In this document: positions 1 to 64,000 of the stretch, piece after piece | Layout of the letters: each line of letters starts with the position of its first letter | How positions within the stretch are numbered: the first letter of the stretch is position 1 | Assembly (NCBI GenBank): GCA_964291265.2 | Contig: OZ219747.1 | Span: forward strand, 3,904,001 to 3,968,000 | Direction of reading: 5' to 3' | DNA length: 64,000 nucleotides | Origin: Alphaproteobacteria bacterium | GTDB lineage: Bacteria; Pseudomonadota; Alphaproteobacteria; SP197 | Position numbers and translations under genes: made by a program | The notes under the pieces: generated by a model | The model's database searches: none | What the model was told of the DNA's origin: nothing | Seen by the model: the letters and a program-made list of their open reading frames with translations, nothing else

Positions 1-1003
1 CCACGAGCCGGTCCTCGGAGATCCACGGCATCATGGCACGGAGCCTCTCGCCGACTTCTTCGATGGGATGCTCGGCAGCACGCCGACGCATTGCCTTGAA
101 GCTCGTCTGGCCGACCTCGTTCTCCAGCATCCAGTCCCGGGCAAAGCGTCCCGACTGGATCTCGGCGAGAATCGTCTTCATGCGCAGCCTCGCCTCGTCA
201 TCGATGACACGGGGGCCGCGGGTGTAATCGCCATACTCTGCCGTGTTGGACACCGAATAGCGCATGTTCGCGATCCCGCCCTCGTAGATCAGATCGACGA
301 TGAGCTTCACCTCGTGGAGTGTCTCGAAATAGGCCATTTCGGGGGCGTAGCCGGCATCGACCAGGGTCTCGTAGGCAGCCATGATGAGAGCCGTCAGCCC
401 GCCGCACAGCACGACCTGTTCTCCGAAGAGATCGGTCTCGCATTCCTCCCGGAACGTGGTTTCGATGACGCCCGCGCGCCCGCCCCCAATGGCGCAGGCA
501 TAGCTCAGGCCGATCTCATGGGAAAGGTTGCCCGGATCCTGGGCCACAGCCAGCAGGCAAGGAACGCCCGCTCCCCTGGCAAACTCGCCACGCACCGTGT
601 GCCCGGGCCCCTTGGGAGCCACCATGATCACGTTGAGATCGGCACGGGGCTCGATGAGATTGAAGTGTATGTTGAGACCATGGGCAAAGGCAAGGGTTGC
701 CCCGTCGCGCAGGTTGGGCGCGAGGTCGTCATTGTAGAGGCGTCTTTGCCCTTCGTCGGGAGTGACGACCATGACAAGGTCGGCCCGGCGTGCCGCTTCG
801 GCAGTGTCCATCACCTTGAGTCCCTCGGCCTCGGCCTTGGGCGCGCTCGGGGAGCCTGGCCTCAGGCCGATCGCCAGGTCCCTGACTCCGCTGTCCCTCA
901 GATTCAGCGCGTGGGCGTGCCCCTGGCTGCCATAGCCGATGATGGCGACCTTGCTGGCCTTGATGAGGTTCAGGTCAGCGTCGTGATCGTAGTAGACGCG
1001 CAT
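1..1003 (-). CDS. ilvC: Ketol-acid reductoisomerase (3' end runs off the window)
   Basis: Manual translation from ATG 1003: [39 protein letters not shown]...[13 protein letters not shown]; follows ilvH. Confidence 0.96.
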
Positions 1004-1030
1004 GGCAGTGCTCCGGACAAGGTGGTGGGT

Positions 1031-1555
1031 TCAGATCGGATCGGGGCCGCGGGAAATGGCAGCCACGCCGGTGCGGGAGACATCGACAAGTCCCAGCGGG
1101 CGCATGAGATCGACAAAGGCCGAGATCTTGTCGAGCGATCCGGTGATTTCGAACACAAAGGAGCCGATGGTGCTGTCGACGACCCTGGCGCGAAAGATAT
1201 CGGCGATCCGCAGGGCCTCGACCCGCCTGTCGCCGGTGCTCGCCACCTTCAAGAGGGCCAGTTCCCGTTCGACGTGCGCGCCCCGGGTCACGAAATCGCA
1301 GACCCTGTGCACCGGTACGATGCGCTGCAACTGCGCCATGATCTGGGCGATCACCATTTCGGATCCGCTCGTCACGATGGTGACGCGTGACAGCCCGGCG
1401 GACTCGTCGACCTCGTTGACGGTCAGCGAATCGATGTTGTAGCCGCGCCCGGAGAACAGTCCGACGACGCGCGCCAACACGCCCGGTTCGTTGTCGACCA
1501 GAACGGCGATCGTCGCTTTCCTCGTGGAGACGGTCCTCTTTTCGGCAACAGGCAT
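1031..1555 (-). CDS. ilvH: Acetolactate synthase small (regulatory ACT) subunit
   Basis: VLVDNEPGVLARVVGLFSGRGYNIDSL, ERELAL, RTG motifs; lies between ilvB and ilvC. Confidence 0.96.
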   Translation of the reverse strand: MPVAEKRTVSTRKATIAVLVDNEPGVLARVVGLFSGRGYNIDSLTVNEVDESAGLSRVTIVTSGSEMVIAQIMAQLQRIVPVHRVCDFVTRGAHVERELALLKVASTGDRRVEALRIADIFRARVVDSTIGSFVFEITGSLDKISAFVDLMRPLGLVDVSRTGVAAISRGPDPI

Positions 1556-1567
1556 GTCGTTTGGATC

Positions 1568-3340
1568 CTAGACCAGGACCATGCCCTGTTCTCTGTGGGC
1601 CTGATCGAGCACCACTTCCTCATCGGGACTCATGGTCACCTGATTGTGGGCGGCGCCGGCAGGGATCATGGGATAGACGTTCTCGTCCGGGTCGACGACG
1701 ATATCGGCGATCACCGTGCGGGGCGTGGCGATCATCTCGTCGACAACATCCTCGAGTTCGTCGGGGTTGGCGGCCCGCAATCCGACAGCACCATAGGCCT
1801 CGGCGAGTTTCACGAAGTCGGGCAGCGAATCCATGTAGCTTTCGGAGTAACGTCCGCCAAAGAAGAACTCCTGCCACTGGCGCACCATTCCCATCCACCT
1901 GTTGTTGAGAATGAACGCCTTGACCGGCAAACGGTACTGCGCCAGCGTCGACATCTCCTGCATGTTCATGAGGATCGAGGCCTCGCCTGCGACATCGACG
2001 ACAAGAGCGTCAGGGTGGGCGATCTGGACGCCGAGCGCCGCTGGCAGCCCATAGCCCATGGTGCCCAGCCCGCCGGACGTCATCCAGTGGTTGGGCTTCT
2101 CGAAGTGCAGGAACTGGGCTGCCCACATCTGGTGCTGACCGACCTCGGTGGTGATGTAGACATCGTCCCTGCCGGCGATGCGCCGGTTGAGAACCTCGAG
2201 CGCCTGCTGCGGCTTGATCAGGGTGTCGGAGCGCTTGTAGCTGAACGACTTGCGCCGGCGCCACGCGCCGATCTGGGTCCACCACTGGTCCAAAGCGTCA
2301 CCGTCACAGCGCGCCTGACGCGACTTCCAGAGCTTGATGAAGTGTTCGAGCACGTAGCCGCAGTCGCCGATGATGGGCACATCGACATGGATGTTCTTGT
2401 TGATCGACGAGGCGTCGATGTCGATGTGGATCTTGCGCGATTCAGGCGAAAACGCATCGGTCCGCCCCGTCACGCGATCATCAAACCTGGCGCCTATGCA
2501 GAGCATCACATCGCAGTCGTGCATGCACATGTTGGCTTCCAGCGAGCCGTGCATGCCGACCATGCCGATGAAGTTCCGGTTGGACGCCGGCAGGGAGCCC
2601 AGCCCCATGAGGGTGAGCGTAGTGGGAATGCCTGTCATGTTGACGAGATTCGTCAACAGCTGTGAGGCCGCGGGACCCGAATTGATGACGCCGCCTCCGG
2701 CATAGATCAGAGGCCGCCTGGCGCCTGCCAGCAGATCGACAGCTTCGGAAATCCGCTCGGGGTCTCCCTTGAGGAGGGGACTGTAAGTGGGATGCTGCAT
2801 CGGCGCCGATGGCCGGGCATAGACGGTGGAGGCCGTCACCACGTCCTTGGGCAGGTCCACCACAACCGGACCGGGACGTCCGCTGGCGGCGACCAGGAAC
2901 GCTTCCCTGACAACGCGCGCGAGGTCGCCGACATTCTTCACCAGATAGTTGTGCTTGGTGCAGGGCCGTGTGATGCCGACGGTATCCGCTTCCTGGAAGG
3001 CATCGTTGCCGATCAGGTGCGTGGGCACCTGGCCCGTCAGACAGACCACGGGCACCGAGTCCATCCAGGCGTCGGCAAGGCCGGTCACGCAGTTGGTTGC
3101 TCCCGGGCCGGAGGTCACAAGCACGACGCCGACCTTGCCGGTCGAGCGGGCATATCCTTCCGCCGCATGCACCGCTGCGCCCTCCTGGCGCACCAGGATG
3201 TGTCGCAGGCTGTTCTGCTGGCACAGCGCATCATAGATCGGCAGCACGGCGCCGCCTGGATAACCGAAGATGACATCCACACCGAGATCCTGGAGGACCT
3301 TGACGAGAATCTCCGAACCGGTCATCTGCTTGTCGGTCAC
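1568..3340 (-). CDS. ilvB: Acetolactate synthase large subunit (biosynthetic)
   Basis: FGYPGGA, TSGPGATN, SGGLGTMGYG, GMVRQWQ motifs; probable GTG start 3340 after GGAGAG. Confidence 0.96.
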   Translation of the reverse strand: MTDKQMTGSEILVKVLQDLGVDVIFGYPGGAVLPIYDALCQQNSLRHILVRQEGAAVHAAEGYARSTGKVGVVLVTSGPGATNCVTGLADAWMDSVPVVCLTGQVPTHLIGNDAFQEADTVGITRPCTKHNYLVKNVGDLARVVREAFLVAASGRPGPVVVDLPKDVVTASTVYARPSAPMQHPTYSPLLKGDPERISEAVDLLAGARRPLIYAGGGVINSGPAASQLLTNLVNMTGIPTTLTLMGLGSLPASNRNFIGMVGMHGSLEANMCMHDCDVMLCIGARFDDRVTGRTDAFSPESRKIHIDIDASSINKNIHVDVPIIGDCGYVLEHFIKLWKSRQARCDGDALDQWWTQIGAWRRRKSFSYKRSDTLIKPQQALEVLNRRIAGRDDVYITTEVGQHQMWAAQFLHFEKPNHWMTSGGLGTMGYGLPAALGVQIAHPDALVVDVAGEASILMNMQEMSTLAQYRLPVKAFILNNRWMGMVRQWQEFFFGGRYSESYMDSLPDFVKLAEAYGAVGLRAANPDELEDVVDEMIATPRTVIADIVVDPDENVYPMIPAGAAHNQVTMSPDEEVVLDQAHREQGMVLV

Positions 3341-3433
3341 GAGTCCATCTCTCCGCTGCAGGCGCCAACGGCGCAATCAGGTCAATTCACGGAAGTCCCC
3401 GCGCGCGTCTTGGCGCCGCGTCGCAAGTGCCGG

Positions 3434-3462
3434 AACTTATGCGGACGGCCGTCCGCGGTCAA
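3434..3462 (-). promoter_or_regulatory. Putative sigma70 promoter of ilvBHC with palindromic spacer
   Basis: TTGACC-N17-TAAGTT on the minus strand; spacer holds perfect palindrome GCGGACGGCCGTCCGC (3441-3456). Confidence 0.55.
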
Positions 3463-3503
3463 CAGAAACCTCACTCTTCCAGGCATCCGCGCCTGTCGAT
3501 ACT

Positions 3504-3527
3504 CCCCCCCCCCCCCCCCCCCCCCCC
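3504..3527. repeat. C24 homopolymer tract
   Basis: 24 consecutive C at the junction between the ilvB promoter region and accessory DNA. Confidence 0.9.
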
Positions 3528-3952
3528 GAGCGTGGATTCGCAGGACACGTTCAAGTTCACCGGCAACCGCGCCGCCCCTTCTGCTTGCGACGGGTTGATC
3601 GGTGTTGCCGTTCTGCCCCCCGACACCATCCCGTGACGGAGTTCCGGCAAGCCACCCGATCAGGACAGATGGAGTCGGGCGCGATCCTCCCCGCAAGGAA
3701 ACACTGCACGTTCCGCCGCGGTCGTTGAGAAGATCGCCGGTCCAGCGACGGCCAACCGACATCGACTCCTTGCGCGATCGACATCCAACACAGTGCGCGG
3801 GCCGGCGGTCAAGATTCTCAACGTGAGATCATCAATGGGCGTCGCCCCAACAGCGGGCTTGCGCGAGGTCATCATTCGGCATCTGGATCGCTCCCTTCTC
3901 GAACCTGATCGGCGTCGCCCGTCAGACGACGGTTGAATAACGTCGCTCAACC

Positions 3953-4219
3953 GTGGAAAGTAGTGAAGGAGCCGGATACGGGCCGTCGCTCACTCTCGTC
4001 ACACGGCGCCAGGAGAGGTGCACAGAGATCAACATCAAGGACAACGCAAGCGGCGTGTCGCCCGACATCATCGCCAAGGCATGCCCCCCTTTGCACCGCC
4101 GGGGCGCCGTTCGGACCATGCTGTTCCAGGCGATGTCGTTCGTCTCCGGAAGGGGTGAGATCAGGGTGGAGTCCGAACCGCCGCCGGAAACGGCGGCGAA
4201 GGAATCGAGGACGCGCTGA
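3953..4219 (+). pseudogene. Remnant of a histidine kinase HATPase C-terminus
   Basis: LTLVTRRQERCTEINIKDNASGVSPDII...GEIRVESEP resembles the G1 box (DNGxG) and final strands; F/G2 boxes and N-terminus are missing. Confidence 0.5.
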
Positions 4220-4241
4220 ACAACGGCCGGGAGCACATCAC

Positions 4242-5507
4242 ATGGCGCCAGCGACGAGACGGTGTTTTCTTCGATACGGCCTCGCCGGATGCCTGATGGG
4301 GCTCGGTGCGAAGTCGTCTCGCGCGACAACGTCACCGGGGGTCACCGACAGCGAGATCGTCTTGGGAATGTCTGCCGCGTTCTCGGGACCCTCGCGAGGT
4401 CTCGGCATCGAGCTGTTTCGTGGAGCCAGCGCCTACTTCGAACATGTCAACCAGAACGGCGGCGTCAGGGGCAGGAAGGTCGTCCTGAAGACCTACGACG
4501 ATGGCTATCAACCGGATCCCGCGGTCAAGAACACACTGACTCTCATGCTGGAAGACGAGGTCTTTGCCTTGTTCGGCTATGTCGGCACGCCGACGGTGAC
4601 GCGCGTCCTTCCCATGCTCAAGAAGTTTCAGGAGAGACAGGTCTACCTGTTCTTTCCGTTCACCGGCGCACAGCCCCAGCGGGAGCCGCCCTACGGGGAC
4701 TTCGCCTTCAATCTGCGCGCCTCCTACCGGCAGGAGACAGCGGGTCTTGTCGAGAACCTTGTCGACATCGGTCGCAGGCGCATTGCGGTCTTCTATCAGG
4801 CCGACGCCTACGGCCGCAGCGGCTGGGCGGGCGTGCGCCAGGCCTTGAAGATCCACGGCGAGCGGATTGTCGGTGAAGCGACCTACAGGCGGGGTTCGAA
4901 GTTCACCGGCGTCATGCGTGACCAGGTGGAGATCCTCAAGGCCTCGCGCCCCGATGCCGTCATCTGCATCGGGGCCTATGCCGCATGCGCCGCCTTTCTC
5001 CGGGACGCCGTGGACCTCGGACTGCAGGTGCCCATCGCCAATGTTTCCTTTGTCGGGAGCGAAAACCTGCTCAATCTCATCACCCAGGGGCGTGGCGACG
5101 GCGAGCGATACACCGATCTCCTGGTGAACTCGCAGGTTGTGCCCAGCTACCATGACACGACGATCCCGGCGGTCAAGCAATACCAGGAGCTGATGGCGCT
5201 CCATGCTCCCTCGGCCCCAGAGAAACTGCTGAAGGAAAGCTATGCGCCGTTCTCGCACAGCTTTGTAAGCCTTGAGGGCTTTCTCGATGCCAAGATGATG
5301 GTCGAGATTCTCGAGCGCCTTGGCCGAAGCCCGGAACGAGGCGCACTGGAGGATGCGGTCTTCAGCATATCGGACTACGACCTGGGAATCGGCGAGGCCG
5401 TGTCATTCGGACCGCAGCGGCGTCAGGGCCTGCAGGGAGTCTATTACACCGTTGTCGATGAGGGTCGCTTCGTTCCGCTCCACCACTGGCAAGGCAGGTT
5501 TGGCTGA
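4242..5507 (+). CDS. Periplasmic binding protein (type 1, LivJ-like), probable Tat signal
   Basis: RRCFL twin-arginine motif; EIVLGMSAAFSGP, GGVRGRKV, DDGYQP, GYVGTPT; RBS GGGAG before ATG 4242. Confidence 0.85.
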   Translation: MAPATRRCFLRYGLAGCLMGLGAKSSRATTSPGVTDSEIVLGMSAAFSGPSRGLGIELFRGASAYFEHVNQNGGVRGRKVVLKTYDDGYQPDPAVKNTLTLMLEDEVFALFGYVGTPTVTRVLPMLKKFQERQVYLFFPFTGAQPQREPPYGDFAFNLRASYRQETAGLVENLVDIGRRRIAVFYQADAYGRSGWAGVRQALKIHGERIVGEATYRRGSKFTGVMRDQVEILKASRPDAVICIGAYAACAAFLRDAVDLGLQVPIANVSFVGSENLLNLITQGRGDGERYTDLLVNSQVVPSYHDTTIPAVKQYQELMALHAPSAPEKLLKESYAPFSHSFVSLEGFLDAKMMVEILERLGRSPERGALEDAVFSISDYDLGIGEAVSFGPQRRQGLQGVYYTVVDEGRFVPLHHWQGRFG

Positions 5508-5508
5508 C

Positions 5509-6258
5509 ATGAAAATACCCAAACTGTTCCGCAAGACACTCTTTGGCGTTTTCCTTCTGTTCGGTGTGATCGGGGTATCGACGTCCTTGCTGTGTATCTA
5601 CACGGTCGACACGCACTTGTCCAGAGAGTATGAGGCGAACAGCAGGGGCATCGCCAAGACCATTGCCAATGCCAGCGTGAATATCCTGCTCAACAGCAAC
5701 CTCACCGCCCTGCAGTCCATGATTGATCAGTTCATCGAGATTCAGGGTGTGAGCTACATTTACATTACAAGCGAAACCGGGGAAATCCTTGCCCATACCT
5801 TCGTGCCGGGCATTCCAGACGAAATCACGGCCGGTGATGTGACCGGCACGGCAACGGTGGAGCGCAGCCTGCCCGGCAAGGGCGACTTCATCGAGGTAGG
5901 GAGCCCGATATTGGCGGGCGTGGCCGGTACGGTTCACATAGGCATGGACACGGGGTTGATCGCATTGAAAATCCAGAGGGCCATCGGTCAGCAGATTTAC
6001 CTTATCTGCACGATATTCGTCGTCGGTGTCTTTGCCGCCATCTGGTTCGTCAACTATGCGGCCAGACCGGTTGACGGGCTTCTGACTTTCGCTGTCAGTC
6101 TCGCACGTGAGCAGGCGGCTGATGGAGCAGCCGGTGAGAAGTTGCTGACCCGCAACGACGAAGCCGGGGATCTGGCGCGACTGATACTTCACTTTTCGCA
6201 AGTGACGGAGTCCGATGGAACGAAACGGCAGCCAGAGTCAAGGCACGACGGGGAGTAG
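5509..6258 (+). CDS. Two-TM membrane sensor-like protein with periplasmic domain and HAMP-like tail, no output domain
   Basis: TM-periplasmic domain-TM-RPV...RNDEAGDLAR HAMP-like pattern; starts 1 nt after the binding protein stop. Confidence 0.7.
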   Translation: MKIPKLFRKTLFGVFLLFGVIGVSTSLLCIYTVDTHLSREYEANSRGIAKTIANASVNILLNSNLTALQSMIDQFIEIQGVSYIYITSETGEILAHTFVPGIPDEITAGDVTGTATVERSLPGKGDFIEVGSPILAGVAGTVHIGMDTGLIALKIQRAIGQQIYLICTIFVVGVFAAIWFVNYAARPVDGLLTFAVSLAREQAADGAAGEKLLTRNDEAGDLARLILHFSQVTESDGTKRQPESRHDGE

Positions 6259-6264
6259 TCCGAC

Positions 6265-7581
6265 ATGACACGGTCGCGAATAGTCACGATCCTGTGCTGT
6301 ACACTGCTTCAAGTCTGCCTGGGTACCGTCTACGCGTGGAGCTTTTTCCAGACACTCCTCGTCAGGCAGCTGGGTTGGTCGTTCACGGACACGGCCCTGG
6401 CCTTCAGCATCACCATATTCTCGCTCGGCATGTCCGCGGCGGGAGCGGGCATGCTCTTGCCGAGGGTTGGTCCCCGGCGACTGGCGCTCGCTGGAAGCGC
6501 GATGTTCTCGGCAGGCTACATCCTGGGGGGATTCGCACTCCACATGGACAGTCTTGCGCTCTTCTATCTTGGTTACGGCGTGATCGGGGGTATCGGCATC
6601 GGCCTCGGCTACGTCACACCCGTTGCCACAGTGGCCAAGTGGTTCCCTGACCGCAAGGGACTGGCGACCGGCATTGTCGTCATGGGCTTCGGGGTAGGGG
6701 CCGTTGTCCTGAGCATGGGACTCGCGCCGTTGCTGGTGGTCGAAACACAAGGAGACCTGCCGCTTGTCTTCATATGGCTTGGCGTGGTGTTTGCCGTCGT
6801 GCTGATCCCGTGCAGTTGGGCGCTGCGGGATCCACCAACAGACATCACGGACCACCTTGCTGGCGCTGAGAGTTCAGGTGAGCGAGAGGACGACCCTGGC
6901 TCGACTTCGCGTTGCCTGCTGTCCGGTGAATTCGCCATCATGTGGATTGTCTTCTTCTTCAACATCGCCGCCGGAATTGCCGTAATCAGCTTTCAGTCAC
7001 CCCTGCTTCAGGACGTCTGGGGACTCGCCGATCCGTCAGTGGAGCCGGAAACTCTCGCCGAGTATGGCGCCACCCTGATTGCCGTAAGCTCGCTTTGCAA
7101 CGGTATCGGACGGCTGTTCTGGGGATTGCTTTCCGATAGAATTGGTCGTGTCCGCGTGTTCAGAATTCTGCTTGCCAGCCAGATGATCGCCTTTGGAATT
7201 CTGATGACCGAACGTGATCCGTGGATTTTTTCAATTCTCGTGTGCTACATCCTCCTGTGTTTCGGCGGCGGCTTCGCGACGATGCCCTCCTTCATTCTGG
7301 ATGTCTTCGGAATACGGAGAATGCCGTCAGTTTACGGCGTGATGTTGACGGCCTGGGCGGCGGCAGGGGTTTGTGGTCCCCTCTACATCGGCTATCTCAA
7401 GGATCAGTATCCAGACCGCGCCATCATCTACAGCTTCCTCATCGGTGTGCTGATCCTGGGCGCTGGATACGTCTTTTCCTATCTGTTGAATGACGGTAGA
7501 ATTCGACTTCGACGACCCACTGTGGAAGGCACCTTGCGGCAGTACGGAATTGCGGTACCGCGTCACGGATCTGCGGGGTGA
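6265..7581 (+). CDS. MFS transporter, oxalate/formate antiporter (OFA) family
   Basis: LGTVYAWS, KWFPDRKGLATG, NGIGRLFWGLLSDRIGR, FGGGF; about 12 TM segments. Confidence 0.88.
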   Translation: MTRSRIVTILCCTLLQVCLGTVYAWSFFQTLLVRQLGWSFTDTALAFSITIFSLGMSAAGAGMLLPRVGPRRLALAGSAMFSAGYILGGFALHMDSLALFYLGYGVIGGIGIGLGYVTPVATVAKWFPDRKGLATGIVVMGFGVGAVVLSMGLAPLLVVETQGDLPLVFIWLGVVFAVVLIPCSWALRDPPTDITDHLAGAESSGEREDDPGSTSRCLLSGEFAIMWIVFFFNIAAGIAVISFQSPLLQDVWGLADPSVEPETLAEYGATLIAVSSLCNGIGRLFWGLLSDRIGRVRVFRILLASQMIAFGILMTERDPWIFSILVCYILLCFGGGFATMPSFILDVFGIRRMPSVYGVMLTAWAAAGVCGPLYIGYLKDQYPDRAIIYSFLIGVLILGAGYVFSYLLNDGRIRLRRPTVEGTLRQYGIAVPRHGSAG

Positions 7582-7744
7582 ACACAAGACCCTCCCTGGT
7601 GTCCCTGCCATGTCGAGCGGGTGTGACAACCGGGAGACTTGCCCCCTGACGAGGAACGGCAGGCCTCCCCCTGTACTCGGTTGCCCGCAGCGTGTCGGCG
7701 CACGTCTCACGGGCGGCGGCACACCGACGTGGGCTGCCTGAAGA

Positions 7745-8698
7745 TCACGCCATGCGGGTGGAAGAGGCTGACAGGAAACGCCGGGCCAGGGTGATGATGT
7801 GGTCCGCGCTTCCGTCGTCACCGAAGGCATCGAGGAGCAGTGCCTCTTCGGCCTGATGGCGGAACCACGTGAACTGCCTGCGGGCGTAGCGTCGCGTTGC
7901 CCGCCTCGCCTCGTCACACGCCTCTTCGAGAGTGAGACGTCCGGTCAGGTGAGCCGTGAGACTAGCGAGACCGACACAACGTGTGGCCGGCAGGGATGGG
8001 GCGAGACGTCGTGCCGCGAAGGCCTCGGCTTCCTCGAGGGCGCCCGCTGCCATCATCCCGTCAAAGCGGCCAACCGCGCGTTCGAAGAGCAGGGCACGGT
8101 CAGGAAGCAGGCTGATCTGCCACAGTGGTCCCTTCCAACCTCCCTCGCGGGATCGCGTCATCCACTCGGAGAGCCGCGTTCCGGTGGCCTCGTGAACCTC
8201 GTGGGCCCGGGCGACCCGCTGGCCGTCGGTGGACGCAAGAACCACCGCCAGGTCCGGGTCGATCCGCTCAAGGTCGGCGTGAAGCGCTGCGGGGCCCTCG
8301 GTCGCCAGACGCTGGCGGACCCTTTCGCGGATGCCGCCCGGAATGTCCGGGATCGGCGCCAGTCCCTCGCGGAATGCCTTGAGATAGAGACCGGTCCCGC
8401 CGACAACGATCGGCACCAGGCCGGATGAGGACACCTCGAGGCAGATCCCGCGTGCACGACGATGCCACAGACCGGCCGAACAGGGTGCGGCCGCATCGAG
8501 AAAGCCGAAGAGGTGGTGCCCGCAGCGCGCTTCGTCCGAAGCCGTCGGACGGGACGTCAGGATCGCGAGATCTGCATAGACCTGCATGCTGTCGGCATTG
8601 ACGATGACGCCGCCCACGTCCTCGGCAAGGCGCATGGCGAGGTTCGACTTGCCCGATGCGGTCGGCCCGCCAATGAGGATGACCGGACCGGTCTCCAC
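7745..8698 (-). CDS. miaA: tRNA dimethylallyltransferase
   Basis: GPTASGKS, NADSMQVY, VGGTGLY, TRRYARRQFTWF; probable GTG start 8698. Confidence 0.95.
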   Translation of the reverse strand: METGPVILIGGPTASGKSNLAMRLAEDVGGVIVNADSMQVYADLAILTSRPTASDEARCGHHLFGFLDAAAPCSAGLWHRRARGICLEVSSSGLVPIVVGGTGLYLKAFREGLAPIPDIPGGIRERVRQRLATEGPAALHADLERIDPDLAVVLASTDGQRVARAHEVHEATGTRLSEWMTRSREGGWKGPLWQISLLPDRALLFERAVGRFDGMMAAGALEEAEAFAARRLAPSLPATRCVGLASLTAHLTGRLTLEEACDEARRATRRYARRQFTWFRHQAEEALLLDAFGDDGSADHIITLARRFLSASSTRMA

Positions 8699-8732
8699 GC
8701 CCTTGTTAAGCGCGCTCACCGGCGAAGGGGGA

Positions 8733-10203
8733 TCAACCGGAGATGTCCAGGGCCAGGTACCTCGGATCACCCTCGCGTTCGACGAGAACGACCACGGACC
8801 GGGCATTTCTTTTCCGTGCTGCCTCGAGGAGGTCCCTCACCTGCTGAACGGACTCCACCGCCTCGCGTCCGACATGGAGCAGGATGTCGCCGGCCTGGAC
8901 ACCTCCACGGTCCGCCGGGCCACCCGGTTCAACCCTCGCGACAACAAGACCCGTTGCCTCATCGTCAAGCCCGAACTCACGGGCAAGATCGGGGTTGACC
9001 GGACGGATCTCCATTCCGAGCAGAGCCTCTTGCCGGACATCCTCGGTGCTGTCGGCGCCGTCGCCTGTCTGGTCCGTGGCGCCGGCAAGGCTGGCTTCGT
9101 AGGCTTCGAGTTCTCCCAGCACCACATCGATGGCACGCTCCTCGCTGTCGCGGATGACGATGACCTCGACCTCGAGGCCTACCTCTGTCCGCACGACGGC
9201 ACGCGGCAATTCGCGCATGTCGTCAATCGGGATGCCGTTGAAGCTCACGATGGTGTCGCCGATCTGGAACCCGGCAGCTTCAGCAGGACTGTCAGGCGTG
9301 ACACTCGCCACAAGGGCGCCGCTCGCTTCGGGGAGACCGAGACCTTCGGCGATTTCCGGGGTGACCGGCTGAATGCGCACGCCGAGCCAGCCGCGGCGTG
9401 TCCGGCCATACTCCTTCAACTGGTGGACGACATGCGCCACCACGTTCGAGGGGACGGCAAATCCGATTCCCACGGATCCACCCGACGGCGAGTAGATCAG
9501 GGTGTTCACGCCGATGACCTCGCCGTCGATGTTGAACAGCGGTCCCCCCGAATTGCCGCGGTTGATGGGCGCGTCGGTCTGCAGGAACTGATCATAGGGA
9601 CCGGCGTTGATGTCCCGCTGGCGCGCCGAAATGACACCCGCCGTCACGGAATTGCCGAAGCCGAAGGGGTTGCCGATGGCAAGGGCGACATCTCCGATGC
9701 GCACGACATCCGAATCGCCGAAGGCCACCGCCGGCAACGTGCCGTCTGCCTCGACGCTGAGCAAAGCAATGTCGGTCTTGGAATCAGTCGCCACCACGGT
9801 GGCCTCGTGTTCGGTTCCGTCGTCAAGGCGCACGAGGATCTTCGAAGCCTTGTCGATGACATGGGCGTTGGTCACGATGTGGCCATCTTCGTGGATGATG
9901 AACCCGGATCCCAGCGCCCACGGCGCCGAGCGCGGCGCGCTGTTCTCCCTGTCAGGATTCTGCCGGTTGAAGAACCGCTCGAAGAACTCCTCGAACGGTG
10001 TTCCCGAGTAGGGATTGGTCCCTGAACGGTTTCCGTCGGCGACCTCGGTTTCGGTGAAGATCGATACCACCGAGGGAAGCAGGCGCTCCGCCAGGTCGGC
10101 ATGGCCTTCGCCCGTCCCGTGTGCATGGCTTGCGGTGCCGGAGAAACCGGCAAGGAGAAAAGTCAAAACAACAGGGAGATAACCAGTCCGGTTCATCGTC
10201 ATG
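8733..10203 (-). CDS. degP: DegP/DegQ (Do family) periplasmic serine protease with two PDZ domains
   Basis: GSGF, TNAHV, DIAL, INRGNSGGPL; signal peptide; exact start uncertain (10197-10229). Confidence 0.93.
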
Positions 10204-10229
10204 TCACGACCTCTGTCTAGGCATGTCAT

Positions 10230-10405
10230 TCAGCCGCGCAACAACCAGACGGCTGTCACGGCGGCCAGGTCTACCGGCAGACCGTTCGCACGGTGGACTG
10301 GGCCAGAACATGCACCATGGCCCGCTTCATGGCGCCCGGGAACTGTGCCCAGGCGACGCCTCGAGGAAACAGGGCCATGGCACGCGCCACAGCAAGGTCT
10401 GTCAT
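10230..10405 (-). pseudogene. Frameshifted DUF2065-like small membrane protein
   Basis: MTDLAVA..MALF..GVAWA.FPGAMKRAMVHVLAQ...AVWLLRG* at the usual hflC-degP position; 176 nt, frame broken. Confidence 0.6.
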
Positions 10406-10433
10406 CGGCGCCCGGTCAGACGGTGTTCCACCC

Positions 10434-11330
10434 CTATTCGGCGAATGTGTCAGAACGAGGGCCGGTCTGCAGGCCCTCGAAACTCGTCAGGAAACGCAGG
10501 AAGTCTCCGTCCGGCGACAGCACCAGTGTGGTATCCGTGGAATTGAGCGCCTCGCGATAGGCCTGCATGGTGCGATAGAACGTGAAGAAATCCACGTCGC
10601 GGCCGAAGGCCTCGGCAAAGATGCGCACCACTTCCCCGTCCCCCTCACCACGCAGGATTTCGGAATCGCGCCTTGCTTCCGACAGCAGCACGGTGCGGGT
10701 CCGGTCGGCTTCGGCGCGAATGCGCAATGACTGTTCCTCGCCTTCGGCGCGGATCTCGCTTGCCTCGCGCTCACGCTCGGTCTGCATGCGCCGGTAGATG
10801 GCCTGGCTGTTTTCCTGGGGAAGGTCGGTGCGCTTGATGCGCACGTCCGTCACCTCGATGCCATACTGCTCGGTCGCCCTGATCAGGGATTCCTGAATCG
10901 CGCTCATCAACGCCTCGCGTTCACCCGAAACGACATCGACCAGCGGCACGCGCCCGATGTGCTGGCGCAGCGTTCCGGTCAGCGTTCTCAGCATGAACCC
11001 CTCGAAACGGTCGATGGTGATCGCCGAGTTCTTGAACTTCAGGGGATCCGTGATTCGATAGAGTGCGAAGGCATCGACAACCAGGCGCTTCTGGTCCGAC
11101 GCGGTCACCTGTTCGGGCTCTCCATCGACCTGGATGATGCGTTTTTCGTAGTAGATGACGTCCTGCCAGGGAAGCTTGAAATCGAGACCAGGCTCGGTCA
11201 CCACCCGCTTGGGATCACCGAACTGGACGACGATCCCCTGCTCGTACTCGGCGACGGTGAAGACCGACATGGAACCGACCACCATGAGAGCGGCAACGGC
11301 GATGACTGAGAGAATGATCTTGATGTTCAT
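10434..11330 (-). CDS. hflC: FtsH protease modulator HflC
   Basis: SPFH domain; DVRIKRTDLP, RMQTEREREA, FFTFYRTMQAY. Confidence 0.95.
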   Translation of the reverse strand: MNIKIILSVIAVAALMVVGSMSVFTVAEYEQGIVVQFGDPKRVVTEPGLDFKLPWQDVIYYEKRIIQVDGEPEQVTASDQKRLVVDAFALYRITDPLKFKNSAITIDRFEGFMLRTLTGTLRQHIGRVPLVDVVSGEREALMSAIQESLIRATEQYGIEVTDVRIKRTDLPQENSQAIYRRMQTEREREASEIRAEGEEQSLRIRAEADRTRTVLLSEARRDSEILRGEGDGEVVRIFAEAFGRDVDFFTFYRTMQAYREALNSTDTTLVLSPDGDFLRFLTSFEGLQTGPRSDTFAE

Positions 11331-11333
11331 GGT

Positions 11334-12386
11334 TCAGCCCTCCTGGTCGCTGCTTCGCCGCAGCTGGTCGAGCGGCAGGTAGGGTACGACCCCCTGGCCA
11401 TCGATGGCGCCGGTGTCGATGACGATCTTCTCCATGTCCCGCAGCACCGTCTCCATGGTCTCGAGGTAGATGCGCCGCTCCGTCACGTCCTCGGCCAGGA
11501 TGTATTCGTTGTAGACCGACATGAAGCGGGCGGCATCGCCCTCGGCCGTGTTGATCACCTGTTCCTTGTAGGCCTCCGCCTCCTGGATCATGCGCTGCGC
11601 ATCACCTCGGGCCACCGGCACGATCTGGTTCTGGTAGGCCTGTGCCTCGTTGATCGAGCGTTCCTGGTCCGCTCGTGCCGCCTGGACATCGCGGAAGGCG
11701 TCGATTACCGCTGCCGGTGGATCGACGCTCTGCAACTCGACCTGGCGGACCTCGACCCCGGCGCCGTACTCATCGAGCATCGCCTGCATCAGCTCCAGGG
11801 TCTTCTGTTCGACTTCCGCCCTTCCTTCGGCAAGCGCCGTCGCCAAGGGGGTGCGACCGATGGCCTGACGCATGGCACTCTCGGCCACGTTGCGTGTCGT
11901 TCCCTCCGGATCGGAGATGTTGAACAGGAACTTTCCGGCGTCGTCGATCTTCCACTTCACGACGAACTTGACGTCGATGATGTTCTCGTCGCCGGTCAGC
12001 ATCAGGCTCTGGTTGGGTGTGGTGCCGATGTTGAACTGCTGGATTTCCGTCACGGTCGGCGTGAAGACCTGTCCGACGGGCGACGGCCAGTTGTAGTCGA
12101 GACCGGGTGTCGTCGTGTTGACCCAGCGTCCGAAGACAACCTCGACACCCTGCTCATTGGTGTCGACGCGGTAAATTCCGCTTGCCAGCCAGACGACGAC
12201 CAGCACGACGAGAATGATCAGGATACTCCTGATTCCGCCGAAGCCTCCGGGCAGGAATCGCCGGCCCTTCTTCTGCATGTTGCGGACGAGTTCCTCGAAT
12301 TCACGGCCGCCGCCTGTGGGTCGTCGCCCCCAGGGACCGCCGCCGGAACCACCCCATCCACCTCCACCACCGTCATTCCAGGACAT
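11334..12386 (-). CDS. hflK: FtsH protease modulator HflK
   Basis: Gly-rich N-terminus, MLTGDENI, AFRDVQAA, RIYLETME. Confidence 0.95.
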   Translation of the reverse strand: MSWNDGGGGGWGGSGGGPWGRRPTGGGREFEELVRNMQKKGRRFLPGGFGGIRSILIILVVLVVVWLASGIYRVDTNEQGVEVVFGRWVNTTTPGLDYNWPSPVGQVFTPTVTEIQQFNIGTTPNQSLMLTGDENIIDVKFVVKWKIDDAGKFLFNISDPEGTTRNVAESAMRQAIGRTPLATALAEGRAEVEQKTLELMQAMLDEYGAGVEVRQVELQSVDPPAAVIDAFRDVQAARADQERSINEAQAYQNQIVPVARGDAQRMIQEAEAYKEQVINTAEGDAARFMSVYNEYILAEDVTERRIYLETMETVLRDMEKIVIDTGAIDGQGVVPYLPLDQLRRSSDQEG

Positions 12387-12509
12387 GGGTTCGCTGCCTT
12401 CCTGGCGGATCCTGGTGTGCCGGGCTCCGCACTTTTTGGGTTGTTGCCAAGGGTTCGTGCGTTATATGTCACCTGCGTGTTGTCTGCAACGCGGGAAGGA
12501 TGGCGAGCG

Positions 12510-13580
12510 ATGGCACGAGTTAAGCAAGAGACAGTCGAGGCGGCGCTTCGCGGAGTCATCGATCCCGGAAGCGGCCGACCGATCAGCGACGAGGGACTCG
12601 TCTCCGATCTCGTCGTCAAGGACGGCAATGTCGGTCTTGTCATGGAGGTGCCGGCTGACCGCGGCCACATGTACGAGCCGGTGCGCAAGGCCGCCGAAGA
12701 TGCCATTCGCGCCCTGCCCGGTGTTCTCTCGTCAAGCGTCGTCATGACCGCTCACCGAGATCAGGCCGCCTCGGCGCAACCGGCCGGAGGCGTCGATGGC
12801 GTCAAGGCCATCGTGGCGGTCGCCAGCGGCAAGGGCGGCGTCGGCAAGTCGACCACCGCAGCCAATCTGGCGCTCGCCCTGGCCGCCGGCGGCAGCAAGG
12901 TGGTTTTCCTTGATGCGGACATCTACGGGCCTTCGGCGCCGCGCCTCTTCGGACTGACGGGCAAGCCCGAGACCGACGGCACCCTGCTCTATCCGAAGCT
13001 GGCCCACGGCATCGCGATCATGTCGATCGGCCTGCTGATCGAAGAGGACCAGCCCATGGTGTGGCGCGGACCGATGGTGCAGAGCGCCCTCGAGCAGATG
13101 CTGCGCCAGGTGGCATGGGGCGAGGCCGACATCATGATCGTCGATCTGCCGCCGGGGACCGGCGACATCCAGCTTTCGCTCACCCAGAGAACGCCGCTCG
13201 CTGGCGCCGTGATCGTTTCGACACCGCAGGATCTGTCGCTCATCGATGCCCGCAAGGGACTCAACATGTTCCGCAAGGTGGATGTTCCCATCCTCGGCAT
13301 TGTCGAGAACATGAGCTACTTCTCCTGCCCGGCCTGCGGTCACCGCACCGAGGTCTTCGCCCATGGTGGCGCGAGGCAGGAGGCTGTCAGGCTGGGAACC
13401 TCCTTCCTGGGCGAGATTCCACTCGACATCAGGATTCGCGAGACCTCGGACAGCGGTCTTCCCATCGTCGCGGCCGAACCCGGGGGCGCCATTGCCAGCG
13501 CCTACAAGGCGGTGGCCTCGGCGGTGCTGGAGAGCCTGCCGGGCGCGCGTCCGGAAGGCCCGCGCATCGTCATCGAGTAG
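12510..13580 (+). CDS. mrp: Mrp/ApbC (NBP35) Fe-S cluster carrier ATPase
   Basis: GKGGVGKST, DADIYGPS, WRGPM, DLPPGTGD, ENMS..CPAC. Confidence 0.94.
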   Translation: MARVKQETVEAALRGVIDPGSGRPISDEGLVSDLVVKDGNVGLVMEVPADRGHMYEPVRKAAEDAIRALPGVLSSSVVMTAHRDQAASAQPAGGVDGVKAIVAVASGKGGVGKSTTAANLALALAAGGSKVVFLDADIYGPSAPRLFGLTGKPETDGTLLYPKLAHGIAIMSIGLLIEEDQPMVWRGPMVQSALEQMLRQVAWGEADIMIVDLPPGTGDIQLSLTQRTPLAGAVIVSTPQDLSLIDARKGLNMFRKVDVPILGIVENMSYFSCPACGHRTEVFAHGGARQEAVRLGTSFLGEIPLDIRIRETSDSGLPIVAAEPGGAIASAYKAVASAVLESLPGARPEGPRIVIE

Positions 13581-13589
13581 GCTCCGCCC

Positions 13590-14501
13590 TCAGGGACGGT
13601 CCTCCAGCACGGCCTGCAGTGCGTCCCACATCCGCCGTGACAGTCCGCTCGTTTCAAGGGTCACCGTCTCGCCCTTCACCATGCGGCGCACCGCGGCCAG
13701 TTGCTTGGCCGTCAGTTCCGCTCCCTCAAGCCGGCAATCGACGAAGGCCTCGTGGGCCAGAGGAACCCAGGCCTTCACCGTCTCCAGCATGGCCTCGGCG
13801 TAGACCCGGATCTCGTACTGGGCATGAGGGTCCGCCCGCAGGGCCAGGAAATGAAGCAGGTTGTGGAGGTTGGTCTTCCAGTACCACTGGGTGTAGATGC
13901 CGAGCGGCAGGTTGATGCGCGCCAGTTCACGGGCAAGGTCGGGGCCCTCTCCGTCGAGCATCTCTTCGTAGTGTGCGTAGGCGCGGCTGGCGTCCTCCTT
14001 GAGAATCTCCAGCACCCTCGCCGCCTCGTCGTCCTCGAGAATGTCGCTCCGGCCCTGCCGGTTCTGCGTCGACTGGCGCGCCAGGTTGCGAGGCGCCGGA
14101 ACATGGAACTCGCGGTCGAGAATCGAATAGCGCGCCGAGACCTCGTTGACGCTGGCCGTACGGTGGCGAATCCACTGGCGGGCCACGAACACCGGCAGCC
14201 TGACGTGGTACTTGATCTCGCACATCTCGAAGGGTGTGGTGTGGCGGTGTTGCATGAGGTAGGCGATGAGCCCCGCATCGCCGCGCACCGAGCGCGTGCC
14301 GGTGCCGTAGGACACCCGCGCCGCCTGGACGATGGCGCTGTCGTCTCCGAGGTAGTCGATGACACGCAGGAATCCGTGATCGAGCACCTCGATCGGCTCG
14401 TAGAGCAAGTCTTCCAGCCCCGGCGACACCACCCGCCGCGTCGTTTCGCAACGGGACCGCTGTGCCTCGATCTCCCGCGCCTGTGCTCGCGTGATGCTCA
14501 T
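13590..14501 (-). CDS. thyX: FAD-dependent thymidylate synthase
   Basis: [37 protein letters not shown]; start MSITRAQ at 14501. Confidence 0.96.
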
Positions 14502-14719
14502 GCCAGGGGCATACACGAGGCGGCCACCGACGACAACGCCCCCTTGACGGCTGCCTCGACCGAGGCGTCCCCCCTGATCCCACAACTGACGTTCGCGCCG
14601 GCAATCCCGATGATCATCGCGGAACCGTTTTCTTTCGCGATCCGCCACGAGCCGGTGGCACAGGAGGTCTGGGAGCGTTCCGATTCGATGACAGTCATCG
14701 CCCGGTGGGCATTCACTGA

Positions 14720-15365
14720 GAACCACGAGACCCGTGACGTGCCGTTTCTGCGACAATGGCCGCGGCGTTCAGGTGGAATTCGAGAACCGACGCCCGCCCC
14801 AGATCCGTGGCGATCCTTCTGCCGCATCAGGGGCGGCATAGTGGAACTACCAACGAGGCTGCTCCACAGCCGGAAGCCCAAGCCTGACGGGACCTATCGC
14901 TCGAGCCCGTTCTGCCATGCGGTCGAGGGAATCACCGAGCGAGCGAGCGAGATCGTGGCCAGACGCGGACCGCGTCCGGTTGCGCTCTGTCGGGGCGCCT
15001 GCAGCATGGTGATCCCCGCGACCGTGCCGTCGCACTTGCCTGCATGGAGGCGGTCAGAACGCCGTCGGCGTTCGATGCAAGCGCCATTGACCAGCCGGCA
15101 AGCCCAGGCGCTGCATGGACGTTGGCAGGGCCGTCTCCGGCCTTCGAGACAAGGGTTGTCACTCTCCTCATCGGCACCGTGATGCAGTTCCTGGAGCCGG
15201 CGTCGTCTCCATGGTTCCGATGTTGAGGCCACCTGCCTGACGAACAGGTCCGCGAGTGGGGCGCACATCGCGGCCACTTGCTCTGCGTCGACGACGGCTT
15301 CGACCGCTACACCGGTCAGCCGCTCATGGGCAACGTCGCGGTCAACGTGCGGGCGGCGCATCCCC
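14720..15365 (+). pseudogene. Heavily deleted molybdopterin oxidoreductase
   Basis: Fragments in changing frames: [14 protein letters not shown]...RGDP (4Fe-4S N-term), RLLHSRK..DGTY, IVARRGPR.VAL, SAIDQP, TLLIGT, C-terminal DGFDRYTGQPLMGNVAVNV. Confidence 0.65.
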
Positions 15366-15710
15366 TGCAGTCGACCGAGTTCCCTCGCATGCTCGCGGAC
15401 CGCGAACTCGGCCTCCCTGCTCAGGAAGGTTCGGCGAGGCCGTGCACGTCGCCCACCTTGGCGGCCATGGCGACCTCAAGCATGGTCTCGATCCCGGCAG
15501 TCAGATCACATGTTCAGACCCGCTTCATCAGAACCGCCGCAAGACACCTCGTCGGGTTCCGGGGCCGGTCAGAGCGTGTGCAGCACCAGGAACGACAACC
15601 GCTGCTGCGTCATGTTTGTCATGACTCGACAAGACCGGCTGCCATCCCGGGCTGTCGGTGCGGCGGTGATGGCCGGAGAAGCCTGGGTGCCGTGATGCTG
15701 CGGAAAAAGG

Positions 15711-15739
15711 GTTGCATGGCGGCGGCGGTACGACTATAT
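15711..15739 (+). promoter_or_regulatory. ssrA promoter
   Basis: GTTGCA-N17-CTATAT, close to the alphaproteobacterial CTTGAC-N17-CTATAT consensus, directly upstream of tmRNA. Confidence 0.65.
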
Positions 15740-15744
15740 GACGG

Positions 15745-16003
15745 GTTGCCCGGTGCGCCGGGCTATGGCGATAAATGTCGTTCGGAATAGACGTTGCGGA
15801 CGCGGGGGCAGTACCCGCCGCCTCCACCATCAACCCATGGGGGCGAACCAGGATCGACGTGCGTGGCAAAGGTGCGATTTTCGCCCGGCATGATACCGCC
15901 GTTATCGGGTCAATCACACAAACGCCAACGACAACGAGGCGTTCGCTGTCGCCGCTTGAGCGACAAGCGCGGTTTGGAGGGCACCGGGCAACAGAAGCCC
16001 TCC
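15745..16003 (+). ncRNA. ssrA: Circularly permuted two-piece tmRNA, tag ANDNEAFAVAA
   Basis: Acceptor 3' part GCGGGGGCAGTACCCGCCGCCTCCACCA (ends 15829) precedes GGGGGCGAACCAGGATCGAC (15839); tag ORF 15924-15959; next to sspB; outer ends approximate. Confidence 0.95.
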
Positions 16004-16035
16004 GTCATGTCATTCCCTGACGGTCCGAACGAGCG

Positions 16036-16473
16036 ATGAGAGAATCCATCCACTATGGACTTCTGGTTGACGGCGCCCTGCGCAGCGTCGTGGCCCGCGC
16101 CCTTGAGATTGCCGCGCGTGACGGCTTGCCCGGTGAGCACCACTTCTACATCACTTTCCGTACCGACCACCCCGGCGTCAGGATGGCCAAGGCCCTGAAG
16201 GCCCGCTATCCCGAAGACATCACGATCGTCATCCAGAACCAGTTCTGGAATCTCGAAGTCGACGAAGAAGGTTTCTCCATCGGTCTTTCCTTTGATCGAA
16301 TGCCCCACGAACTCGGTGTTCCCTGGACCGCGGTCACCTCGTTCGTCGACCCAAGCGTCAAGTTCGGCCTGAACTTCAAGGCGGGCGTGGGGGAACCGGC
16401 CGCCGAGGAAGAGCCTGAGCCACCCGAAGGCGATGGCACCATCGTCTCCCTCGATGCCTTCCGCAAGAAGTGA
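16036..16473 (+). CDS. sspB: ClpXP specificity-enhancing factor (alphaproteobacterial SspB)
   Basis: GLPGEHHFYITF, YPEDITIVIQNQFW, FVDPSVKFGL, VSLDAFRKK tail. Confidence 0.93.
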   Translation: MRESIHYGLLVDGALRSVVARALEIAARDGLPGEHHFYITFRTDHPGVRMAKALKARYPEDITIVIQNQFWNLEVDEEGFSIGLSFDRMPHELGVPWTAVTSFVDPSVKFGLNFKAGVGEPAAEEEPEPPEGDGTIVSLDAFRKK

Positions 16474-16489
16474 AGTTGCAATCCACGAT

Positions 16490-16504
16490 TGAGAATCGTT
16501 CGCA
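16490..16504. promoter_or_regulatory. Fur-box-like operator upstream of fumC
   Basis: TGAGAAT-C-GTTCGCA vs the 7-1-7 consensus TGATAAT-N-ATTATCA; matches the boxes upstream of fbpA. Confidence 0.5.
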
Positions 16505-16559
16505 AGGACGAGGCACAGTGTGGTAAGGAAGGCCTGCCCTGACAGGGAACCTTGAGCTC

Positions 16560-17959
<1,400 letters not shown>

Positions 17960-17963
<4 letters not shown>

Positions 17964-19630
17964 ACCTTCCGGGCACACGGATGCGACCCGCTTCCGGCTG
18001 GTGGCAGCTCTTTCCGGCGGCGGCGCTCTTCATTGCCGTCGTCATCTCCCTTCCCATCCTTGCCGTGGTGTCGAATCTCTTCACCGGCAGCGGTGTCGTG
18101 TGGACCGGTCTCATCGATCGCATTCTCTCGGTCTATGTCGTCAACACCGTGGTGCTGCTGGCCGGAGTGGCCGTGGTTGCCGGGATCATCGGAACCGGGA
18201 CCGCGTGGCTCGTCACCATGTGCGAGTTTCCGGGACGGCGTCACATGGAATGGCTGCTCCTGCTGCCCTTCGCCGCTCCGGCCTATGTCATCGCCTACGC
18301 CTACACCGACTTCCTGGAATTCGCCGGGCCGGTGCAGACTCTCCTGCGCGACCTGACCGGCTGGGGGCGCCGTGACTACTGGTTCCCGGAGATTCGCTCC
18401 ACAGCGGGCGCCATCGCCATGCTGTCGCTGGTGCTCTACCCGTATGTCTATCTCCTGGGGCGCAACGCGTTCCTGTCACAGTCGGTCCAGGCTCTCGGTG
18501 TCGCCCGGTCCCTGGGGCTCGGCCCCTGGTCCGCATTCGCCCGTGTTGCCCTGCCCATGGCCCGCCCCGCCATTGCCGCCGGCCTTGCTCTGGCGCTCAT
18601 GGAGACGCTTGCCGACTTCGGAACCGTCGAGTTCTTCGGGGTCCAGACATTCACCACCGGCATCTACCGGACATGGTTCATCAGGGGTTCGCCCGAAGGC
18701 GCGGCACAGCTAGCCAACATCCTGCTCCTCTTCGTCCTGGTCGTGATTCTCCTGGAGAAGGGCTCCCGGGGACGGGCCCGGTATGCGACCGGGACGGGCC
18801 GCTTCCAACCGTTGCCGCGCTTTGCCCTCGGCGGAATCAGGGCCTGGGCCGCCTTCCTTGCCACCACGGCGCCGGTCGTGCTGGGATTCGCGGTTCCGGC
18901 CTGTCTTCTTCTTGACCTCTCCTTTGCCTCAGGTGACCCGATGCCCTTCGCGGCGTTCATGACCTACGCCGGCAACTCGATCCAGGTGGCCGGACTGGCC
19001 GCCCTCCTGGCCGTTGCCGCGGCCGTGACCCTGGGTTACGCGGCACGCCTCGCGGCAGGACCGTTGACGATCGGCGCCGCACGGATCGCCTCCATGGGCT
19101 ATGCCATCCCGGGATCGGTCATCGCAGTCGGGGTCCTGGTTCCCCTTGCCTGGTTCGACAATCGTCTCGATGCCTTCATGAAGGCGGCGTTCGGGGTGTC
19201 GACAGGACTGCTGCTGACCGGCTCGATCGCCGCGCTGCTTCTCGCCTACGTCGTGCGATTCATCGCGGTTGCCTACCACAGTACCGATGCGGGGCTGGCC
19301 AGGGTGACGCCGGCGATGGACGGCGCCTCGAGATCGCTGGGCCGCAGCCCCTTCTCCACCCTGACCGCGGTTCATGCGCCGCTGTTGCGGGGCAGCCTCC
19401 TCACCGGAGGCCTGCTGGTCTTCGTCGATGTCCTCAAGGAACTGCCGGCCACCTTGCTGGTGCGCCCCTTCAACTTCGAGACCCTGGCCACCAGGACGTG
19501 GCGGCTGGCGGCGGACGAACGGCTGGCCGAGGCCTCGACGGCGGCGCTGGCCATCGTGCTGGCGGGGGTTCTCCCCGTCATCCTGCTCTCCGGGAGGATC
19601 GCCCGGTCACGGCCGGGATCCCGGCCGTGA
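17960..19630 (+). CDS. fbpB: Fe3+ ABC transporter permease (FbpB/SfuB type)
   Basis: Two EAA-like loops, [26 protein letters not shown]; start overlaps the fumC stop (or ATG 17981). Confidence 0.9.
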
Positions 19631-19649
19631 CCGGTTGTGTCCGGAGGTC

Positions 19650-20660
19650 CTACTTCCAGCCGTTCTCTTCCATGATCTCGAGAGCGCGGGCGCGGTTGGC
19701 TCCGAACACCGCCGCATCGATGTCGTCGGCGACGAAGTCCCCGTAGAGAGCATCGAGCACATCCGCATGGGTGATGCCGTCGACCACCGGCCATTCGTTG
19801 TTGCTGTCGGCGAAGACCTGCTGGGCCATGTCGCTGGCCAGAAACTCCAGGAAGGCGATGGCGTTGTCGCGGTTGGGGGCGTGGGCGGCCACACCGGCCC
19901 CTGAAATGTTGACGTGGACCCCGCGGTCACCCTGGTTCGGCATGACGACGCGGATGGCATCGGCGATGTTCCGACTGGCCGGATCGTCGGATCTCGCAAG
20001 ACGTGCCAGGTAGTAGGTGTTGGCGACGGCGATCTCGCACTGGCCGGCGGCCACCGCCCTGATCTGGCCTGTATCGTTGGATTCCGGTTCACGCGCCATG
20101 TTGGCCACCAGCCCCCTCACCCATTGCGCGGTGTCGTCCTCGCCATTGGCGACGATGAGCGAGGCCACCAGAGACTGGTTGTAGATGTTCCCGGATGAGC
20201 GAATGCAGATGGCATCGTCAAACCGCGGATCCGCCAGATCCTCATAGCGTTCGAGGCCTGTCGAATCGAAGTCGCTCTTCACCATGATCACGCGGGCGCG
20301 CCTGGTGAAGGCAAACCACTCGCCATCGGGATGGCGCAGGGAGGCGGGTATCCGGGATTCCAGCTCGGTCGAGGAGACGCCCTGGAGTAGTCCGTTGAGG
20401 GAGGCGGACATCAGGTTCGAGGCATCGGCCGTCATGAAGACGTCAACGGGACTGTTCCTGCCTTCGATCCTCATCCTCTCCATCAGGGCGCCGGCCTTGT
20501 CCTCGATGACATTGACGGTGACTCCGGTGGCCTCGTGGAAGGCTTCATAGAGCTGGGTATCGGCATCGTAGTGGCGTGCCGTATAGAGGTTGACCTCACC
20601 GTCCGCCGCTGCCTGCAGCGACAGGGAGACGAGAGTGAGCGCAACAATTCGCACGGACAT
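19650..20660 (-). CDS. fbpA: Fe3+ ABC transporter substrate-binding protein (FbpA/FutA type)
   Basis: VNLYTARHY, RSSGNIYNQSL, NTYY, HVNISG; signal peptide from ATG 20660. Confidence 0.93.
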   Translation of the reverse strand: MSVRIVALTLVSLSLQAAADGEVNLYTARHYDADTQLYEAFHEATGVTVNVIEDKAGALMERMRIEGRNSPVDVFMTADASNLMSASLNGLLQGVSSTELESRIPASLRHPDGEWFAFTRRARVIMVKSDFDSTGLERYEDLADPRFDDAICIRSSGNIYNQSLVASLIVANGEDDTAQWVRGLVANMAREPESNDTGQIRAVAAGQCEIAVANTYYLARLARSDDPASRNIADAIRVVMPNQGDRGVHVNISGAGVAAHAPNRDNAIAFLEFLASDMAQQVFADSNNEWPVVDGITHADVLDALYGDFVADDIDAAVFGANRARALEIMEENGWK

Positions 20661-20676
20661 CGTGTTCCCCTTTTCT

Positions 20677-20754
20677 TGCGAATGATTATCACTAGCCCCT
20701 CTGTGGCGCACCACCAGCCGCATGTCAAGTCGTTTGCGAATGATAATCAATGTC
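20677..20754. promoter_or_regulatory. Two Fur-box-like operators upstream of fbpA
   Basis: GCGAATGATTATCACTAGC (20678-20696) and GCGAATGATAATCAATGTC (20736-20754), AT-rich islands in GC-rich DNA. Confidence 0.75.
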
Positions 20755-21250
20755 AAATACGCAATGCGCCACCGAAGCCCCGGCGCCTTGTCTGGCTCCC
20801 CCTGCCTGTGAGAGCTCGCAATGTCCCCGCCACGACCAAGGTCCTTGCCGCTGCATTGCGCCATGTTGCCAACGTGTTCCCGGATGAACGTCGTGAACGA
20901 CTGCTCGCTCCTAGCGATCATGGGTCGTCCTGACGGCGCAGGGGTAAGGACATCGTGGCCCGGCGAGCTCGGGCCTGGCGCTGTTCGGCGTGTCGAATCG
21001 CGCCGGTCCCGCACTGGAGGATTCGGACGTGACCGCGGAACCCAAGTGCCTGCTCGACGATGAGCCGACCGGACGGCAGGAGATGACGGGGGCGACCGAC
21101 GCGGTGTGCGGCCCGGCAGCCGGTCCCGGTGCTGTCGAGCGCGGCGCGTGTGTTGCGGCCATCTTTCATATGCTTTACGGATTGCACTGATGGGTTCGCT
21201 GCGGTCGTGCGGGCGCGGCGGCCCGGATTTCGTGACGGGAGGATGAGGTC

Positions 21251-24200
21251 ATGACGCAGACGCCTTACGATATCGGGATGCATGGCCTGCGGCTTTTCGG
21301 ACGGAGCGTGAGCGCCTCACGCACGCGCGAACCCCAGAACTTTGTACCCCCCCCCCCGCTCAAGAGTTAGGGCGCGGGGCTGAGCCGGTGGGCGCCCTCG
21401 GGAGAACCGTCCGCCGCCTGAGCGCGGAACTCGCTGCCCTCTTCCTCATCACGCTGGCCGCCGCCCTCGCGCCCCAGGACGCACAGGCGCAGGAGAAGCC
21501 GGCGCTCACGGCAACCGCGGGTGTCGGCAGTGTCACACTCACCTGGACTCGTACCGGCAACACTGGATTTGGATATTGGGTCTACCGACAGGGGGTCACC
21601 GGAGGAGGTTACGGCGACTGGATCGATATACCGGGCGGCGCCACCATCAGAGCCCACACGGTCACAGGGTTGACCGCCGGCACCTCCTATACCTTCCAGG
21701 TGGCAAGGGCAGAAGGTACCGGTCTCAACTTTTCCGTCTTCGCTAGTGGGGGAGGGTACTCGAACGGGGCGTCAGCTACGCCGACGGCGGCCACGACCAC
21801 GACGCCCGCCGCCCCGACGGGTCTGACGGCGACGCCCGGCGGCCCCGCGCAGGTGTTGCTGACGTGGACCAAGCCGACTGGCACGATCACCGGCTACAAG
21901 CTGCGCTACGCCAAGACGCCGTCAAAGGCCAGCGCCACCTGGGGTACCATGACGGGTTCGGGCGCGAACACCGTGAGGCACATGGTGACGGGCCTGGACA
22001 ATGGCAGCGAATACAGTTTCATGATCCGTGCGGTGAACGCCTCCGGCGACGGCGCCGCCACGGGCTGGGTGACGGCGACGCCTGCGGACAGCTGCCCTGG
22101 CGTGGGAGCACCGACGAACCTGAGCCTTGCGCCGCGTTCGGACGGGTTTGCCGTCACCTGGACGGCGCCGACCGATGTACTCCGCAACGGCTGGGAATTG
22201 TCTTACAAGAAGACCGGGGGCAGTTCGACCTCTGTCACGATCTCGAATGCCGCCGCGACCAGCCACACGCTGACCGGCCTGGAGGCCGGCACCGAATACG
22301 AGATCGCTCTTCAAGCAACGCATCCTTTCAATCCCGATCCTACTGCGTCATGTCCTCCAGGCTCCCGCGCAAAAGCCACCGGCACGACCACGGCCGCTGC
22401 CACCGCCGGGGTGACGATCTCGCCGACATCGCTGACGGTGGAAGAGGGGAGCAGCGAGACCTACACGGTGAAGCTGGACAAGGCGCCCTCGGCGAACGTG
22501 ACGATCACGGTGGGCGGCGCATCGGGCGAGGTGACGGTGGCGGGTTCACCGTTGACCTTCACGCCAAGCAACTTCAGCACCGCGCAGACGATCACGGTGC
22601 GTGCCGCAGCCGACGACGACACGCTGGACGACACGGCGACGCTGACGCACGCGGCGTCGAGCACCGACACGGACTACGGCGCCTCGCTCGACATCGACGA
22701 TGTGGACGTGACGGTGACGGACACGACGCCGATCCTGCAGCTTCTGACCGACCCGGCGGCGGTGACCGAGGGGACGGCGATCAGCCTGACGGTGACCTCC
22801 GACAAGGCGCAGACGGGGGACCTGACGGTGAGCATGGTGCTGTCGGACCGTGGTTCGAGCGGTTTCGATGCGGACGACATTACCGGCACGCTGGGCCCGC
22901 GCGCCTTCATCGTGGCTTTTGGCAACACTGCCAGCACGACGGGCACGGTGACCATCCCGACCAGCACCGATTCGACTGTGGAGGGCGCGGAGACCTACCG
23001 CATCACGCTGGAAGGCGGTGCCGGCACCTACAAGGTCGGCACCGATGCGACCGCCGACGGCACGCTGAACGACGGCACGACCGCTTCCGTTCCAGCCGCA
23101 CCGGCGGGCCTGTCGGCGGAGGCGGGCAACGCGCAGGTGAAGCTGACGTGGACCGATCCGGACGACGATTCGATCACGCGGTATCGGGTGCAGCAGAGGA
23201 AGGGGACCGCCGCCTGGGGCAGTTGGACCGCGATTCCCGGTTCGGACGCCGACACGGTGAGCTACACGGTGACGGGTCTGACGAACGACAGCGAGTACCG
23301 CTTCCGCATCCGGGCGCGGAACAGCGGCGGCAACGGCGCCGCGTCGGCGGTGGTGGAGGCGACGCCGTCGGCGTCGGCGGCGGTTCCCAAGCCGGTGCTG
23401 AGCGCCGAAGCGGGTTACGCCAGGGTCACCCTGAGCTGGAGCGCGCTGTCGGGTGTGACGGTAGCGAGCTGGGGCTATCAGTACAAGCCCGCGGGCGGCA
23501 GCTGGATCAGGACCCGGACGGTCACGGGCGCCAGCACGACGAGCACCACGGTGACGGGACTGACGATCGGCACGGAATACACGTTCCGGCTGTTTGCGGC
23601 AGTCAGTCCCGGGGTGCAGTCGGTGTGGTCGGACCAGGTGAAGGCGACGCCGACGAATACGGTTCCCAAGCCGGTTCTGACGGCGGCAGGGGGCGATGCC
23701 TCGGTCACCCTGAGCTGGAGCGCCTTGACGGGCATTCCGATCACGAGCTGGGGCTATCAGTACAAGAGCACGGGCGGCTGGAGCACGACCACGACGCTCA
23801 CGGGCGCAAGCAGGACGAGCGTCCGGGTGACGGGTCTGACGAAGGGCACGGACTACACGTTCCGCCTGTTCGCGGCGGTCCGTCCCGGGGAGCAGTCGGT
23901 GTGGTCGGATCAGGTGACGGCGAAGACCGATCCGGCGGCCCCGGTGCTGACGGCGGCGACTTCGACGACGAACGGGCAGATCGACCTGACCTGGACCCAT
24001 GCCGGCGGCTCGAACGAGTTATCGGATGCGGACGACTATGTGAAAGACGCGGCCAAGTTCCATTGGTGGAGAGCGCAGACCCGGCTGAAGGGGGCAAGCA
24101 CCTGGACGGATCACAGTCTCAACCAGGCGAGTGCCAGACAGAATCCGGGCTCTCGCAACAATCGGCTTCTGCTGAACTATCCTGACGGGGCATCGGTCGA

Positions 24201-27200
24201 GGTCCGGGTTCGGGCGACGGGCTATCGCATGGCGGGGGTCGCCGGGGGAACGGGGAACCTTCAGGGTCCCTGGTCGAACATCCGTACGGTGACCTTCAAG
24301 GACGACACCACGGCGGCGCTCACGCTGACCGGGACGCCGGTGACGGTGGCGCCCGGTTCCACGGCGACCTACACGGTGGCGCTGACGAAGGCCTATGCGG
24401 GGACACTGCGGGTGACGAGCGACGACACGGCGGCGGCGCGGGTCAGTCCGGCGAGCCTGACCTTCACCACCAGCAACTACAGCACGGCGCGGACGGTGAC
24501 GGTGACCGGGGTGGCGAACGGCACGGCGGTGATCAACCACGCCTTCCGTCTGACGGGAGCTTCTGCGGATGCGATTCCCGACGCGGGCACGGTGGACGTG
24601 ACGGTGGCCGATACGCCGGGGGTGACGGTGTCGACGGCGGCGCTGACGGTGGCGGAAGGCGGCAGCAGGACGTACACGATGCGGCTGAACACGCCGCCGA
24701 CATCGGATGTGACGATCACGGTGGCGGGCGCGTCGGGGGACGTGACGGTGACGGGCGCGTCGCTGACCTTCACCAGAGCCAACTGGAACCAGCCGCAGAC
24801 GGTGACGGTGAACGCAGGCACGGACACGGACACGACGACGGACGCCGCCGTAACGCTGACCCACAGCGCGTCTGGCGGCGGCTACGCCTCGGTGACCATC
24901 GCCTCTGTGGTGGTGAGCGTGGCGGAGAAGGATGTGGCGCCCGGGAAGCCGGCCGGCCTTGCCGGCGCGGCGGGCAACGCTTCGGTGACGCTGAGCTGGA
25001 CCGACCCGGACAATCCGACCATCACCAAGTGGCAGGTGCGGCGGAAGGCCGGCAGCGACGACTGGGGCGCGTGGGAGGACATTCCCGGCTCCGCTGCGGG
25101 CACCACCAGCTACGAGGTGAGCGGTCTGACGAACGGCACTGCCTACCAGTTCGAGGTGCGCGCGGTGAACGGGGCCGGCAACGGCGCCGGTCCGGATGCG
25201 CCGGTGACGGCGACGCCGGCGGCGCCGGTGGCGCCCGGCGGAGGCGGCGGTGGCGGTGGCGGAGGCGGCACGACGCCCACCGCAGACGCAAGCGTGACGG
25301 TGACACCGACCGCGCTGACGGTGGCGGAGGGGAGCAGTGCGGCCTACACGGTGGTGCTGGACACGGAACCCTCGGGCGAGGTCACGGTGACGGTGGGCGG
25401 CGCTTCGGGCGAGGTGACGGTGGAACCGGCGAGCCTGACCTTCACCACGGCCAACTGGGACACGGCGCAACGGGTGACGGTGCGCGCGGCCCGTGACGAG
25501 GACACGACCGACGACACGGCGACGCTGACCCATGGTGCGAGCGGCGGGGGCTACGCTTCGGTGACCATCGATTCGGTGGCGGTGACGGTGACGGACACGA
25601 CGCTCTTGCCGGTGCTGACCCTGGCGCAGGATCCGGCGGCGGTGACCGAGGGCGAGGCCATCCGCCTCGTGGTGAGCGCCGACCGGGCGCTGACGGGCAG
25701 TCTGCGGGTGAGCCTGACCCTGGCGTCCCGGGACGGCGGCGGCTTCGATGCCGGTGACGTTCCGGGCGGTCTGGGTCCGCGTTCGTTCGATGCGGTGTTC
25801 GGCGCCGCGGGGCGGCGAACGGGCGTGGTGACGATCCCGACGGCGGCCGATGCGGATGCGGAAGGCGCGGAAGCCTACCGCATCACGCTGAACGATGCGG
25901 CGGACTACGTGGTGGGGAACGACGCCACGGCGCTTGGCGTTCTGCGCGACCGGGCGGCGGGGTCCATGGCAAGGTCGAACCGGGTGAATGCGGCGGTGCT
26001 GCCGCACGTGGCGGCGGCGGCGATGTCGCAGACCCTGGGGGCGGTGACGGGTCGCATCGAGGCGGTGGCCTCCGGCGAGGGGGGCGGCACGGTGCAGTTC
26101 GGCGCCCTGCCGTCACCGGTGGAGGACGCGTGGGCGTCGCCGCACCCGGAGGAGCCCGGCCCGAGCATGGCCGAGGTGCTGGACGGCGCCTCCTTCACCC
26201 TGGCGGCGGGCGCCGAGGGCGAGGCCTCCGCGCCGCCGCTGGCCGTGTGGGGCCGGGGCGCGTGGCTGTCGCTGTCGGGTTCGCAAGGCGGCGTGTCGTG
26301 GGACGGCGGCCTGTGGTCGGCGCAGCTGGGGGCGGACGTGCGCCTGCGCCCCGACCTTCTGGCCGGGGCGGCGCTCTCCCATGTGCGGGGCGAGCTGGAC
26401 ACGCAGACGGACCAGGTGAAGGGCGTCCACGAGACCACGATCACGTCGGTGCATCCCTATGCGGCGTGGTTGCTGGCGGACGGCTCGACCCTGTGGGCGA
26501 GCCTCGGCTACGGGACCGGCGAGGTGCGGATTGCCGAGGAGGGGGCGCCGGTGCGCAGCACGGACCTGGCGCAGTGGAGCGCGGCGGCGGGCGCCCGCAG
26601 CGTCCTCATCGAGCATGCGGACCTCATCGAGGGCGGCATGACGCGCCTTGCGGTCAAGGGCGAGGGCGCGCTGGCGCGCCTGCGCACGGAGGCCGATGAC
26701 GGCCTGGCGGGACTGACGGCGAGGACGACCCGCCTGCGGCTGCTGCTGGAGGGGTCGCACGAGCATGCGCTGGCAAGCGGTGCGACGCTGACCCCGGCCC
26801 TGGAGGCGGGGGTGCGCCATGACGCGGGCGACGCCGCCGAGGGGGCGGGCCTCGAGGCCGGGGCGAGCGTGACATGGCGGGACCCGGCGGAGGGTCTGAC
26901 GGCGGAGCTGCGCACGCGGCTCCTGGCGGCCCACGAGGCGGACCGTGACGAGTGGGGTGTGAGCGCCCTGGTGCGCCTCGACCCCGGGGCCGACGGGCTT
27001 GGAACCTTCCTCGCCTTCGGTCCCGCGCACGGGCGCACGGAGAGTGATCTGGGAGAACTGTTCGACCACGGCCTGCCCGCGGCCGTCTCCGACACGACAT
27101 CGGCAGAGGGCCGCCTGGAGGCGGAGGCGGGCCACGGCTTCGGCCTCGCCGGTCCGGGGCCTCTCGTGGTGCTCACCCCCTGGGCGGGCTTGAGCCTGGC

Positions 27201-27339
27201 GGAGACCGGCGGGCGCACCCTGCGGCTCGGCGCCCGCTACCGCATGGGCGCGGGACTCTCCCTCGGCCTCGAGGGCGCGCACCGGCCGGGGCCGGTCAGC
27301 GAAGACAGCCTCATGCTGCGCGGCGCCCTCAACTGGTAG
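21251..27339 (+). CDS. Giant FN3/Ig-like repeat autotransporter adhesin (frameshifted at the poly-C; open frame 21388-27339)
   Basis: Signal-like hydrophobic stretch ending AQA; multiple FN3 domains (VTLTW...VTGLTxGTxYxF); Calx-beta-like repeats; beta-barrel-like C-terminus ending in W. Confidence 0.85.
21347..21357. repeat. C11 tract in the autotransporter 5' coding region (putative slipped-strand switch)
   Basis: With C11 the ATG 21251 frame stops at TAG 21368-21370; with C12 or C9 it reads into the 1983-aa ORF. Confidence 0.8.
23383..23915 (+). repeat. Tandem duplicated FN3 module (279-bp period)
   Basis: VPKPVL...VTLSWSAL...SWGYQYK...YTFRLFAAV.PG.QSVWSDQV occurs twice (23383, 23662). 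Confidence 0.85.
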
Positions 27340-27717
27340 GAGAGGCGGAGCCGAGCACCTTCCCGGCGGCACGGCGCCCGTCGGATACCGCCGCGTCACG
27401 GCATCCGAGCCGTGTCTCGCGCCCGACACCTGAAACAACAACTGATGGATGAGCGGCAGCATCGTCATGCCGAGGTCTACGCAACACTTCATGATGTCGC
27501 GTGAGGCAGAACTGTCCAACGCTCACCGGGTTCTCTTCGGGCATGCAAATCGGAATCCGCACACGTCATTCTGTCATGTTGCAACCGTGCTCCCGAACTG
27601 CCATGAACGTCGTCGTATCTGGTCGAATCGGGCGCAGGCCAAAACCCATGTCTTCGTGCCGCCATCCCGTGCAACCTGATTCCCGTATCCAGCCGGCCGA
27701 TGTCGGGCAAGCTGCTC

Positions 27718-30700
27718 TCAGTCAAGCAGGCGCAGGATGCTGCCGCTTTCCTCGTTCCCCGGAACGTCCACCGTACCCTCATCGTCTTCGCCCGACACAG
27801 GCGGAGGCGATTCCGGAGTCCCCTCCTCCTCCAGGACCCAGAGAAGGAGTGAACCGCCATCCTCTTCCGGCTCAATGACGAGAGTTTCACTCTCCGGCAC
27901 GCCGGGTTCAGCCGCTGCCGGCTCATCGGATGGAGTGGGCGGCTCTTCTTTCGGCAGGAGAACGGGTTCGCTGACGAGATGCGTCTCCAGCCGTCTGGTG
28001 TCGACGACAAGATCGGTTTCGTCGAGGGGGCCGGCGACGATCATGGAGACCTCCGGGAGACCGACGCTGCCGGTCAACTGCACCGACCCGGCAAGACTGA
28101 CCCAGCGGCGCGGCAGATCGACCTCAAGCTCATAGACGCCTTCGGCGCCATTGAAGATGACGGAGAGATCATCGGAGCGGATGACACCCTTCGACATGGA
28201 AAGGGACGCGTCAGCCGTGATGATGCCGGACGTGCCCTCACCGGTGGAACGCGAAATCCCTTCTGCGATTTCGGCACTCTCCCCACCGGCGGCCAGCAGA
28301 CCCGCCATCGCCTGAAAATCGAAACCCTCCACCGCGCCACGCTGGAGCGAAAACCGTCCCTCACCGGCAAGGCTCTGCAGGAGATCGTCGCCCTTCAGCC
28401 CCCGCGCCGTCCCGTCGACCGCGAGGAGAAGGCGGCCGGAGAGCGTGTCCCGCTCCGCCATGGCAGAGAATATCTCCCGGAGTTCAACGTCCTCGAAGGC
28501 AAGGGAGTAGGTCACCTCGTGGGGCAGACCGTGACGGACGGTGCCGGAAACCAGAACGGTTCCGCCGAAGAGCGATCCCGACAGGGTCTCGAGATGAAGG
28601 AGGCCGTCCTCGGCCCCGGAGCGCAGGAGAACGTCATCGAGCGCCAAGCCGCCGACGACGAGGTGATCCGCAGCAAGGTCGACGCGTCCATCCACCTCAC
28701 CGATGGCCTCGACAAGCGGGCCGGCCAGGACATCGAGCTTGATCGTGTCCGCATCGAGAAGAAGGTTGACCACCGGCCGGACGGCGGATGCCGACCACTC
28801 GGCCGCACCCTCGAACGAAGAGGGCCCCATGGTGACCCGCTCAAACACGACACGTCCTTCCTCGAGCGACCCGGCGGCCTTGACGGCGACATCGAGCGGC
28901 CCTTCCAGGTCCGCACTCACGGCGAGGCCCACGCGGTCCATCAGGTCACCGGGATCGGCATGTCTGAGAACAGCTCTTCCTTCTTCAAGAACTCCGTTCC
29001 GCAGACGGCCATGGACGTCGAACGCGGCACCAAGGGTATCGGCGGCAACGGCAAGGTTCATTTCGAGGGGTGTCCAGTTGACATCGGTGGAGAGCGTGAA
29101 GGCATCACCCTCACTTCCGGGCAGGTCGAGCCCGGCAAGACTCGCCGCAGCCGCGAGACTCGCCCCTTCGACGTCAATGGCGCCTCGAAACGACGGGTCG
29201 GCGAGCGGTTGATTGAGGTGGCCTTCGACGGCGAAGTCCGCAACAGCGGTCGTCAGCGAACCCTCGAGGTCGACGCTCTCGAACGTCCCACGCACGGCAA
29301 GAGTCAGGTCCACGTTCCCCAAGCGCTGCAGATCGACCGGCGATTCGATGTCGGCCCCGCGCACGACGGCGTCCACGTCCGCCGTCCCGATCTCGACGTC
29401 GAACGCCAAGGCCCGGCGAACCGGTTCAATCGTCCCGGTTGCCCTGACTGCAGCACCCCAGACATCGCGTGCCTCGAGGCGTCGAAACTCCAGGGCGCCC
29501 TGGTTCAGGGCGCCATCGACAGACACCCCGGCGGCGACAACATCGCCCATGACCAGTGTTCCGACCTCGCTCCTGACATCGATGTCGAACCCGGTCCAAT
29601 CCATCTCCGGAAAGGTGCCCACCAGGCCGACGGGAAGATAGGCGTCGAGCGCCAGTTCATCGATGCCGAGATCGGCAATGAAACTCCTCTTGTCAGTGAA
29701 GAGACCGATGAGTGTCCCGGTCACACGCGATGAATCGAGAACAAGATCCATGCCGGACAGGACAGCGGAACTTGGCGTCGCCTCACAGTGCGCCGACAAT
29801 CGAGCGGTCCTCAACCGGTCCCTCGGAACACTCTCCACGTCCATCCCGAGCCATGCGAGCGCATTCCTGAGATCGCTCGATGTGATGTCAATCGGCCCAC
29901 GAAAGATTGGCACATCACCCTTGATGCTGACAACACCGGTCACCGTGGCGTGCGTGTTGCCCGGCAGGAGCGCTGCGGCACGCTCGATGTCAATCGTGCC
30001 GTCAGCGGCGGACGCCACCACTTCGACCTGTCGTGCCGCCTGATTCCGATAGAGGGCATGTTCGACCGTGACATCCAAGGCGACGTGACGCTGGCGCAAC
30101 CAGGCGAACGCAGGGTGGTCACTCTGAATCTCCCGAGCCAACGCCACAAGACGATCAAGATCAAGCCTGCTGGAGGTCATGTGGACTGCCAGCTCGCCTG
30201 GCGACGATTCGATGGCGCCGAAGGCAACCGAGTCATCGAGCTGCAAGGCGAGGTCGCTGATTTCGACCGTGTCGGCGCCAATCGACATGACGGCATCGAA
30301 CGATGTCGGCAACGTTTGAGCCCCGGCAAGTCCCGTCAATCTGCCAAGGTCCGCGATATCCAGTCTCACGGTGCCAGCGAAACGGGCGTCGCTCTTCCAG
30401 TCCTGGAGGCTCCCCGCTGCCCGCAACGAGACGCCCTCGTCGGACACAATGGCAAAACTCACCGGAAGAGACTTTCGGGTCAGCCGCCCAAGGGCAGCGT
30501 CGACGGTCCATTGTCCGACATGTCCCGAAAGACTGCCGGTGATCTCGAAGGGGCCATCCACCCCCTTGGACTCAACGGCAAGATCAAGACCCTCGAACAC
30601 GCGGGTTCCGTGGAGCTCACTGTGCCAGGTCACCGTGGCATCGACAATCTCGATGGCATCGATCCGGACAGCCGAGCGAGAATTCGCCGCCGCAGCAGAG

Positions 30701-31059
30701 AGAGAACCGGCCATGTCGGGGCCACCGATTGTGAGGACCGGTCTGACAACCCTGATCCGCTCGACAGCAAGATCAAGGGACAGAAGTGATGTCAGGGAAA
30801 CGACAGCATGGACTTCCGGCAAGCGGAGCCAGGGAGCGTTCCTGTCACCGATGGTGACGTCGTTCAGCGCCACCTTGAGATCGGGGACGAGCGCCAGGCT
30901 CAGGTCGCCGGAAACCGTCACGTCACGCCCGGTCAGCGCCTCGAGTTGTCTCTCAACCTCGCCACGGTACCGTTCGAGATCGCGTGTCAGGACCCACACG
31001 GCCCCGGCGGCCAGCACCACCGCCATGAGGGCCGCCCCCATCAGCAAGACTATACGCAA
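27718..31059 (-). CDS. AsmA family protein
   Basis: N-terminal TM then YRGEVERQLEALTGRDVTVSGDL.LALVP; beta-taco-like repeats; AsmA C-terminal region. Confidence 0.85.
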   Translation of the reverse strand: MRIVLLMGAALMAVVLAAGAVWVLTRDLERYRGEVERQLEALTGRDVTVSGDLSLALVPDLKVALNDVTIGDRNAPWLRLPEVHAVVSLTSLLSLDLAVERIRVVRPVLTIGGPDMAGSLSAAAANSRSAVRIDAIEIVDATVTWHSELHGTRVFEGLDLAVESKGVDGPFEITGSLSGHVGQWTVDAALGRLTRKSLPVSFAIVSDEGVSLRAAGSLQDWKSDARFAGTVRLDIADLGRLTGLAGAQTLPTSFDAVMSIGADTVEISDLALQLDDSVAFGAIESSPGELAVHMTSSRLDLDRLVALAREIQSDHPAFAWLRQRHVALDVTVEHALYRNQAARQVEVVASAADGTIDIERAAALLPGNTHATVTGVVSIKGDVPIFRGPIDITSSDLRNALAWLGMDVESVPRDRLRTARLSAHCEATPSSAVLSGMDLVLDSSRVTGTLIGLFTDKRSFIADLGIDELALDAYLPVGLVGTFPEMDWTGFDIDVRSEVGTLVMGDVVAAGVSVDGALNQGALEFRRLEARDVWGAAVRATGTIEPVRRALAFDVEIGTADVDAVVRGADIESPVDLQRLGNVDLTLAVRGTFESVDLEGSLTTAVADFAVEGHLNQPLADPSFRGAIDVEGASLAAAASLAGLDLPGSEGDAFTLSTDVNWTPLEMNLAVAADTLGAAFDVHGRLRNGVLEEGRAVLRHADPGDLMDRVGLAVSADLEGPLDVAVKAAGSLEEGRVVFERVTMGPSSFEGAAEWSASAVRPVVNLLLDADTIKLDVLAGPLVEAIGEVDGRVDLAADHLVVGGLALDDVLLRSGAEDGLLHLETLSGSLFGGTVLVSGTVRHGLPHEVTYSLAFEDVELREIFSAMAERDTLSGRLLLAVDGTARGLKGDDLLQSLAGEGRFSLQRGAVEGFDFQAMAGLLAAGGESAEIAEGISRSTGEGTSGIITADASLSMSKGVIRSDDLSVIFNGAEGVYELEVDLPRRWVSLAGSVQLTGSVGLPEVSMIVAGPLDETDLVVDTRRLETHLVSEPVLLPKEEPPTPSDEPAAAEPGVPESETLVIEPEEDGGSLLLWVLEEEGTPESPPPVSGEDDEGTVDVPGNEESGSILRLLD

Positions 31060-31215
31060 CCTTATCTGTCTCCTTCACACCCGAAGTCGTCCGGTGAGAA
31101 ACCTGGCACGCCGTGGAAGGCGTTATCATGGCACTCATCCGCCTGCCAGTGAATCCAGGCTGTCCACATGCTTGTCATGAACAGGAAAGCGAACCTGTGT
31201 TAGGAGAGGCCCGTC

Positions 31216-33423
31216 ATGCAGGATGTCTGCCCATCTCCCCTCCTTGAAGACCTCAACGAGGCGCAGCGCGAGGCGGTCGAGGCCCTTGACGGGCCTGTCC
31301 TCGTGCTCGCCGGCGCGGGTACCGGGAAGACCCGTGTGCTGACCGTGCGTCTTGCCCGCCTCATCGAGACAGGCAGGGCATGGCCTGGCCAGATACTTGC
31401 GGTGACCTTCACCAACAAGGCCGCCGGCGAGATGTCGGAACGGGTGAGTGCTCTCATCGGACAGTCCACCGCCGGTCTGTGGATCGGCACCTTTCACAGC
31501 ATCGGCGCGCGTATGCTGCGTCGCCATGCGGAACTCGTGCGTCTGAAGACGGGGTTCACGATCATCGATACCGACGATCAGGTTCGCCTGGCGCGCGAAC
31601 TCGTCGAGGCCGCCAACATCGATGACAAGCGCTGGCCCCCTCGCATGCTCTCGTTCCTGATCCAGAAATGGAAGGACAAGGGATGGAACCCCGATCAGCT
31701 GCCCGGAGAAGAATCGGGGGCGTTCGCTCACGGCAAGGGCCAAGCCCTCTACCGCGCCTATCAGGAGCGTCTCGAATCCATCAACGCCGCTGACTTCGGA
31801 GACCTGCTGCTCAAGCCCTACCGCCTCTGCCTCGACTACCCGGATGTGCTCGACACATGGCACAGGCGGTTCCGCTACATCCTCGTCGATGAATACCAGG
31901 ACACCAACGCGATCCAGTACCTGTGGCTGCGCTTACTCGCCCGCGGATCGGGCAACATTTGCTGCGTCGGCGATGACGACCAGTCGATCTACGGCTGGCG
32001 TGGTGCGGAGGTCGGCAACATCCTCAAGTTCGAAAAGGACTTTCCAGGAGCCACCGTCGTGCGCCTTGAGCGCAACTACCGCTCGACACCACGCATCCTT
32101 GCTGCGGCGTCGAACCTCATTGCCCACAACCGCGCCCGGCTCGGCAAGACCCTGTGGACACCCGAAGGTGACGATGCCGGGGAACCCATCGTCGTCCGCG
32201 GCGTGTGGAGTGGCGAGGACGAAGCCCATGCCGTGGGCGTCATGGTCGAGAATCTCCACAGGAAGAATCATCCGCTCAACGAGATGGCGGTTCTGGTGCG
32301 GGCCGGCCACCAGACACGGCAGTTCGAGGAGCGCTTCATCACGCTGGGTGTGCCCTACCGCATCATTGGCGGCCTGAGATTCTACGAACGCCGGGAGATC
32401 CGCGACGCCCTCGCCTACCTGCGGCTGGTGCGTCAGGACGACGACGACCTCGCATTCCAGAGGATCATAAATCTCCCCAAGCGCGGCCTCGGCGAGAAGT
32501 CCCTGCTTCCTCTCCGTGACCATGCCCGCGAAACCCGCACCAGCCTGCTCGGCGCCGCGCGCCACGTCGTCAACTCCACGACTCTGCCACCGGCGCGGCG
32601 ACGCACCCTGCGCCTCTTCGTCGAGAGCATCGACCGCTGGCGCGCCGAAGCCAGCCGCGCGGCCCCGGCTGAGACAGCCAAGATCATCCTCGATGAATCG
32701 GGCTACACGGAGATGTGGCAGAAGGACAAGTCCATCCAGGCTCCGGCGAGACTCGAGAACCTTACGGAACTCGTTGTCGCGCTGGCCGATTTCGAGAACC
32801 TCGAGGACTTCCTGGACCACGTGAGCCTGGTCACGGACGGGGATGCCGCCTTCGACGGCGACATGATCAGCATCATGACGCTCCACGCGGCCAAGGGCCT
32901 CGAATTCGACACCGTCATCCTCCCTGGCTGGGAAGAAGACATCTTTCCCCACAAACGGGCCCTCGAGGAAAGCGGCAACAAGGGGCTCGAGGAGGAACGC
33001 CGGCTTGCCTACGTCGCTCTCACCCGGGCCCGCCATCGCATTGCCATCTTCCATGCGGCCACCCGGCGGATATACAGGCACACCATGTCCAACCTTCCCT
33101 CACGCTTCCTTGCCGAACTTCCGGGCGAACATGTCCATGTGGACGAGTCCCCCCTCGTCGGCTACCGTCACCAGTCGGAGTTCGGGCACGTCGTCACCGA
33201 CAGCAACTTCTCGCGCACCCTCACCAAACGCCAGCAGCAGTTCCCTTCCCAGGGCGTCCCCTCAACACCCGGCGCCAGCGCTCCGCCACAACCCAACACC
33301 CGCATCTTCCATCAGAAATTCGGATATGGCCGGGTCCTCAGGACCGACGGCGAGAAGCTCGATGTCGATTTCGACAAGGCCGGCCGCAAGAAGATCATGG
33401 CAGCCTTCGTCACGCCGGCATGA
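31216..33423 (+). CDS. uvrD: ATP-dependent DNA helicase UvrD/PcrA
   Basis: AGAGTGKT, DEYQDTN, GDDDQSIY, NYRST, TLHAAKGLEF, EEERRLAYVALTRA. Confidence 0.96.
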   Translation: MQDVCPSPLLEDLNEAQREAVEALDGPVLVLAGAGTGKTRVLTVRLARLIETGRAWPGQILAVTFTNKAAGEMSERVSALIGQSTAGLWIGTFHSIGARMLRRHAELVRLKTGFTIIDTDDQVRLARELVEAANIDDKRWPPRMLSFLIQKWKDKGWNPDQLPGEESGAFAHGKGQALYRAYQERLESINAADFGDLLLKPYRLCLDYPDVLDTWHRRFRYILVDEYQDTNAIQYLWLRLLARGSGNICCVGDDDQSIYGWRGAEVGNILKFEKDFPGATVVRLERNYRSTPRILAAASNLIAHNRARLGKTLWTPEGDDAGEPIVVRGVWSGEDEAHAVGVMVENLHRKNHPLNEMAVLVRAGHQTRQFEERFITLGVPYRIIGGLRFYERREIRDALAYLRLVRQDDDDLAFQRIINLPKRGLGEKSLLPLRDHARETRTSLLGAARHVVNSTTLPPARRRTLRLFVESIDRWRAEASRAAPAETAKIILDESGYTEMWQKDKSIQAPARLENLTELVVALADFENLEDFLDHVSLVTDGDAAFDGDMISIMTLHAAKGLEFDTVILPGWEEDIFPHKRALEESGNKGLEEERRLAYVALTRARHRIAIFHAATRRIYRHTMSNLPSRFLAELPGEHVHVDESPLVGYRHQSEFGHVVTDSNFSRTLTKRQQQFPSQGVPSTPGASAPPQPNTRIFHQKFGYGRVLRTDGEKLDVDFDKAGRKKIMAAFVTPA

Positions 33424-34211
33424 CCTGGCAGCTCGAGGCGGAAGACGAGCGGGCACACGACCTCCTCGACGAGTTCGAGCCCCTGTCCCTTTCCCTCTTC
33501 GGCACTCACGTCCAGGCCCTCTTCGCCAGCCGCGAGGAGGCCAGACGCGCACACCGACACCTCGAGGCACGCCTCGGCCTCACACCGTCCCTTCATGAAC
33601 TACCGGCAAGGGACTGGGTCGCGGAGAATGCCCGCTCCTTTGAGCCCCTTGTCATCGGGCCCTTCACCATCGTCCATGACGACCTCCCGGCGAATTCCTG
33701 TACGCGCCTCATCCGCATGAAGGCCGGGGCCGGTTTCGGGACCGGCGAGCACCCGAGCACCGCCGGCTGCATCCAGGCCCTCTCCGCTCTCGATACTGCG
33801 CCCCGCACCGTCCTCGACATGGGATGCGGGTCGGCCATTCTCTCGATCGCTGCCGCCCTCCTTTGGGACTGCGACGTCATCGCCGTGGACAACGATCCCC
33901 TCGCCCTTTCCTTTGCTCAACGCCAGATCTCTGAGAACGGCCTCGCCCATCGTATCCACCTCGTCTGCGCACACGCCTTCAGCGCCTTCTCGAGGGCGCC
34001 CTTCGACCTCCTCGTCGCCAACATCCTGGCACGCCCCCTCATCGACATGGCTCCCGCCATCCACGCTACCAACATCATCCTCTCTGGATTCCTCGAAGAC
34101 CAGTCCGCCTCCGTTCTCGACGCCTTCCGCCAGGCGGGCCATGCGCCACGCGCCACCACTTCCGTCGACGGCTGGACCACGTTCACTCTCACGGCCGATC
34201 ACTCGTGGTAG
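33420..34211 (+). CDS. prmA: Ribosomal protein L11 methyltransferase
   Basis: GFGTGEHPST, LDMGCGSAILSIAA, ANILARPL; ATGA overlap with uvrD. Confidence 0.9.
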   Translation: MTWQLEAEDERAHDLLDEFEPLSLSLFGTHVQALFASREEARRAHRHLEARLGLTPSLHELPARDWVAENARSFEPLVIGPFTIVHDDLPANSCTRLIRMKAGAGFGTGEHPSTAGCIQALSALDTAPRTVLDMGCGSAILSIAAALLWDCDVIAVDNDPLALSFAQRQISENGLAHRIHLVCAHAFSAFSRAPFDLLVANILARPLIDMAPAIHATNIILSGFLEDQSASVLDAFRQAGHAPRATTSVDGWTTFTLTADHSW

Positions 34212-34685
34212 ACCTCGCATCTTTCCACGGCGACCGGGAGGACCCACCCCGGCTTGATGGTTCGAATGTCGGAAGAAGCAGTGCTGATGATGAATGACAG
34301 GGAGTCGACACTGACAGAATGCTGCGGCGACCGGCCAGGCACCACAGGATGTTCCCATCGGATCTGTTCACGAAAAGACACTCGTTCACAATCAATGAAC
34401 AGGTTCCGGTATAGAGAGACGGAATCTGACATTGCCGAAACGGGCAGAGGCCCTGTGACGTACCTTTGTCTCGGCAGTGTCAGCAAGTGCAGGCTACGCT
34501 CCCGCGATACAGGATTTTGGTCGCGGCGGGGTCGATGTTCAGGGGGTCCAGTGGTGCGATACGCCCGAGCCTGGTCATCAACTCAAGACGACTGCGCCGC
34601 CAGGCAGGGGCAGGAGCCATGAGGGTGTCGCCTTCGCTCGCTCGCAGGTCACGCCGATGACCGTGCTGGTGCTTCAAGCGACCGT

Positions 34686-35075
34686 TAGCGCTGCTGTCGC
34701 AGCAAGGTGTTCACCAGCACGATGAGCTTGCGTGTCACGGGGACAATCGCGACCTTGTGGGGCCTTGCCGACGGTCTTGAGGCGTTCGAACACGCTTGCC
34801 AGGTCGGCGTTGAAGCGCGCCGCCACGACCATGAACGGGAGATCGCACGGCCTTGTTGCGTCCGCCACGGATACGCCGGGCACCGTGGTGCTGGCCGCTG
34901 TCGGCGGCCATCGGCGCCAACCCGATCGAGACTGCCGAGTTCGGGAATCCGGCAAGGAAGGAGTGCGTCGGCCTGAAGGAGCGATGGAGCAACGTTGCAG
35001 GCCTGACGTTGAGCGGGTCAAGGAGCGGTCCTCCCTTCCGAAACGAGACCCGCACTGCGGTACAGGCTTTCATGT
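34686..35075 (-). pseudogene. IS110-family transposase C-terminal remnant
   Basis: GLAPMAADSGQHHGARRIRGGR, AARFNADL..FERLKTVGK..KVAIV..RKLIVLVN, across frameshifts. Confidence 0.75.
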
Positions 35076-35201
35076 TTCGGGACAGCCGTGAATGACGTAC
35101 TGTCACCGTTCCCGACGAATTCGGGCATGTCGGACCCATATCGCCCGAACCGAAATGCAACGCGGGAGCACCTTGGAAAGGGGCGACCGCAGGGGGATTC
35201 C

Positions 35202-35975
35202 ATGGCCGAAACCCGCAGAACGAAGAGCCTCGCCATCCTGATCGATGCGGACAACACCAGCGCGAAACACGCCCAACCGATCTTCGACGAGATCGTCAAA
35301 CTGGGCGAGGCCAACGTGCGCCGCATCTACGGCGACTTCTCGGCGGGCCGCCTTTCCGGCTGGGACGGGGCGATCAAGTCCCTGGCAATCCTGCAGCATC
35401 AGCAGCGCAGCAACTCGAAGGGCAAGAATGCGTCCGACATAGCGCTGGTGATCGATGCCATGGATCTCATGTACAAGCGCACCCTCGACGGAGTCGTGCT
35501 GGTGAGTTCGGACAGCGACTTCACGCGACTTGCCCAGCGTCTGCGCGAGGAAGGCCTTGAAGTGTATGGCTTCGGCGAGCGCAAGGCAGTCGAGGCCTTC
35601 CGCAACGCCTGCAACCGCTTCATCTATGTCGAGAACCTTCTGGATGCCGAACCGGAAGAGAAGAAGGTTGGAGCGACACCGGCCAAGACCGCGGCACAGA
35701 AAAAGGATCCTCCGAGCAAGGCCAGAAAGATCATAGTGGACGCGATCGGAGAACCGGATGCCGACGGATGGGAGAATCTGTCCAGCGTCGGGAGTCGCAT
35801 TCAGGGCGCGCATCCCGACTTCGACCCGCGCAGTTACGGATGCGCCAATCTGAGCACGCTGGTAGAAAAGTCGGGCCAGTTCGACATTAGAAAAGACCAG
35901 GGCACCGTCCATGTCCGTCAAAAACAAGATACCGCGCGAAAACGTTCGAGCACCGGGAGGACATCAGCGGCCTGA
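35202..35975 (+). CDS. NYN (LabA/DUF88 PIN-like) protein with C-terminal OST-HTH/LOTUS domain
   Basis: LIDADN, RRIYGD, GKNASDIALVIDAMD, SSDSDF, FDPRSYG...LS.L. Confidence 0.9.
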   Translation: MAETRRTKSLAILIDADNTSAKHAQPIFDEIVKLGEANVRRIYGDFSAGRLSGWDGAIKSLAILQHQQRSNSKGKNASDIALVIDAMDLMYKRTLDGVVLVSSDSDFTRLAQRLREEGLEVYGFGERKAVEAFRNACNRFIYVENLLDAEPEEKKVGATPAKTAAQKKDPPSKARKIIVDAIGEPDADGWENLSSVGSRIQGAHPDFDPRSYGCANLSTLVEKSGQFDIRKDQGTVHVRQKQDTARKRSSTGRTSAA

Positions 35976-35990
35976 TCTCGGCTGGGTTCT

Positions 35991-36084
35991 CCAAGAGTCT
36001 GTTTGGTGACGGCCGGAGTGCCGTCGCCAAGCAGGTTTGGACGAAGGCCGCGCCGTCACGGTGTCACCATGCAGAATGTGTGAA
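35991..36084 (+). repeat. 94-bp hairpin-forming element, copy 1 (inverted copy at 44213-44306)
   Basis: 78/94 ungapped identity to the reverse complement of 44213-44306; long stem with pairing-preserving changes. Confidence 0.85.
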
Positions 36085-36129
36085 GGAGGTGTTGGTCAAG
36101 GACGCGCGAGGAGTCATGATGTTCGGCCG

Positions 36130-36440
36130 ACGACGAAGGCTGCCGGGCCTGCGGTGCGCGGGCGGTCGCCCCTGGCCAGAGGGGCACGTTCTCCCCTCCT
36201 TCCGCACCGAAGTCACGTCATGAGCACCAGGCAGCCCTCCTCGATGTGCAGAAACTGCGCGATCCTCTCCTGGCGCTCCAGGAGCCAGTCCATGGCGCCA
36301 TGGAGCGCGTCCTCGCTGAGCCCCGCATCAAGGACCCCGCCCAAGGTTCTCACCGCCGCCGCCTCGGCCAGTCCTCATGCCGTGGCGAGTTCGAGGCGGG
36401 CTCCATGAGCCTCGCGGTTATCATGGCCAGCACCTGATCG
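36130..36440 (-). pseudogene. IS1634-like transposase remnant
   Basis: VLAMITARLMEPAS, EDALHGAMDWLLERQERI, EGCLVL fragments in shifting frames. Confidence 0.65.
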
Positions 36441-36909
36441 CGCCTTGTCGAGGGCTTCGGGCCGATCAGCTTCATGGGGCGGCATGGCACCGGTTTGCGC
36501 ACTCAAGGAGCACAGGCGATCAAGGGCCGAGGACATCGCGACGCTGATCGATCCGTCGCAGGAAAAGCGGAGAAGCGATGGCTGAACACCACCTGCGCGA
36601 GACGAAAATGGCCAGGCCCCTGACGCCTCGGCCGTGCGGAAATTCTCGTTGCTGACCCCCGACGACGACAGTTTCGATGACAACTGCGACGCCGCAGAGG
36701 ACTGCTCGTCTGACGGCTGAGCCACCATACCCTACCTCTCCCCGAGAGTCTCCACGCTTGTCGGTCGACAGCCAAGGATGGCGTCATGTACCCCCGCTTT
36801 GTCGAACACCTGATCCGCCAGGCCTGGCGAACATCAAGATCGGTTCTGATCTGTGGCTCCCGGCGATCGGCGAAGCTCGCAAAGCAATCTCCGGTTCGCA
36901 GGCGATACC

Positions 36910-38994
36910 TCAACCTGTCTGATCCAGTCCGAACAGGCCCATGAGCTCGTCACGGTTGAGACGTGTCGACAGATTGAGCGACACGTCATCGATCAGATCG
37001 TCGAACAAGGCCTGCTTTTGCTGAAGGATGGTGTCGATGCGCTCCTCGATTGTGTCTTCGCAGGTGTACTTGATCACATTGACCTTGACGGTCTGGCCCA
37101 TGCGGTGACTCCGGTCCTCGGCCTGCCGCTCCACGGCGGGATTCCACCATCGGTCGAGATGAAACACGTAGGACGCTTCCTGAAGGTTGAGACCAACACC
37201 CCCGGCACGCAACGAAATGATCAGGGCCTTGTGCCGCTCGCTCTCCTTGAACTTCTCGATGAGATCCATGCGTTCGGCAGGGGGCACCGCGCCGGTCAGG
37301 CACAGCGGATGAAACTCCCGCAGGTGATGTGCCGCGGCCGCGACGCCCGATGTGTTCCCGGTGTACTGCGAAAAGATCAGCGCCTTGTGCCCCTGCGCGG
37401 TCAGCTTGCCGAGCCTGTCATGGATGTCGTCGAGCTTGCTGGATGCTCCCGTTCTGGGATCGACATTGCAGATTTGCTTGAGACGCGTGATCAGCTCCAG
37501 AACATGATGGATCGTCGCCTCCCTGCCCAGCGACCTCAGATAGACAACACCGTCATGCTCGGCCTGATCGTAGCTCTTTCTCTGCTGTGGTTCGAGCGGG
37601 ATCCTGAGTTTGATCTCCAGCTTGGGAGGCAGGTCAACAAGCACATCGGCCTTCCGCCGCCGAAGCTGAAGTTCGCGGTGACGCTTCAACAACGAGGCGT
37701 CGGGACACAGGCGAACATCAACGTCGTCGGCGTCGTGATCGACAAACTCCATGATCGACGCCAGTTCATCGATGTTGTTCTCGATCGGAGTACCCGTCAG
37801 TGCCCATGAACGCGCTCTCGGCAGGTCTTTCGCCGCAGCGCTCGTCGGGTTGCGATTCTTGATCTTCTGCGCTTCGTCGAGAACGACCACGTCCCACGTC
37901 CTGCGTACCGGTCCCAGGTTGCGAAGGACATCGGCATCCATGCGCAGCACATCATAACTCACGAGAAGCACATCCTTGCGCGCTCGCCACTGCCATATGC
38001 GGTTGTCGGCCGAGCCGCGTATGATCATGGCGCTGATATCCGGCGCCCAACGTTCGATTTCCCGGCGCCATTGATCCAGAACACCGGCAGGGGCAACCAC
38101 GAGAGCCGATCTCAAGTCACCCTTCGCCTTGAGTATTCTCAAGGCGGCAATGGTCTGGACGGTCTTTCCAAGACCCATGTCATCCGACAACAGCAGCCTG
38201 TCCATCGTGACAAGCGTCTCGACACCCTGACGCTGGAAGGGCATCAGTTCACCCGACCATTTCAGACCGCCTTCCGGAAGGGCAACGGGGGCTGACCGGA
38301 CCCTTCGGGCGAGAACCATCCACAGTCGTTCGGCCAGACCGCGCACGGGCTCGTCCGCTTCTGGCGAGCCCGGCACAGATGAAGAAGACAATCCCCGCTG
38401 GCGCGACATCTCTCTCCACTTGTCGATGGCGCGGGGCGTGAGCGACATCAGCGCCACCACGCCCTGGATGTCGTTGGCAGTGCGGATCCGGGAGTCAGCG
38501 TAGGCCTCCAGAAGAGCCATCGTCACTCTCTCCAAGGGTTCGAACGGCTCGTCCGCATCCACGATATCGTCGATGAGTGAACCGGGAAGAGAAGGTGTTG
38601 CCGGTGGATCCGTCACCCACTGCAACCACTCTTGGGCGCCGGTGGCTCGGGGCTCCGGCGAGCGTCCCGAAGGAGGCATGATGAAGCAACAGGGTATGCC
38701 GAGGTTGAGGCTCCCGAGAAAGAATGGCGGTTCATCTTCCGAGGAGACAATGAGCAATGCGGGAGTAGTCGTGGTGGCCTCGAAGAGAGCACGACTCAAG
38801 GATACGAGGGCGTCGTTCCAGTCATCGTCCTGGTACGCCATTCGGACAAAACCGAACCCTAGTGGTTCACCTTGCGGCGAGGCTTCGAACAGTCCTGCAA
38901 GAACTCCGTCACCCGCCGGGTCGACGATGATCTGCAACCAGGCAATGGACGATGGATGGTTGTCCGGAACCGTGTTGCGAAAGGGAATGGGCAC
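36910..38994 (-). CDS. SNF2-family helicase with an uncharacterised ~250-aa N-terminal domain
   Basis: SDDMGLGKT, DEAQKIKN, LTGTPIEN, AGGVGLNL, WWNPAVERQAEDRSHRMGQ; start uncertain (GTG 38994). Confidence 0.9.
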   Translation of the reverse strand: MPIPFRNTVPDNHPSSIAWLQIIVDPAGDGVLAGLFEASPQGEPLGFGFVRMAYQDDDWNDALVSLSRALFEATTTTPALLIVSSEDEPPFFLGSLNLGIPCCFIMPPSGRSPEPRATGAQEWLQWVTDPPATPSLPGSLIDDIVDADEPFEPLERVTMALLEAYADSRIRTANDIQGVVALMSLTPRAIDKWREMSRQRGLSSSSVPGSPEADEPVRGLAERLWMVLARRVRSAPVALPEGGLKWSGELMPFQRQGVETLVTMDRLLLSDDMGLGKTVQTIAALRILKAKGDLRSALVVAPAGVLDQWRREIERWAPDISAMIIRGSADNRIWQWRARKDVLLVSYDVLRMDADVLRNLGPVRRTWDVVVLDEAQKIKNRNPTSAAAKDLPRARSWALTGTPIENNIDELASIMEFVDHDADDVDVRLCPDASLLKRHRELQLRRRKADVLVDLPPKLEIKLRIPLEPQQRKSYDQAEHDGVVYLRSLGREATIHHVLELITRLKQICNVDPRTGASSKLDDIHDRLGKLTAQGHKALIFSQYTGNTSGVAAAAHHLREFHPLCLTGAVPPAERMDLIEKFKESERHKALIISLRAGGVGLNLQEASYVFHLDRWWNPAVERQAEDRSHRMGQTVKVNVIKYTCEDTIEERIDTILQQKQALFDDLIDDVSLNLSTRLNRDELMGLFGLDQTG

Positions 38995-39029
38995 GGCGGC
39001 TTCTGTACGAATTCTGCCTTCGGAAAAAT

Positions 39030-40295
39030 CTACACCGACCCGTCTCCGGGGTCGTGTTCCACGGTGGTGTCCTCGCCATAGGAAGTGCTGTGCGCCAGGA
39101 ATTCCGTGTCGGGAAGGTCTGCGATATGCAGACGCCTCAGATCCCATTCATTGATTGCGGCGCGGACCTTGTAGCGCATGCGTCCCATGAACCCGGCACC
39201 CCCTGCTGTTGTCTGCGATGGCGGTGGCTCCCAGCCATAAGCCCGCTGGTAGAGGTGGCGCAGGGATTCCATGGTCGCCTTCACATAGTCGTTGTCCGGA
39301 ACAGCGAGTGCCACGCACTCGCGCTCAAGCAGACGCATACCTGTTTCTGCGCGACTCGAGATGTCACGGTAACGTACATTCTGCTCCAACCTTGGAGGCA
39401 CATAGTCCCTGTCCTTGCGCTGCCCGTCCGGACTGATGATGGCGGAGGCAAAGTCCGACGTGACGGCTCCCACCACGACAAGGCCAGGGTAGATCTCTCC
39501 ACGGGCGCGGCCCATCCAGCGGGCCATCTCGGCATAAGCCCGGCCACGCTGCAAGATCGAGTACGACCCGATCAGTTCAAGCTCGTCGAGCAACACCACC
39601 CATCCATTGTAACCGGCGCACTTGATCAACTCCACCATGAACCGCAGTCGCTGGGGCATCAGGGCAGCCGCCCCTGGCGCACGCAAGCTGTAGCTACCCT
39701 GTTCACCAACCTCTCGCAGCCCGCGCTTGACCTTGCCAATCACAATTCGTTCCCCTGCCCAGAATGACTCGATATCTGCGCGCAGAGCGTTGTCTTCAAG
39801 TTTCTCGTACACGCTCAGGCTTGCCGGAAGGAGAGGGCTCAGGACACCACGGGACGCTTCCTGATCGGCCCACCCGGAAAAATCACCGTATTCACTGGAC
39901 TTCCAGTCGATCGCATGACAGAGCTTTTCGATGAAACGGCCCCTGCCGTCCGGTGTCCGGCCGTTTTCCATGGCAGACGTGAACACCTTCCCGAGATCAT
40001 AGAACGGCGTTTCCTTGCTGATCGACACCTTGCTGCACACAAATCCCCGAGATAGTGCGAGGTGTTCCAGATGCTCCAGAAGGTGCGATTTCCCGGTTCC
40101 GAAATCCCCGGAAACAAGCATGCCGCCGGATACTTCCGCCTGGTTCTCTGTCGCCTGCAGCAACTCCAGAAATCGATTCTCGACAGCCGGCTGACTGCAG
40201 CCCAGCTCCCGAACCGCAGCCCTGTTGGGAACACCGTTGCGCAGGGCTTCCACCGCCATCCGGGCATCAAGAGTACCGCTTCCATCGATCGCCAT
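39030..40295 (-). CDS. DUF2791/BrxD-like P-loop ATPase (intact Walker A/B)
   Basis: AVEALRNGVP N-terminus, GDFGTGKSH, VVLLDELE; RBS GAGGG before ATG 40295. Confidence 0.8.
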   Translation of the reverse strand: MAIDGSGTLDARMAVEALRNGVPNRAAVRELGCSQPAVENRFLELLQATENQAEVSGGMLVSGDFGTGKSHLLEHLEHLALSRGFVCSKVSISKETPFYDLGKVFTSAMENGRTPDGRGRFIEKLCHAIDWKSSEYGDFSGWADQEASRGVLSPLLPASLSVYEKLEDNALRADIESFWAGERIVIGKVKRGLREVGEQGSYSLRAPGAAALMPQRLRFMVELIKCAGYNGWVVLLDELELIGSYSILQRGRAYAEMARWMGRARGEIYPGLVVVGAVTSDFASAIISPDGQRKDRDYVPPRLEQNVRYRDISSRAETGMRLLERECVALAVPDNDYVKATMESLRHLYQRAYGWEPPPSQTTAGGAGFMGRMRYKVRAAINEWDLRRLHIADLPDTEFLAHSTSYGEDTTVEHDPGDGSV

Positions 40296-40309
40296 GACAG
40301 ATGTCCCTC

Positions 40310-41260
40310 TCAGGAAAGCCTGACTAGGGCGGCGACCGGGTTGACGACATTGCGGTCGCGAACATCGTCCATCACCCGGGTGCGCAGGGCGCTGTAGATG
40401 CCCCAACCCCTCTGGGCATTCTCGTCCACGAACGTCTCGTCCGTCACCACAGCCAGCAAGCACGCCTGCAACCGGTCAGTGTTGTCGATGAACTCCCGCA
40501 GCACTTCGTAGTGATCGACGGTCATCGCCCTGGTGTAGTAGCGCAGACCGTCACGCGGATTGCGCGCCACCAACACCCGGGCGTTGTCGAGAAGAATGAC
40601 CGTTCCGGCGTGGCCGGCAAGGCGGATCCAGTAGAGTGCCGACTCGATGAAGTAGCGGGCGGTGGTCCGGTTGATGGGCGTGTACACTTCGAAGTGCCGG
40701 ACATTCCCGATGCGGGTGTTGGTCCCGGTCAACCAGTCGATGAGTGGTTGCCCTTCATCCCCGCTTCGATTTCGGGTCATCACGCACAGATGGTTCATCG
40801 CAACACGGAAGGCCCGGACCATGTCCGGGTTCCGCTGGACCCTGTCATGGAGAACGGGCCGCAGTTCTGTCAGGACATCCGACGGCTCAAGACCACTCGA
40901 CTCGGCAACGCCACCGACAACATCCAGAACATGCCGAGGGTCAATGCCGTCGACACGAAAGCCCCTTTCGCGCAGGATTCCCAAGGTAACGCGACGCGCC
41001 AAAAGAGGCCAGTCGAGTTGCGACGCGACGGCGAAGAAGATGTCCTGAGGCATGTGGACCCGGCAGCTCGCTGCATCAACCTTGACGAACACGTGCCCGC
41101 GTTCACCACAGCGCTCGCCAAGAGCCGTCGCAAGGGCCGGCCTTCGATCCTCTCGGGCGATGGCAACCTTGACAGCCGCGCCTCCTTCGCCGATCAAAGA
41201 TGACAGGTATTCGCGATCGATGACGTCGAGCCACTCATCGATCGTGATCGTGTCCGTCAT
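40310..41260 (-). CDS. DUF2791/BrxD-like paralogue with degenerate Walker motifs
   Basis: GGAAVKVAI strand not followed by GxxGxGK; VILLDNA in place of LLDE; YEVLREFID and YSALRTRV fit the family pattern. Confidence 0.7.
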   Translation of the reverse strand: MTDTITIDEWLDVIDREYLSSLIGEGGAAVKVAIAREDRRPALATALGERCGERGHVFVKVDAASCRVHMPQDIFFAVASQLDWPLLARRVTLGILRERGFRVDGIDPRHVLDVVGGVAESSGLEPSDVLTELRPVLHDRVQRNPDMVRAFRVAMNHLCVMTRNRSGDEGQPLIDWLTGTNTRIGNVRHFEVYTPINRTTARYFIESALYWIRLAGHAGTVILLDNARVLVARNPRDGLRYYTRAMTVDHYEVLREFIDNTDRLQACLLAVVTDETFVDENAQRGWGIYSALRTRVMDDVRDRNVVNPVAALVRLS

Positions 41261-42051
41261 CGTCGCGCCCCGGTGAAGCTGATGCCGTAGTATTCGGCAC
41301 TGTCTCCCTCGGGCCCGACAAACGTGAAGACATCCGACGAACGTCGGCGTGTTCCCGTTGACGACGGAAAGGACACCTCGGCGCCCTTCCTGGTCCGATG
41401 GGGGCCTTCAGACTGGAGGATGTAGAGGTCCCGCGCAAAGTCACTGCGGCCATATTCACGCGCCGCTCCCGGCAACGCCGTCATCAGTCTGTACAGTCTC
41501 ATCAAGGGCACCACGTGTGGGCTCAACAGGTCACGGGGTTCATCGCTCGTGACATCGCGATAGACGTTGTACAGCGACTCGAGAAACCGCGCCGACTGGA
41601 AGCTGGCCGTCTTCTGCTGTTCCTTCAGAAGGTGCTCCACCAGAAAGGACGGCCGTACCGTCGACACCTTCTTCCTGTCCACCCTGACGGCCCGCTCCGA
41701 AGCCAGCACCCGAAGGATCGATGGATAGCACATGAACAGACCATCGCGTTCATGGAGTTTCAGGCCGCCCTTCACGGCAGCTACCCTGAATTCCTCGGCA
41801 AACCGCTTCTCGAAGTACTCCCGTTCTTCCTCCTCTCCATACACCCAGCTCTCGCAGGCATCCGCAGCCCTATCCGCCAACTCCGCCACCGCATCATCAA
41901 GGTTGCTCCCGGCTCGCCTGACACCGGCGATGTTCCCTGTCTGCGCGGCCTTCACCAGGGCCCGAACCTGCGACAGCACCCCCTTGGCAGCCTTCTCCGC
42001 CACCCCGGCAGCCTCTTCCGTCTCGCGCAACGCCTCTTCCAGACTCTCCAC
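41257..42051 (-). CDS. Hypothetical protein, coiled-coil N-terminus; first gene of the ATPase-helicase operon
   Basis: 264-aa intact ORF, ATGA overlap with the next gene. Confidence 0.75.
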   Translation of the reverse strand: MESLEEALRETEEAAGVAEKAAKGVLSQVRALVKAAQTGNIAGVRRAGSNLDDAVAELADRAADACESWVYGEEEEREYFEKRFAEEFRVAAVKGGLKLHERDGLFMCYPSILRVLASERAVRVDRKKVSTVRPSFLVEHLLKEQQKTASFQSARFLESLYNVYRDVTSDEPRDLLSPHVVPLMRLYRLMTALPGAAREYGRSDFARDLYILQSEGPHRTRKGAEVSFPSSTGTRRRSSDVFTFVGPEGDSAEYYGISFTGARR

Positions 42052-42227
42052 GTCACAATCACCCCTTTGCCGCCCCCGGAGACTACAGCGACCGCCCCGG
42101 CCTACGCAACACCGACCACAGTTCGGGGTGTACGTCGGGATTGTGAGATTTGAACAAAGCGTGCGGTCTGCGGTCGTTTTTGGGTATTGTTCTGACAGTG
42201 TATTAGGCTTTCAGAATGGAGGCCCCG

Positions 42228-42648
42228 ATGACACTGCCCCCCCGAATTGTCCGAGCTCAACCTCAGGCGCCGCGACATCCAGAACCAGCTTGCCGACCTT
42301 GGCGACCTGCGCCCCGGCTCGCTGACGCCGCGTTTCCGCAAGTGCGGCAAGCCCACCTGCCACTGTGCCGCCCAGGGAGACCCCGGTCACGGACCGAGCT
42401 GGTCGTTGACCTGGTCTGTCGAGGGCAAGACCCAAACCCGGATCATCCCCGCCGAGGCGGTCGAGGAAACCCAGGCGCAGATGGCCGAGTATCAGCGCGC
42501 CCGTGCTCTTATGCGTGAACTGTTCGAGGTCAGCACCCGGATGTGCGACGCGCAACTCGACGCCATCAAGACGATTCCAAAAAACACTTCGTCGCGGCGC
42601 TCGAACCGGAAGTCCGCCACGAGATCGTCAGCGAAGCGGCGAGCCTGA
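42228..42648 (+). pseudogene. DUF6788-like accessory ORF of the ISKra4 element (frameshift in C7)
   Basis: RPGSL..RFRKCGKPTCHCA...GHGP; GGAGG-ATG 42228 is out of frame by one C. Confidence 0.7.
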
Positions 42649-43926
42649 TCGGTGTCGGCGTGCTTGACGACTTCCAGGCGATCGAGACTGAGGCCCGGCG
42701 GGTGGCATGGCAGATCATGGGGCAGGCGGTCGCCGCGAAGCTCAACGCCGATCATGCCGACGATCAGGGCCCCTGCCTGTGCGGGTGCGGCGGCAAAGCT
42801 CGCTTCGCCGGCCGCCGGCCCAAGACCTTCATCACCGCCTTGGGCCCGATGACGCTGGAACGGGCCTGGTATCACTGCGACGGCTGTCACTCAGGCTTCA
42901 GCCCGCGCGACCGCGCTCTTGGCATGGAGAACACCTTCCTGTCGCCGGCGTCGCTGCGCATGATCGGCATCGCTGCCGCCAGGATCAGCTTCGAGGGCTC
43001 CAGCGCCCTGTTGCGCGAGTTGGCCGGCCTCGCCGTCGCACCGAAGACGGTGGAACGCCACGCCGAGGCTCTCGGACGTGAGATCGCAGGCGACGAACAC
43101 CGCGTCATCGAACCCGAGTTCGGCGATGCCCCCATCCTCTACCTCGGTCTCGATGGCACCGGCGTGCCGGCACGCAAGACCGAAGTCGCGGGGCGTGCGG
43201 GCAAGCAGCCCGACGGCGGCGCCAAGACCCGAGAGGCCAAGCTCGCGGTGGTGTGGTCGGCGGAAACCACCGACCAGGACGGCCGCCCCGTGCGCGATCC
43301 CGGTTCCTCCAGCGACAACGCGGCCATCGAAACCATCGCCTGCCGGGATACCGACGCCGAGCCCGCGCCCTTCGCACGGCGTATCCTGCGCGAGGCCCAG
43401 CGCCGCGGCTTCGACAGCGCAGCGCGCCAGGTCCTGCTCGGCGACGGTGCGCCATGGATAGGGAACTTCGCCAACGAGCACTTCCCCGACGCTGTCCAGA
43501 TCGTCGACATCTTCCACGCCAAGGGCCATCTGTTCGATGTCGCCAAGGCGATCTACAACACACAGCAGCGAGATCGGCGAACGATGGGCCAGAAAGCGGC
43601 GCGAGGAGCTTGATGAGGGCCGCGTCGACGACGTGATCGCCGCCCTGCTGAGCCATGCCGCAAGCTGCGAGGAAGCCCGCAAGAACGCCGAGTACTTCGC
43701 CACCAACCGGGAGCGAATGAACTATCCGAGGTTCAGGGCGATGGGCCTGTGCGCTGCCTCCGGCGTGGTCGAGGGAGGCTGCAAGAACATCGTCGGCACC
43801 CGCCTCAAGCAAGGCGGCATGCACTGGACCGTCGACGGCGCCAACGCCATCATCGCCCTGCGCTGCGCCGTCGAAAGCAACCGCTTCGACGACTTCTGGG
43901 AACGGCGCGCCAGCGCAAGAGCATGA
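42543..43926 (+). pseudogene. ISKra4 transposase, frameshifted near 43560
   Basis: LGLDGTGVP, GDGAPWI, VDIFHA, RMNYPRFRAMG..SGVVEGGCK, split over two frames. Confidence 0.85.
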
Positions 43927-44212
43927 ATCTCACAAATCAGACGTACACCCCACAGTTCGTCACCGACCTTACCCGAACCATGTGATTCGATGTCGCCACC
44001 ACCGATCCCATCATCCGTGCAGGTGACTGCCGCAGCCTCACTCCACACTTTCAAGGAATGTGCTCTCAAATGGAAGGGGAAGAGTCCCAAGGCCGGTCAT
44101 CAGGGTGACGACATGACCTTCGTTCTCTCTCCAGCCGCCACGACGCCCATGTTCCTTGCAAAGCCGGCTGAAGACCCTGGCGACATTCCCCGGCAACATT
44201 CCAACAGGTTTT

Positions 44213-44306
44213 TTCACACTTTCTGCATGTCGACACCGGAGCGGCGCGGCCTTCGTCCAAACCCGCTTAGTGACGGCCCTCCGGCCGTCACTCAGCAGAT
44301 CTTTGG
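44213..44306 (-). repeat. 94-bp hairpin-forming element, copy 2
   Basis: Inverted homologue of 35991-36084; coincides with the truncation point of the hsdS fragment. Confidence 0.85.
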
Positions 44307-44422
44307 GACTCGATGTTCTTCACGCCCACGAAGCAAAGCCCCACCGCAGCAGAGTCGTCTGGATCAAGCCCTTGGCAATCCATCTCAAAGAGATCACCCA
44401 GCTTTACGATCGGAAAGCTCAC
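44300..44422 (-). pseudogene. Type I RM HsdS N-terminal fragment
   Basis: GTG SFPIVKLGDLFEMDCQGLDPDD...FVGVKNIES; GTGA overlap with an HsdM-like stop. Confidence 0.55.
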
Positions 44423-44563
44423 TCCCCCACCGCTTCCTGCACCGCTCCGGCAAGGTTGTTCATCTTTGCAAGAATTTTGGTCTCAATACCGCGCAGTTTC
44501 TCCAGACTCTCCAACGTGTCGTGGTGCTCCATCGTGGCACGGTTCGGTGGCCGATGGCGTTTG
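44419..44563 (-). pseudogene. Displaced HsdM C-terminal fragment (copy B)
   Basis: KRHRPPNRATMEHHDTLESLEKLRGIETKILAKMNNL; colinear homologue of 45095-45221. Confidence 0.65.
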
Positions 44564-44590
44564 GTCCTGGAGAAAAGCGGGAACCCCACA

Positions 44591-44815
44591 CTAATTGCGT
44601 TGCCCCACAACGTCTGGGTTAGAGTTTTCCAATTCAGCGATTCGGTCAAGAGCTTCGTCCAGATCCGCCGCAAGACTATCCATCCGGCTAGAAAATCGCC
44701 GGGAAACGTAAAATCCGACCAGTGCAATAGCCACTGGAATGACAATGGCAACTATTCCGATCAGCAGTGACAAGCCTTGCAGGTACAACGCAACAGGTAC
44801 GCCTTCGCACATCAT
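44591..44815 (-). CDS. Small single-pass membrane protein with coiled-coil tail
   Basis: 74 aa; hydrophobic LSLLIGIVAIVIPVAIALVGFYV then LAADLDEALDRIAELE; 4 nt after the GIY-YIG-like gene. Confidence 0.65.
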   Translation of the reverse strand: MMCEGVPVALYLQGLSLLIGIVAIVIPVAIALVGFYVSRRFSSRMDSLAADLDEALDRIAELENSNPDVVGQRN

Positions 44816-44819
44816 TTGA

Positions 44820-45032
44820 TCACCGGCGCCGGGTAGGACGGCCTTTCGCAGCCTGTTCGCGCTCCCACTTGAGGGCGGCATCTCTGGTCGTCGCGTGCCC
44901 GACTTTTTCGATATCGCCACTACCGAAATCGTTTCTATGCTCGGTTTCCCGACGCTCAAGATCATTCGTGATGCCCGTGTGAACGATCCTTCGGTTCCGT
45001 TTGAAGTGATATTTGTAAGTGTCGCGCGCCAT
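44820..45032 (-). CDS. Minimal GIY-YIG-like nuclease (70 aa)
   Basis: TYKY...VHTGITNDLERRETEH...AALKWERE fits the GIY-YIG core (YxG-x-T, conserved R, H, E); RBS GGAGGT. Confidence 0.7.
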   Translation of the reverse strand: MARDTYKYHFKRNRRIVHTGITNDLERRETEHRNDFGSGDIEKVGHATTRDAALKWEREQAAKGRPTRRR

Positions 45033-45061
45033 GATCAGTACCTCCAATACCAGTAGTAACC

Positions 45062-45090
45062 TTAATAGTGGCATGGAGTCAAAATGTCAA
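45062..45090 (-). promoter_or_regulatory. Near-consensus sigma70 promoter for the GIY-YIG/TM cassette
   Basis: TTGACA-N17-TATTAA, about 30 nt upstream of ATG 45032. Confidence 0.75.
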
Positions 45091-45335
45091 GTCCCCGCAT
45101 CGCGTCTCCCAATTCGTCGATCTGGCCGAGGATTTGGGTCTCGATGCCGCGCAGTTCATCCAGAATCTCAAGCGGGTCGCGGTACACGACATTGGCGCGG
45201 CTCGGTGGCCGGTGGCGTTTGCCGCTGAGGTTGAAGTCGGCGGCACAGATGGCGTCGTCCACGGCGAACCATCAGTACACGGTCCGGTCCTCGTTCGGGT
45301 CGCGTCCCTGCCATTGTGCTTACCGCGCGTCGGTC
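45091..45335 (-). pseudogene. Type I RM HsdM C-terminal remnant (copy A)
   Basis: W.FA...I..ADFNLSGKRHRP...YRDPLEILDELRGIETQILGQIDEL with internal stops. Confidence 0.65.
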
Positions 45336-46419
45336 GCAGAACGCTTAGACGAGGCAGGGCATGTGTAAGCGTTCGGCCGTTCGGTGATGGCTGATTTTGG
45401 TTGGTTTGGGTCTTGCTGACTATCGTCTGAGAAAGTGCTGGTAAACTCGTTTGGTCTCGATTATGGTCGAGGCCATGAAGACTTTTGCCGAGACGCGCGG
45501 AGCGACACAGCAGCTGACGGGAGGTGGTGACGGCCTATGTCGGGCGTCAGTGGCCTTGTCATGCGAGGCGCCTGACTGGCGTGCGCTCTATGAGGCGGAG
45601 CGGGTTCGTGCGGATGCGGCGGAAGCGCGTATGCGTGACCTGCGCCGTGCGAAGAATTCTGCCCGTGCCCGTGCGGGCACATTCAAGTTTCATCTCGACC
45701 GCACTCGTGATCAGCTCAAGGAGGCTCGCCGGGAGGTGAAGCGTGGACAGGCCCGAGCGGAGGCGCTGGAGCGGGAAAGGGACGCTCTGAAGCTCAAGAA
45801 CGCTGAACAGGCGAGCGAGCTGAGGAATCTCCGCGGGACGCGTGCCAAGCACGCGACGGCGCGCTTCGGGTCGAAGAGCGAGAAACGGAAGAAGAAGGAA
45901 GGCACCGGGAACAAGCGGGGTCAGCAACCCGGCAAGAGCGGCCACGGGCGCACTCCGCGTCCGAAGCTCAAGGAGAAGCACGAACGCCATGATCCACCGG
46001 CATCGCAGCGCACGTGCCCGTGTTGCGGCGAGCCCTATGTGGCCAACGGCAGCCACGAGACCTCGATCATGGAGGTCCATGTCAAGGCTCATATCCGGCG
46101 GATTGAACGTGGGCGTTGGCGCCGTGGTTGTCAGTGTTCGTCGGCGCCTGCGGAGATCATCGCGCCGCCACCTTTGCGCTTGCTTGCGAATACCCCCTTC
46201 GGCATCAGTGTCTGGGAATGCGTGCTCTATGAGCGCTTCGCCTGCTTGCGTCCCCTGCGCCGGGTCTCGCGATGGCTGGAAGACCAGGGACTGCCGATGG
46301 CGCCGGGAACGATCGCTGGCGGCATGAAGAAGATGACGCCGATGTTCGCGCCTCTCGCTCAGGCCATCCTCGATCATCAGAACCGGCTGACGGTGCGCCA
46401 CGGCGACGAGACCAGCTGG

Positions 46420-48338
46420 GTCGCGGTAGGGATGCGCATTGCTGCGCACCCCCCGCACAGATCCGGACATGGACGTTAATCCATCCGGCTCCTACCTCGG
46501 GTGCTTGACGGTAAACCGCTGGTCCGGCCATGGGTGGCGGATGGAGACGCGCGGCCAAAGAAGCTCGGTCATGCGCTCCAATCGCTTCCAGTCAAAGCAG
46601 TGGCGCTGGGAGCGGCGGCGGATCGCTCGCAGCCATAGGCGTTGCAGCCTTTGGCGGAACGTGCGCAGCCATCGGGTCGACCCCGGAACGGCGAAGTAGT
46701 TGGACCAGCCATTGACAACTCGCCCAAGCCACATGCCGACCTCCCATATGTCGTGATGCCGTCGATTGCGAAGCACCTCCTCGATGCGCGCCAGGGTCCT
46801 TGCGACCCGTTTTGCGACCGGCTTGCGACCAAGCCTGAAGCGTCCTCTCCGGGTCTCCGTGCAGAAGTGCGTGAAGCCCAGGAAGTCGAACGTCTCCGGC
46901 CTGCCCGCCCCGCGAGATCGCCGGTTCGCCTTGGCAAACCGTCCAAACTCAACGAGACGGGTCTTGTCCGGGTGAAGGGTGAGACCAAAGCGGTCCAGCC
47001 TCTCCCGAACGTCGCGAAGGTATGTCTCCGCATCCCGCTTATGCTGGAACCCGACCACAATATCGTCCGCGTAGCGGACAATGATCGCTTTACCGTTCGG
47101 AACCTTCGGACGCCATGCCTTGTGAAACCACAGATCGAGCACGTAGTGCAGAAACACGTTCGCCAGGCAGGGGCTGACAATGGCGCCCTGAGGCGTGCCC
47201 GCACCGGTGTCGCTCCATGATCCGTCGGTCATGACGCCAGCGTTCAGCCACTTGCGGATCAGACGGATCACCCGCCTGTCGCCAATGCGATGCTCCAGGA
47301 ACTTGATCAACCAATCCCTCGGGATTGTGTCGAAGTACCCCTGAATGTCCGCGTCGACTATCCAGTTGACCTTGCGCCGCTCGATCCCGAACGCCAGGGC
47401 GTCGAGAGCGTCATGCGCCCCTCGGCCCGGTCGGAACCCGTAGCTGAAGCCAAGGAACTCCACCTCATAAATCGGTGTCAGGATCACATCCACAACCGCC
47501 TTCTGGACGATCTTGTCCTCCAGTGCGGCAATCCCGAGCGGTCGTGTCCCGCCGTCCGGCTTGGGTATCTCAACCCGCCGAACCGGCGGCGCCCGGTACG
47601 CTCCCCCACGATGCAGGCGCGAGTGCAGATCAAGCAAGCGCTCGTCCAGACCCTCGCCATACGCCGCCCACGTCACGCCGTCGACACCTGCCGAGGCTTC
47701 CTTCTTCAAACCGAAGTAGGCCGCCCGGAGCGCGTCCGGCGTAATGTGATGGAAGAGTGCAGTGAGACGCTCCTTCGGGTTCCTCTCTGCAGCTTCCCGT
47801 ATCCGGTCCGCCGCCTGTGGCACACTTGCCCGACACTGCGTTCGGTGCGTGCTTTGGCGTCCCGGATTCCCCTTGGTTGAGGCCCTTTCCTCCAGCGACT
47901 CCGCAGAAGCTGACGCTCCCTTGTTCGCCGCCTTCACCGGTCTTACGGCCCCATCCGACTTCTTCAAACCGTTCCTCATAGGCTTCGGCTTTCTCCTTTC
48001 CCTACACGGTCCCGCCACGACAGGCGGGATAGTTCGAAGACCTCCCAGGGTCCCAACAGAAGGCGTGCGGACGTGCATGGGTTCTCCGACACCGCGGGGC
48101 TCGCCGACATCTCACCAAATCGATGCCTGCGATGTTGCCTTCGACCGATGCGAAAGCCTCGGCACCCCGAACAACGGACTTTTCGGTGCTCATTAGCCCT
48201 GCCCATCCGTACCGCTACCGACGCTTCGCCTGCCCCCTCGCGGGAACCGACGCACGGCTCGCGGAGAAACGTGGTTTGGTTACTCCTTCGTTTCAGGGGA
48301 CTTTCACCCCCTACCTTCCGCCAGTTCGCCTGGCACAC
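46420..48338 (-). mobile_element. Group II intron (1919 nt, class E-like), antisense to the transposase
   Basis: 5' GTGTG at 48338; D5 GAGCCGGATG...TCCGGATCTGTGCGGGGGG; 3' end CCCTACCGCGAC at 46420; EBS1/EBS2 pair with the 5' exon. Confidence 0.93.
46492..48078 (-). CDS. ltrA: Group II intron reverse transcriptase/maturase, no endonuclease domain
   Basis: AGVDG, RPLGI, SYGFRPGR, GTPQG, RYADD, FDFLGFTH; true start may be internal. Confidence 0.95.
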   Translation of the reverse strand: MHVRTPSVGTLGGLRTIPPVVAGPCRERRKPKPMRNGLKKSDGAVRPVKAANKGASASAESLEERASTKGNPGRQSTHRTQCRASVPQAADRIREAAERNPKERLTALFHHITPDALRAAYFGLKKEASAGVDGVTWAAYGEGLDERLLDLHSRLHRGGAYRAPPVRRVEIPKPDGGTRPLGIAALEDKIVQKAVVDVILTPIYEVEFLGFSYGFRPGRGAHDALDALAFGIERRKVNWIVDADIQGYFDTIPRDWLIKFLEHRIGDRRVIRLIRKWLNAGVMTDGSWSDTGAGTPQGAIVSPCLANVFLHYVLDLWFHKAWRPKVPNGKAIIVRYADDIVVGFQHKRDAETYLRDVRERLDRFGLTLHPDKTRLVEFGRFAKANRRSRGAGRPETFDFLGFTHFCTETRRGRFRLGRKPVAKRVARTLARIEEVLRNRRHHDIWEVGMWLGRVVNGWSNYFAVPGSTRWLRTFRQRLQRLWLRAIRRRSQRHCFDWKRLERMTELLWPRVSIRHPWPDQRFTVKHPR

Positions 48339-49162
48339 CGCATCCAGTCCCTCAAGGCCTCGGGGCGCTCGCAGAAGGCCTGGCTGTGGACCGCGGTCAG
48401 CGCCGACTCCGTCTTCTTCCTTATCGACCCGTCACGCAGCACCCGGGTGGCCATGGTGCTGTTCGCCTCCACCGAAGGCACCGTCTTCCTTGTCTGCGAT
48501 CGCTACGCGGTCTACAGGAAACTGGAGCGTGAGCTTGATGGCAAGGTGATCCTCTGCCTTTGCTGGGCGCACTCCAGGCGCGATGTGATCGAGGCTGCGG
48601 CAGGCCAGGAGGGGCTGGAAGAGTGGTGCGACAAGTGGCTCGACAGGATCGCGCTGATCTACACACTGAATGGGCAACGGCTGAAGCACTACGATCCCGC
48701 ACGCAAGCGTCAGTCAGCGAGGTTCAATGCCCTGCAGAAGGACCTTCGTGCGGCTGTCGAGGCGCTGTTCAGGCAGGCTCAGGAGGAACTCGACGCCTTG
48801 CCCGAGGGTGCACGCGAAGCGAAGCCCTTGCGTTCCCTGATCCGTCACCGCGAGGGACTGTGCGTCTTTGTCGACCATCCCCAGGTGCCCATGGACAACA
48901 ACTTTGCCGAGAGAGCCCTCCGGGGTGCGGTGACCGCGAGAAAGCTGAGCTTCGGCTCCGACAGCGAGGAAGGCGCCGCCTTCACCGCCATCATGTACTC
49001 GGTCATCGGCACCCTTGCCATGAACAACATCAATGTTCGGCGCTGGCTTCATGAGTGGCTTGAGGCCTGCGCGCAGAACGGCGGCAAGCCGCCGGATGAC
49101 CTCGACCCGTGGCTGCCATGGTCGATGACCCCGGAGCGCCGACGGGACCTCATGGAACCGGG

Positions 49163-49507
49163 GTGATCGAGTGCCGTTACGACGGCCGTGACTTCACCGC
49201 GCACGAGATGGCGCTGCGCTCCCTGATCACCCAGCACCCCACCCGTGCGGCCATCGCCCGCGCCTTCTGCCGCAAGACCGGCTGGTACAAGCCCGACGGC
49301 GGCCTCAAGAACATGATGGCGAGTGTCACCTTCCTGGCCATGCACCGCGCTACACAGGCGCCGTCTACAAGGCGTCGGGTTGGATCCATGTCGGCACCAC
49401 CAAGGGGCGCGGACGCTACGATACGCACAGGAAACTCGACAAACCAAAAAAAGGACATCTGGCTGAGGCCTCTCCGCAAAGACTGGAAACTCATCCTCAA
49501 CCGGTGA
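49163..49507 (+). pseudogene. Internally deleted DUF4338-like passenger gene of the IS66 element
   Basis: RYDGRDFT..E, R.AIARAFC...W.KPDGGLK, then KPKKDIWLRPL..DW; GTGA overlap with the transposase stop. Confidence 0.6.
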
Positions 49508-49543
49508 ATATCACCAACAATCACTGCGCGACCGAACGCTTAC

Positions 49544-50005
49544 GGCCATGGAAGAGGTCGCCTCAGGCCATGTTCTCGCGCTGGGTTCAGGAGAACTTCT
49601 TCAAGGACATGCGTGACGCCTGGAACCTTGACGCTCTGCCTGAGCATGGCTTCGAGACGCTCGATGACGACACCCTCGTGGTCAATCCGCACATGAGGAC
49701 CGTGGGCAAGGACATCCGTGAAGAACCAGGCGCGCCTCGCTCAGCTGCATGTGCGGATCGCCAGGGGGCAAGACAACGGACGCTCTCGCTGCCGAGGTCG
49801 GCGCCATCGAGGAGGACCTCGCCGAACTCAAGGAGCGCCGCTCGACCCTGGCCAGCCATGCCCGTCTCGGCGAACGTGCCGGCAGCAACAGGCCCGACAC
49901 CCTGCCACGAACTCAACACACCTCCTCATCGATCTCGTCCGCATGATCTGCCATCGCGCCGAAACCCGCATGATGGCCCCCGTGATCCGGGGAAAGGCGC
50001 GACCC
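49544..50005 (+). pseudogene. Fragment of another putative transposase
   Basis: MFSRWVQENFFK.MR..WNLDAL, VVNP, DLVRMICHRAET across frameshifts. Confidence 0.55.
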
Positions 50006-50006
50006 A

Positions 50007-50246
50007 ACACCGCGGTTCGCCGGCATCTCACCATAGCGATGCCTGCGATGTTGCCTTCGACCGTCGCGAAAGCCTCGGCACCCCGAACAACGAGCTTTTC
50101 GGTGCTCATGAGCCCTGCCCATCCGTACCGCTACCGACGCTTCGCCTGCCCCCTCGCGGGAACCGACGCACGGCTCGCGGAGAAACGTGGTTTGGTTACT
50201 CCTTCGTTCCGGGGGACTTTCACCCCCAACCTTCCGCCAGTTTGCC
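50007..50246 (-). repeat. Truncated second copy of group II intron domain I
   Basis: Near-identical to about 48090-48330 but lacks the GTGTG end; EBS loops differ. Confidence 0.9.
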
Positions 50247-50449
50247 TTGTATGACCAGGCGCTTGCTTGCCCACGGGTGGCGGATGCTGGCCTTGGGCCG
50301 GTGGGCTGCGATAAGGTTCCTTCAGGCAATCCGAAAACGGTTGTCTCCGCCCGCCGCAGAAACCCATGACGATCCCGGCGCTCCCCCTTGAGGTCAAGTG
50401 CCCGTGCCCTCCCGTGCCGTGCGCGAACCTCGCCGTCAGTCGGAGAGGC

Positions 50450-52033
50450 TCAGCACGGCAACGTACGGGCTCTTGAACTGCGTGTTTCCGGTGGGAGCCC
50501 GAACGCCTCGCCATAGATGCGCTCGATGCGTTGCGTTTCCTCATCCGTCAGCATCTTGAATTCTCCCTCGCGCGCCCGCCTCGAAAGGCGCCCGGCATTT
50601 TGATGCAGAAACCGAAACAGAAGGTCGGCGGTGCGATCAGGCATGTCGGCGACCCCTTGAAGGTGCCCCGTGAAATGGTCATGGCGCATGAGAAAATCAG
50701 CTTCGTTCGGCAGTTCTTCCTCGATTGTCCTCTTCACGCATTCGAACAGATATTCCGCATGGGGTGTTGCATCGAAAAAGCGATAGAAGTCCGCCGTGTC
50801 GTTGAGCACCCGGACATTGCCGCGCTCCGTCTGCTCCCAGTCGATGAATGGCAGGAGCCGCCGCGAGTGGTCTTTCAGGATCGCGCCATAGGCCTCGATC
50901 CGATCCAGGATTGCAACGGATACCGGGAACACGACCCCCCCGGGGTTGAAGCCCCGCTGTGCCAGGACGTGATGAATGAGATAGCGATGGATGCGCCCGT
51001 TTCCGTCGGCGAAGGGGTGGATGTACACGAAACCAAAGGCCAGTACGGTCGCTGCGATGACAGGATCGAGAGCGGTTGCAGGACCCCGGTCGAAGGCGAC
51101 CATGCCAGCGATCAGGGACGCGAGGTCCTCGTGCCGTGCGCTGATGTGGTCAGGGAGAGGTGTACCCGTGTTCCGCTCGTGCTGGCCTACGAATCCGCCT
51201 TCGGTGCGCAAGCCAAGTGGCACGAACCGATCGTCGCCGATGACGATCTTCTGCAGCCGCAGCAGTTCATCGAGGGTGATGGGTTGCCGGCCGGCCTCAC
51301 CTATGGCCCGGCCCCACCGCTGAATGCGGTTCTGCGGCGGGCGTTCGCCCTCGATCGCGTAGCTCGACCTGGAATCCTTCAGCAGCAGGAAGGCGGCCGC
51401 ACGAGCCAGCAAGTCTGCCGGGACCGCGGCAACGACCGCCCGGGCCCGCTCCGCGAGATCGTGGTTCACCAACTCTTCGAGTGCCTCCGTGTGGCGGACC
51501 AGCGGACAGAAATCCGCTGTGCCCGGCATGTTGTTCCTGACGCGATGCCGTGCAGAGTTCTCGCCCCGGACCGCCCACTGCTGCCGCGGATTGACGGCCG
51601 GGACGTAGTCGCCCCTTGTGGCATCCGGAAGGTTCAGGCGTCGCCCGGTGAGCCACTCATAGAGAAACCAGAGTCGCCGGGCATAGCTGCCCGTGGGCGT
51701 TCTCCGGACGATGGATTCCATCTCGGCCGCATCCACCGCAAGGAAGAGGCGCTTCAGAACCGCAAGATCGAGTCCCTCATACTTGAGCGCGAAGGTCAGG
51801 TGCGCTTCCAGCGTGGGGCGTGGGGCATGGCGGGGGGTGAGAAGGCGCCATCCTCCCCCCTCCCGGATCCTGTGCCGCTCACCCGTGGCGGACAATGTCC
51901 GTGGCAGGGGAACGTGCAGGCTGCAGGCATCGATCAGGGCGGCATAGCCGACCGGCGTCGCCCGTTCCGGCAACCGCCTGTCCTGAAGAACCGTGATCGG
52001 CCCTGAAAAGCGATGTCGCATCGCGTCACTCAT
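50450..52033 (-). CDS. Fic-domain protein
   Basis: HPFADGNGRIHR catalytic motif; SSYAIEGE inhibitory-type motif. Confidence 0.9.
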   Translation of the reverse strand: MSDAMRHRFSGPITVLQDRRLPERATPVGYAALIDACSLHVPLPRTLSATGERHRIREGGGWRLLTPRHAPRPTLEAHLTFALKYEGLDLAVLKRLFLAVDAAEMESIVRRTPTGSYARRLWFLYEWLTGRRLNLPDATRGDYVPAVNPRQQWAVRGENSARHRVRNNMPGTADFCPLVRHTEALEELVNHDLAERARAVVAAVPADLLARAAAFLLLKDSRSSYAIEGERPPQNRIQRWGRAIGEAGRQPITLDELLRLQKIVIGDDRFVPLGLRTEGGFVGQHERNTGTPLPDHISARHEDLASLIAGMVAFDRGPATALDPVIAATVLAFGFVYIHPFADGNGRIHRYLIHHVLAQRGFNPGGVVFPVSVAILDRIEAYGAILKDHSRRLLPFIDWEQTERGNVRVLNDTADFYRFFDATPHAEYLFECVKRTIEEELPNEADFLMRHDHFTGHLQGVADMPDRTADLLFRFLHQNAGRLSRRAREGEFKMLTDEETQRIERIYGEAFGLPPETRSSRARTLPC

Positions 52034-52452
52034 GAATTTCGACGGCGATGGTCCCCTGTATCTGGCAATTTCATGATAGGGAGTGCAAGACGCCTGTGCA
52101 AGGGCTGTCTGTGACTCTCTTGTTGCTCGCCAGATCGTCATGTGAGTGACTTTGACTCTTGCGCGTCTGGGACGGGCTCGACGATCGTCAGGCAGAGGGG
52201 CGCCGTGCACTCCTTCCAGTTCAACGACGTCAGGCATGCGAAGGTCCTGACCGTATTGATCCGGATGCTGGCGTGGAATGGTTCTCTTGACGGTGTTCCT
52301 GAGGTGGCAGCCCGATTGCCAGCAATTTGGGATCAGGTCATCGCCTGATTCGTTCACCCCTGCAATCATGGCCGAACCTGATGATCCGTCATGGTTGAGG
52401 GCCTGCGGTTCAATCCCGGATTCGGGCTTGTTCCCGATCAGGAGATGACGTG

Positions 52453-54645
52453 TCAGGGCGAGGTGCCCAAGGACGGCAGAATGCCAGCGAGGCGCGTCCA
52501 GCGATGGCTGCCTGCGGAATCACGGACGGCGATGGCGATGGCCTTGTGCTGGCCGACGAGGACCACCAGTTGGCGGCCGCGGGTGATGCCGGTGTAGAGA
52601 AGATTGCGGCGCAACATGGCGTAATGCTGGGTAAGGATGGGGATGACGACCACGGGGTACTCGGATCCCTGGCTCTTGTGAATGGTGACAGCATAGGCAG
52701 GTACCAGCGCGTCGAGGTCGGCTGGACCGTAGGTCACGAGGCGGCCATCGAAGGCCACGGTGACTGTCCCCTCTTCCTGTGACACGTGGTCGACATGACC
52801 GATGTCGCCATTGTAGACTTCCCTGTCATAGTCATTCTCGATCTGCATCACCTTGTCCCCGGGCGCGAAGGAGCGGCCGAACTTCTCGACGATGCTGGAT
52901 CTCGCTGGATTGAGAGCGCGCTGCAGTTCGGTGTTGAGCGACACGGCGCCAACGGCACCGCGGTTCATGGGGCACAGGACCTGGATATCGCGAACCGGGT
53001 CGGCGCCGAACCGCTTGGGGATGCGGTGGCAGACAATCTTCACGATGCGATCGACCGCGATGGCAGGATCCTCCGCAGGCACAAAGTAGAAGTCGCTGGC
53101 GCTGGCGGGGGCACCAAGATCAGGCATGTCCCCATCGTTCACCCTGTGAGCGTTCATGACGATGCGGCTCTGTGCCGCCTGGCGAAACACCTCATGAAGG
53201 CGCGTCACCGGAATGCTGCCACTGGCTATCATGTCTCCCAGAACCTGGCCGGGTCCCACTGACGGCAACTGGTCGACGTCACCGACTGCCAGGAATGCAG
53301 AGTCCCTTGGCAAGGCAGACAGAAGGGCATGCATCAAGGGCACATCGACCATGGACATCTCGTCAACGACAAGAAGGGTGCATTCGAGAGGGTTGTCGAC
53401 ATTGCGCCGGAATCTGCCGTGTCGAGGATCGACTTCGAGGAGGCGGTGAATGGTCTTCGCCTCCATGCCCGTTGCCTCGCTCATGCGTTTGGCCGCTCGC
53501 CCGGTCGGAGCGGCCAGCAACACCTTCACCTTTCTGACAGCAAGGATGGCGAGGATGGCATTGACAATCGTCGTCTTGCCGACACCCGGACCGCCGGTGA
53601 TGACCATGATTTTCGCTGCGAGCGCAGCTGTCACTGCCTCCTTCTGGCTTGCCGCCAGTTCAATGCCAATACGCCCCTCCACCCAGGGGATCGCCTTGCC
53701 GGCATCGATGGCCGGCCATGGAGGAGGATGCTGACGAAGGGCTCCAAGCATTCGTGCAATTCCCGTCTCGGCGTGATGGAGACCGGCGGGAAAGACACAG
53801 TCACTCTCCCCGATCCGATCCAGGACAGCCGTCCCCTCCGCAAGCTCAAGATCGAGCGCCTCGCGAACCTGGGGCTCGGAACACTCGAGAAGCTGCACGG
53901 TCATCGACACCAGTTCGTCGAGAGGAAGCCCGCAATGTCCTTCACTTGCGGCTTCCGAAAGCCCGTAGTTCACGCCGGCGCGAAGTCGCACCATGGCGTC
54001 CGGACGGATGCCGAGCTTCATCGCGATCGTGTCGGCCGTCATGAATCCAATGCCGCGGATGTCGTAGACGAGCCGGTAGGGGTTTTGCGACATGACCTGC
54101 AGCGCATCGTTCCCGTAGGTCTTGTAGATGCGAACCGCCCGGGTGGTGCCGATTCCGTGGCTGTGAAGGAACACCATGATCTCCCGGACCGCCTTCTGTT
54201 CGGCCCACGCCTCGATGATTCGCTCCACGCGCTTTGGCCCGATGCCAGCAACATCCCTGAGACGCTCCGGCTCCGTTTCGATGATGTCGAACAGTTGATC
54301 GCCGAATGCACGAACCAGCTTGCGGGCATAGACCTGGCCAATCCCTCTCACCATCCCGGAAGCGAAGTACCTCTCGATGCCGTCAACCGTGGTCGGGGGA
54401 GACAGTCTCATGAATCGGGCGCGGAACTGCCGACCATAGTTGCGGTCATTCTCCCACGCACCGCTTGCGGTCAGCCATTCGCCGGGTGCGACCGAGGCAG
54501 CCCGGCCAACGATGGTGACAGGATGACGAATGCCCCGGACCTTGGAACGCAGGACGCAAAACCCGCTGTCTTCATTGTGGAAGGCAACATGCTCGATCAC
54601 GCCGGCAATGACGGCTTCCTCGAATTCCTGATCCCGTCCGTTCAT
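52453..54645 (-). CDS. recD2: RecD2-like SF1B helicase
   Basis: HhH repeats (GIG), GGPGVGKT, DEMSM, GDVDQLPSVG, TIHKSQGSEY, YTGITR. Confidence 0.92.
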   Translation of the reverse strand: MNGRDQEFEEAVIAGVIEHVAFHNEDSGFCVLRSKVRGIRHPVTIVGRAASVAPGEWLTASGAWENDRNYGRQFRARFMRLSPPTTVDGIERYFASGMVRGIGQVYARKLVRAFGDQLFDIIETEPERLRDVAGIGPKRVERIIEAWAEQKAVREIMVFLHSHGIGTTRAVRIYKTYGNDALQVMSQNPYRLVYDIRGIGFMTADTIAMKLGIRPDAMVRLRAGVNYGLSEAASEGHCGLPLDELVSMTVQLLECSEPQVREALDLELAEGTAVLDRIGESDCVFPAGLHHAETGIARMLGALRQHPPPWPAIDAGKAIPWVEGRIGIELAASQKEAVTAALAAKIMVITGGPGVGKTTIVNAILAILAVRKVKVLLAAPTGRAAKRMSEATGMEAKTIHRLLEVDPRHGRFRRNVDNPLECTLLVVDEMSMVDVPLMHALLSALPRDSAFLAVGDVDQLPSVGPGQVLGDMIASGSIPVTRLHEVFRQAAQSRIVMNAHRVNDGDMPDLGAPASASDFYFVPAEDPAIAVDRIVKIVCHRIPKRFGADPVRDIQVLCPMNRGAVGAVSLNTELQRALNPARSSIVEKFGRSFAPGDKVMQIENDYDREVYNGDIGHVDHVSQEEGTVTVAFDGRLVTYGPADLDALVPAYAVTIHKSQGSEYPVVVIPILTQHYAMLRRNLLYTGITRGRQLVVLVGQHKAIAIAVRDSAGSHRWTRLAGILPSLGTSP

Positions 54646-54674
54646 CAGCTGCCCCCCGGATCTCCCCTCATGGA

Positions 54675-55174
54675 ACGGCTTGCGAAAAGCACCTTGTGAA
54701 CAGAAGCGGCGCAACTGACAACACCACGTCTCGCGGGAGCAGGCGGGCTTGAACGGTCGTCGTGGAAGATCCGAAGACCGCCGACATGACGCGGAGTGCA
54801 AAGGGCACGGTCGAGCATTCCGGAACGCACGTGAAGGCGAGGTCCGGGCTGAACCGCGGTATCCTCGCCACGAGCCGGGGTGAGTTGCGGACGACGCTTG
54901 CCTGCAAGGCTCCGCGCCTCGTCGCGGTGAACGCCGCGCATGACAGCCAGACGTGTGCGGCGTGCGGCACGGCTGACGCCGCCTCGCGTCCGGTGCAGAG
55001 GGCATTCACATGGGTGGCCTGAAGCCATGCGGACCTGAATGCGGCCCGCAACATCAGGCATCGGGGACTGGCGCATCTGCACGGGGATGGAGCGTTGCCG
55101 CCAGGCACTCCGATGATCCGTCAAACGGACCGCAGACTGGCGGCATGAGCCGTTCAGTCAACGATACAAGTTCC
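54675..55174 (+). pseudogene. tnpB: tnpB C-terminal remnant with right end / putative omegaRNA region
   Basis: RRN*QHHVSR, VVVED...MTRSAKGT...KARSGLNRGI, SQTCAACG, ADLNAARNI; ends in the 55149-55174 repeat. Confidence 0.85.
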
Positions 55175-55532
55175 AAACTCAGCCCCAAGCCGATACTGGC
55201 GGACTTCTTGATGGGCGCGTCGGGAACAGCGACTTGCAATGTGTTACCAAGTCCGCAGGCAAGAACGGTGACATTCGACAACTTCCTGAAGGCCTTCACG
55301 GTACGCAGGATCATGGTTCAAAGGCAAACACACGGCCCTGTGGGACCATCGTGGCAAAGGGTTTCGTGAACTGTCCGGCGCAGGCGCCCACATCGAGCGC
55401 GACACCATCTGTCGGAATGAAGGGCCGGGTCCGGGAGCACAGGTCCCGGTGATGCTGCCCTGCAGGAGCCTTCCAGAGATGGGCGAACCTAGTCATCCCT
55501 TGCCACAAGGCAGGCTGGGGTACATCCGTCAT
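55175..55532 (-). pseudogene. FkbM-family methyltransferase fragment truncated by the tnpB element
   Basis: ALDVGACAGQF, GRVFAFEP, NVTV..CGLG, frameshifted and cut near 55175. Confidence 0.7.
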
Positions 55533-55612
55533 TCAATCGAGGCCCTGTTGCCAGTTCATCCGGGTCCCCACTATTCTCGGTGAAGATCCTGGACACCACA
55601 CCGCACCATACC

Positions 55613-57670
55613 ATGATGACTTCATCCGTGACTGCCATTGATCCAGCCCGCTATCTGGGCGACAGCCACCTTGCCCGGCTGCTGGCGCAGGGGCGCACCG
55701 GGAAATCCGTCGCCGACGTCCGCGGCGTGATCGCCGGTGTCCTGGCCGCACCGAAGGACATCGATGAGGATCTCTGGCTTCGCCTTGTGACGGAGGCGCC
55801 GGGTGGTGAATTGGCTGAGCAACTCCAGGCGCTGAAGGGAACACTGGAAGAAAGAACTTCCTACGGTCTCGAGGTCCCTGCGCCAAGGTGGCGCCTGAGG
55901 GCCTTGCGCGACGAGCTGAAGCGACTCGGTCTGGACGGGTTCATCGTCCCTCATGCCGATGAGCATCAGGGCGAGATGCTCCCCGTCCGCAGCAAACGAC
56001 TGGCCTGGCTGACGGGATTCAACGGATCGGCGGGCGTTGCCGTGATTCTGAACGACGAGGCCGCGATCTTCGTCGACGGACGCTACACGCTCCAGGTCAG
56101 AATGCAGGTGAACGAAACCGATTTCGCTTTCCTTCACCTGATGAACGAGCCTCCGCGCGACTGGATCGCAAGCCGGCTCTCAGGGAGAAAGCTGGGATAC
56201 GATCCGTGGTTGCACGGCAAGACTGAAGTGGAGGCCTTGCGAAAGGCGGCGGAAGGCGCCGATGGCTCTCTGGTTCCCTGCGACAGCAATCCCGTCGATC
56301 AGATCTGGTTCAACCAGCCCCCACCTCCACTGTCCCCTGTCCGTCCCCACGTTCTCGAGCATGCCGGCGAAACCTCCTCGTCGAAGATCGACAGGATCGC
56401 TGCATCACTTGCCGAGAAGGGCCACGGCGGTGCAGTGATCTCCGATCCGACGTCCATTGCCTGGCTGCTCAACATCCGCGGGGGTGACCTCCCGGGAACG
56501 CCGGTGTGTCTCGGCTATGCCATCGCCAGCAAGGAGGGTTCGGTCACTCTCTTCACCGACCAGAGGAAGTTCACGCCGCAGGCGCTCTCCTGGCTGCCCG
56601 ACAATGTCTCTGTCCGACCTCGAGATGAACTGATTGCGGGACTTGCCCATCTTGCGTCGGACGGCGCAACGATCGTGGTGGACCGCCAGTCCGGCGCCGC
56701 GTGGCTTCAGGAACGCATCGAGGCAGCCGGTGGTGCGGTCCTGGTTGAGCAGGATCCATGCGCCCTCCCCCGGGCCATCAAGAATGCTGCCGAAGTCGCC
56801 GGCATGATCAACTGTCACGTTCGTGACGGCGCGGCGCTTGCCACCTTCCTGTGCTGGCTCGACCAGTCCACCCGTCCTGGAAGCAACGTGACGGTTGACG
56901 AGATGACGGCCGAAAGGATGCTTGAGCAATGCCGGCGGCGCGTTGACGGTTACAGGGGATACAGCTTCGAGACCATATCGGGATTCGGCCCCAACGGCGC
57001 GATCGTGCACTACCGGTCCAGCAACGCCACCAACCGCGCTTTCGAACCCGGTTCTCTCTACCTCGTCGATTCGGGCGGGCAGTATCCAGATGGCACGACC
57101 GACGTCACGCGCACCATCGCCATCGGCGAACCGGACGAGGAACACAAGCGTCACTTCACGGCGGTGCTCAAGGGGCATATCGCGATTGCCACCGTACGCT
57201 TTCCCAGGGGCACCAATGGGGCGGCCATCGATGCCCTGGCTCGACTGCCGCTCTGGAAACTCGGCGCCGATTACGATCACGGCACGGGTCATGGCGTCGG
57301 CAGCCATCTCGGGGTCCACGAGGGTCCGCAGAACATCTCCAAACGCGGCCACACCGCACTGGAACCCGGCATGATCCTCTCGAACGAACCCGGCTACTAC
57401 CGTGCCGGCGCCTGGGGTATCAGGATCGAGAATCTCGTCGTGTTGGAAGAAGACCGCCAGCCGGGAGAGCGCCCCATGCTTCGCTTCTCGACACTCACCC
57501 GGGCACCGATTGACCGGCGGCTGGTGAACACCGGCGACCTGAGCGACGAGGAAGCCGACTGGCTCGATGCCTATCACGCGGACGTTCGCGATTCCCTGAG
57601 ACCTCTGGTCGACGCCGAGACAGCCGCCTGGCTGGACGATGTCACACGGCCGATACGCGATGGGTCCTGA
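55613..57670 (+). CDS. pepP: Xaa-Pro aminopeptidase (M24B) with N-terminal extension
   Basis: LTGFNGSAG, VDGRY, DSGGQY.DGTTDVTRT, HGTGHGVG, HEGP, SNEPGYY, GIRIEN. Confidence 0.92.
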   Translation: MMTSSVTAIDPARYLGDSHLARLLAQGRTGKSVADVRGVIAGVLAAPKDIDEDLWLRLVTEAPGGELAEQLQALKGTLEERTSYGLEVPAPRWRLRALRDELKRLGLDGFIVPHADEHQGEMLPVRSKRLAWLTGFNGSAGVAVILNDEAAIFVDGRYTLQVRMQVNETDFAFLHLMNEPPRDWIASRLSGRKLGYDPWLHGKTEVEALRKAAEGADGSLVPCDSNPVDQIWFNQPPPPLSPVRPHVLEHAGETSSSKIDRIAASLAEKGHGGAVISDPTSIAWLLNIRGGDLPGTPVCLGYAIASKEGSVTLFTDQRKFTPQALSWLPDNVSVRPRDELIAGLAHLASDGATIVVDRQSGAAWLQERIEAAGGAVLVEQDPCALPRAIKNAAEVAGMINCHVRDGAALATFLCWLDQSTRPGSNVTVDEMTAERMLEQCRRRVDGYRGYSFETISGFGPNGAIVHYRSSNATNRAFEPGSLYLVDSGGQYPDGTTDVTRTIAIGEPDEEHKRHFTAVLKGHIAIATVRFPRGTNGAAIDALARLPLWKLGADYDHGTGHGVGSHLGVHEGPQNISKRGHTALEPGMILSNEPGYYRAGAWGIRIENLVVLEEDRQPGERPMLRFSTLTRAPIDRRLVNTGDLSDEEADWLDAYHADVRDSLRPLVDAETAAWLDDVTRPIRDGS

Positions 57671-57717
57671 GCCCCTGGCCAACTGCAGGTGTCGGCACTG
57701 ACGAAAGGACCACATCC

Positions 57718-58854
57718 GTGACTTCCCCCCTTCTTGCCACGCCCTCCGGAAAACCACGGGCCCGGGCGCTGGGAATCCCCTTCGACGGTTTTCCGGGACC
57801 GTTCAACGCCATCACCGACGTTGCTGGCGTCGAGGTCGGTTACGCAACCCTCATTCGAGGTGACGGCGGTCCTCTTGTTGTCGGCTCAGGCCCCGTGCGC
57901 ACGGGAGTCACGGCCATCATTCCGCGAGGCAGGGCCAGGGCCAGTCTTCCGGTCTGGACCGGCCAGTTCAGCCTCAACGGCAACGGCGAACTCACGGGAA
58001 GCTGGTGGATTGACGAAGCCGGGCACTGTGACGGTCCGGTCACCATCACCAACACCCACTCCTGTGGTGTCGCCCGCGACGCCACGATCGAGTGGCTGAA
58101 CCACCAATTCGATGCCTACGGAGAAGGCGCCGACTGGGGACTGCCAGTCGCCGGAGAGACCTGGGACGGCTGGCTGAATGACATCAACGGATTTCACGTC
58201 AAGCGGGAGCATGTCTTCGAGGCGATTGACTCGGCGGCGGGAGGGCCCCTCGAGGAGGGCAGTGTCGGAGGCGGCACCGGCATGATGCTCTATGGAATGA
58301 AGGGCGGCTCGGGAACAGCCTCCCGCAAGGTGATTCACGAGGGTCGCTCCTACACCGTCGGAGCTTTCGTTCAGGCGAACTTCGGCCTCAGATCCCAACT
58401 CGTCATTGCCGGCATCCCGATGGCCGAGCACCTCCCGGGCCCGGATCCCTATGCAATGGAAGCGGGTTCGATCATCGGCGTGGTGGCGACCGATGCGCCG
58501 CTGGTCTCCCACCAGCTCAAGAGACTTGCCCGACGCGTGTCACTGGGCGTGGGTCGCGGCGGTTCGATCTCCGGTCATGGATCGGGAGACATCTTTCTCG
58601 CCTTCACGACGGCGGGATCCGATGCCCTGGGACGAGACACTCCCTACCTCGAACTCGCCATCATTCCCGATCACCGACTCGACCCCTTCTTCGAGGCCGT
58701 CATCCAGGCGGTCGACGAAGCCATCATGAATGTCCTGGCGGTCAGTGAGGAAATGGTGGGTGTCGACGGACACACGGCACCGGCCCTCGACAGGGGCAAG
58801 GTGACAGCCGTGCTGAAGAGGTTCGGCCGCTACCGTGAACCCCCCGGCCTCTGA
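57718..58854 (+). CDS. dmpA: DmpA/P1 (S58) family aminopeptidase
   Basis: NAITDV.GV, RTGVT, NGNGE, GGGTGM, GSII...ATDAPL, SGDIF. Confidence 0.88.
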   Translation: MTSPLLATPSGKPRARALGIPFDGFPGPFNAITDVAGVEVGYATLIRGDGGPLVVGSGPVRTGVTAIIPRGRARASLPVWTGQFSLNGNGELTGSWWIDEAGHCDGPVTITNTHSCGVARDATIEWLNHQFDAYGEGADWGLPVAGETWDGWLNDINGFHVKREHVFEAIDSAAGGPLEEGSVGGGTGMMLYGMKGGSGTASRKVIHEGRSYTVGAFVQANFGLRSQLVIAGIPMAEHLPGPDPYAMEAGSIIGVVATDAPLVSHQLKRLARRVSLGVGRGGSISGHGSGDIFLAFTTAGSDALGRDTPYLELAIIPDHRLDPFFEAVIQAVDEAIMNVLAVSEEMVGVDGHTAPALDRGKVTAVLKRFGRYREPPGL

Positions 58855-58919
58855 GATCTTGTCCGCAGCGCCGCCGACATGAGAGTATTCGACACGACAA
58901 CGGCAGGGGAGATTCCCAC

Positions 58920-59582
58920 ATGGGCCGCATGATCAGTTTTTCACGACCGGATGGCGGTTCCACCAGGGGTTGGCTGGCCGAAGCAGGTCATGACCGCCCG
59001 GGTGTCATTGTCCTCCAGGAGTGGTGGGGTCTCAACGATCAGATCTGTGGCATCGCGGACCGTTTCGCGCGTCACGGCTACAACGCCCTTGCTCCCGACC
59101 TCTACGAGGGACGGGTGACCGGGGATGCGGACGAGGCCGGACACATGATGGAGGGGCTCGATTTCCCGGGCGCAACCCACCAGGACATCAGGGGCGCTGC
59201 CCGCCACCTCAAGTCCGTGTCGAACGGCCGCATCGCCGTCATGGGATTCTGCATGGGCGGGGCGCTCACCATCGCGGCCGCCGTCCATGTCGCCGAATGC
59301 GATGTGGCCGTCGCCTTCTACGGCATTCCTCCGAAGGAGTTCGCCGACGCATCGAACATCAGCATCCCGTTCCAGGGCCATTTCGCCAACACCGATGACT
59401 GGTGCACGCCCGAAGCCGTCGACAGCCTGGTGGATGACCTCAACGCCGGTGGCGTCGCCCACGAACTCTACCGGTACAACGCCGAACACGCCTTCTTCAA
59501 CGAAGTGAGCGATGCCTATGATGTCGCCAGCGCCCGCACGTCCTGGACCCGCATGATGGAGTTCCTGTCGAACACGCTGTGA
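58920..59582 (+). CDS. Dienelactone hydrolase family protein
   Basis: QEWWGL, GFCMGG, HAFFN. Confidence 0.92.
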   Translation: MGRMISFSRPDGGSTRGWLAEAGHDRPGVIVLQEWWGLNDQICGIADRFARHGYNALAPDLYEGRVTGDADEAGHMMEGLDFPGATHQDIRGAARHLKSVSNGRIAVMGFCMGGALTIAAAVHVAECDVAVAFYGIPPKEFADASNISIPFQGHFANTDDWCTPEAVDSLVDDLNAGGVAHELYRYNAEHAFFNEVSDAYDVASARTSWTRMMEFLSNTL

Positions 59583-59847
59583 TGATCGGTCTGCCGTGGG
59601 GGATTCGCTTCGTTGATGCTGCCAACCGGCGCCACGCCGGTACCGGATGTGCTTCAATCAACGTTGCACATCTGCTCAAGCCCATGCCGGGCAAGCCCGG
59701 CGTTCGGCGACGCGGTTTGAACGAGGGACTGACGATGTCACGTCACGATCAGCCAGCAAGGTGCTCGCGAAAGCGACCAGACTGTCCCGTCTCGCGCCCT
59801 GGCAATTTCCGCACCAGACAGGGCCTTCATCCAGTGTGGACGTCTGA

Positions 59848-60900
59848 TCACGCAGTCCTGACAGCCGTCAGGAGACGGTCGATGTCGCAGCAAGAGGTGT
59901 TGAAGGACGTGACGAGACGCACGGTGCCGGTGTCCTTGCCTGTGGGCCGGATGGGATAGAATCCAAACCCGGTGCTCTTGAGTCGCTCGAAAACGGCGAG
60001 GGGCATTTCGAGAAAGAGCTCGTTGACGTCCACGGGGTGGAGGAGACGGACACCCTCGATCTCCTGGAGACCGTCGGCCAGCCTGGTTGCCTGAGTGTTG
60101 GCGTTGCGCGCCCATGCCAGCCAGTTTCCCTTCTCAAGATAGGCTTCGAGCTGAACCGACAGGAAACGCATCTTGGAAAACAGCTGACCAGCCCTCTTGT
60201 GGTGGCGGCGCAGGATGGGTACATCCTCTCGCCTGTCCCCGAAGACAACGATGGCCTCTGCCGCCATGCAGCCATTCTTGGTGGCGCCGAAGGAAAGCAC
60301 GTCAACACCGGCCCTCCAGGTCAGGTCGGCAGGCCGGCAATCGAGCGCGGCAACCGCGTTGGCAAAGCGGGCTCCATCCATGTGGACGGCAAGACCGAGG
60401 TCGCGCGCCGTGTCGCCGAGGGCGTGTATGTCGTCCGGAGAATAGAGTGTACCGCATTCGCTTGCCTGGGTGATGGACAATACCGATGGCCTGGGATGGT
60501 GGACGTCATCGGCATCCATCGGCGCTGCCCTGCGACGCACGGCATCCGGGTGAAGGCGCCCGTGGACGCCCTCGAGGCCAATCAGCTTGGCGCCGCCTGT
60601 GAAGAACTCCGGCGCATTCGCCTCGTCGACGACGATGTGGGCCTCCTCATGGCAGAAGACAGCGCCCCAGGGCGGGGTGAGGAACGCCAGCGACAGGGCA
60701 TTGGCGATGGTCCCCGTCCCCACCGGCAAGACGGAGACATCGGTCTCGAAGATCTCGCCGAATCTCTGATCGAGGGCAAGGGTCTGCCCGTCGCCGCCAT
60801 AGGAATCGACGCCGCCGACACTCGACCGGACGAGGGCCTCGATGATCTCCGGCGCCATGCCGGAGGCGTTGTCGCTGCCGAAATGAGGCTGATGCATCAC
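59848..60900 (-). CDS. ltaE: Low-specificity L-threonine aldolase
   Basis: FGSDN, TGTIAN, HMDGARFANA, SFGATKNG. Confidence 0.92.
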   Translation of the reverse strand: MMHQPHFGSDNASGMAPEIIEALVRSSVGGVDSYGGDGQTLALDQRFGEIFETDVSVLPVGTGTIANALSLAFLTPPWGAVFCHEEAHIVVDEANAPEFFTGGAKLIGLEGVHGRLHPDAVRRRAAPMDADDVHHPRPSVLSITQASECGTLYSPDDIHALGDTARDLGLAVHMDGARFANAVAALDCRPADLTWRAGVDVLSFGATKNGCMAAEAIVVFGDRREDVPILRRHHKRAGQLFSKMRFLSVQLEAYLEKGNWLAWARNANTQATRLADGLQEIEGVRLLHPVDVNELFLEMPLAVFERLKSTGFGFYPIRPTGKDTGTVRLVTSFNTSCCDIDRLLTAVRTA

Positions 60901-60911
60901 GAATCCTGTGG

Positions 60912-61439
60912 CTACCCGTCACCCAGGAGCGCGTCGATGCGCTCCATGAGATCAGACTGTTGGCGTTCGAGACGCCGTGCCTCGACGTCATTGATCCCTC
61001 CTTCCCGACTGAGCGCCTCCAGCTCGCTCGCCAGTTCCTGTTCGCGTCTCAGAACGTCGTCGAGAGCCAGATGATCGACCTCCTGGCCTGCCCTTGCCTC
61101 TTCAAGACGGTCGAGAGCATCAGCCTGCCTGGCATTGAGGCCGGCAAGGCGCCGGGCGGCCTCGGCGCGTTCCCCCTCGAGCGCCTCCGCTTCCGCTTCG
61201 AGACGGTCGGCCTCGCCCCGAAGAACCCTGGCGCTCAGACGAGCTCGGGCCAGGTCGTCGCGAAGGTTGTCAAGGCAGGCGTCGTAGGTTCCCGACAGGG
61301 AATTGTCGAGAAGCGAGACGAGGTCGACATTCCGTTCAGCATCGGCGCACCGGTCGCCGGAAGACGCCATGCAGGCGGAGAGAAACGAGGCTGCCACCGG
61401 AACGGCAAGGATGCGGCGGAGCAGACCAGCGTCCATCAC
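60912..61439 (-). CDS. Coiled-coil lipoprotein
   Basis: Lipobox LSAC; long heptad repeats. Confidence 0.7.
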   Translation of the reverse strand: MMDAGLLRRILAVPVAASFLSACMASSGDRCADAERNVDLVSLLDNSLSGTYDACLDNLRDDLARARLSARVLRGEADRLEAEAEALEGERAEAARRLAGLNARQADALDRLEEARAGQEVDHLALDDVLRREQELASELEALSREGGINDVEARRLERQQSDLMERIDALLGDG

Positions 61440-62194
61440 ACCGATGGCCTCTCGACACCATCGGGTGTGCCGGCAATCAGCGTGACCATGGCGTCCTCGA
61501 TCGCTTCGAGTCTGGCAATGTGCTGGCGCTGTGCCAATTGCGCCGCGTCAAGGCGGGAGGTGTCGTACCCTGCGCGTCGGTACCTGGAGATGCTCCGGTT
61601 GAGAGTGACGATGCGCTTTCTCGTGACATCAATCATCGAACGCACGCTGCTGCGATCCCTTTCGATCTCCAGGAGCGCCCTCTCGTACTCCTGATTGCCG
61701 AGGACACCGACCTCATACTCCTTGTTGAGACGGTCCATGTCCCGCTTCTGCCAAGCGAGTGCGGCTTGCGCCACGGCAATGTTCTTGCGGGATTCTCGCG
61801 TCAATTCCTCGGCAACGGCGATGTCCTCATCGAGTGACTCCCGCGAGGCTTGGAACTCCGAATGATCGCGCGTCAGGTAGGAGCCGCCGATGTATCCGGC
61901 AACCCCGCCTGCTGTGGCACCAAGCAACGCCCCCTCCCCGTCTCCGGCAGCATAGCCGATGATGCCACCGATGATGGCGCCGGCGACGGCAGACGTAATC
62001 CGAGCCTCGGCATAGTCGTTGTAGGAGTCGGCCTGATCGCGCAAGGCCCCCTGCTGCTCCGACACGTCGCTTTTCGACAGGATGGTTCCCAGGTCGCCGA
62101 AGATGTTGGCTGTGCTGCCATCTTCGTTGGTGGCGCACCCGGCACCCAGGATGAAGGCGCCAACCACGGCCAGGAGTCGAGCATGCATCACCAT
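61436..62194 (-). CDS. Glycine-zipper coiled-coil lipoprotein (TagQ-like architecture)
   Basis: Lipobox GAGC; GAIIGGIIG...GALLGATAGGVAG; coiled coil; stop overlaps the next start. Confidence 0.7.
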   Translation of the reverse strand: MVMHARLLAVVGAFILGAGCATNEDGSTANIFGDLGTILSKSDVSEQQGALRDQADSYNDYAEARITSAVAGAIIGGIIGYAAGDGEGALLGATAGGVAGYIGGSYLTRDHSEFQASRESLDEDIAVAEELTRESRKNIAVAQAALAWQKRDMDRLNKEYEVGVLGNQEYERALLEIERDRSSVRSMIDVTRKRIVTLNRSISRYRRAGYDTSRLDAAQLAQRQHIARLEAIEDAMVTLIAGTPDGVERPSV

Positions 62195-62360
62195 TCCATT
62201 TCCTCATTCAGAACACCGGAACAGGCGCACGATCATGGTGCAATCCCTGGCTCCAGACAACCGCAGGCGGTGAGGGGGTCGTGTCTCTGCAGTTCTCCAG
62301 CGCATACTGAGAGAAGGATCCGTGCTGCACACGAAGAGCGTCTCCCCATGGGATTGGTTG

Positions 62361-63186
62361 GGTGATTGTATCGTTGACTGAAAGGCGATGTTGCGGGATG
62401 TGTTGCGGGATGATGCGCGTGTGGTTTGGGGCCGCCTGCTCCGCCTCACTAAACGGCCAATGGAGGGCCGACCGCGCATGACGGACGATACCGAACACCG
62501 GCAGATTGTCTATCGGCTGCTTCCCGGGTCCCGGGAGAAGGCACGCAAGTTGGCTGCCCTTACGGACGCTTGCCGCTTCGTCTGGAACGCCATGCTCGAC
62601 CGGCTTCGAGCAACTCGTTGCCGCGGCGAGACTGGCGGGAGCGGAACGGCTGCCGAGCGTTTCGTTCTTCACGCTCGGCAAGGCATTCACACGGCTTCGC
62701 CGGTTTGCGCCGTGGTTGCAGGGGATGCCGTGTGCGCTTGAGCGCTCTGTCCTCCAGTACCAGGCGGGTGCGTGGCAACGATGTTTCAGGGGGCTGAGGC
62801 GGCCGCCCGAAATGCAAGCGGCGCGGGCATGACAGCGTGACGCTCCCGGACGCCATCCGCATCCTTCAGACGGCACGCTCCACGTTCAGGAAGATCGGGC
62901 CGATGACGCTGCGCCGCAGGGGAGGGAACCCATGCTCCGACGGCGTATCGGTCCGCGCCGTCATCAATCAGGCGGATTGACGGCACGTGGCATGCGATCC
63001 GCCCGCTGCAGGATGGCGGCTGTCGCGCACCGGCGACGATGGCGCCGTGACCGGCATCGACATGAACGTGGGCCAGGTGGCCACCAGCTTCATGCACCGG
63101 TGACGGACCGCCTCGAAGCGCGATGCCAGCGGTGGCAGCGCAGGATGTCGCGCGGCAGCAGGCGGCGTGAACGCACCCGCCGCCGC
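62361..63186 (+). pseudogene. tnpB: tnpB N-terminal remnant with left end
   Basis: IVYRLLPG...ACRFVWN, FFTLGKAFT.LR...PWL, GIDMNV, QRRMSRGSRRR; frameshifted; begins with the 62361-62386 repeat. Confidence 0.85.
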
Positions 63187-64000
63187 TGTTGATGGCTGCA
63201 TAGAACGGCGGGATTTCGGCGATTTGCCGCGCTTTGTCAGGGTCGTGTTTCTTCCCTGTTGTCAGGTCCTATTGTCACGTCCTGTTGTCGTGGTTTGAGT
63301 GTTCGGCTGGTTGTCTCCCCGAGCGCCGCCCGTCTTTTCCTATTGTCGTTTTGGTCCGGTTCGGGTTGTTCCGTCGGCCTCTGCTTCGGTCTTGGTGACG
63401 GTTGCCGGGAGGGTTCCGGTTCCGAGGCACTCGCGGGATCGTCTGTCTTCCCTGTGGTCTGGGTCGCGTTGTCCGGTCCCGGGGCGGCGACTTTGCCGCC
63501 GCCCCGGGTGGATGCTAGATCGGCATCGAAAGAAAGAGCGATGCGATGCCGGGCAGAGTTTTACCGACGCCCCCCGGCGCAGCACCCGGACGAGCCGGTC
63601 ACGGGGGACCGAACTCCCGTGTATTGTCGAGCCATTTTGCGTCCGGGTCCACCCCCGCTCTCGAGACGGATCGTGTGCACGACGGGACGACTGTTCAACT
63701 GCAAGCGGTGTCAGCGGCAGGTTGTTCTCTGCCGGTCGTGTGACCGGGGGCATGTGTATTGCTCCGATGAGTGCAGGGAATCGTCCCAGAGCGAGCAGCA
63801 CCGCGTGTCGCAGCGTCGCTATCAGAGCACGCCGAAGGGCTGTGAGGCGGGCCGTCGCCGTCAGGAGCGTTATCGGCGCCGCCAGGGGGACCGGGCGCGT
63901 GCGTTGAAGGCCATGGCGACGATGGTTGCCGAGATCATGGACACGCAGACGTCTGCTGTGGTGCTGCTTGGCGACGTTCCGGCGGTGTCTGGAGACGCCG
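63187..64000 (+). mobile_element. Left part of a probable IS21-like element (runs off the window)
   Basis: Abrupt TGTTGATGG... boundary cutting tnpB; Cys-rich ORF of a type I recall preceding istA. Confidence 0.5.
63673..64000 (+). CDS. Zn-finger-like hypothetical protein (partial)
   Basis: RLFNCKRCQRQVVLCRSCDRGHVYCSDEC...RQERYRRR from GTG 63673. Confidence 0.6.
   Translation, partial: MCTTGRLFNCKRCQRQVVLCRSCDRGHVYCSDECRESSQSEQHRVSQRRYQSTPKGCEAGRRRQERYRRRQGDRARALKAMATMVAEIMDTQTSAVVLLGDVPAVSGDA

Follow-up and report, generated by a model that had tools for sequence, protein, structure and literature searches.

A poly-C tract before an FN3 surface protein gene with a predicted wide autotransporter-type barrel is a probable translational phase-variation switch

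The mechanism of SSR phase variation is textbook knowledge, and most descriptions of it come from vertebrate pathogens and commensals. For autotransporters, the accessible part of one report gives poly-C phase variation in the coding region as established for Neisseria meningitidis nalP and ausI (mspA) (PMC5472700). In autA and autB the repeat lies just 3′ of the start codon, in the signal-sequence region, with about 33 % ON expected without selection and 28-45 % ON seen for autA, according to the available portions of the source (PMC5118866). By definition, according to a source likewise available in part, the barrel of type Va autotransporters has 12 strands, and their passenger is usually a beta-helix; the Vb and Vd barrels have 16 strands (PMC6555100). 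In addition, a partly accessible study reports that FN3- and cadherin-domain proteins are enriched in sponge-associated MAGs, with lateral transfer and a proposed role in attachment (PMC8163846).

The locus described here lies in the window (the whole stretch of 64,000 nucleotides that was analysed) and belongs to a family of genes with a C tract at the 5′ end. By analogy, its proposed mechanism matches that of Neisseria nalP, ausI and autB, and the switch itself is a known kind of mechanism. However, nalP and ausI are single-copy protease genes of a pathogen in which switching has been shown, whereas the C-tract family is multi-copy, encodes FN3/Ig proteins, occurs in uncultured bacteria of several groups and presumably switches. 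The repeat of Neisseria autA/autB and Haemophilus lav/autB is an AAGC tetramer and that of the C-tract family a homopolymer; unlike autA, autB and lav, the family also has a variable leader of 14-47 codons before the run and an internal GTG after it. The features of the locus are as follows.

21153..21181, + strand: promoter-like TTGCGG-17 nt-TACGGA, a putative element with a weak consensus match
21237..21242, + strand: Shine-Dalgarno sequence (SD) GGGAGG, −10.8 kcal/mol when paired with the 16S tail of this genome, 8-nt spacer to ATG 21251
21251..21370, + strand: frame of the SD-led ATG, encoding 39 aa as assembled (OFF)
21347..21357, + strand: C11 tract, then GC
21388..21489, + strand: GTG and 34-residue Sec-type signal peptide ending in AQA, by inspection and alignment
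21388..27339, + strand: 1983-codon open frame, the surface protein body, GC3 0.87
21490..25950, + strand: passenger of FN3 and other Ig-like domains, fn3 231.7 bits, six stretches passing Pfam
25951..26070, + strand: predicted linker alpha-helix (helix 2-41 in model 2), aligning with autotransporter helices
26239..27336, + strand: C-terminal autotransporter-type beta-barrel with about 18 predicted strands, ending in W (PF03797, TIGR01414, models)

The initial annotation had reported GGGAGG 8 nt before ATG 21251, the C11 tract and a 39-aa frame, and all three were found in the sequence; on translation this frame ends in NFVPPPPLKS at the stop codon TAG 21368-21370. Translation also bore out the long frame, which it had placed at an offset of one base from the ATG frame. 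This frame is open from 21247 to 27339, reads PPPAQELGRGAEPVGALGRT 3′ of the C11 tract and contains no ATG before GTG 21388. Its 1983 codons hold no second lesion, and the gene body is otherwise intact and shares 99.4 % identity over 5629 nt with paralogue G000:C2:743540 of the same genome. The gene is flanked by an ABC solute-binding protein gene (PF13343, presumably of the iron type) and an AsmA gene, both on the opposite strand. The run is followed by GC at this locus; in the five other autotransporter paralogue tracts and in the remnant C2:1501550, pure C runs into TCAAG.

We consider that the C11 tract is probably a translational phase-variation switch that was assembled in the OFF state. 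Transcription would start from about 21153-21181 and translation at ATG 21251, through a throw-away leader whose residues would be of no importance. Slippage of the C run during replication would then produce both ON and OFF cells, with one in three run lengths giving the full-length protein. That protein would be exported by Sec and inserted by BAM, and would then display its FN3/Ig passenger for adhesion. With at least six such paralogues switching independently, the population would present a mixed and changing surface.

When the 5′ region was examined for transcription signals, 24 of the 32 family 5′ ends (defined below) showed a TTG-N3/17 nt/TA element 98-103 nt before the ATG, and the promoter consensus scan of 20600-21500 returned 0 sites. 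The promoter-like element lies 170 nt from the C tract; the ATG and the tract are therefore within the likely transcript, and the tract is not of the promoter-spacer kind. Folding of the RNA of 21215-21430 was no better than that of shuffled sequences (z 0.6), and thus neither a structured element nor pairing between the C run and the SD is supported.

When the 5′ region was compared within its own genome, nine matches were obtained, of which eight carry a run of 10-19 C at the equivalent position and one has a short run with an early stop; paralogues with poly-C at this position had been suggested as a check on the switch. Six of the tracts in this genome stand before autotransporter bodies (2 ON, 4 OFF), and all seven barrel relatives from other genomes have C9-C18 at the equivalent position. 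Five outside genomes were then searched and 41 loci screened, giving 31 rows that passed the filter (C run of at least 6 plus the downstream motif). After five rows had been dropped (no GTG anchor or no ATG) and the six own-genome copies added, 32 family 5′ ends remained, from six genomes of Alphaproteobacteria, Ca. Binatia and Ca. Porisulfidus.

Run length in the 32 5′ ends ranges from C9 to C33, a comparison of paralogues and homologues rather than of one locus across strains. Seven are ON, nine are OFF+1 (one base long) and 16 are OFF+2 (one base short), which does not differ significantly from even thirds (chi-square, p = 0.12), the copies being kin and two of them (L041 and L046) identical over the matched 311 nt. 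The ON fraction of 7/32 (22 %) compares with the 28-45 % of autA, and random frames are also expected of a non-coding leader. Near-identical leaders differ in length and state: L050 has C18 and is ON, L060 has C19 and is OFF, and L047, L057 and L066 have C18, C19 and C22, respectively. The inspected loci that failed the filter also have C runs (9-30). Judged from its sequence relatives, the tract at 21347-21357 is evidently no accident and has been kept in the family. The switch reading is supported because run lengths vary family-wide and because of the frame logic; on these grounds the phase-variable switch of the initial annotation stands, whereas we still infer switching and ATG initiation at the locus itself.

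The spread of 9-33 exceeds a one-base error, so that a mistaken OFF call would not by itself overturn the proposed switch. That the state call alone is wrong, with the switch intact, is unlikely. Homopolymers are the usual error of long reads, and ultra-low-input libraries are generally PCR-amplified. The gene might be fixed ON, with C11 a consensus error for an in-frame length and no switching at all, and several points agree with this. OFF+2 is the commonest state overall and all ten copies in genome G037 are OFF, and consensus under-calling could also produce both. Runs of at least 9 on the written strand of G000:C2 measure 9-24 for C and 9-12 for G (p = 7e-4, post hoc; no replichore effect), which may mean that lengths are unreliable, and gene orientation may account for part of this asymmetry. 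Ultra-low-input libraries were moreover used in some public sponge MAG projects, as the available part of one report states (PMC12988363), although this may not apply to the source assembly. The C11 length itself is that of the assembly. The four sequencing runs consist of assembled contigs, and none of their listed pieces bridges the tract with the locus's own flanks. Contigs X1 are identical to the window over 20400-21221, 21235-21335 and 27395-28000, and their match dips at 21334-21355, a dip that paralogy can explain. As controls, two 10-base runs within housekeeping-type genes, which we take to be valS-like and carboxyl-transferase-like, are in frame, as are 18/18 runs of 7-8 with a clear coding signal on both sides, most runs not being scorable. 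These control runs favour accuracy near the C11 length. The other genomes of the genus have no common C-over-G bias and lean either way, and the range of 9-33 occurs in near-identical flanks. We therefore regard a gene fixed ON behind a miscounted run as very unlikely.

The choice between ATG 21251 and GTG 21388 as start codon is central to the proposed switch. If GTG 21388 were the real start, directly or by re-initiation, the protein would be made at any run length and the tract would at most set its level. GTG 21388 alone yields a complete signal peptide, is conserved across the alignment, Ca. Binatia and Ca. Porisulfidus included, and is called as the start in 11 of the 23 database proteins listed; its presence in all 32 counted copies follows from its use as an anchor for inclusion. 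The leader stop precedes the GTG by 4 nt in OFF+1 copies, a distance at which re-initiation could be allowed, and by 17 nt at the 21388 locus. The GTG had been said to have no comparable ribosome binding site, and it does have a weak SD-like GGGG 8 nt upstream, at −6.2 kcal/mol against −10.8 for ATG 21251. A value of −6.2 is reached by 10.6 % of 4000 random GTGs, in other words at chance level, whereas only 0.9 % of 4000 random ATGs reach −10.3 or better. In the local fold the start region is mostly paired at the GTG (unpaired 0.15, versus 0.63 at the ATG). The SD of the ATG beats that of the GTG in 31/32 family 5′ ends (means −10.0 vs −6.3 kcal/mol).

The frames upstream of the body also argue against the GTG. 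The SD-ATG frame has no stop 5′ of the tract in any of the 32 family 5′ ends, whereas the other frames have stops in 15/32 and 29/32. Between the tract and the GTG the long frame is stop-free in 32/32; the other two frames each meet a stop no more than about 60 nt from the GTG, again in 32/32. At loci L055 and L118 the leaders are unrelated and the C run is kept and read through in frame; L118 has lost the GTG, yet its open body is in frame with its ATG. In eight database proteins (P0153, P0163, P0165, P0168, P0246, P0247, P0248 and P0270) the N-terminus comprises, in a single frame, a variable leader, poly-Pro and the signal peptide. Exceptions are L067, without an ATG in the 160 nt upstream, and L059, whose SD-led ATG frame stops before the tract. 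No protein-level constraint was detected in the first 17 leader codons (pN/pS 1.4), a comparison with little power because the signal peptide itself gives 1.1. About half of the leader indels in the 32 5′ ends are non-triplet. Taken with the frames, a start at GTG 21388 is improbable in our judgement, if not negligibly so.

As the 1983-aa protein started from GTG is already in the public protein collection, annotation misses the switch and not the gene; the expectation that automated annotation would miss it thus applied to the switch only. If the switch is real, MAG annotations that call the GTG hide it.

The paralogues also bear on whether the gene is simply a fresh pseudogene, damaged by slippage in a run that is not under selection and now in decay like several of its relatives. 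Damaged copies do exist (C2:1501550 with a deletion, C2:2735613 with a stop, C2:3114846 interrupted by pieces of group II introns and C2:3493615 with a gap), and a G interrupts the end of the C11 run. Nevertheless, the 1983 codons are free of further damage as noted above, the run is kept where the whole leader has been replaced, and 28/32 counted copies have 290 or more open codons 3′ of the GTG; recent decay of the gene is therefore a highly remote explanation. Two of the damaged copies show further detail. In the remnant G000:C2:1501550 the leader and a C19 run are fused to the last 30 barrel codons at a short shared motif. Paralogue 3114846 is in frame, but two group II intron pieces in tandem (RF02003; L132:3108-4069, G000:C2 about 3117400-3118900) break it off at 870 codons; their splicing could restore expression.

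The paralogue bodies are 97-99 % identical with their N-termini swapped, and the shared leader is also found at the start of proteins that end differently (P0168, with LRRs). Among 30 relatives from the genus and class the 5′ DNA gave four weak matches (22-41 nt) and no real one, and the barrel family is present in 15/22 genus genomes at identities of 47 % or less. Flank synteny was not found among the fetched loci. Metagenome scans gave 0 matches for the pattern and one for the N-terminal protein, the latter to an unrelated FN3 piece.

The protein had been called an FN3 autotransporter. Both the FN3 and the PF03797 matches pass their cut-offs, and the predicted strand number departs from that of a classical 12-stranded type Va protein. 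The signal peptide shows a basic n-region, a hydrophobic core and an AQA site by inspection. Between the fn3 stretches of the passenger there are weak matches to fn3_6, LapA and Calx-beta, below cut-off. PF03797 scores 46.7 bits (cut-off 26), covering only the first 96 of the C-terminal 362 residues, and TIGR01414 scores 21.8 bits (cut-off 16) on the barrel. PF03797 is found in 21/27 family members. A search with the barrel profile against PDB sequences returned no real match.

Two AlphaFold models were built. Model 1 (barrel only, 27 sequences) has about 18 strands at a pLDDT of 82, and model 2 (with the linker, 48 sequences) has a 40-residue helix and about 18 strands at a pLDDT of 81. Foldseek with the barrel-only model was unspecific. 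Over its whole length model 1 matches the porins MOMP 5ldv (Z 17.6, rmsd 5.8, 276 aligned) and Occ/OprD (Z about 16.5), which we take to be 18-stranded. The best fold matches of model 2 are EspP 8bnz, Hbp 3aeh, AIDA-I 4mee, AaaA, NalP 1uyo and EstA 3kvn, with Z 17.1-18.7, rmsd 3.8-4.3 and 250-273 aligned residues for the classical translocators. These matches end at residue 346-374 of the 463 in the model and cover the first 12-13 strands, about six more following. The added strands are amphipathic, with polar and apolar faces alternating. The models predict a single closed 18-stranded barrel. An internal duplication was considered as the origin of the extra strands and received no support (hhalign E 0.03-0.1, probability under 2 %).

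The protein resembles classical type Va autotransporters (EspP, Hbp, AIDA-I, NalP and EstA) in its signal peptide, passenger, linker helix, C-terminal barrel and terminal aromatic residue, and differs from them in its roughly 18 predicted strands and its FN3/Ig passenger. By these models it would work like a type Va autotransporter but, because about 18 strands are predicted, should not be filed as a classical 12-stranded one. From its domain content we infer the role of an adhesin. The barrel family comprises 5050 clusters at E below 1e-30, a terminal W is present in 142 of the best 150, and its Atlas clusters are named autotransporter with a score of 0.96. The predicted novelty is an autotransporter-type helix with a barrel of about 18 rather than 12 strands, in a family that numbers thousands of clusters. 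Barrel size is what distinguishes the type V classes from one another, and the limits of passenger export would be put to the test by a wide barrel whose passenger is of the Ig type. Our literature search, which covered listings, the available part of 10.1101/2022.10.09.511469 and few subscription papers, found no description of an autotransporter barrel with 18 or more strands.

When C/G runs were counted across the genome, 23 runs of at least 11 were observed against about 0.4 expected from the extended 4-to-6-mer decay. At least 16 of the 36 runs of at least 9 are at surface-protein genes: eight at 5′ ends of the C-tract family, two in other FN3 autotransporter-type genes and six in promoter spacers of RTX-repeat genes, of which a seventh falls below the length limit with G8. 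The two in other FN3 autotransporter-type genes are internal and at frame shifts (C13 at G000:C2:3048047, C10 at 3489775), the C13 joining frames of 1822 and 6217 codons. The RTX-repeat genes are located as follows.

G000:C2 165174, 246946, 548108, 587195, 1252314, 1338683, 3571804 (L133, L134): RTX-repeat genes with poly-G spacer

In these seven genes a run of G8-G19 separates a −35 box of the TTGAC type from a −10 box of the TAGAGT/TAAAGT type. The −35 box is usually present twice, at an interval of about 5 nt, and PF00353 is present in the two genes that were scanned. Promoter-spacer phase variation is likely for them. A further run was seen upstream of another RTX-repeat gene.

By comparison with these spacers, the run at 21347-21357 could be imagined to act on transcription, since its opposite strand reads TTGAGC-G11-TACAAA and would tune an antisense RNA. 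A TA-C(n)-TCAAG framing is indeed common to the C-tract and RTX-repeat families of this genome. However, a sigma-70 promoter needs a longer spacer than these 11 nt, the Ca. Binatia and Ca. Porisulfidus copies retain the run but have no TTGA box, and the scan of 20600-21500 gave no promoter-like site; such a role is most improbable. A translational switch remains our preferred reading of the run.

Other runs were noted as well. A TbpB/fHbp-like gene has C10 directly after its AGGAG-led ATG, out of frame with the body (L136:534-543, G000:C2:1929433), and the longest run of the genome, C24 at window 3504-3527, lies between an acetolactate-synthase-type gene (− strand) and a periplasmic binding protein gene (+ strand). 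In four genus relatives (G005, G011, G012 and G013; L021-L036) a distant autotransporter subfamily carries 8-mer repeats in 4-29 copies at the 5′ end. These repeats directly follow a TTGACA and a TATAAT box with a spacing of 20 or 23 nt instead of 17, and a canonical promoter with 16-18 nt spacing was found before 0/14 of them. The upstream SD-ATG frame is open to the repeats in 11/14 and in frame in 2/14.

The MAGs with the closest relatives of the barrel bear the titles Alphaproteobacteria, Ca. Binatia and Ca. Porisulfidus, the last of which is called a known sponge symbiont in the available part of one report (PMC12988363). Because of these relatives, a sponge habitat is suggested for the source genome and a sponge symbiosis for its bacterium. 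The sponge-MAG FN3 proteins are like the C-tract family in their FN3 domains, lateral transfer between distant lineages and proposed attachment role, as far as that study is accessible, and its main text gave 0 matches for 'phase variation' and 0 for 'autotransporter' (PMC8163846). Judged by its listings, our literature search found no report of a repeat-driven phase-variation switch in sponge symbionts.

A wider reading, possible but held tentatively and at somewhat less than even chances, is that a portable cassette of leader and poly-C, passed between distant sponge-type symbionts, endows every cell with a chance set of many surface adhesins, and that these adhesins are exported by an undescribed 18-stranded class of autotransporters. 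Perhaps, then, these are contingency loci in a host without adaptive immunity, with a barrel widened for folded FN3/Ig domains in thousands of clusters. If the switch is real, uncultured marine symbionts would randomise their surfaces without antibody pressure; the pressure might instead come from phage or from phagocytic cells of the host, or the benefit might lie in alternating attachment with release.

The genome measures 4.83 Mb in two contigs, with 64.7 % GC. A permuted alphaproteobacterial tmRNA is located at 15708-16005 of the window. At 46492-50220, a reverse transcriptase/maturase gene and an IS66 transposase lie between two group II intron D1-D4 matches.

Follow-up and report, generated by a model that had tools for sequence, protein, structure and literature searches.

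Within the window, a 64,000-nucleotide stretch of an alphaproteobacterial genome, lies a four-gene cassette (A to D) that is the nuclease-less version of a widespread operon, to which neither the library models we searched nor the open-access papers we searched give a name and which, judged by its sequence, probably serves as a defence against foreign DNA, be it of phages or plasmids. All four genes are uninterrupted open reading frames on the minus strand: A (41257..42051, 264 aa), B (40310..41260, 316 aa) and C (39030..40295, 421 aa), the latter two with matches to PF10923, and D (36910..38994, 694 aa), which matches SNF2 and Helicase_C in Pfam. The tight packing of co-oriented, intact genes reported in the preliminary description, with an ATGA overlap and gaps of 14 nt and 35 nt, was found again, and the GTG start of D is supported since homologues begin with MPIPF. 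Chance is not what keeps these genes together, because the order A-B-C-D is kept in 68 of 80 GTDB loci from several phyla and because all four genes are under purifying selection, with dN/dS values of 0.09-0.31 when they are compared with five related loci (dS 0.5-1.1). We found no sigma-70-like promoter for the cassette; one study has two further runs whose contigs extend over it, an observation uninformative as to expression.

That most of the surroundings are decayed, as had been proposed, holds for an IS66 split and carrying a group II intron reverse transcriptase, for a DUF6788-type element and for a remnant that the genome carries in over 20 copies, but not for an NYN gene (35088-35975), convergent with the cassette, which appears intact. 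A decayed fifth gene with weak likeness to Mrr_N (36913-36503) had also been suggested and is rejected here: it has no match in Pfam, PADLOC or NCBIfam, it does not resemble a genuine Mrr protein, and none of the fetched loci has a homologue.

Our reading of the cassette centres on B and C. Both match the BrxC_BrxD family PF10923 (C with E 3.9e-17 and 62.7 bits, B with E 1.1e-9 and 38.2 bits, versus a Pfam cut-off of 22.2), C matches SngB at E 2e-6, and the NCBIfam BrxD equivalog, with a cut-off of 350, scores C at 51.9 and B at 30.8 bits. C is a BrxD-like AAA+ protein with Walker A (GDFGTGKS), Walker B (LLDE) and a C-terminal arginine, R374, that is invariant and presumably acts as sensor 2. 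B, on the other hand, lacks Walker A and a lid and has D-N (LLDN) in place of D-E, motifs that agree with those first described; by sequence it is a degenerate BrxD-like AAA+ ATPase of the ORC/Cdc6 clade, which keeps AL..R with a presumed arginine finger (R295) invariant in our alignment (A4). Among relatives, motif loss is complementary: Walker A is present in 0/149 B and 130/131 C sequences, AL..R in 148/149 B but 0/131 C. Together with two natural B-C fusions, both in one locus (L153), and the precedent of BrxB and BrxC, this upholds the earlier idea of an active/inactive heteromer and suggests that B and C likely complete each other's active site. B aligns with active B-type paralogues, consistent with descent from an active BrxD-type copy; since HHalign of B versus C is weak (probability 28-48%), their paralogy rests on shared PF10923 matches and on bridge sequences. 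Close to where a finger would sit, C has a K/R that varies, and it may therefore depend only partly on B; modelling A, B and C together as a complex gave a score of 0.00 and no verdict.

Protein A belongs to no named family in the four libraries searched. Its predicted fold (AlphaFold2 pLDDT 86 and 84) comprises a two-helix coiled coil (residues 1-70), a beta-meander like MotA-CTD or CyaY (70-147) and a winged helix (148-261). Coiled-coil matches dominated a VIA search with the whole protein; in the VIA alignment, 37 of the best 50 rows fell on residues 148-261, mostly winged-helix domains with Z 4.7-6.0. Foldseek gave no match at E 0.001 against PDB and viral models, and the ESM Atlas returned unnamed clusters only. 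On the strength of the model, A is likely to be a DNA-binding or adaptor subunit.

As for D, the SNF2 identity first assigned to it is confirmed (Pfam E 1.6e-47): a translocase core spans residues ~241-694 (36910..38274, minus strand), and motifs I, II, III and VI occur in 66/66 helicases. Its best PADLOC match is ZorD1 (4.7e-79). An HMM of the Mrr tail matched neither in the window nor in loci L001-L081, and D of the window copy and its clade is without a C-terminal Mrr nuclease. The extra N-terminal domain noticed earlier (residues 1-190; 38425..38994, minus strand) is homologous to E, a gene that stands alone (~185 aa) in environmental relatives, where HMM matches to separate open reading frames place it between C and the helicase gene. 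This domain is the fastest evolving part of the cassette (dN/dS 0.24-0.31). Searched with an alignment of fused domains alone it gave nothing, and with stand-alone E sequences added it gave 403 homologues, none with a Pfam match among the 120 listed; neither PDB nor Pfam gave a match to the domain, and the ESM Atlas only unnamed leads below 0.9.

The operon is a common accessory one of uncultured bacteria, with 808 clusters of A at 50% identity and a presence in 16/200 (~8%) of the sampled Chloroflexota as opposed to 0/300 Pseudomonadota. Gene A occurs in 8/22 genomes of the window's genus and in 0/10 from the rest of the family. Several variants exist among relatives. Of 23 complete helicases of this kind from divergent metagenome loci, 16 carry a fused Mrr_cat domain (E 6e-25; 12 with versus 6 without Mrr once identical C sequences are removed), as do 3/9 helicases of a random Chloroflexota sample, with D.G[IV]DL kept in 16/16 and QCK in 14/16 of the fused domains. 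A-B-C stands without a helicase in 10/80 GTDB loci, 4/16 Chloroflexota loci and three Acidobacteriota loci, and the E domain was nowhere to be found in the five helicase-free genomes searched. More distant relatives combine two active ATPase copies with an Lhr-type helicase (in L182-L184 an A-like protein, two BrxD and the helicase), and in L174 and L178 a BrxD-BrxHI-like pair sits directly upstream of A-B-C. Nature offers a series that runs from two active ATPases via one shared site to a fusion, with or without nuclease and with or without helicase, and that lends itself to studying how asymmetric AAA+ loaders work and how exclusion can do without a nuclease.

The mechanism we tentatively favour for a defence role, and which is quite possibly right, sees A bind DNA via its predicted winged helix and B lend its arginine finger (R295) to the ATP site of C; the ORC-like A/B/C complex would then load the SNF2 motor D or activate it, and D, being nuclease-less, would block or strip invading DNA without cutting it, while relatives that bear Mrr would use this loader to deliver a nuclease. 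Finger donation from B to C is likely by analogy with BrxB-BrxC and with Orc4-Orc1, and a non-cutting mode is suggested by analogy with BREX exclusion. That A binds DNA, that D is loaded by the complex and that the cassette serves defence at all is likewise what we infer. The defence role gains support because Mrr nuclease fusions to the same helicase recur in relatives, and the patchy distribution with phyla intermixed in the C tree, the complementary loss of B and C motifs with the two fusions, and the R182 precedent of BrxB (PMC13326643) all speak for this reading. So does a modest enrichment of defence and toxin-antitoxin genes among neighbours. The defence-island enrichment that was to be looked for at the outset is significant, by our own classification and across loci that are not independent, when mobile genes are included (25 near versus 12 far, p 0.03) but not for defence/toxin-antitoxin genes alone (18/120 near versus 8/116 far, p 0.06).

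Several points count against it. The window copy has no recognisable effector, whereas HmaA, an SNF2 defence protein, is reported to need its nuclease (PMC11232893); the winged-helix match of A is moderate (Z < 8); several loci keep A-B-C without any helicase; and many copies are flanked by housekeeping genes. Adjacency to uvrD-prmA, shared with at least two other species of the genus at dS 0.6-1.1, is unusually stable for a defence gene, the conservation of B and C (mean column identity 65-67%) is far above that of fast-evolving BrxB sensors as portrayed in the BREX review (PMC12839542), and there is the variable K/R of C. Going further and seeing here a new defence class, a miniature ORC in which an ancient, split-site pair of ORC/Cdc6-type ATPases, DNA recognition by a separate winged-helix protein and a swappable SF2 motor (SNF2 or Lhr) would stop foreign DNA without nuclease, toxin or methylation mark in a large cross-phylum clade, seems doubtful to us.

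An option that keeps both loader and defence role is a nuclease acting in trans (Mrr, HNH, NYN) or hidden as a cryptic one in the E domain. We regard it as unlikely, even though a separately encoded Mrr (C2:1179294-1180211) and one more match to Mrr_cat are present in the genome, 13 loci have an HNH gene immediately upstream, L166 carries a second Mrr directly after the cassette and the window itself has the convergent NYN gene. The loci examined from the nuclease-less clade show no conserved nuclease gene next to the cassette, and the HNH cases are largely from one lineage, mostly Caldilineaceae. The E domain has just two near-invariant acidic positions, D87 (D/E in 52/52) and E152 (50/52), which would suit a cryptic nuclease, but no acidic residue ends its first strand. 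A comparison by HHalign with endonuclease V (RNase H-like fold) reached a probability of 0.2%, from a profile of 3 sequences that is too shallow to decide either way.

No better odds would we give to a role in host DNA maintenance (repair, fork restart or clearing of stalled proteins or RNA polymerase) by a module that is sometimes nuclease-armed and spreads among co-occurring bacteria. Strong purifying selection and the stable uvrD-prmA position fit such a role, as do the majority held by nuclease-less and helicase-less forms in random samples, the pairing of ATPases with an Lhr-type helicase in the distant form and the lack of relatives found among PLSDB plasmids, INPHARED phages and IMG/VR (17 pattern matches, 0 confirmed). 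It sits badly, however, with 14/22 congeners, most of them near-complete genomes, lacking the cassette, with recurrent Mrr fusions and with the nearest named relatives of the parts (BrxD, SngB, ZorD) all being defence proteins.

Less probable still is that A-B-C forms the functional unit, for instance an abortive-infection or DNA-sensing switch, with the helicase as an optional accessory. A-B-C is the sole invariant part, helicase-free loci occur in Vicinamibacterales, Chloroflexota and L181, and where there is a helicase its type alternates between SNF2 and Lhr; but A, B and C have no recognisable toxic domain, D stays intact at a dN/dS of 0.09-0.13 within the clade of the window, and the helicase-free rows are nested within a helicase-bearing clade of the C tree, which looks like repeated helicase loss. 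That the cassette serves a mobile element as a helper module, for example as a targeting ATPase of TnsC type, is very improbable and already largely refuted because the 80 loci have no conserved transposase, integrase or end repeat in common, nor is there a match in phage, plasmid or viral collections, despite flanks rich in insertion sequences and a best PDB match of the C profile to TnsC (E 0.018, Walker A region alone).

Returning to the favoured loader-plus-motor reading, comparison with named systems bears out the proposal of a distinct, self-contained system, as the cassette lacks the genes by which BREX, Shango and Zorya are defined. Only the five-gene relatives resemble ZorD of Zorya type I and HmaA in having an SNF2 helicase whose C-terminal part is an Mrr-like or PD-(D/E)XK nuclease; the window copy has no nuclease, D scores 141.5 against a ZorD cut-off of 1500, ZorA and ZorB are missing from the cassette and its conserved neighbours, and the cassette is also without ZorC, HmaB and HmaC. 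Shango (SngA TerB, SngB ATPase, SngC helicase) likewise is a stand-alone operon, free of modification enzymes, in which an SF2 helicase goes with a BrxD-like ATPase and an accessory protein. The cassette differs in having two ATPases instead of one, an SNF2 instead of a DEAD/Lhr-type helicase and no TerB: A has no Pfam or PADLOC match, and SngC is absent among the 25 best PADLOC matches of D.

Closer in its logic is type 1 BREX, where BrxA, BrxB and BrxC also join an HTH/winged-helix protein, a dead arginine-donating AAA+ and an active AAA+ (PMC13326643; PMC12839542). BrxB is a dead AAA+ without Walker motifs and lid (PMC13326643; PMC12839542); it places its R182 in the ATP pocket of BrxC and raises ATPase activity 2-6 fold (PMC13326643). 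Here, by contrast, B is a paralogue of C, stems from an active BrxD-type copy and is unrelated in sequence to BrxB models; it is highly conserved, in contrast to the fast-evolving BrxB sensors of the review (PMC12839542); A combines coiled coil, beta-meander and one winged helix in place of two or three HTH units; and the cassette lacks methyltransferase and PglZ. PglZ (PF08665) has no match in the whole, 100%-complete genome (the control matched in 2/14 genomes), and with no DUF499 match for B or C and no conserved methyltransferase at the loci, the cassette is not a BREX-related (BR) DUF499 system either.

Type 2 BREX (Pgl) differs in its PglW, PglX, PglY and PglZ, of which the cassette has none (nor are the first three among conserved neighbours at 80 loci), whereas the cassette adds two complementary ATPases and the new proteins A and E, and D is SNF2 rather than an Lhr-like BrxHI, the Lhr type being confined to distant relatives. 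What the two share is a PF10923 ATPase of the ORC/Cdc6 clade adjoining an SF2 helicase, as in BrxD-BrxHI, for which the review proposes that BrxD loads or activates BrxHI (PMC12839542). The cassette isolates this least understood piece of BREX and Shango, a BrxD-type ATPase plus helicase, in a minimal four-gene form without methylase or PglZ, and it therefore makes the role of BrxD directly testable.

The four minus-strand genes first read from the sequence stand as a cassette: A (42051-41257, 264 aa), B (41260-40310, 316 aa), C (40295-39030, 421 aa) and D (38994-36910, 694 aa), packed as tightly as had been claimed, with an ATGA overlap and then gaps of 14 and 35 nt. Matches to PF10923 (BrxC_BrxD) were obtained for B and for C, and to SNF2 and Helicase_C for D; for A, Pfam, PADLOC, NCBIfam and PHROGs returned none. 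At dS 0.5-1.1, pairwise dN/dS is 0.16-0.20 in both A and B and 0.12-0.15 in C; within D, the motor has lower values (0.09-0.13) than the head (0.24-0.31). A was compared with five related loci, the other three genes with four. The decayed, weakly Mrr_N-like fifth gene of the preliminary description (36913-36503) has to be given up: it has no family match, no resemblance to real Mrr and no homologue among the fetched loci.

Directly upstream of A lies a plus-strand DUF6788-type element (42247-43926; a DUF6788 gene and a split transposase-like frame), for which contig depth in run X3 indicates many copies. The reverse transcriptase gene of a group II intron (minus strand, 46492-48078) interrupts an IS66 transposase (45451-49166), and a multicopy-element remnant (36171-36470) has more than 20 copies elsewhere in the genome at about 80% identity. 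Convergent with the cassette is an intact NYN + OST-HTH (LabA-like) nuclease gene (35088-35975, plus strand), which is not kept beside it in most loci. ARAGORN also predicts a permuted, two-piece tmRNA in the window (15735-16050, plus strand; tag peptide ANDNEAFAVAA).

Among the best 80 of 232 GTDB relatives found with A, the order A-B-C-D is present in 68, a few of these with a frameshift or contig-end cut. Of the other twelve, ten stop at A-B-C, one runs off its contig, and in one an insertion element has taken the place of B and C. No additional gene is conserved among the neighbours of the fetched loci, the commonest being genes for an ABC-transporter binding protein, seen in 14 loci, and for an HNH nuclease, seen in 13 and in most of these upstream of A. 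The HNH protein (295 aa; L024:8873-9760, for example, with Caldilineaceae making up most of the 13 loci) has an HKPLL motif, and we take it to be of the phosphorothioate-binding type. Scanning metagenomes with divergent sequences of A (best 80 of 577 relatives kept, many on contigs too short to score) revealed the order A-B-C-E-D, the homologue of the window helicase's head being encoded there by a gene of its own, E (about 185 aa); in one long locus (L122) A stands alone. An Mrr_cat nuclease ends 16 of the 23 complete metagenome helicases and seven stop after the motor (12 versus 6 once identical C sequences are removed). All 16 randomly drawn Chloroflexota loci have A-B-C, followed by SNF2 in nine (three with Mrr), by no helicase in four and by a contig end in three. 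Since A-B-C is kept while E, helicase type and nuclease differ among loci, A-B-C is the invariant core and the other three are variable parts; in the window E is fused to D and the nuclease is absent.

The four most distant loci pair an A-like gene with two ATPases, Walker A being intact in each, and in three of them a helicase of about 1960 aa follows, DEAD/Lhr-type at its start and Upf1-type at its end. This variant (L182:8018-17289, L183, L184), whose two active ATPases are of the BrxD type, is a candidate for a separate system, and the L182 copy adjoins a run of toxin-antitoxin genes. Elsewhere, a locus that lacks a helicase (L153:2527-8248) has a tandem pair of B-C fusions, 758 and 777 aa long, after A. 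In two loci a fragment resembling BrxD and a helicase resembling BrxHI (Lhr) lie just upstream of A-B-C (L174:38-2487, L178:22-2897), with no other BREX genes within the stretch seen. Directly after an Mrr-bearing cassette (L088:7704-11306, L089), an 871-aa ORC-CDC6-like protein that ends in a nucleoside deoxyribosyltransferase-like domain is accompanied by a 327-aa protein of no known family, possibly another defence pair.

Motif counts set the two ATPases of the core apart. B has Walker A in 0/149 sequences, the Walker B glutamate in 0/149 and an [AP]L..R motif in 148/149; C has Walker A in 130/131, Walker B in 129/131 and [AP]L..R in 0/131. The lid is absent from B, its GGAAVK segment aligns with the strand preceding the intact P-loop in active B-type paralogues, which share the AL..R motif, and the B-type and C-type lineages split in the tree (98/95; long branches). 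On these alignments the complementary degeneration appears to go back to an ancestor with two active partners. In the type 1 BREX crystal structure (PMC13326643), the dead BrxB gives R182 to the ATP pocket of BrxC and stimulates it 2-6 fold. By analogy we infer that B completes the ATP site of C, the arginine-finger assignment in B being positional and C having a variable K/R near that place.

As for A, 37 of the top 50 rows of a structural scan of its model align to residues 148-261 and are mostly winged-helix proteins (Polycomblike, Z 6.0, rmsd 2.9, 77 aligned; Ash2L, 5.7; ORC/MCM, 5.2; also forkhead and histone H5), and a further 12 cover residues 70-147 (Mediator subunits, 6.1; T4 MotA C-terminal domain, 5.9; CyaY, 5.9). 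Because every match is below Z 8, the model assigns A to a fold class, not a family. F205, R207 and D208 are invariant and lie in the predicted recognition helix; the domain is only slightly positive in net charge. A winged helix follows the ATPase in BrxC and is absent from BrxD (PMC12839542), so A may supply one in trans.

In the likeliest scheme, DNA would be recognised by A together with the B/C pair, which would load or activate D. With the Mrr form the target would be cut, for which ZorD and HmaA offer precedents (PMC11890865 and PMC11232893); without Mrr the D motor would block or strip invading DNA, and restriction by BREX reportedly involves no wholesale degradation (PMC13326643). That an A/B/C loader switches on D, whose nuclease-less motor blocks or strips the invader, is by this analogy our leading reading, held tentatively and at slightly less than even chances. 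The nuclease-less form might instead be served by a borrowed or cryptic nuclease, which we think unlikely. A profile of the Mrr tail has no match in the window or in L001-L081 (fetched GTDB loci). E (403 homologues) has no PDB match and no Pfam annotation among the 120 homologues listed; HHalign of a shallow, three-sequence E profile against endonuclease V gave a probability of 0.2%. E is the fastest-evolving cassette part but has near-invariant acidic positions at D87 and E152, so it may yet be a nuclease. From the standing of these two readings, we lean towards defence for the four-gene form.

Host DNA maintenance is just as doubtful as a borrowed nuclease. Housekeeping genes surround many cassette copies, and the same uvrD-prmA flank adjoins A in two congeners. 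Defence, toxin-antitoxin or nuclease families make up 18/120 nearest neighbours versus 8/116 genes lying further than 6 kb upstream (p 0.06), or 25/120 versus 12/116 with mobile genes added (p 0.03), in sets deduplicated from 151 and 127, with ORFs called by our own script, classes assigned by the author and related loci not independent. A occurs in 8/22 same-genus genomes, 0/10 other family members, 0/28 class members and 0/300 sampled Pseudomonadota, in 16/200 Chloroflexota, in 4/200 Acidobacteriota (plus one marginal match) and, as four distant homologues and one marginal match, among 200 genomes of a fourth phylum. Record titles name Pseudomonadota, Chloroflexota, Acidobacteriota, Binatota and Gemmatimonadota as hosts, presumably typical marine sponge symbionts. 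In the C tree (sampled by similarity, midpoint root only) window and GTDB loci form one well-supported group with phyla interleaved. In one congener (L194; G015:C4 near 632148) the cassette is being lost: B, C and D are missing and A is cut down to its first 137 residues.

That A-B-C by itself is the functional unit seems improbable. Of the four Acidobacteriota loci, one is broken and the rest consist of A-B-C alone; the E domain was not found anywhere in five ABC-only genomes searched, where the control matched 5/5 known carriers, three of them query rows. Were such a unit also defensive, our estimate for defence would be somewhat higher. A helper of mobile elements is hardly credible, and searches of phage, plasmid and IMG/VR collections gave no cassette relatives.

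Literature searches, with the BREX review supplement outside them, found no description of this operon, and a term search of PMC12458937 and 10.1101/2025.09.30.679545 returned no mention of BrxD. The suggestion of a distinct system holds: the cassette falls outside BREX (PglZ is absent from the whole genome), outside Shango, which is TerB-defined in 10.1101/2022.05.11.491447, and outside Zorya. It is a real, unnamed system of the BrxD-ATPase plus helicase kind, probably defensive, whose working logic would resemble that of the BrxD-BrxHI dyad and of the BrxA/B/C core.
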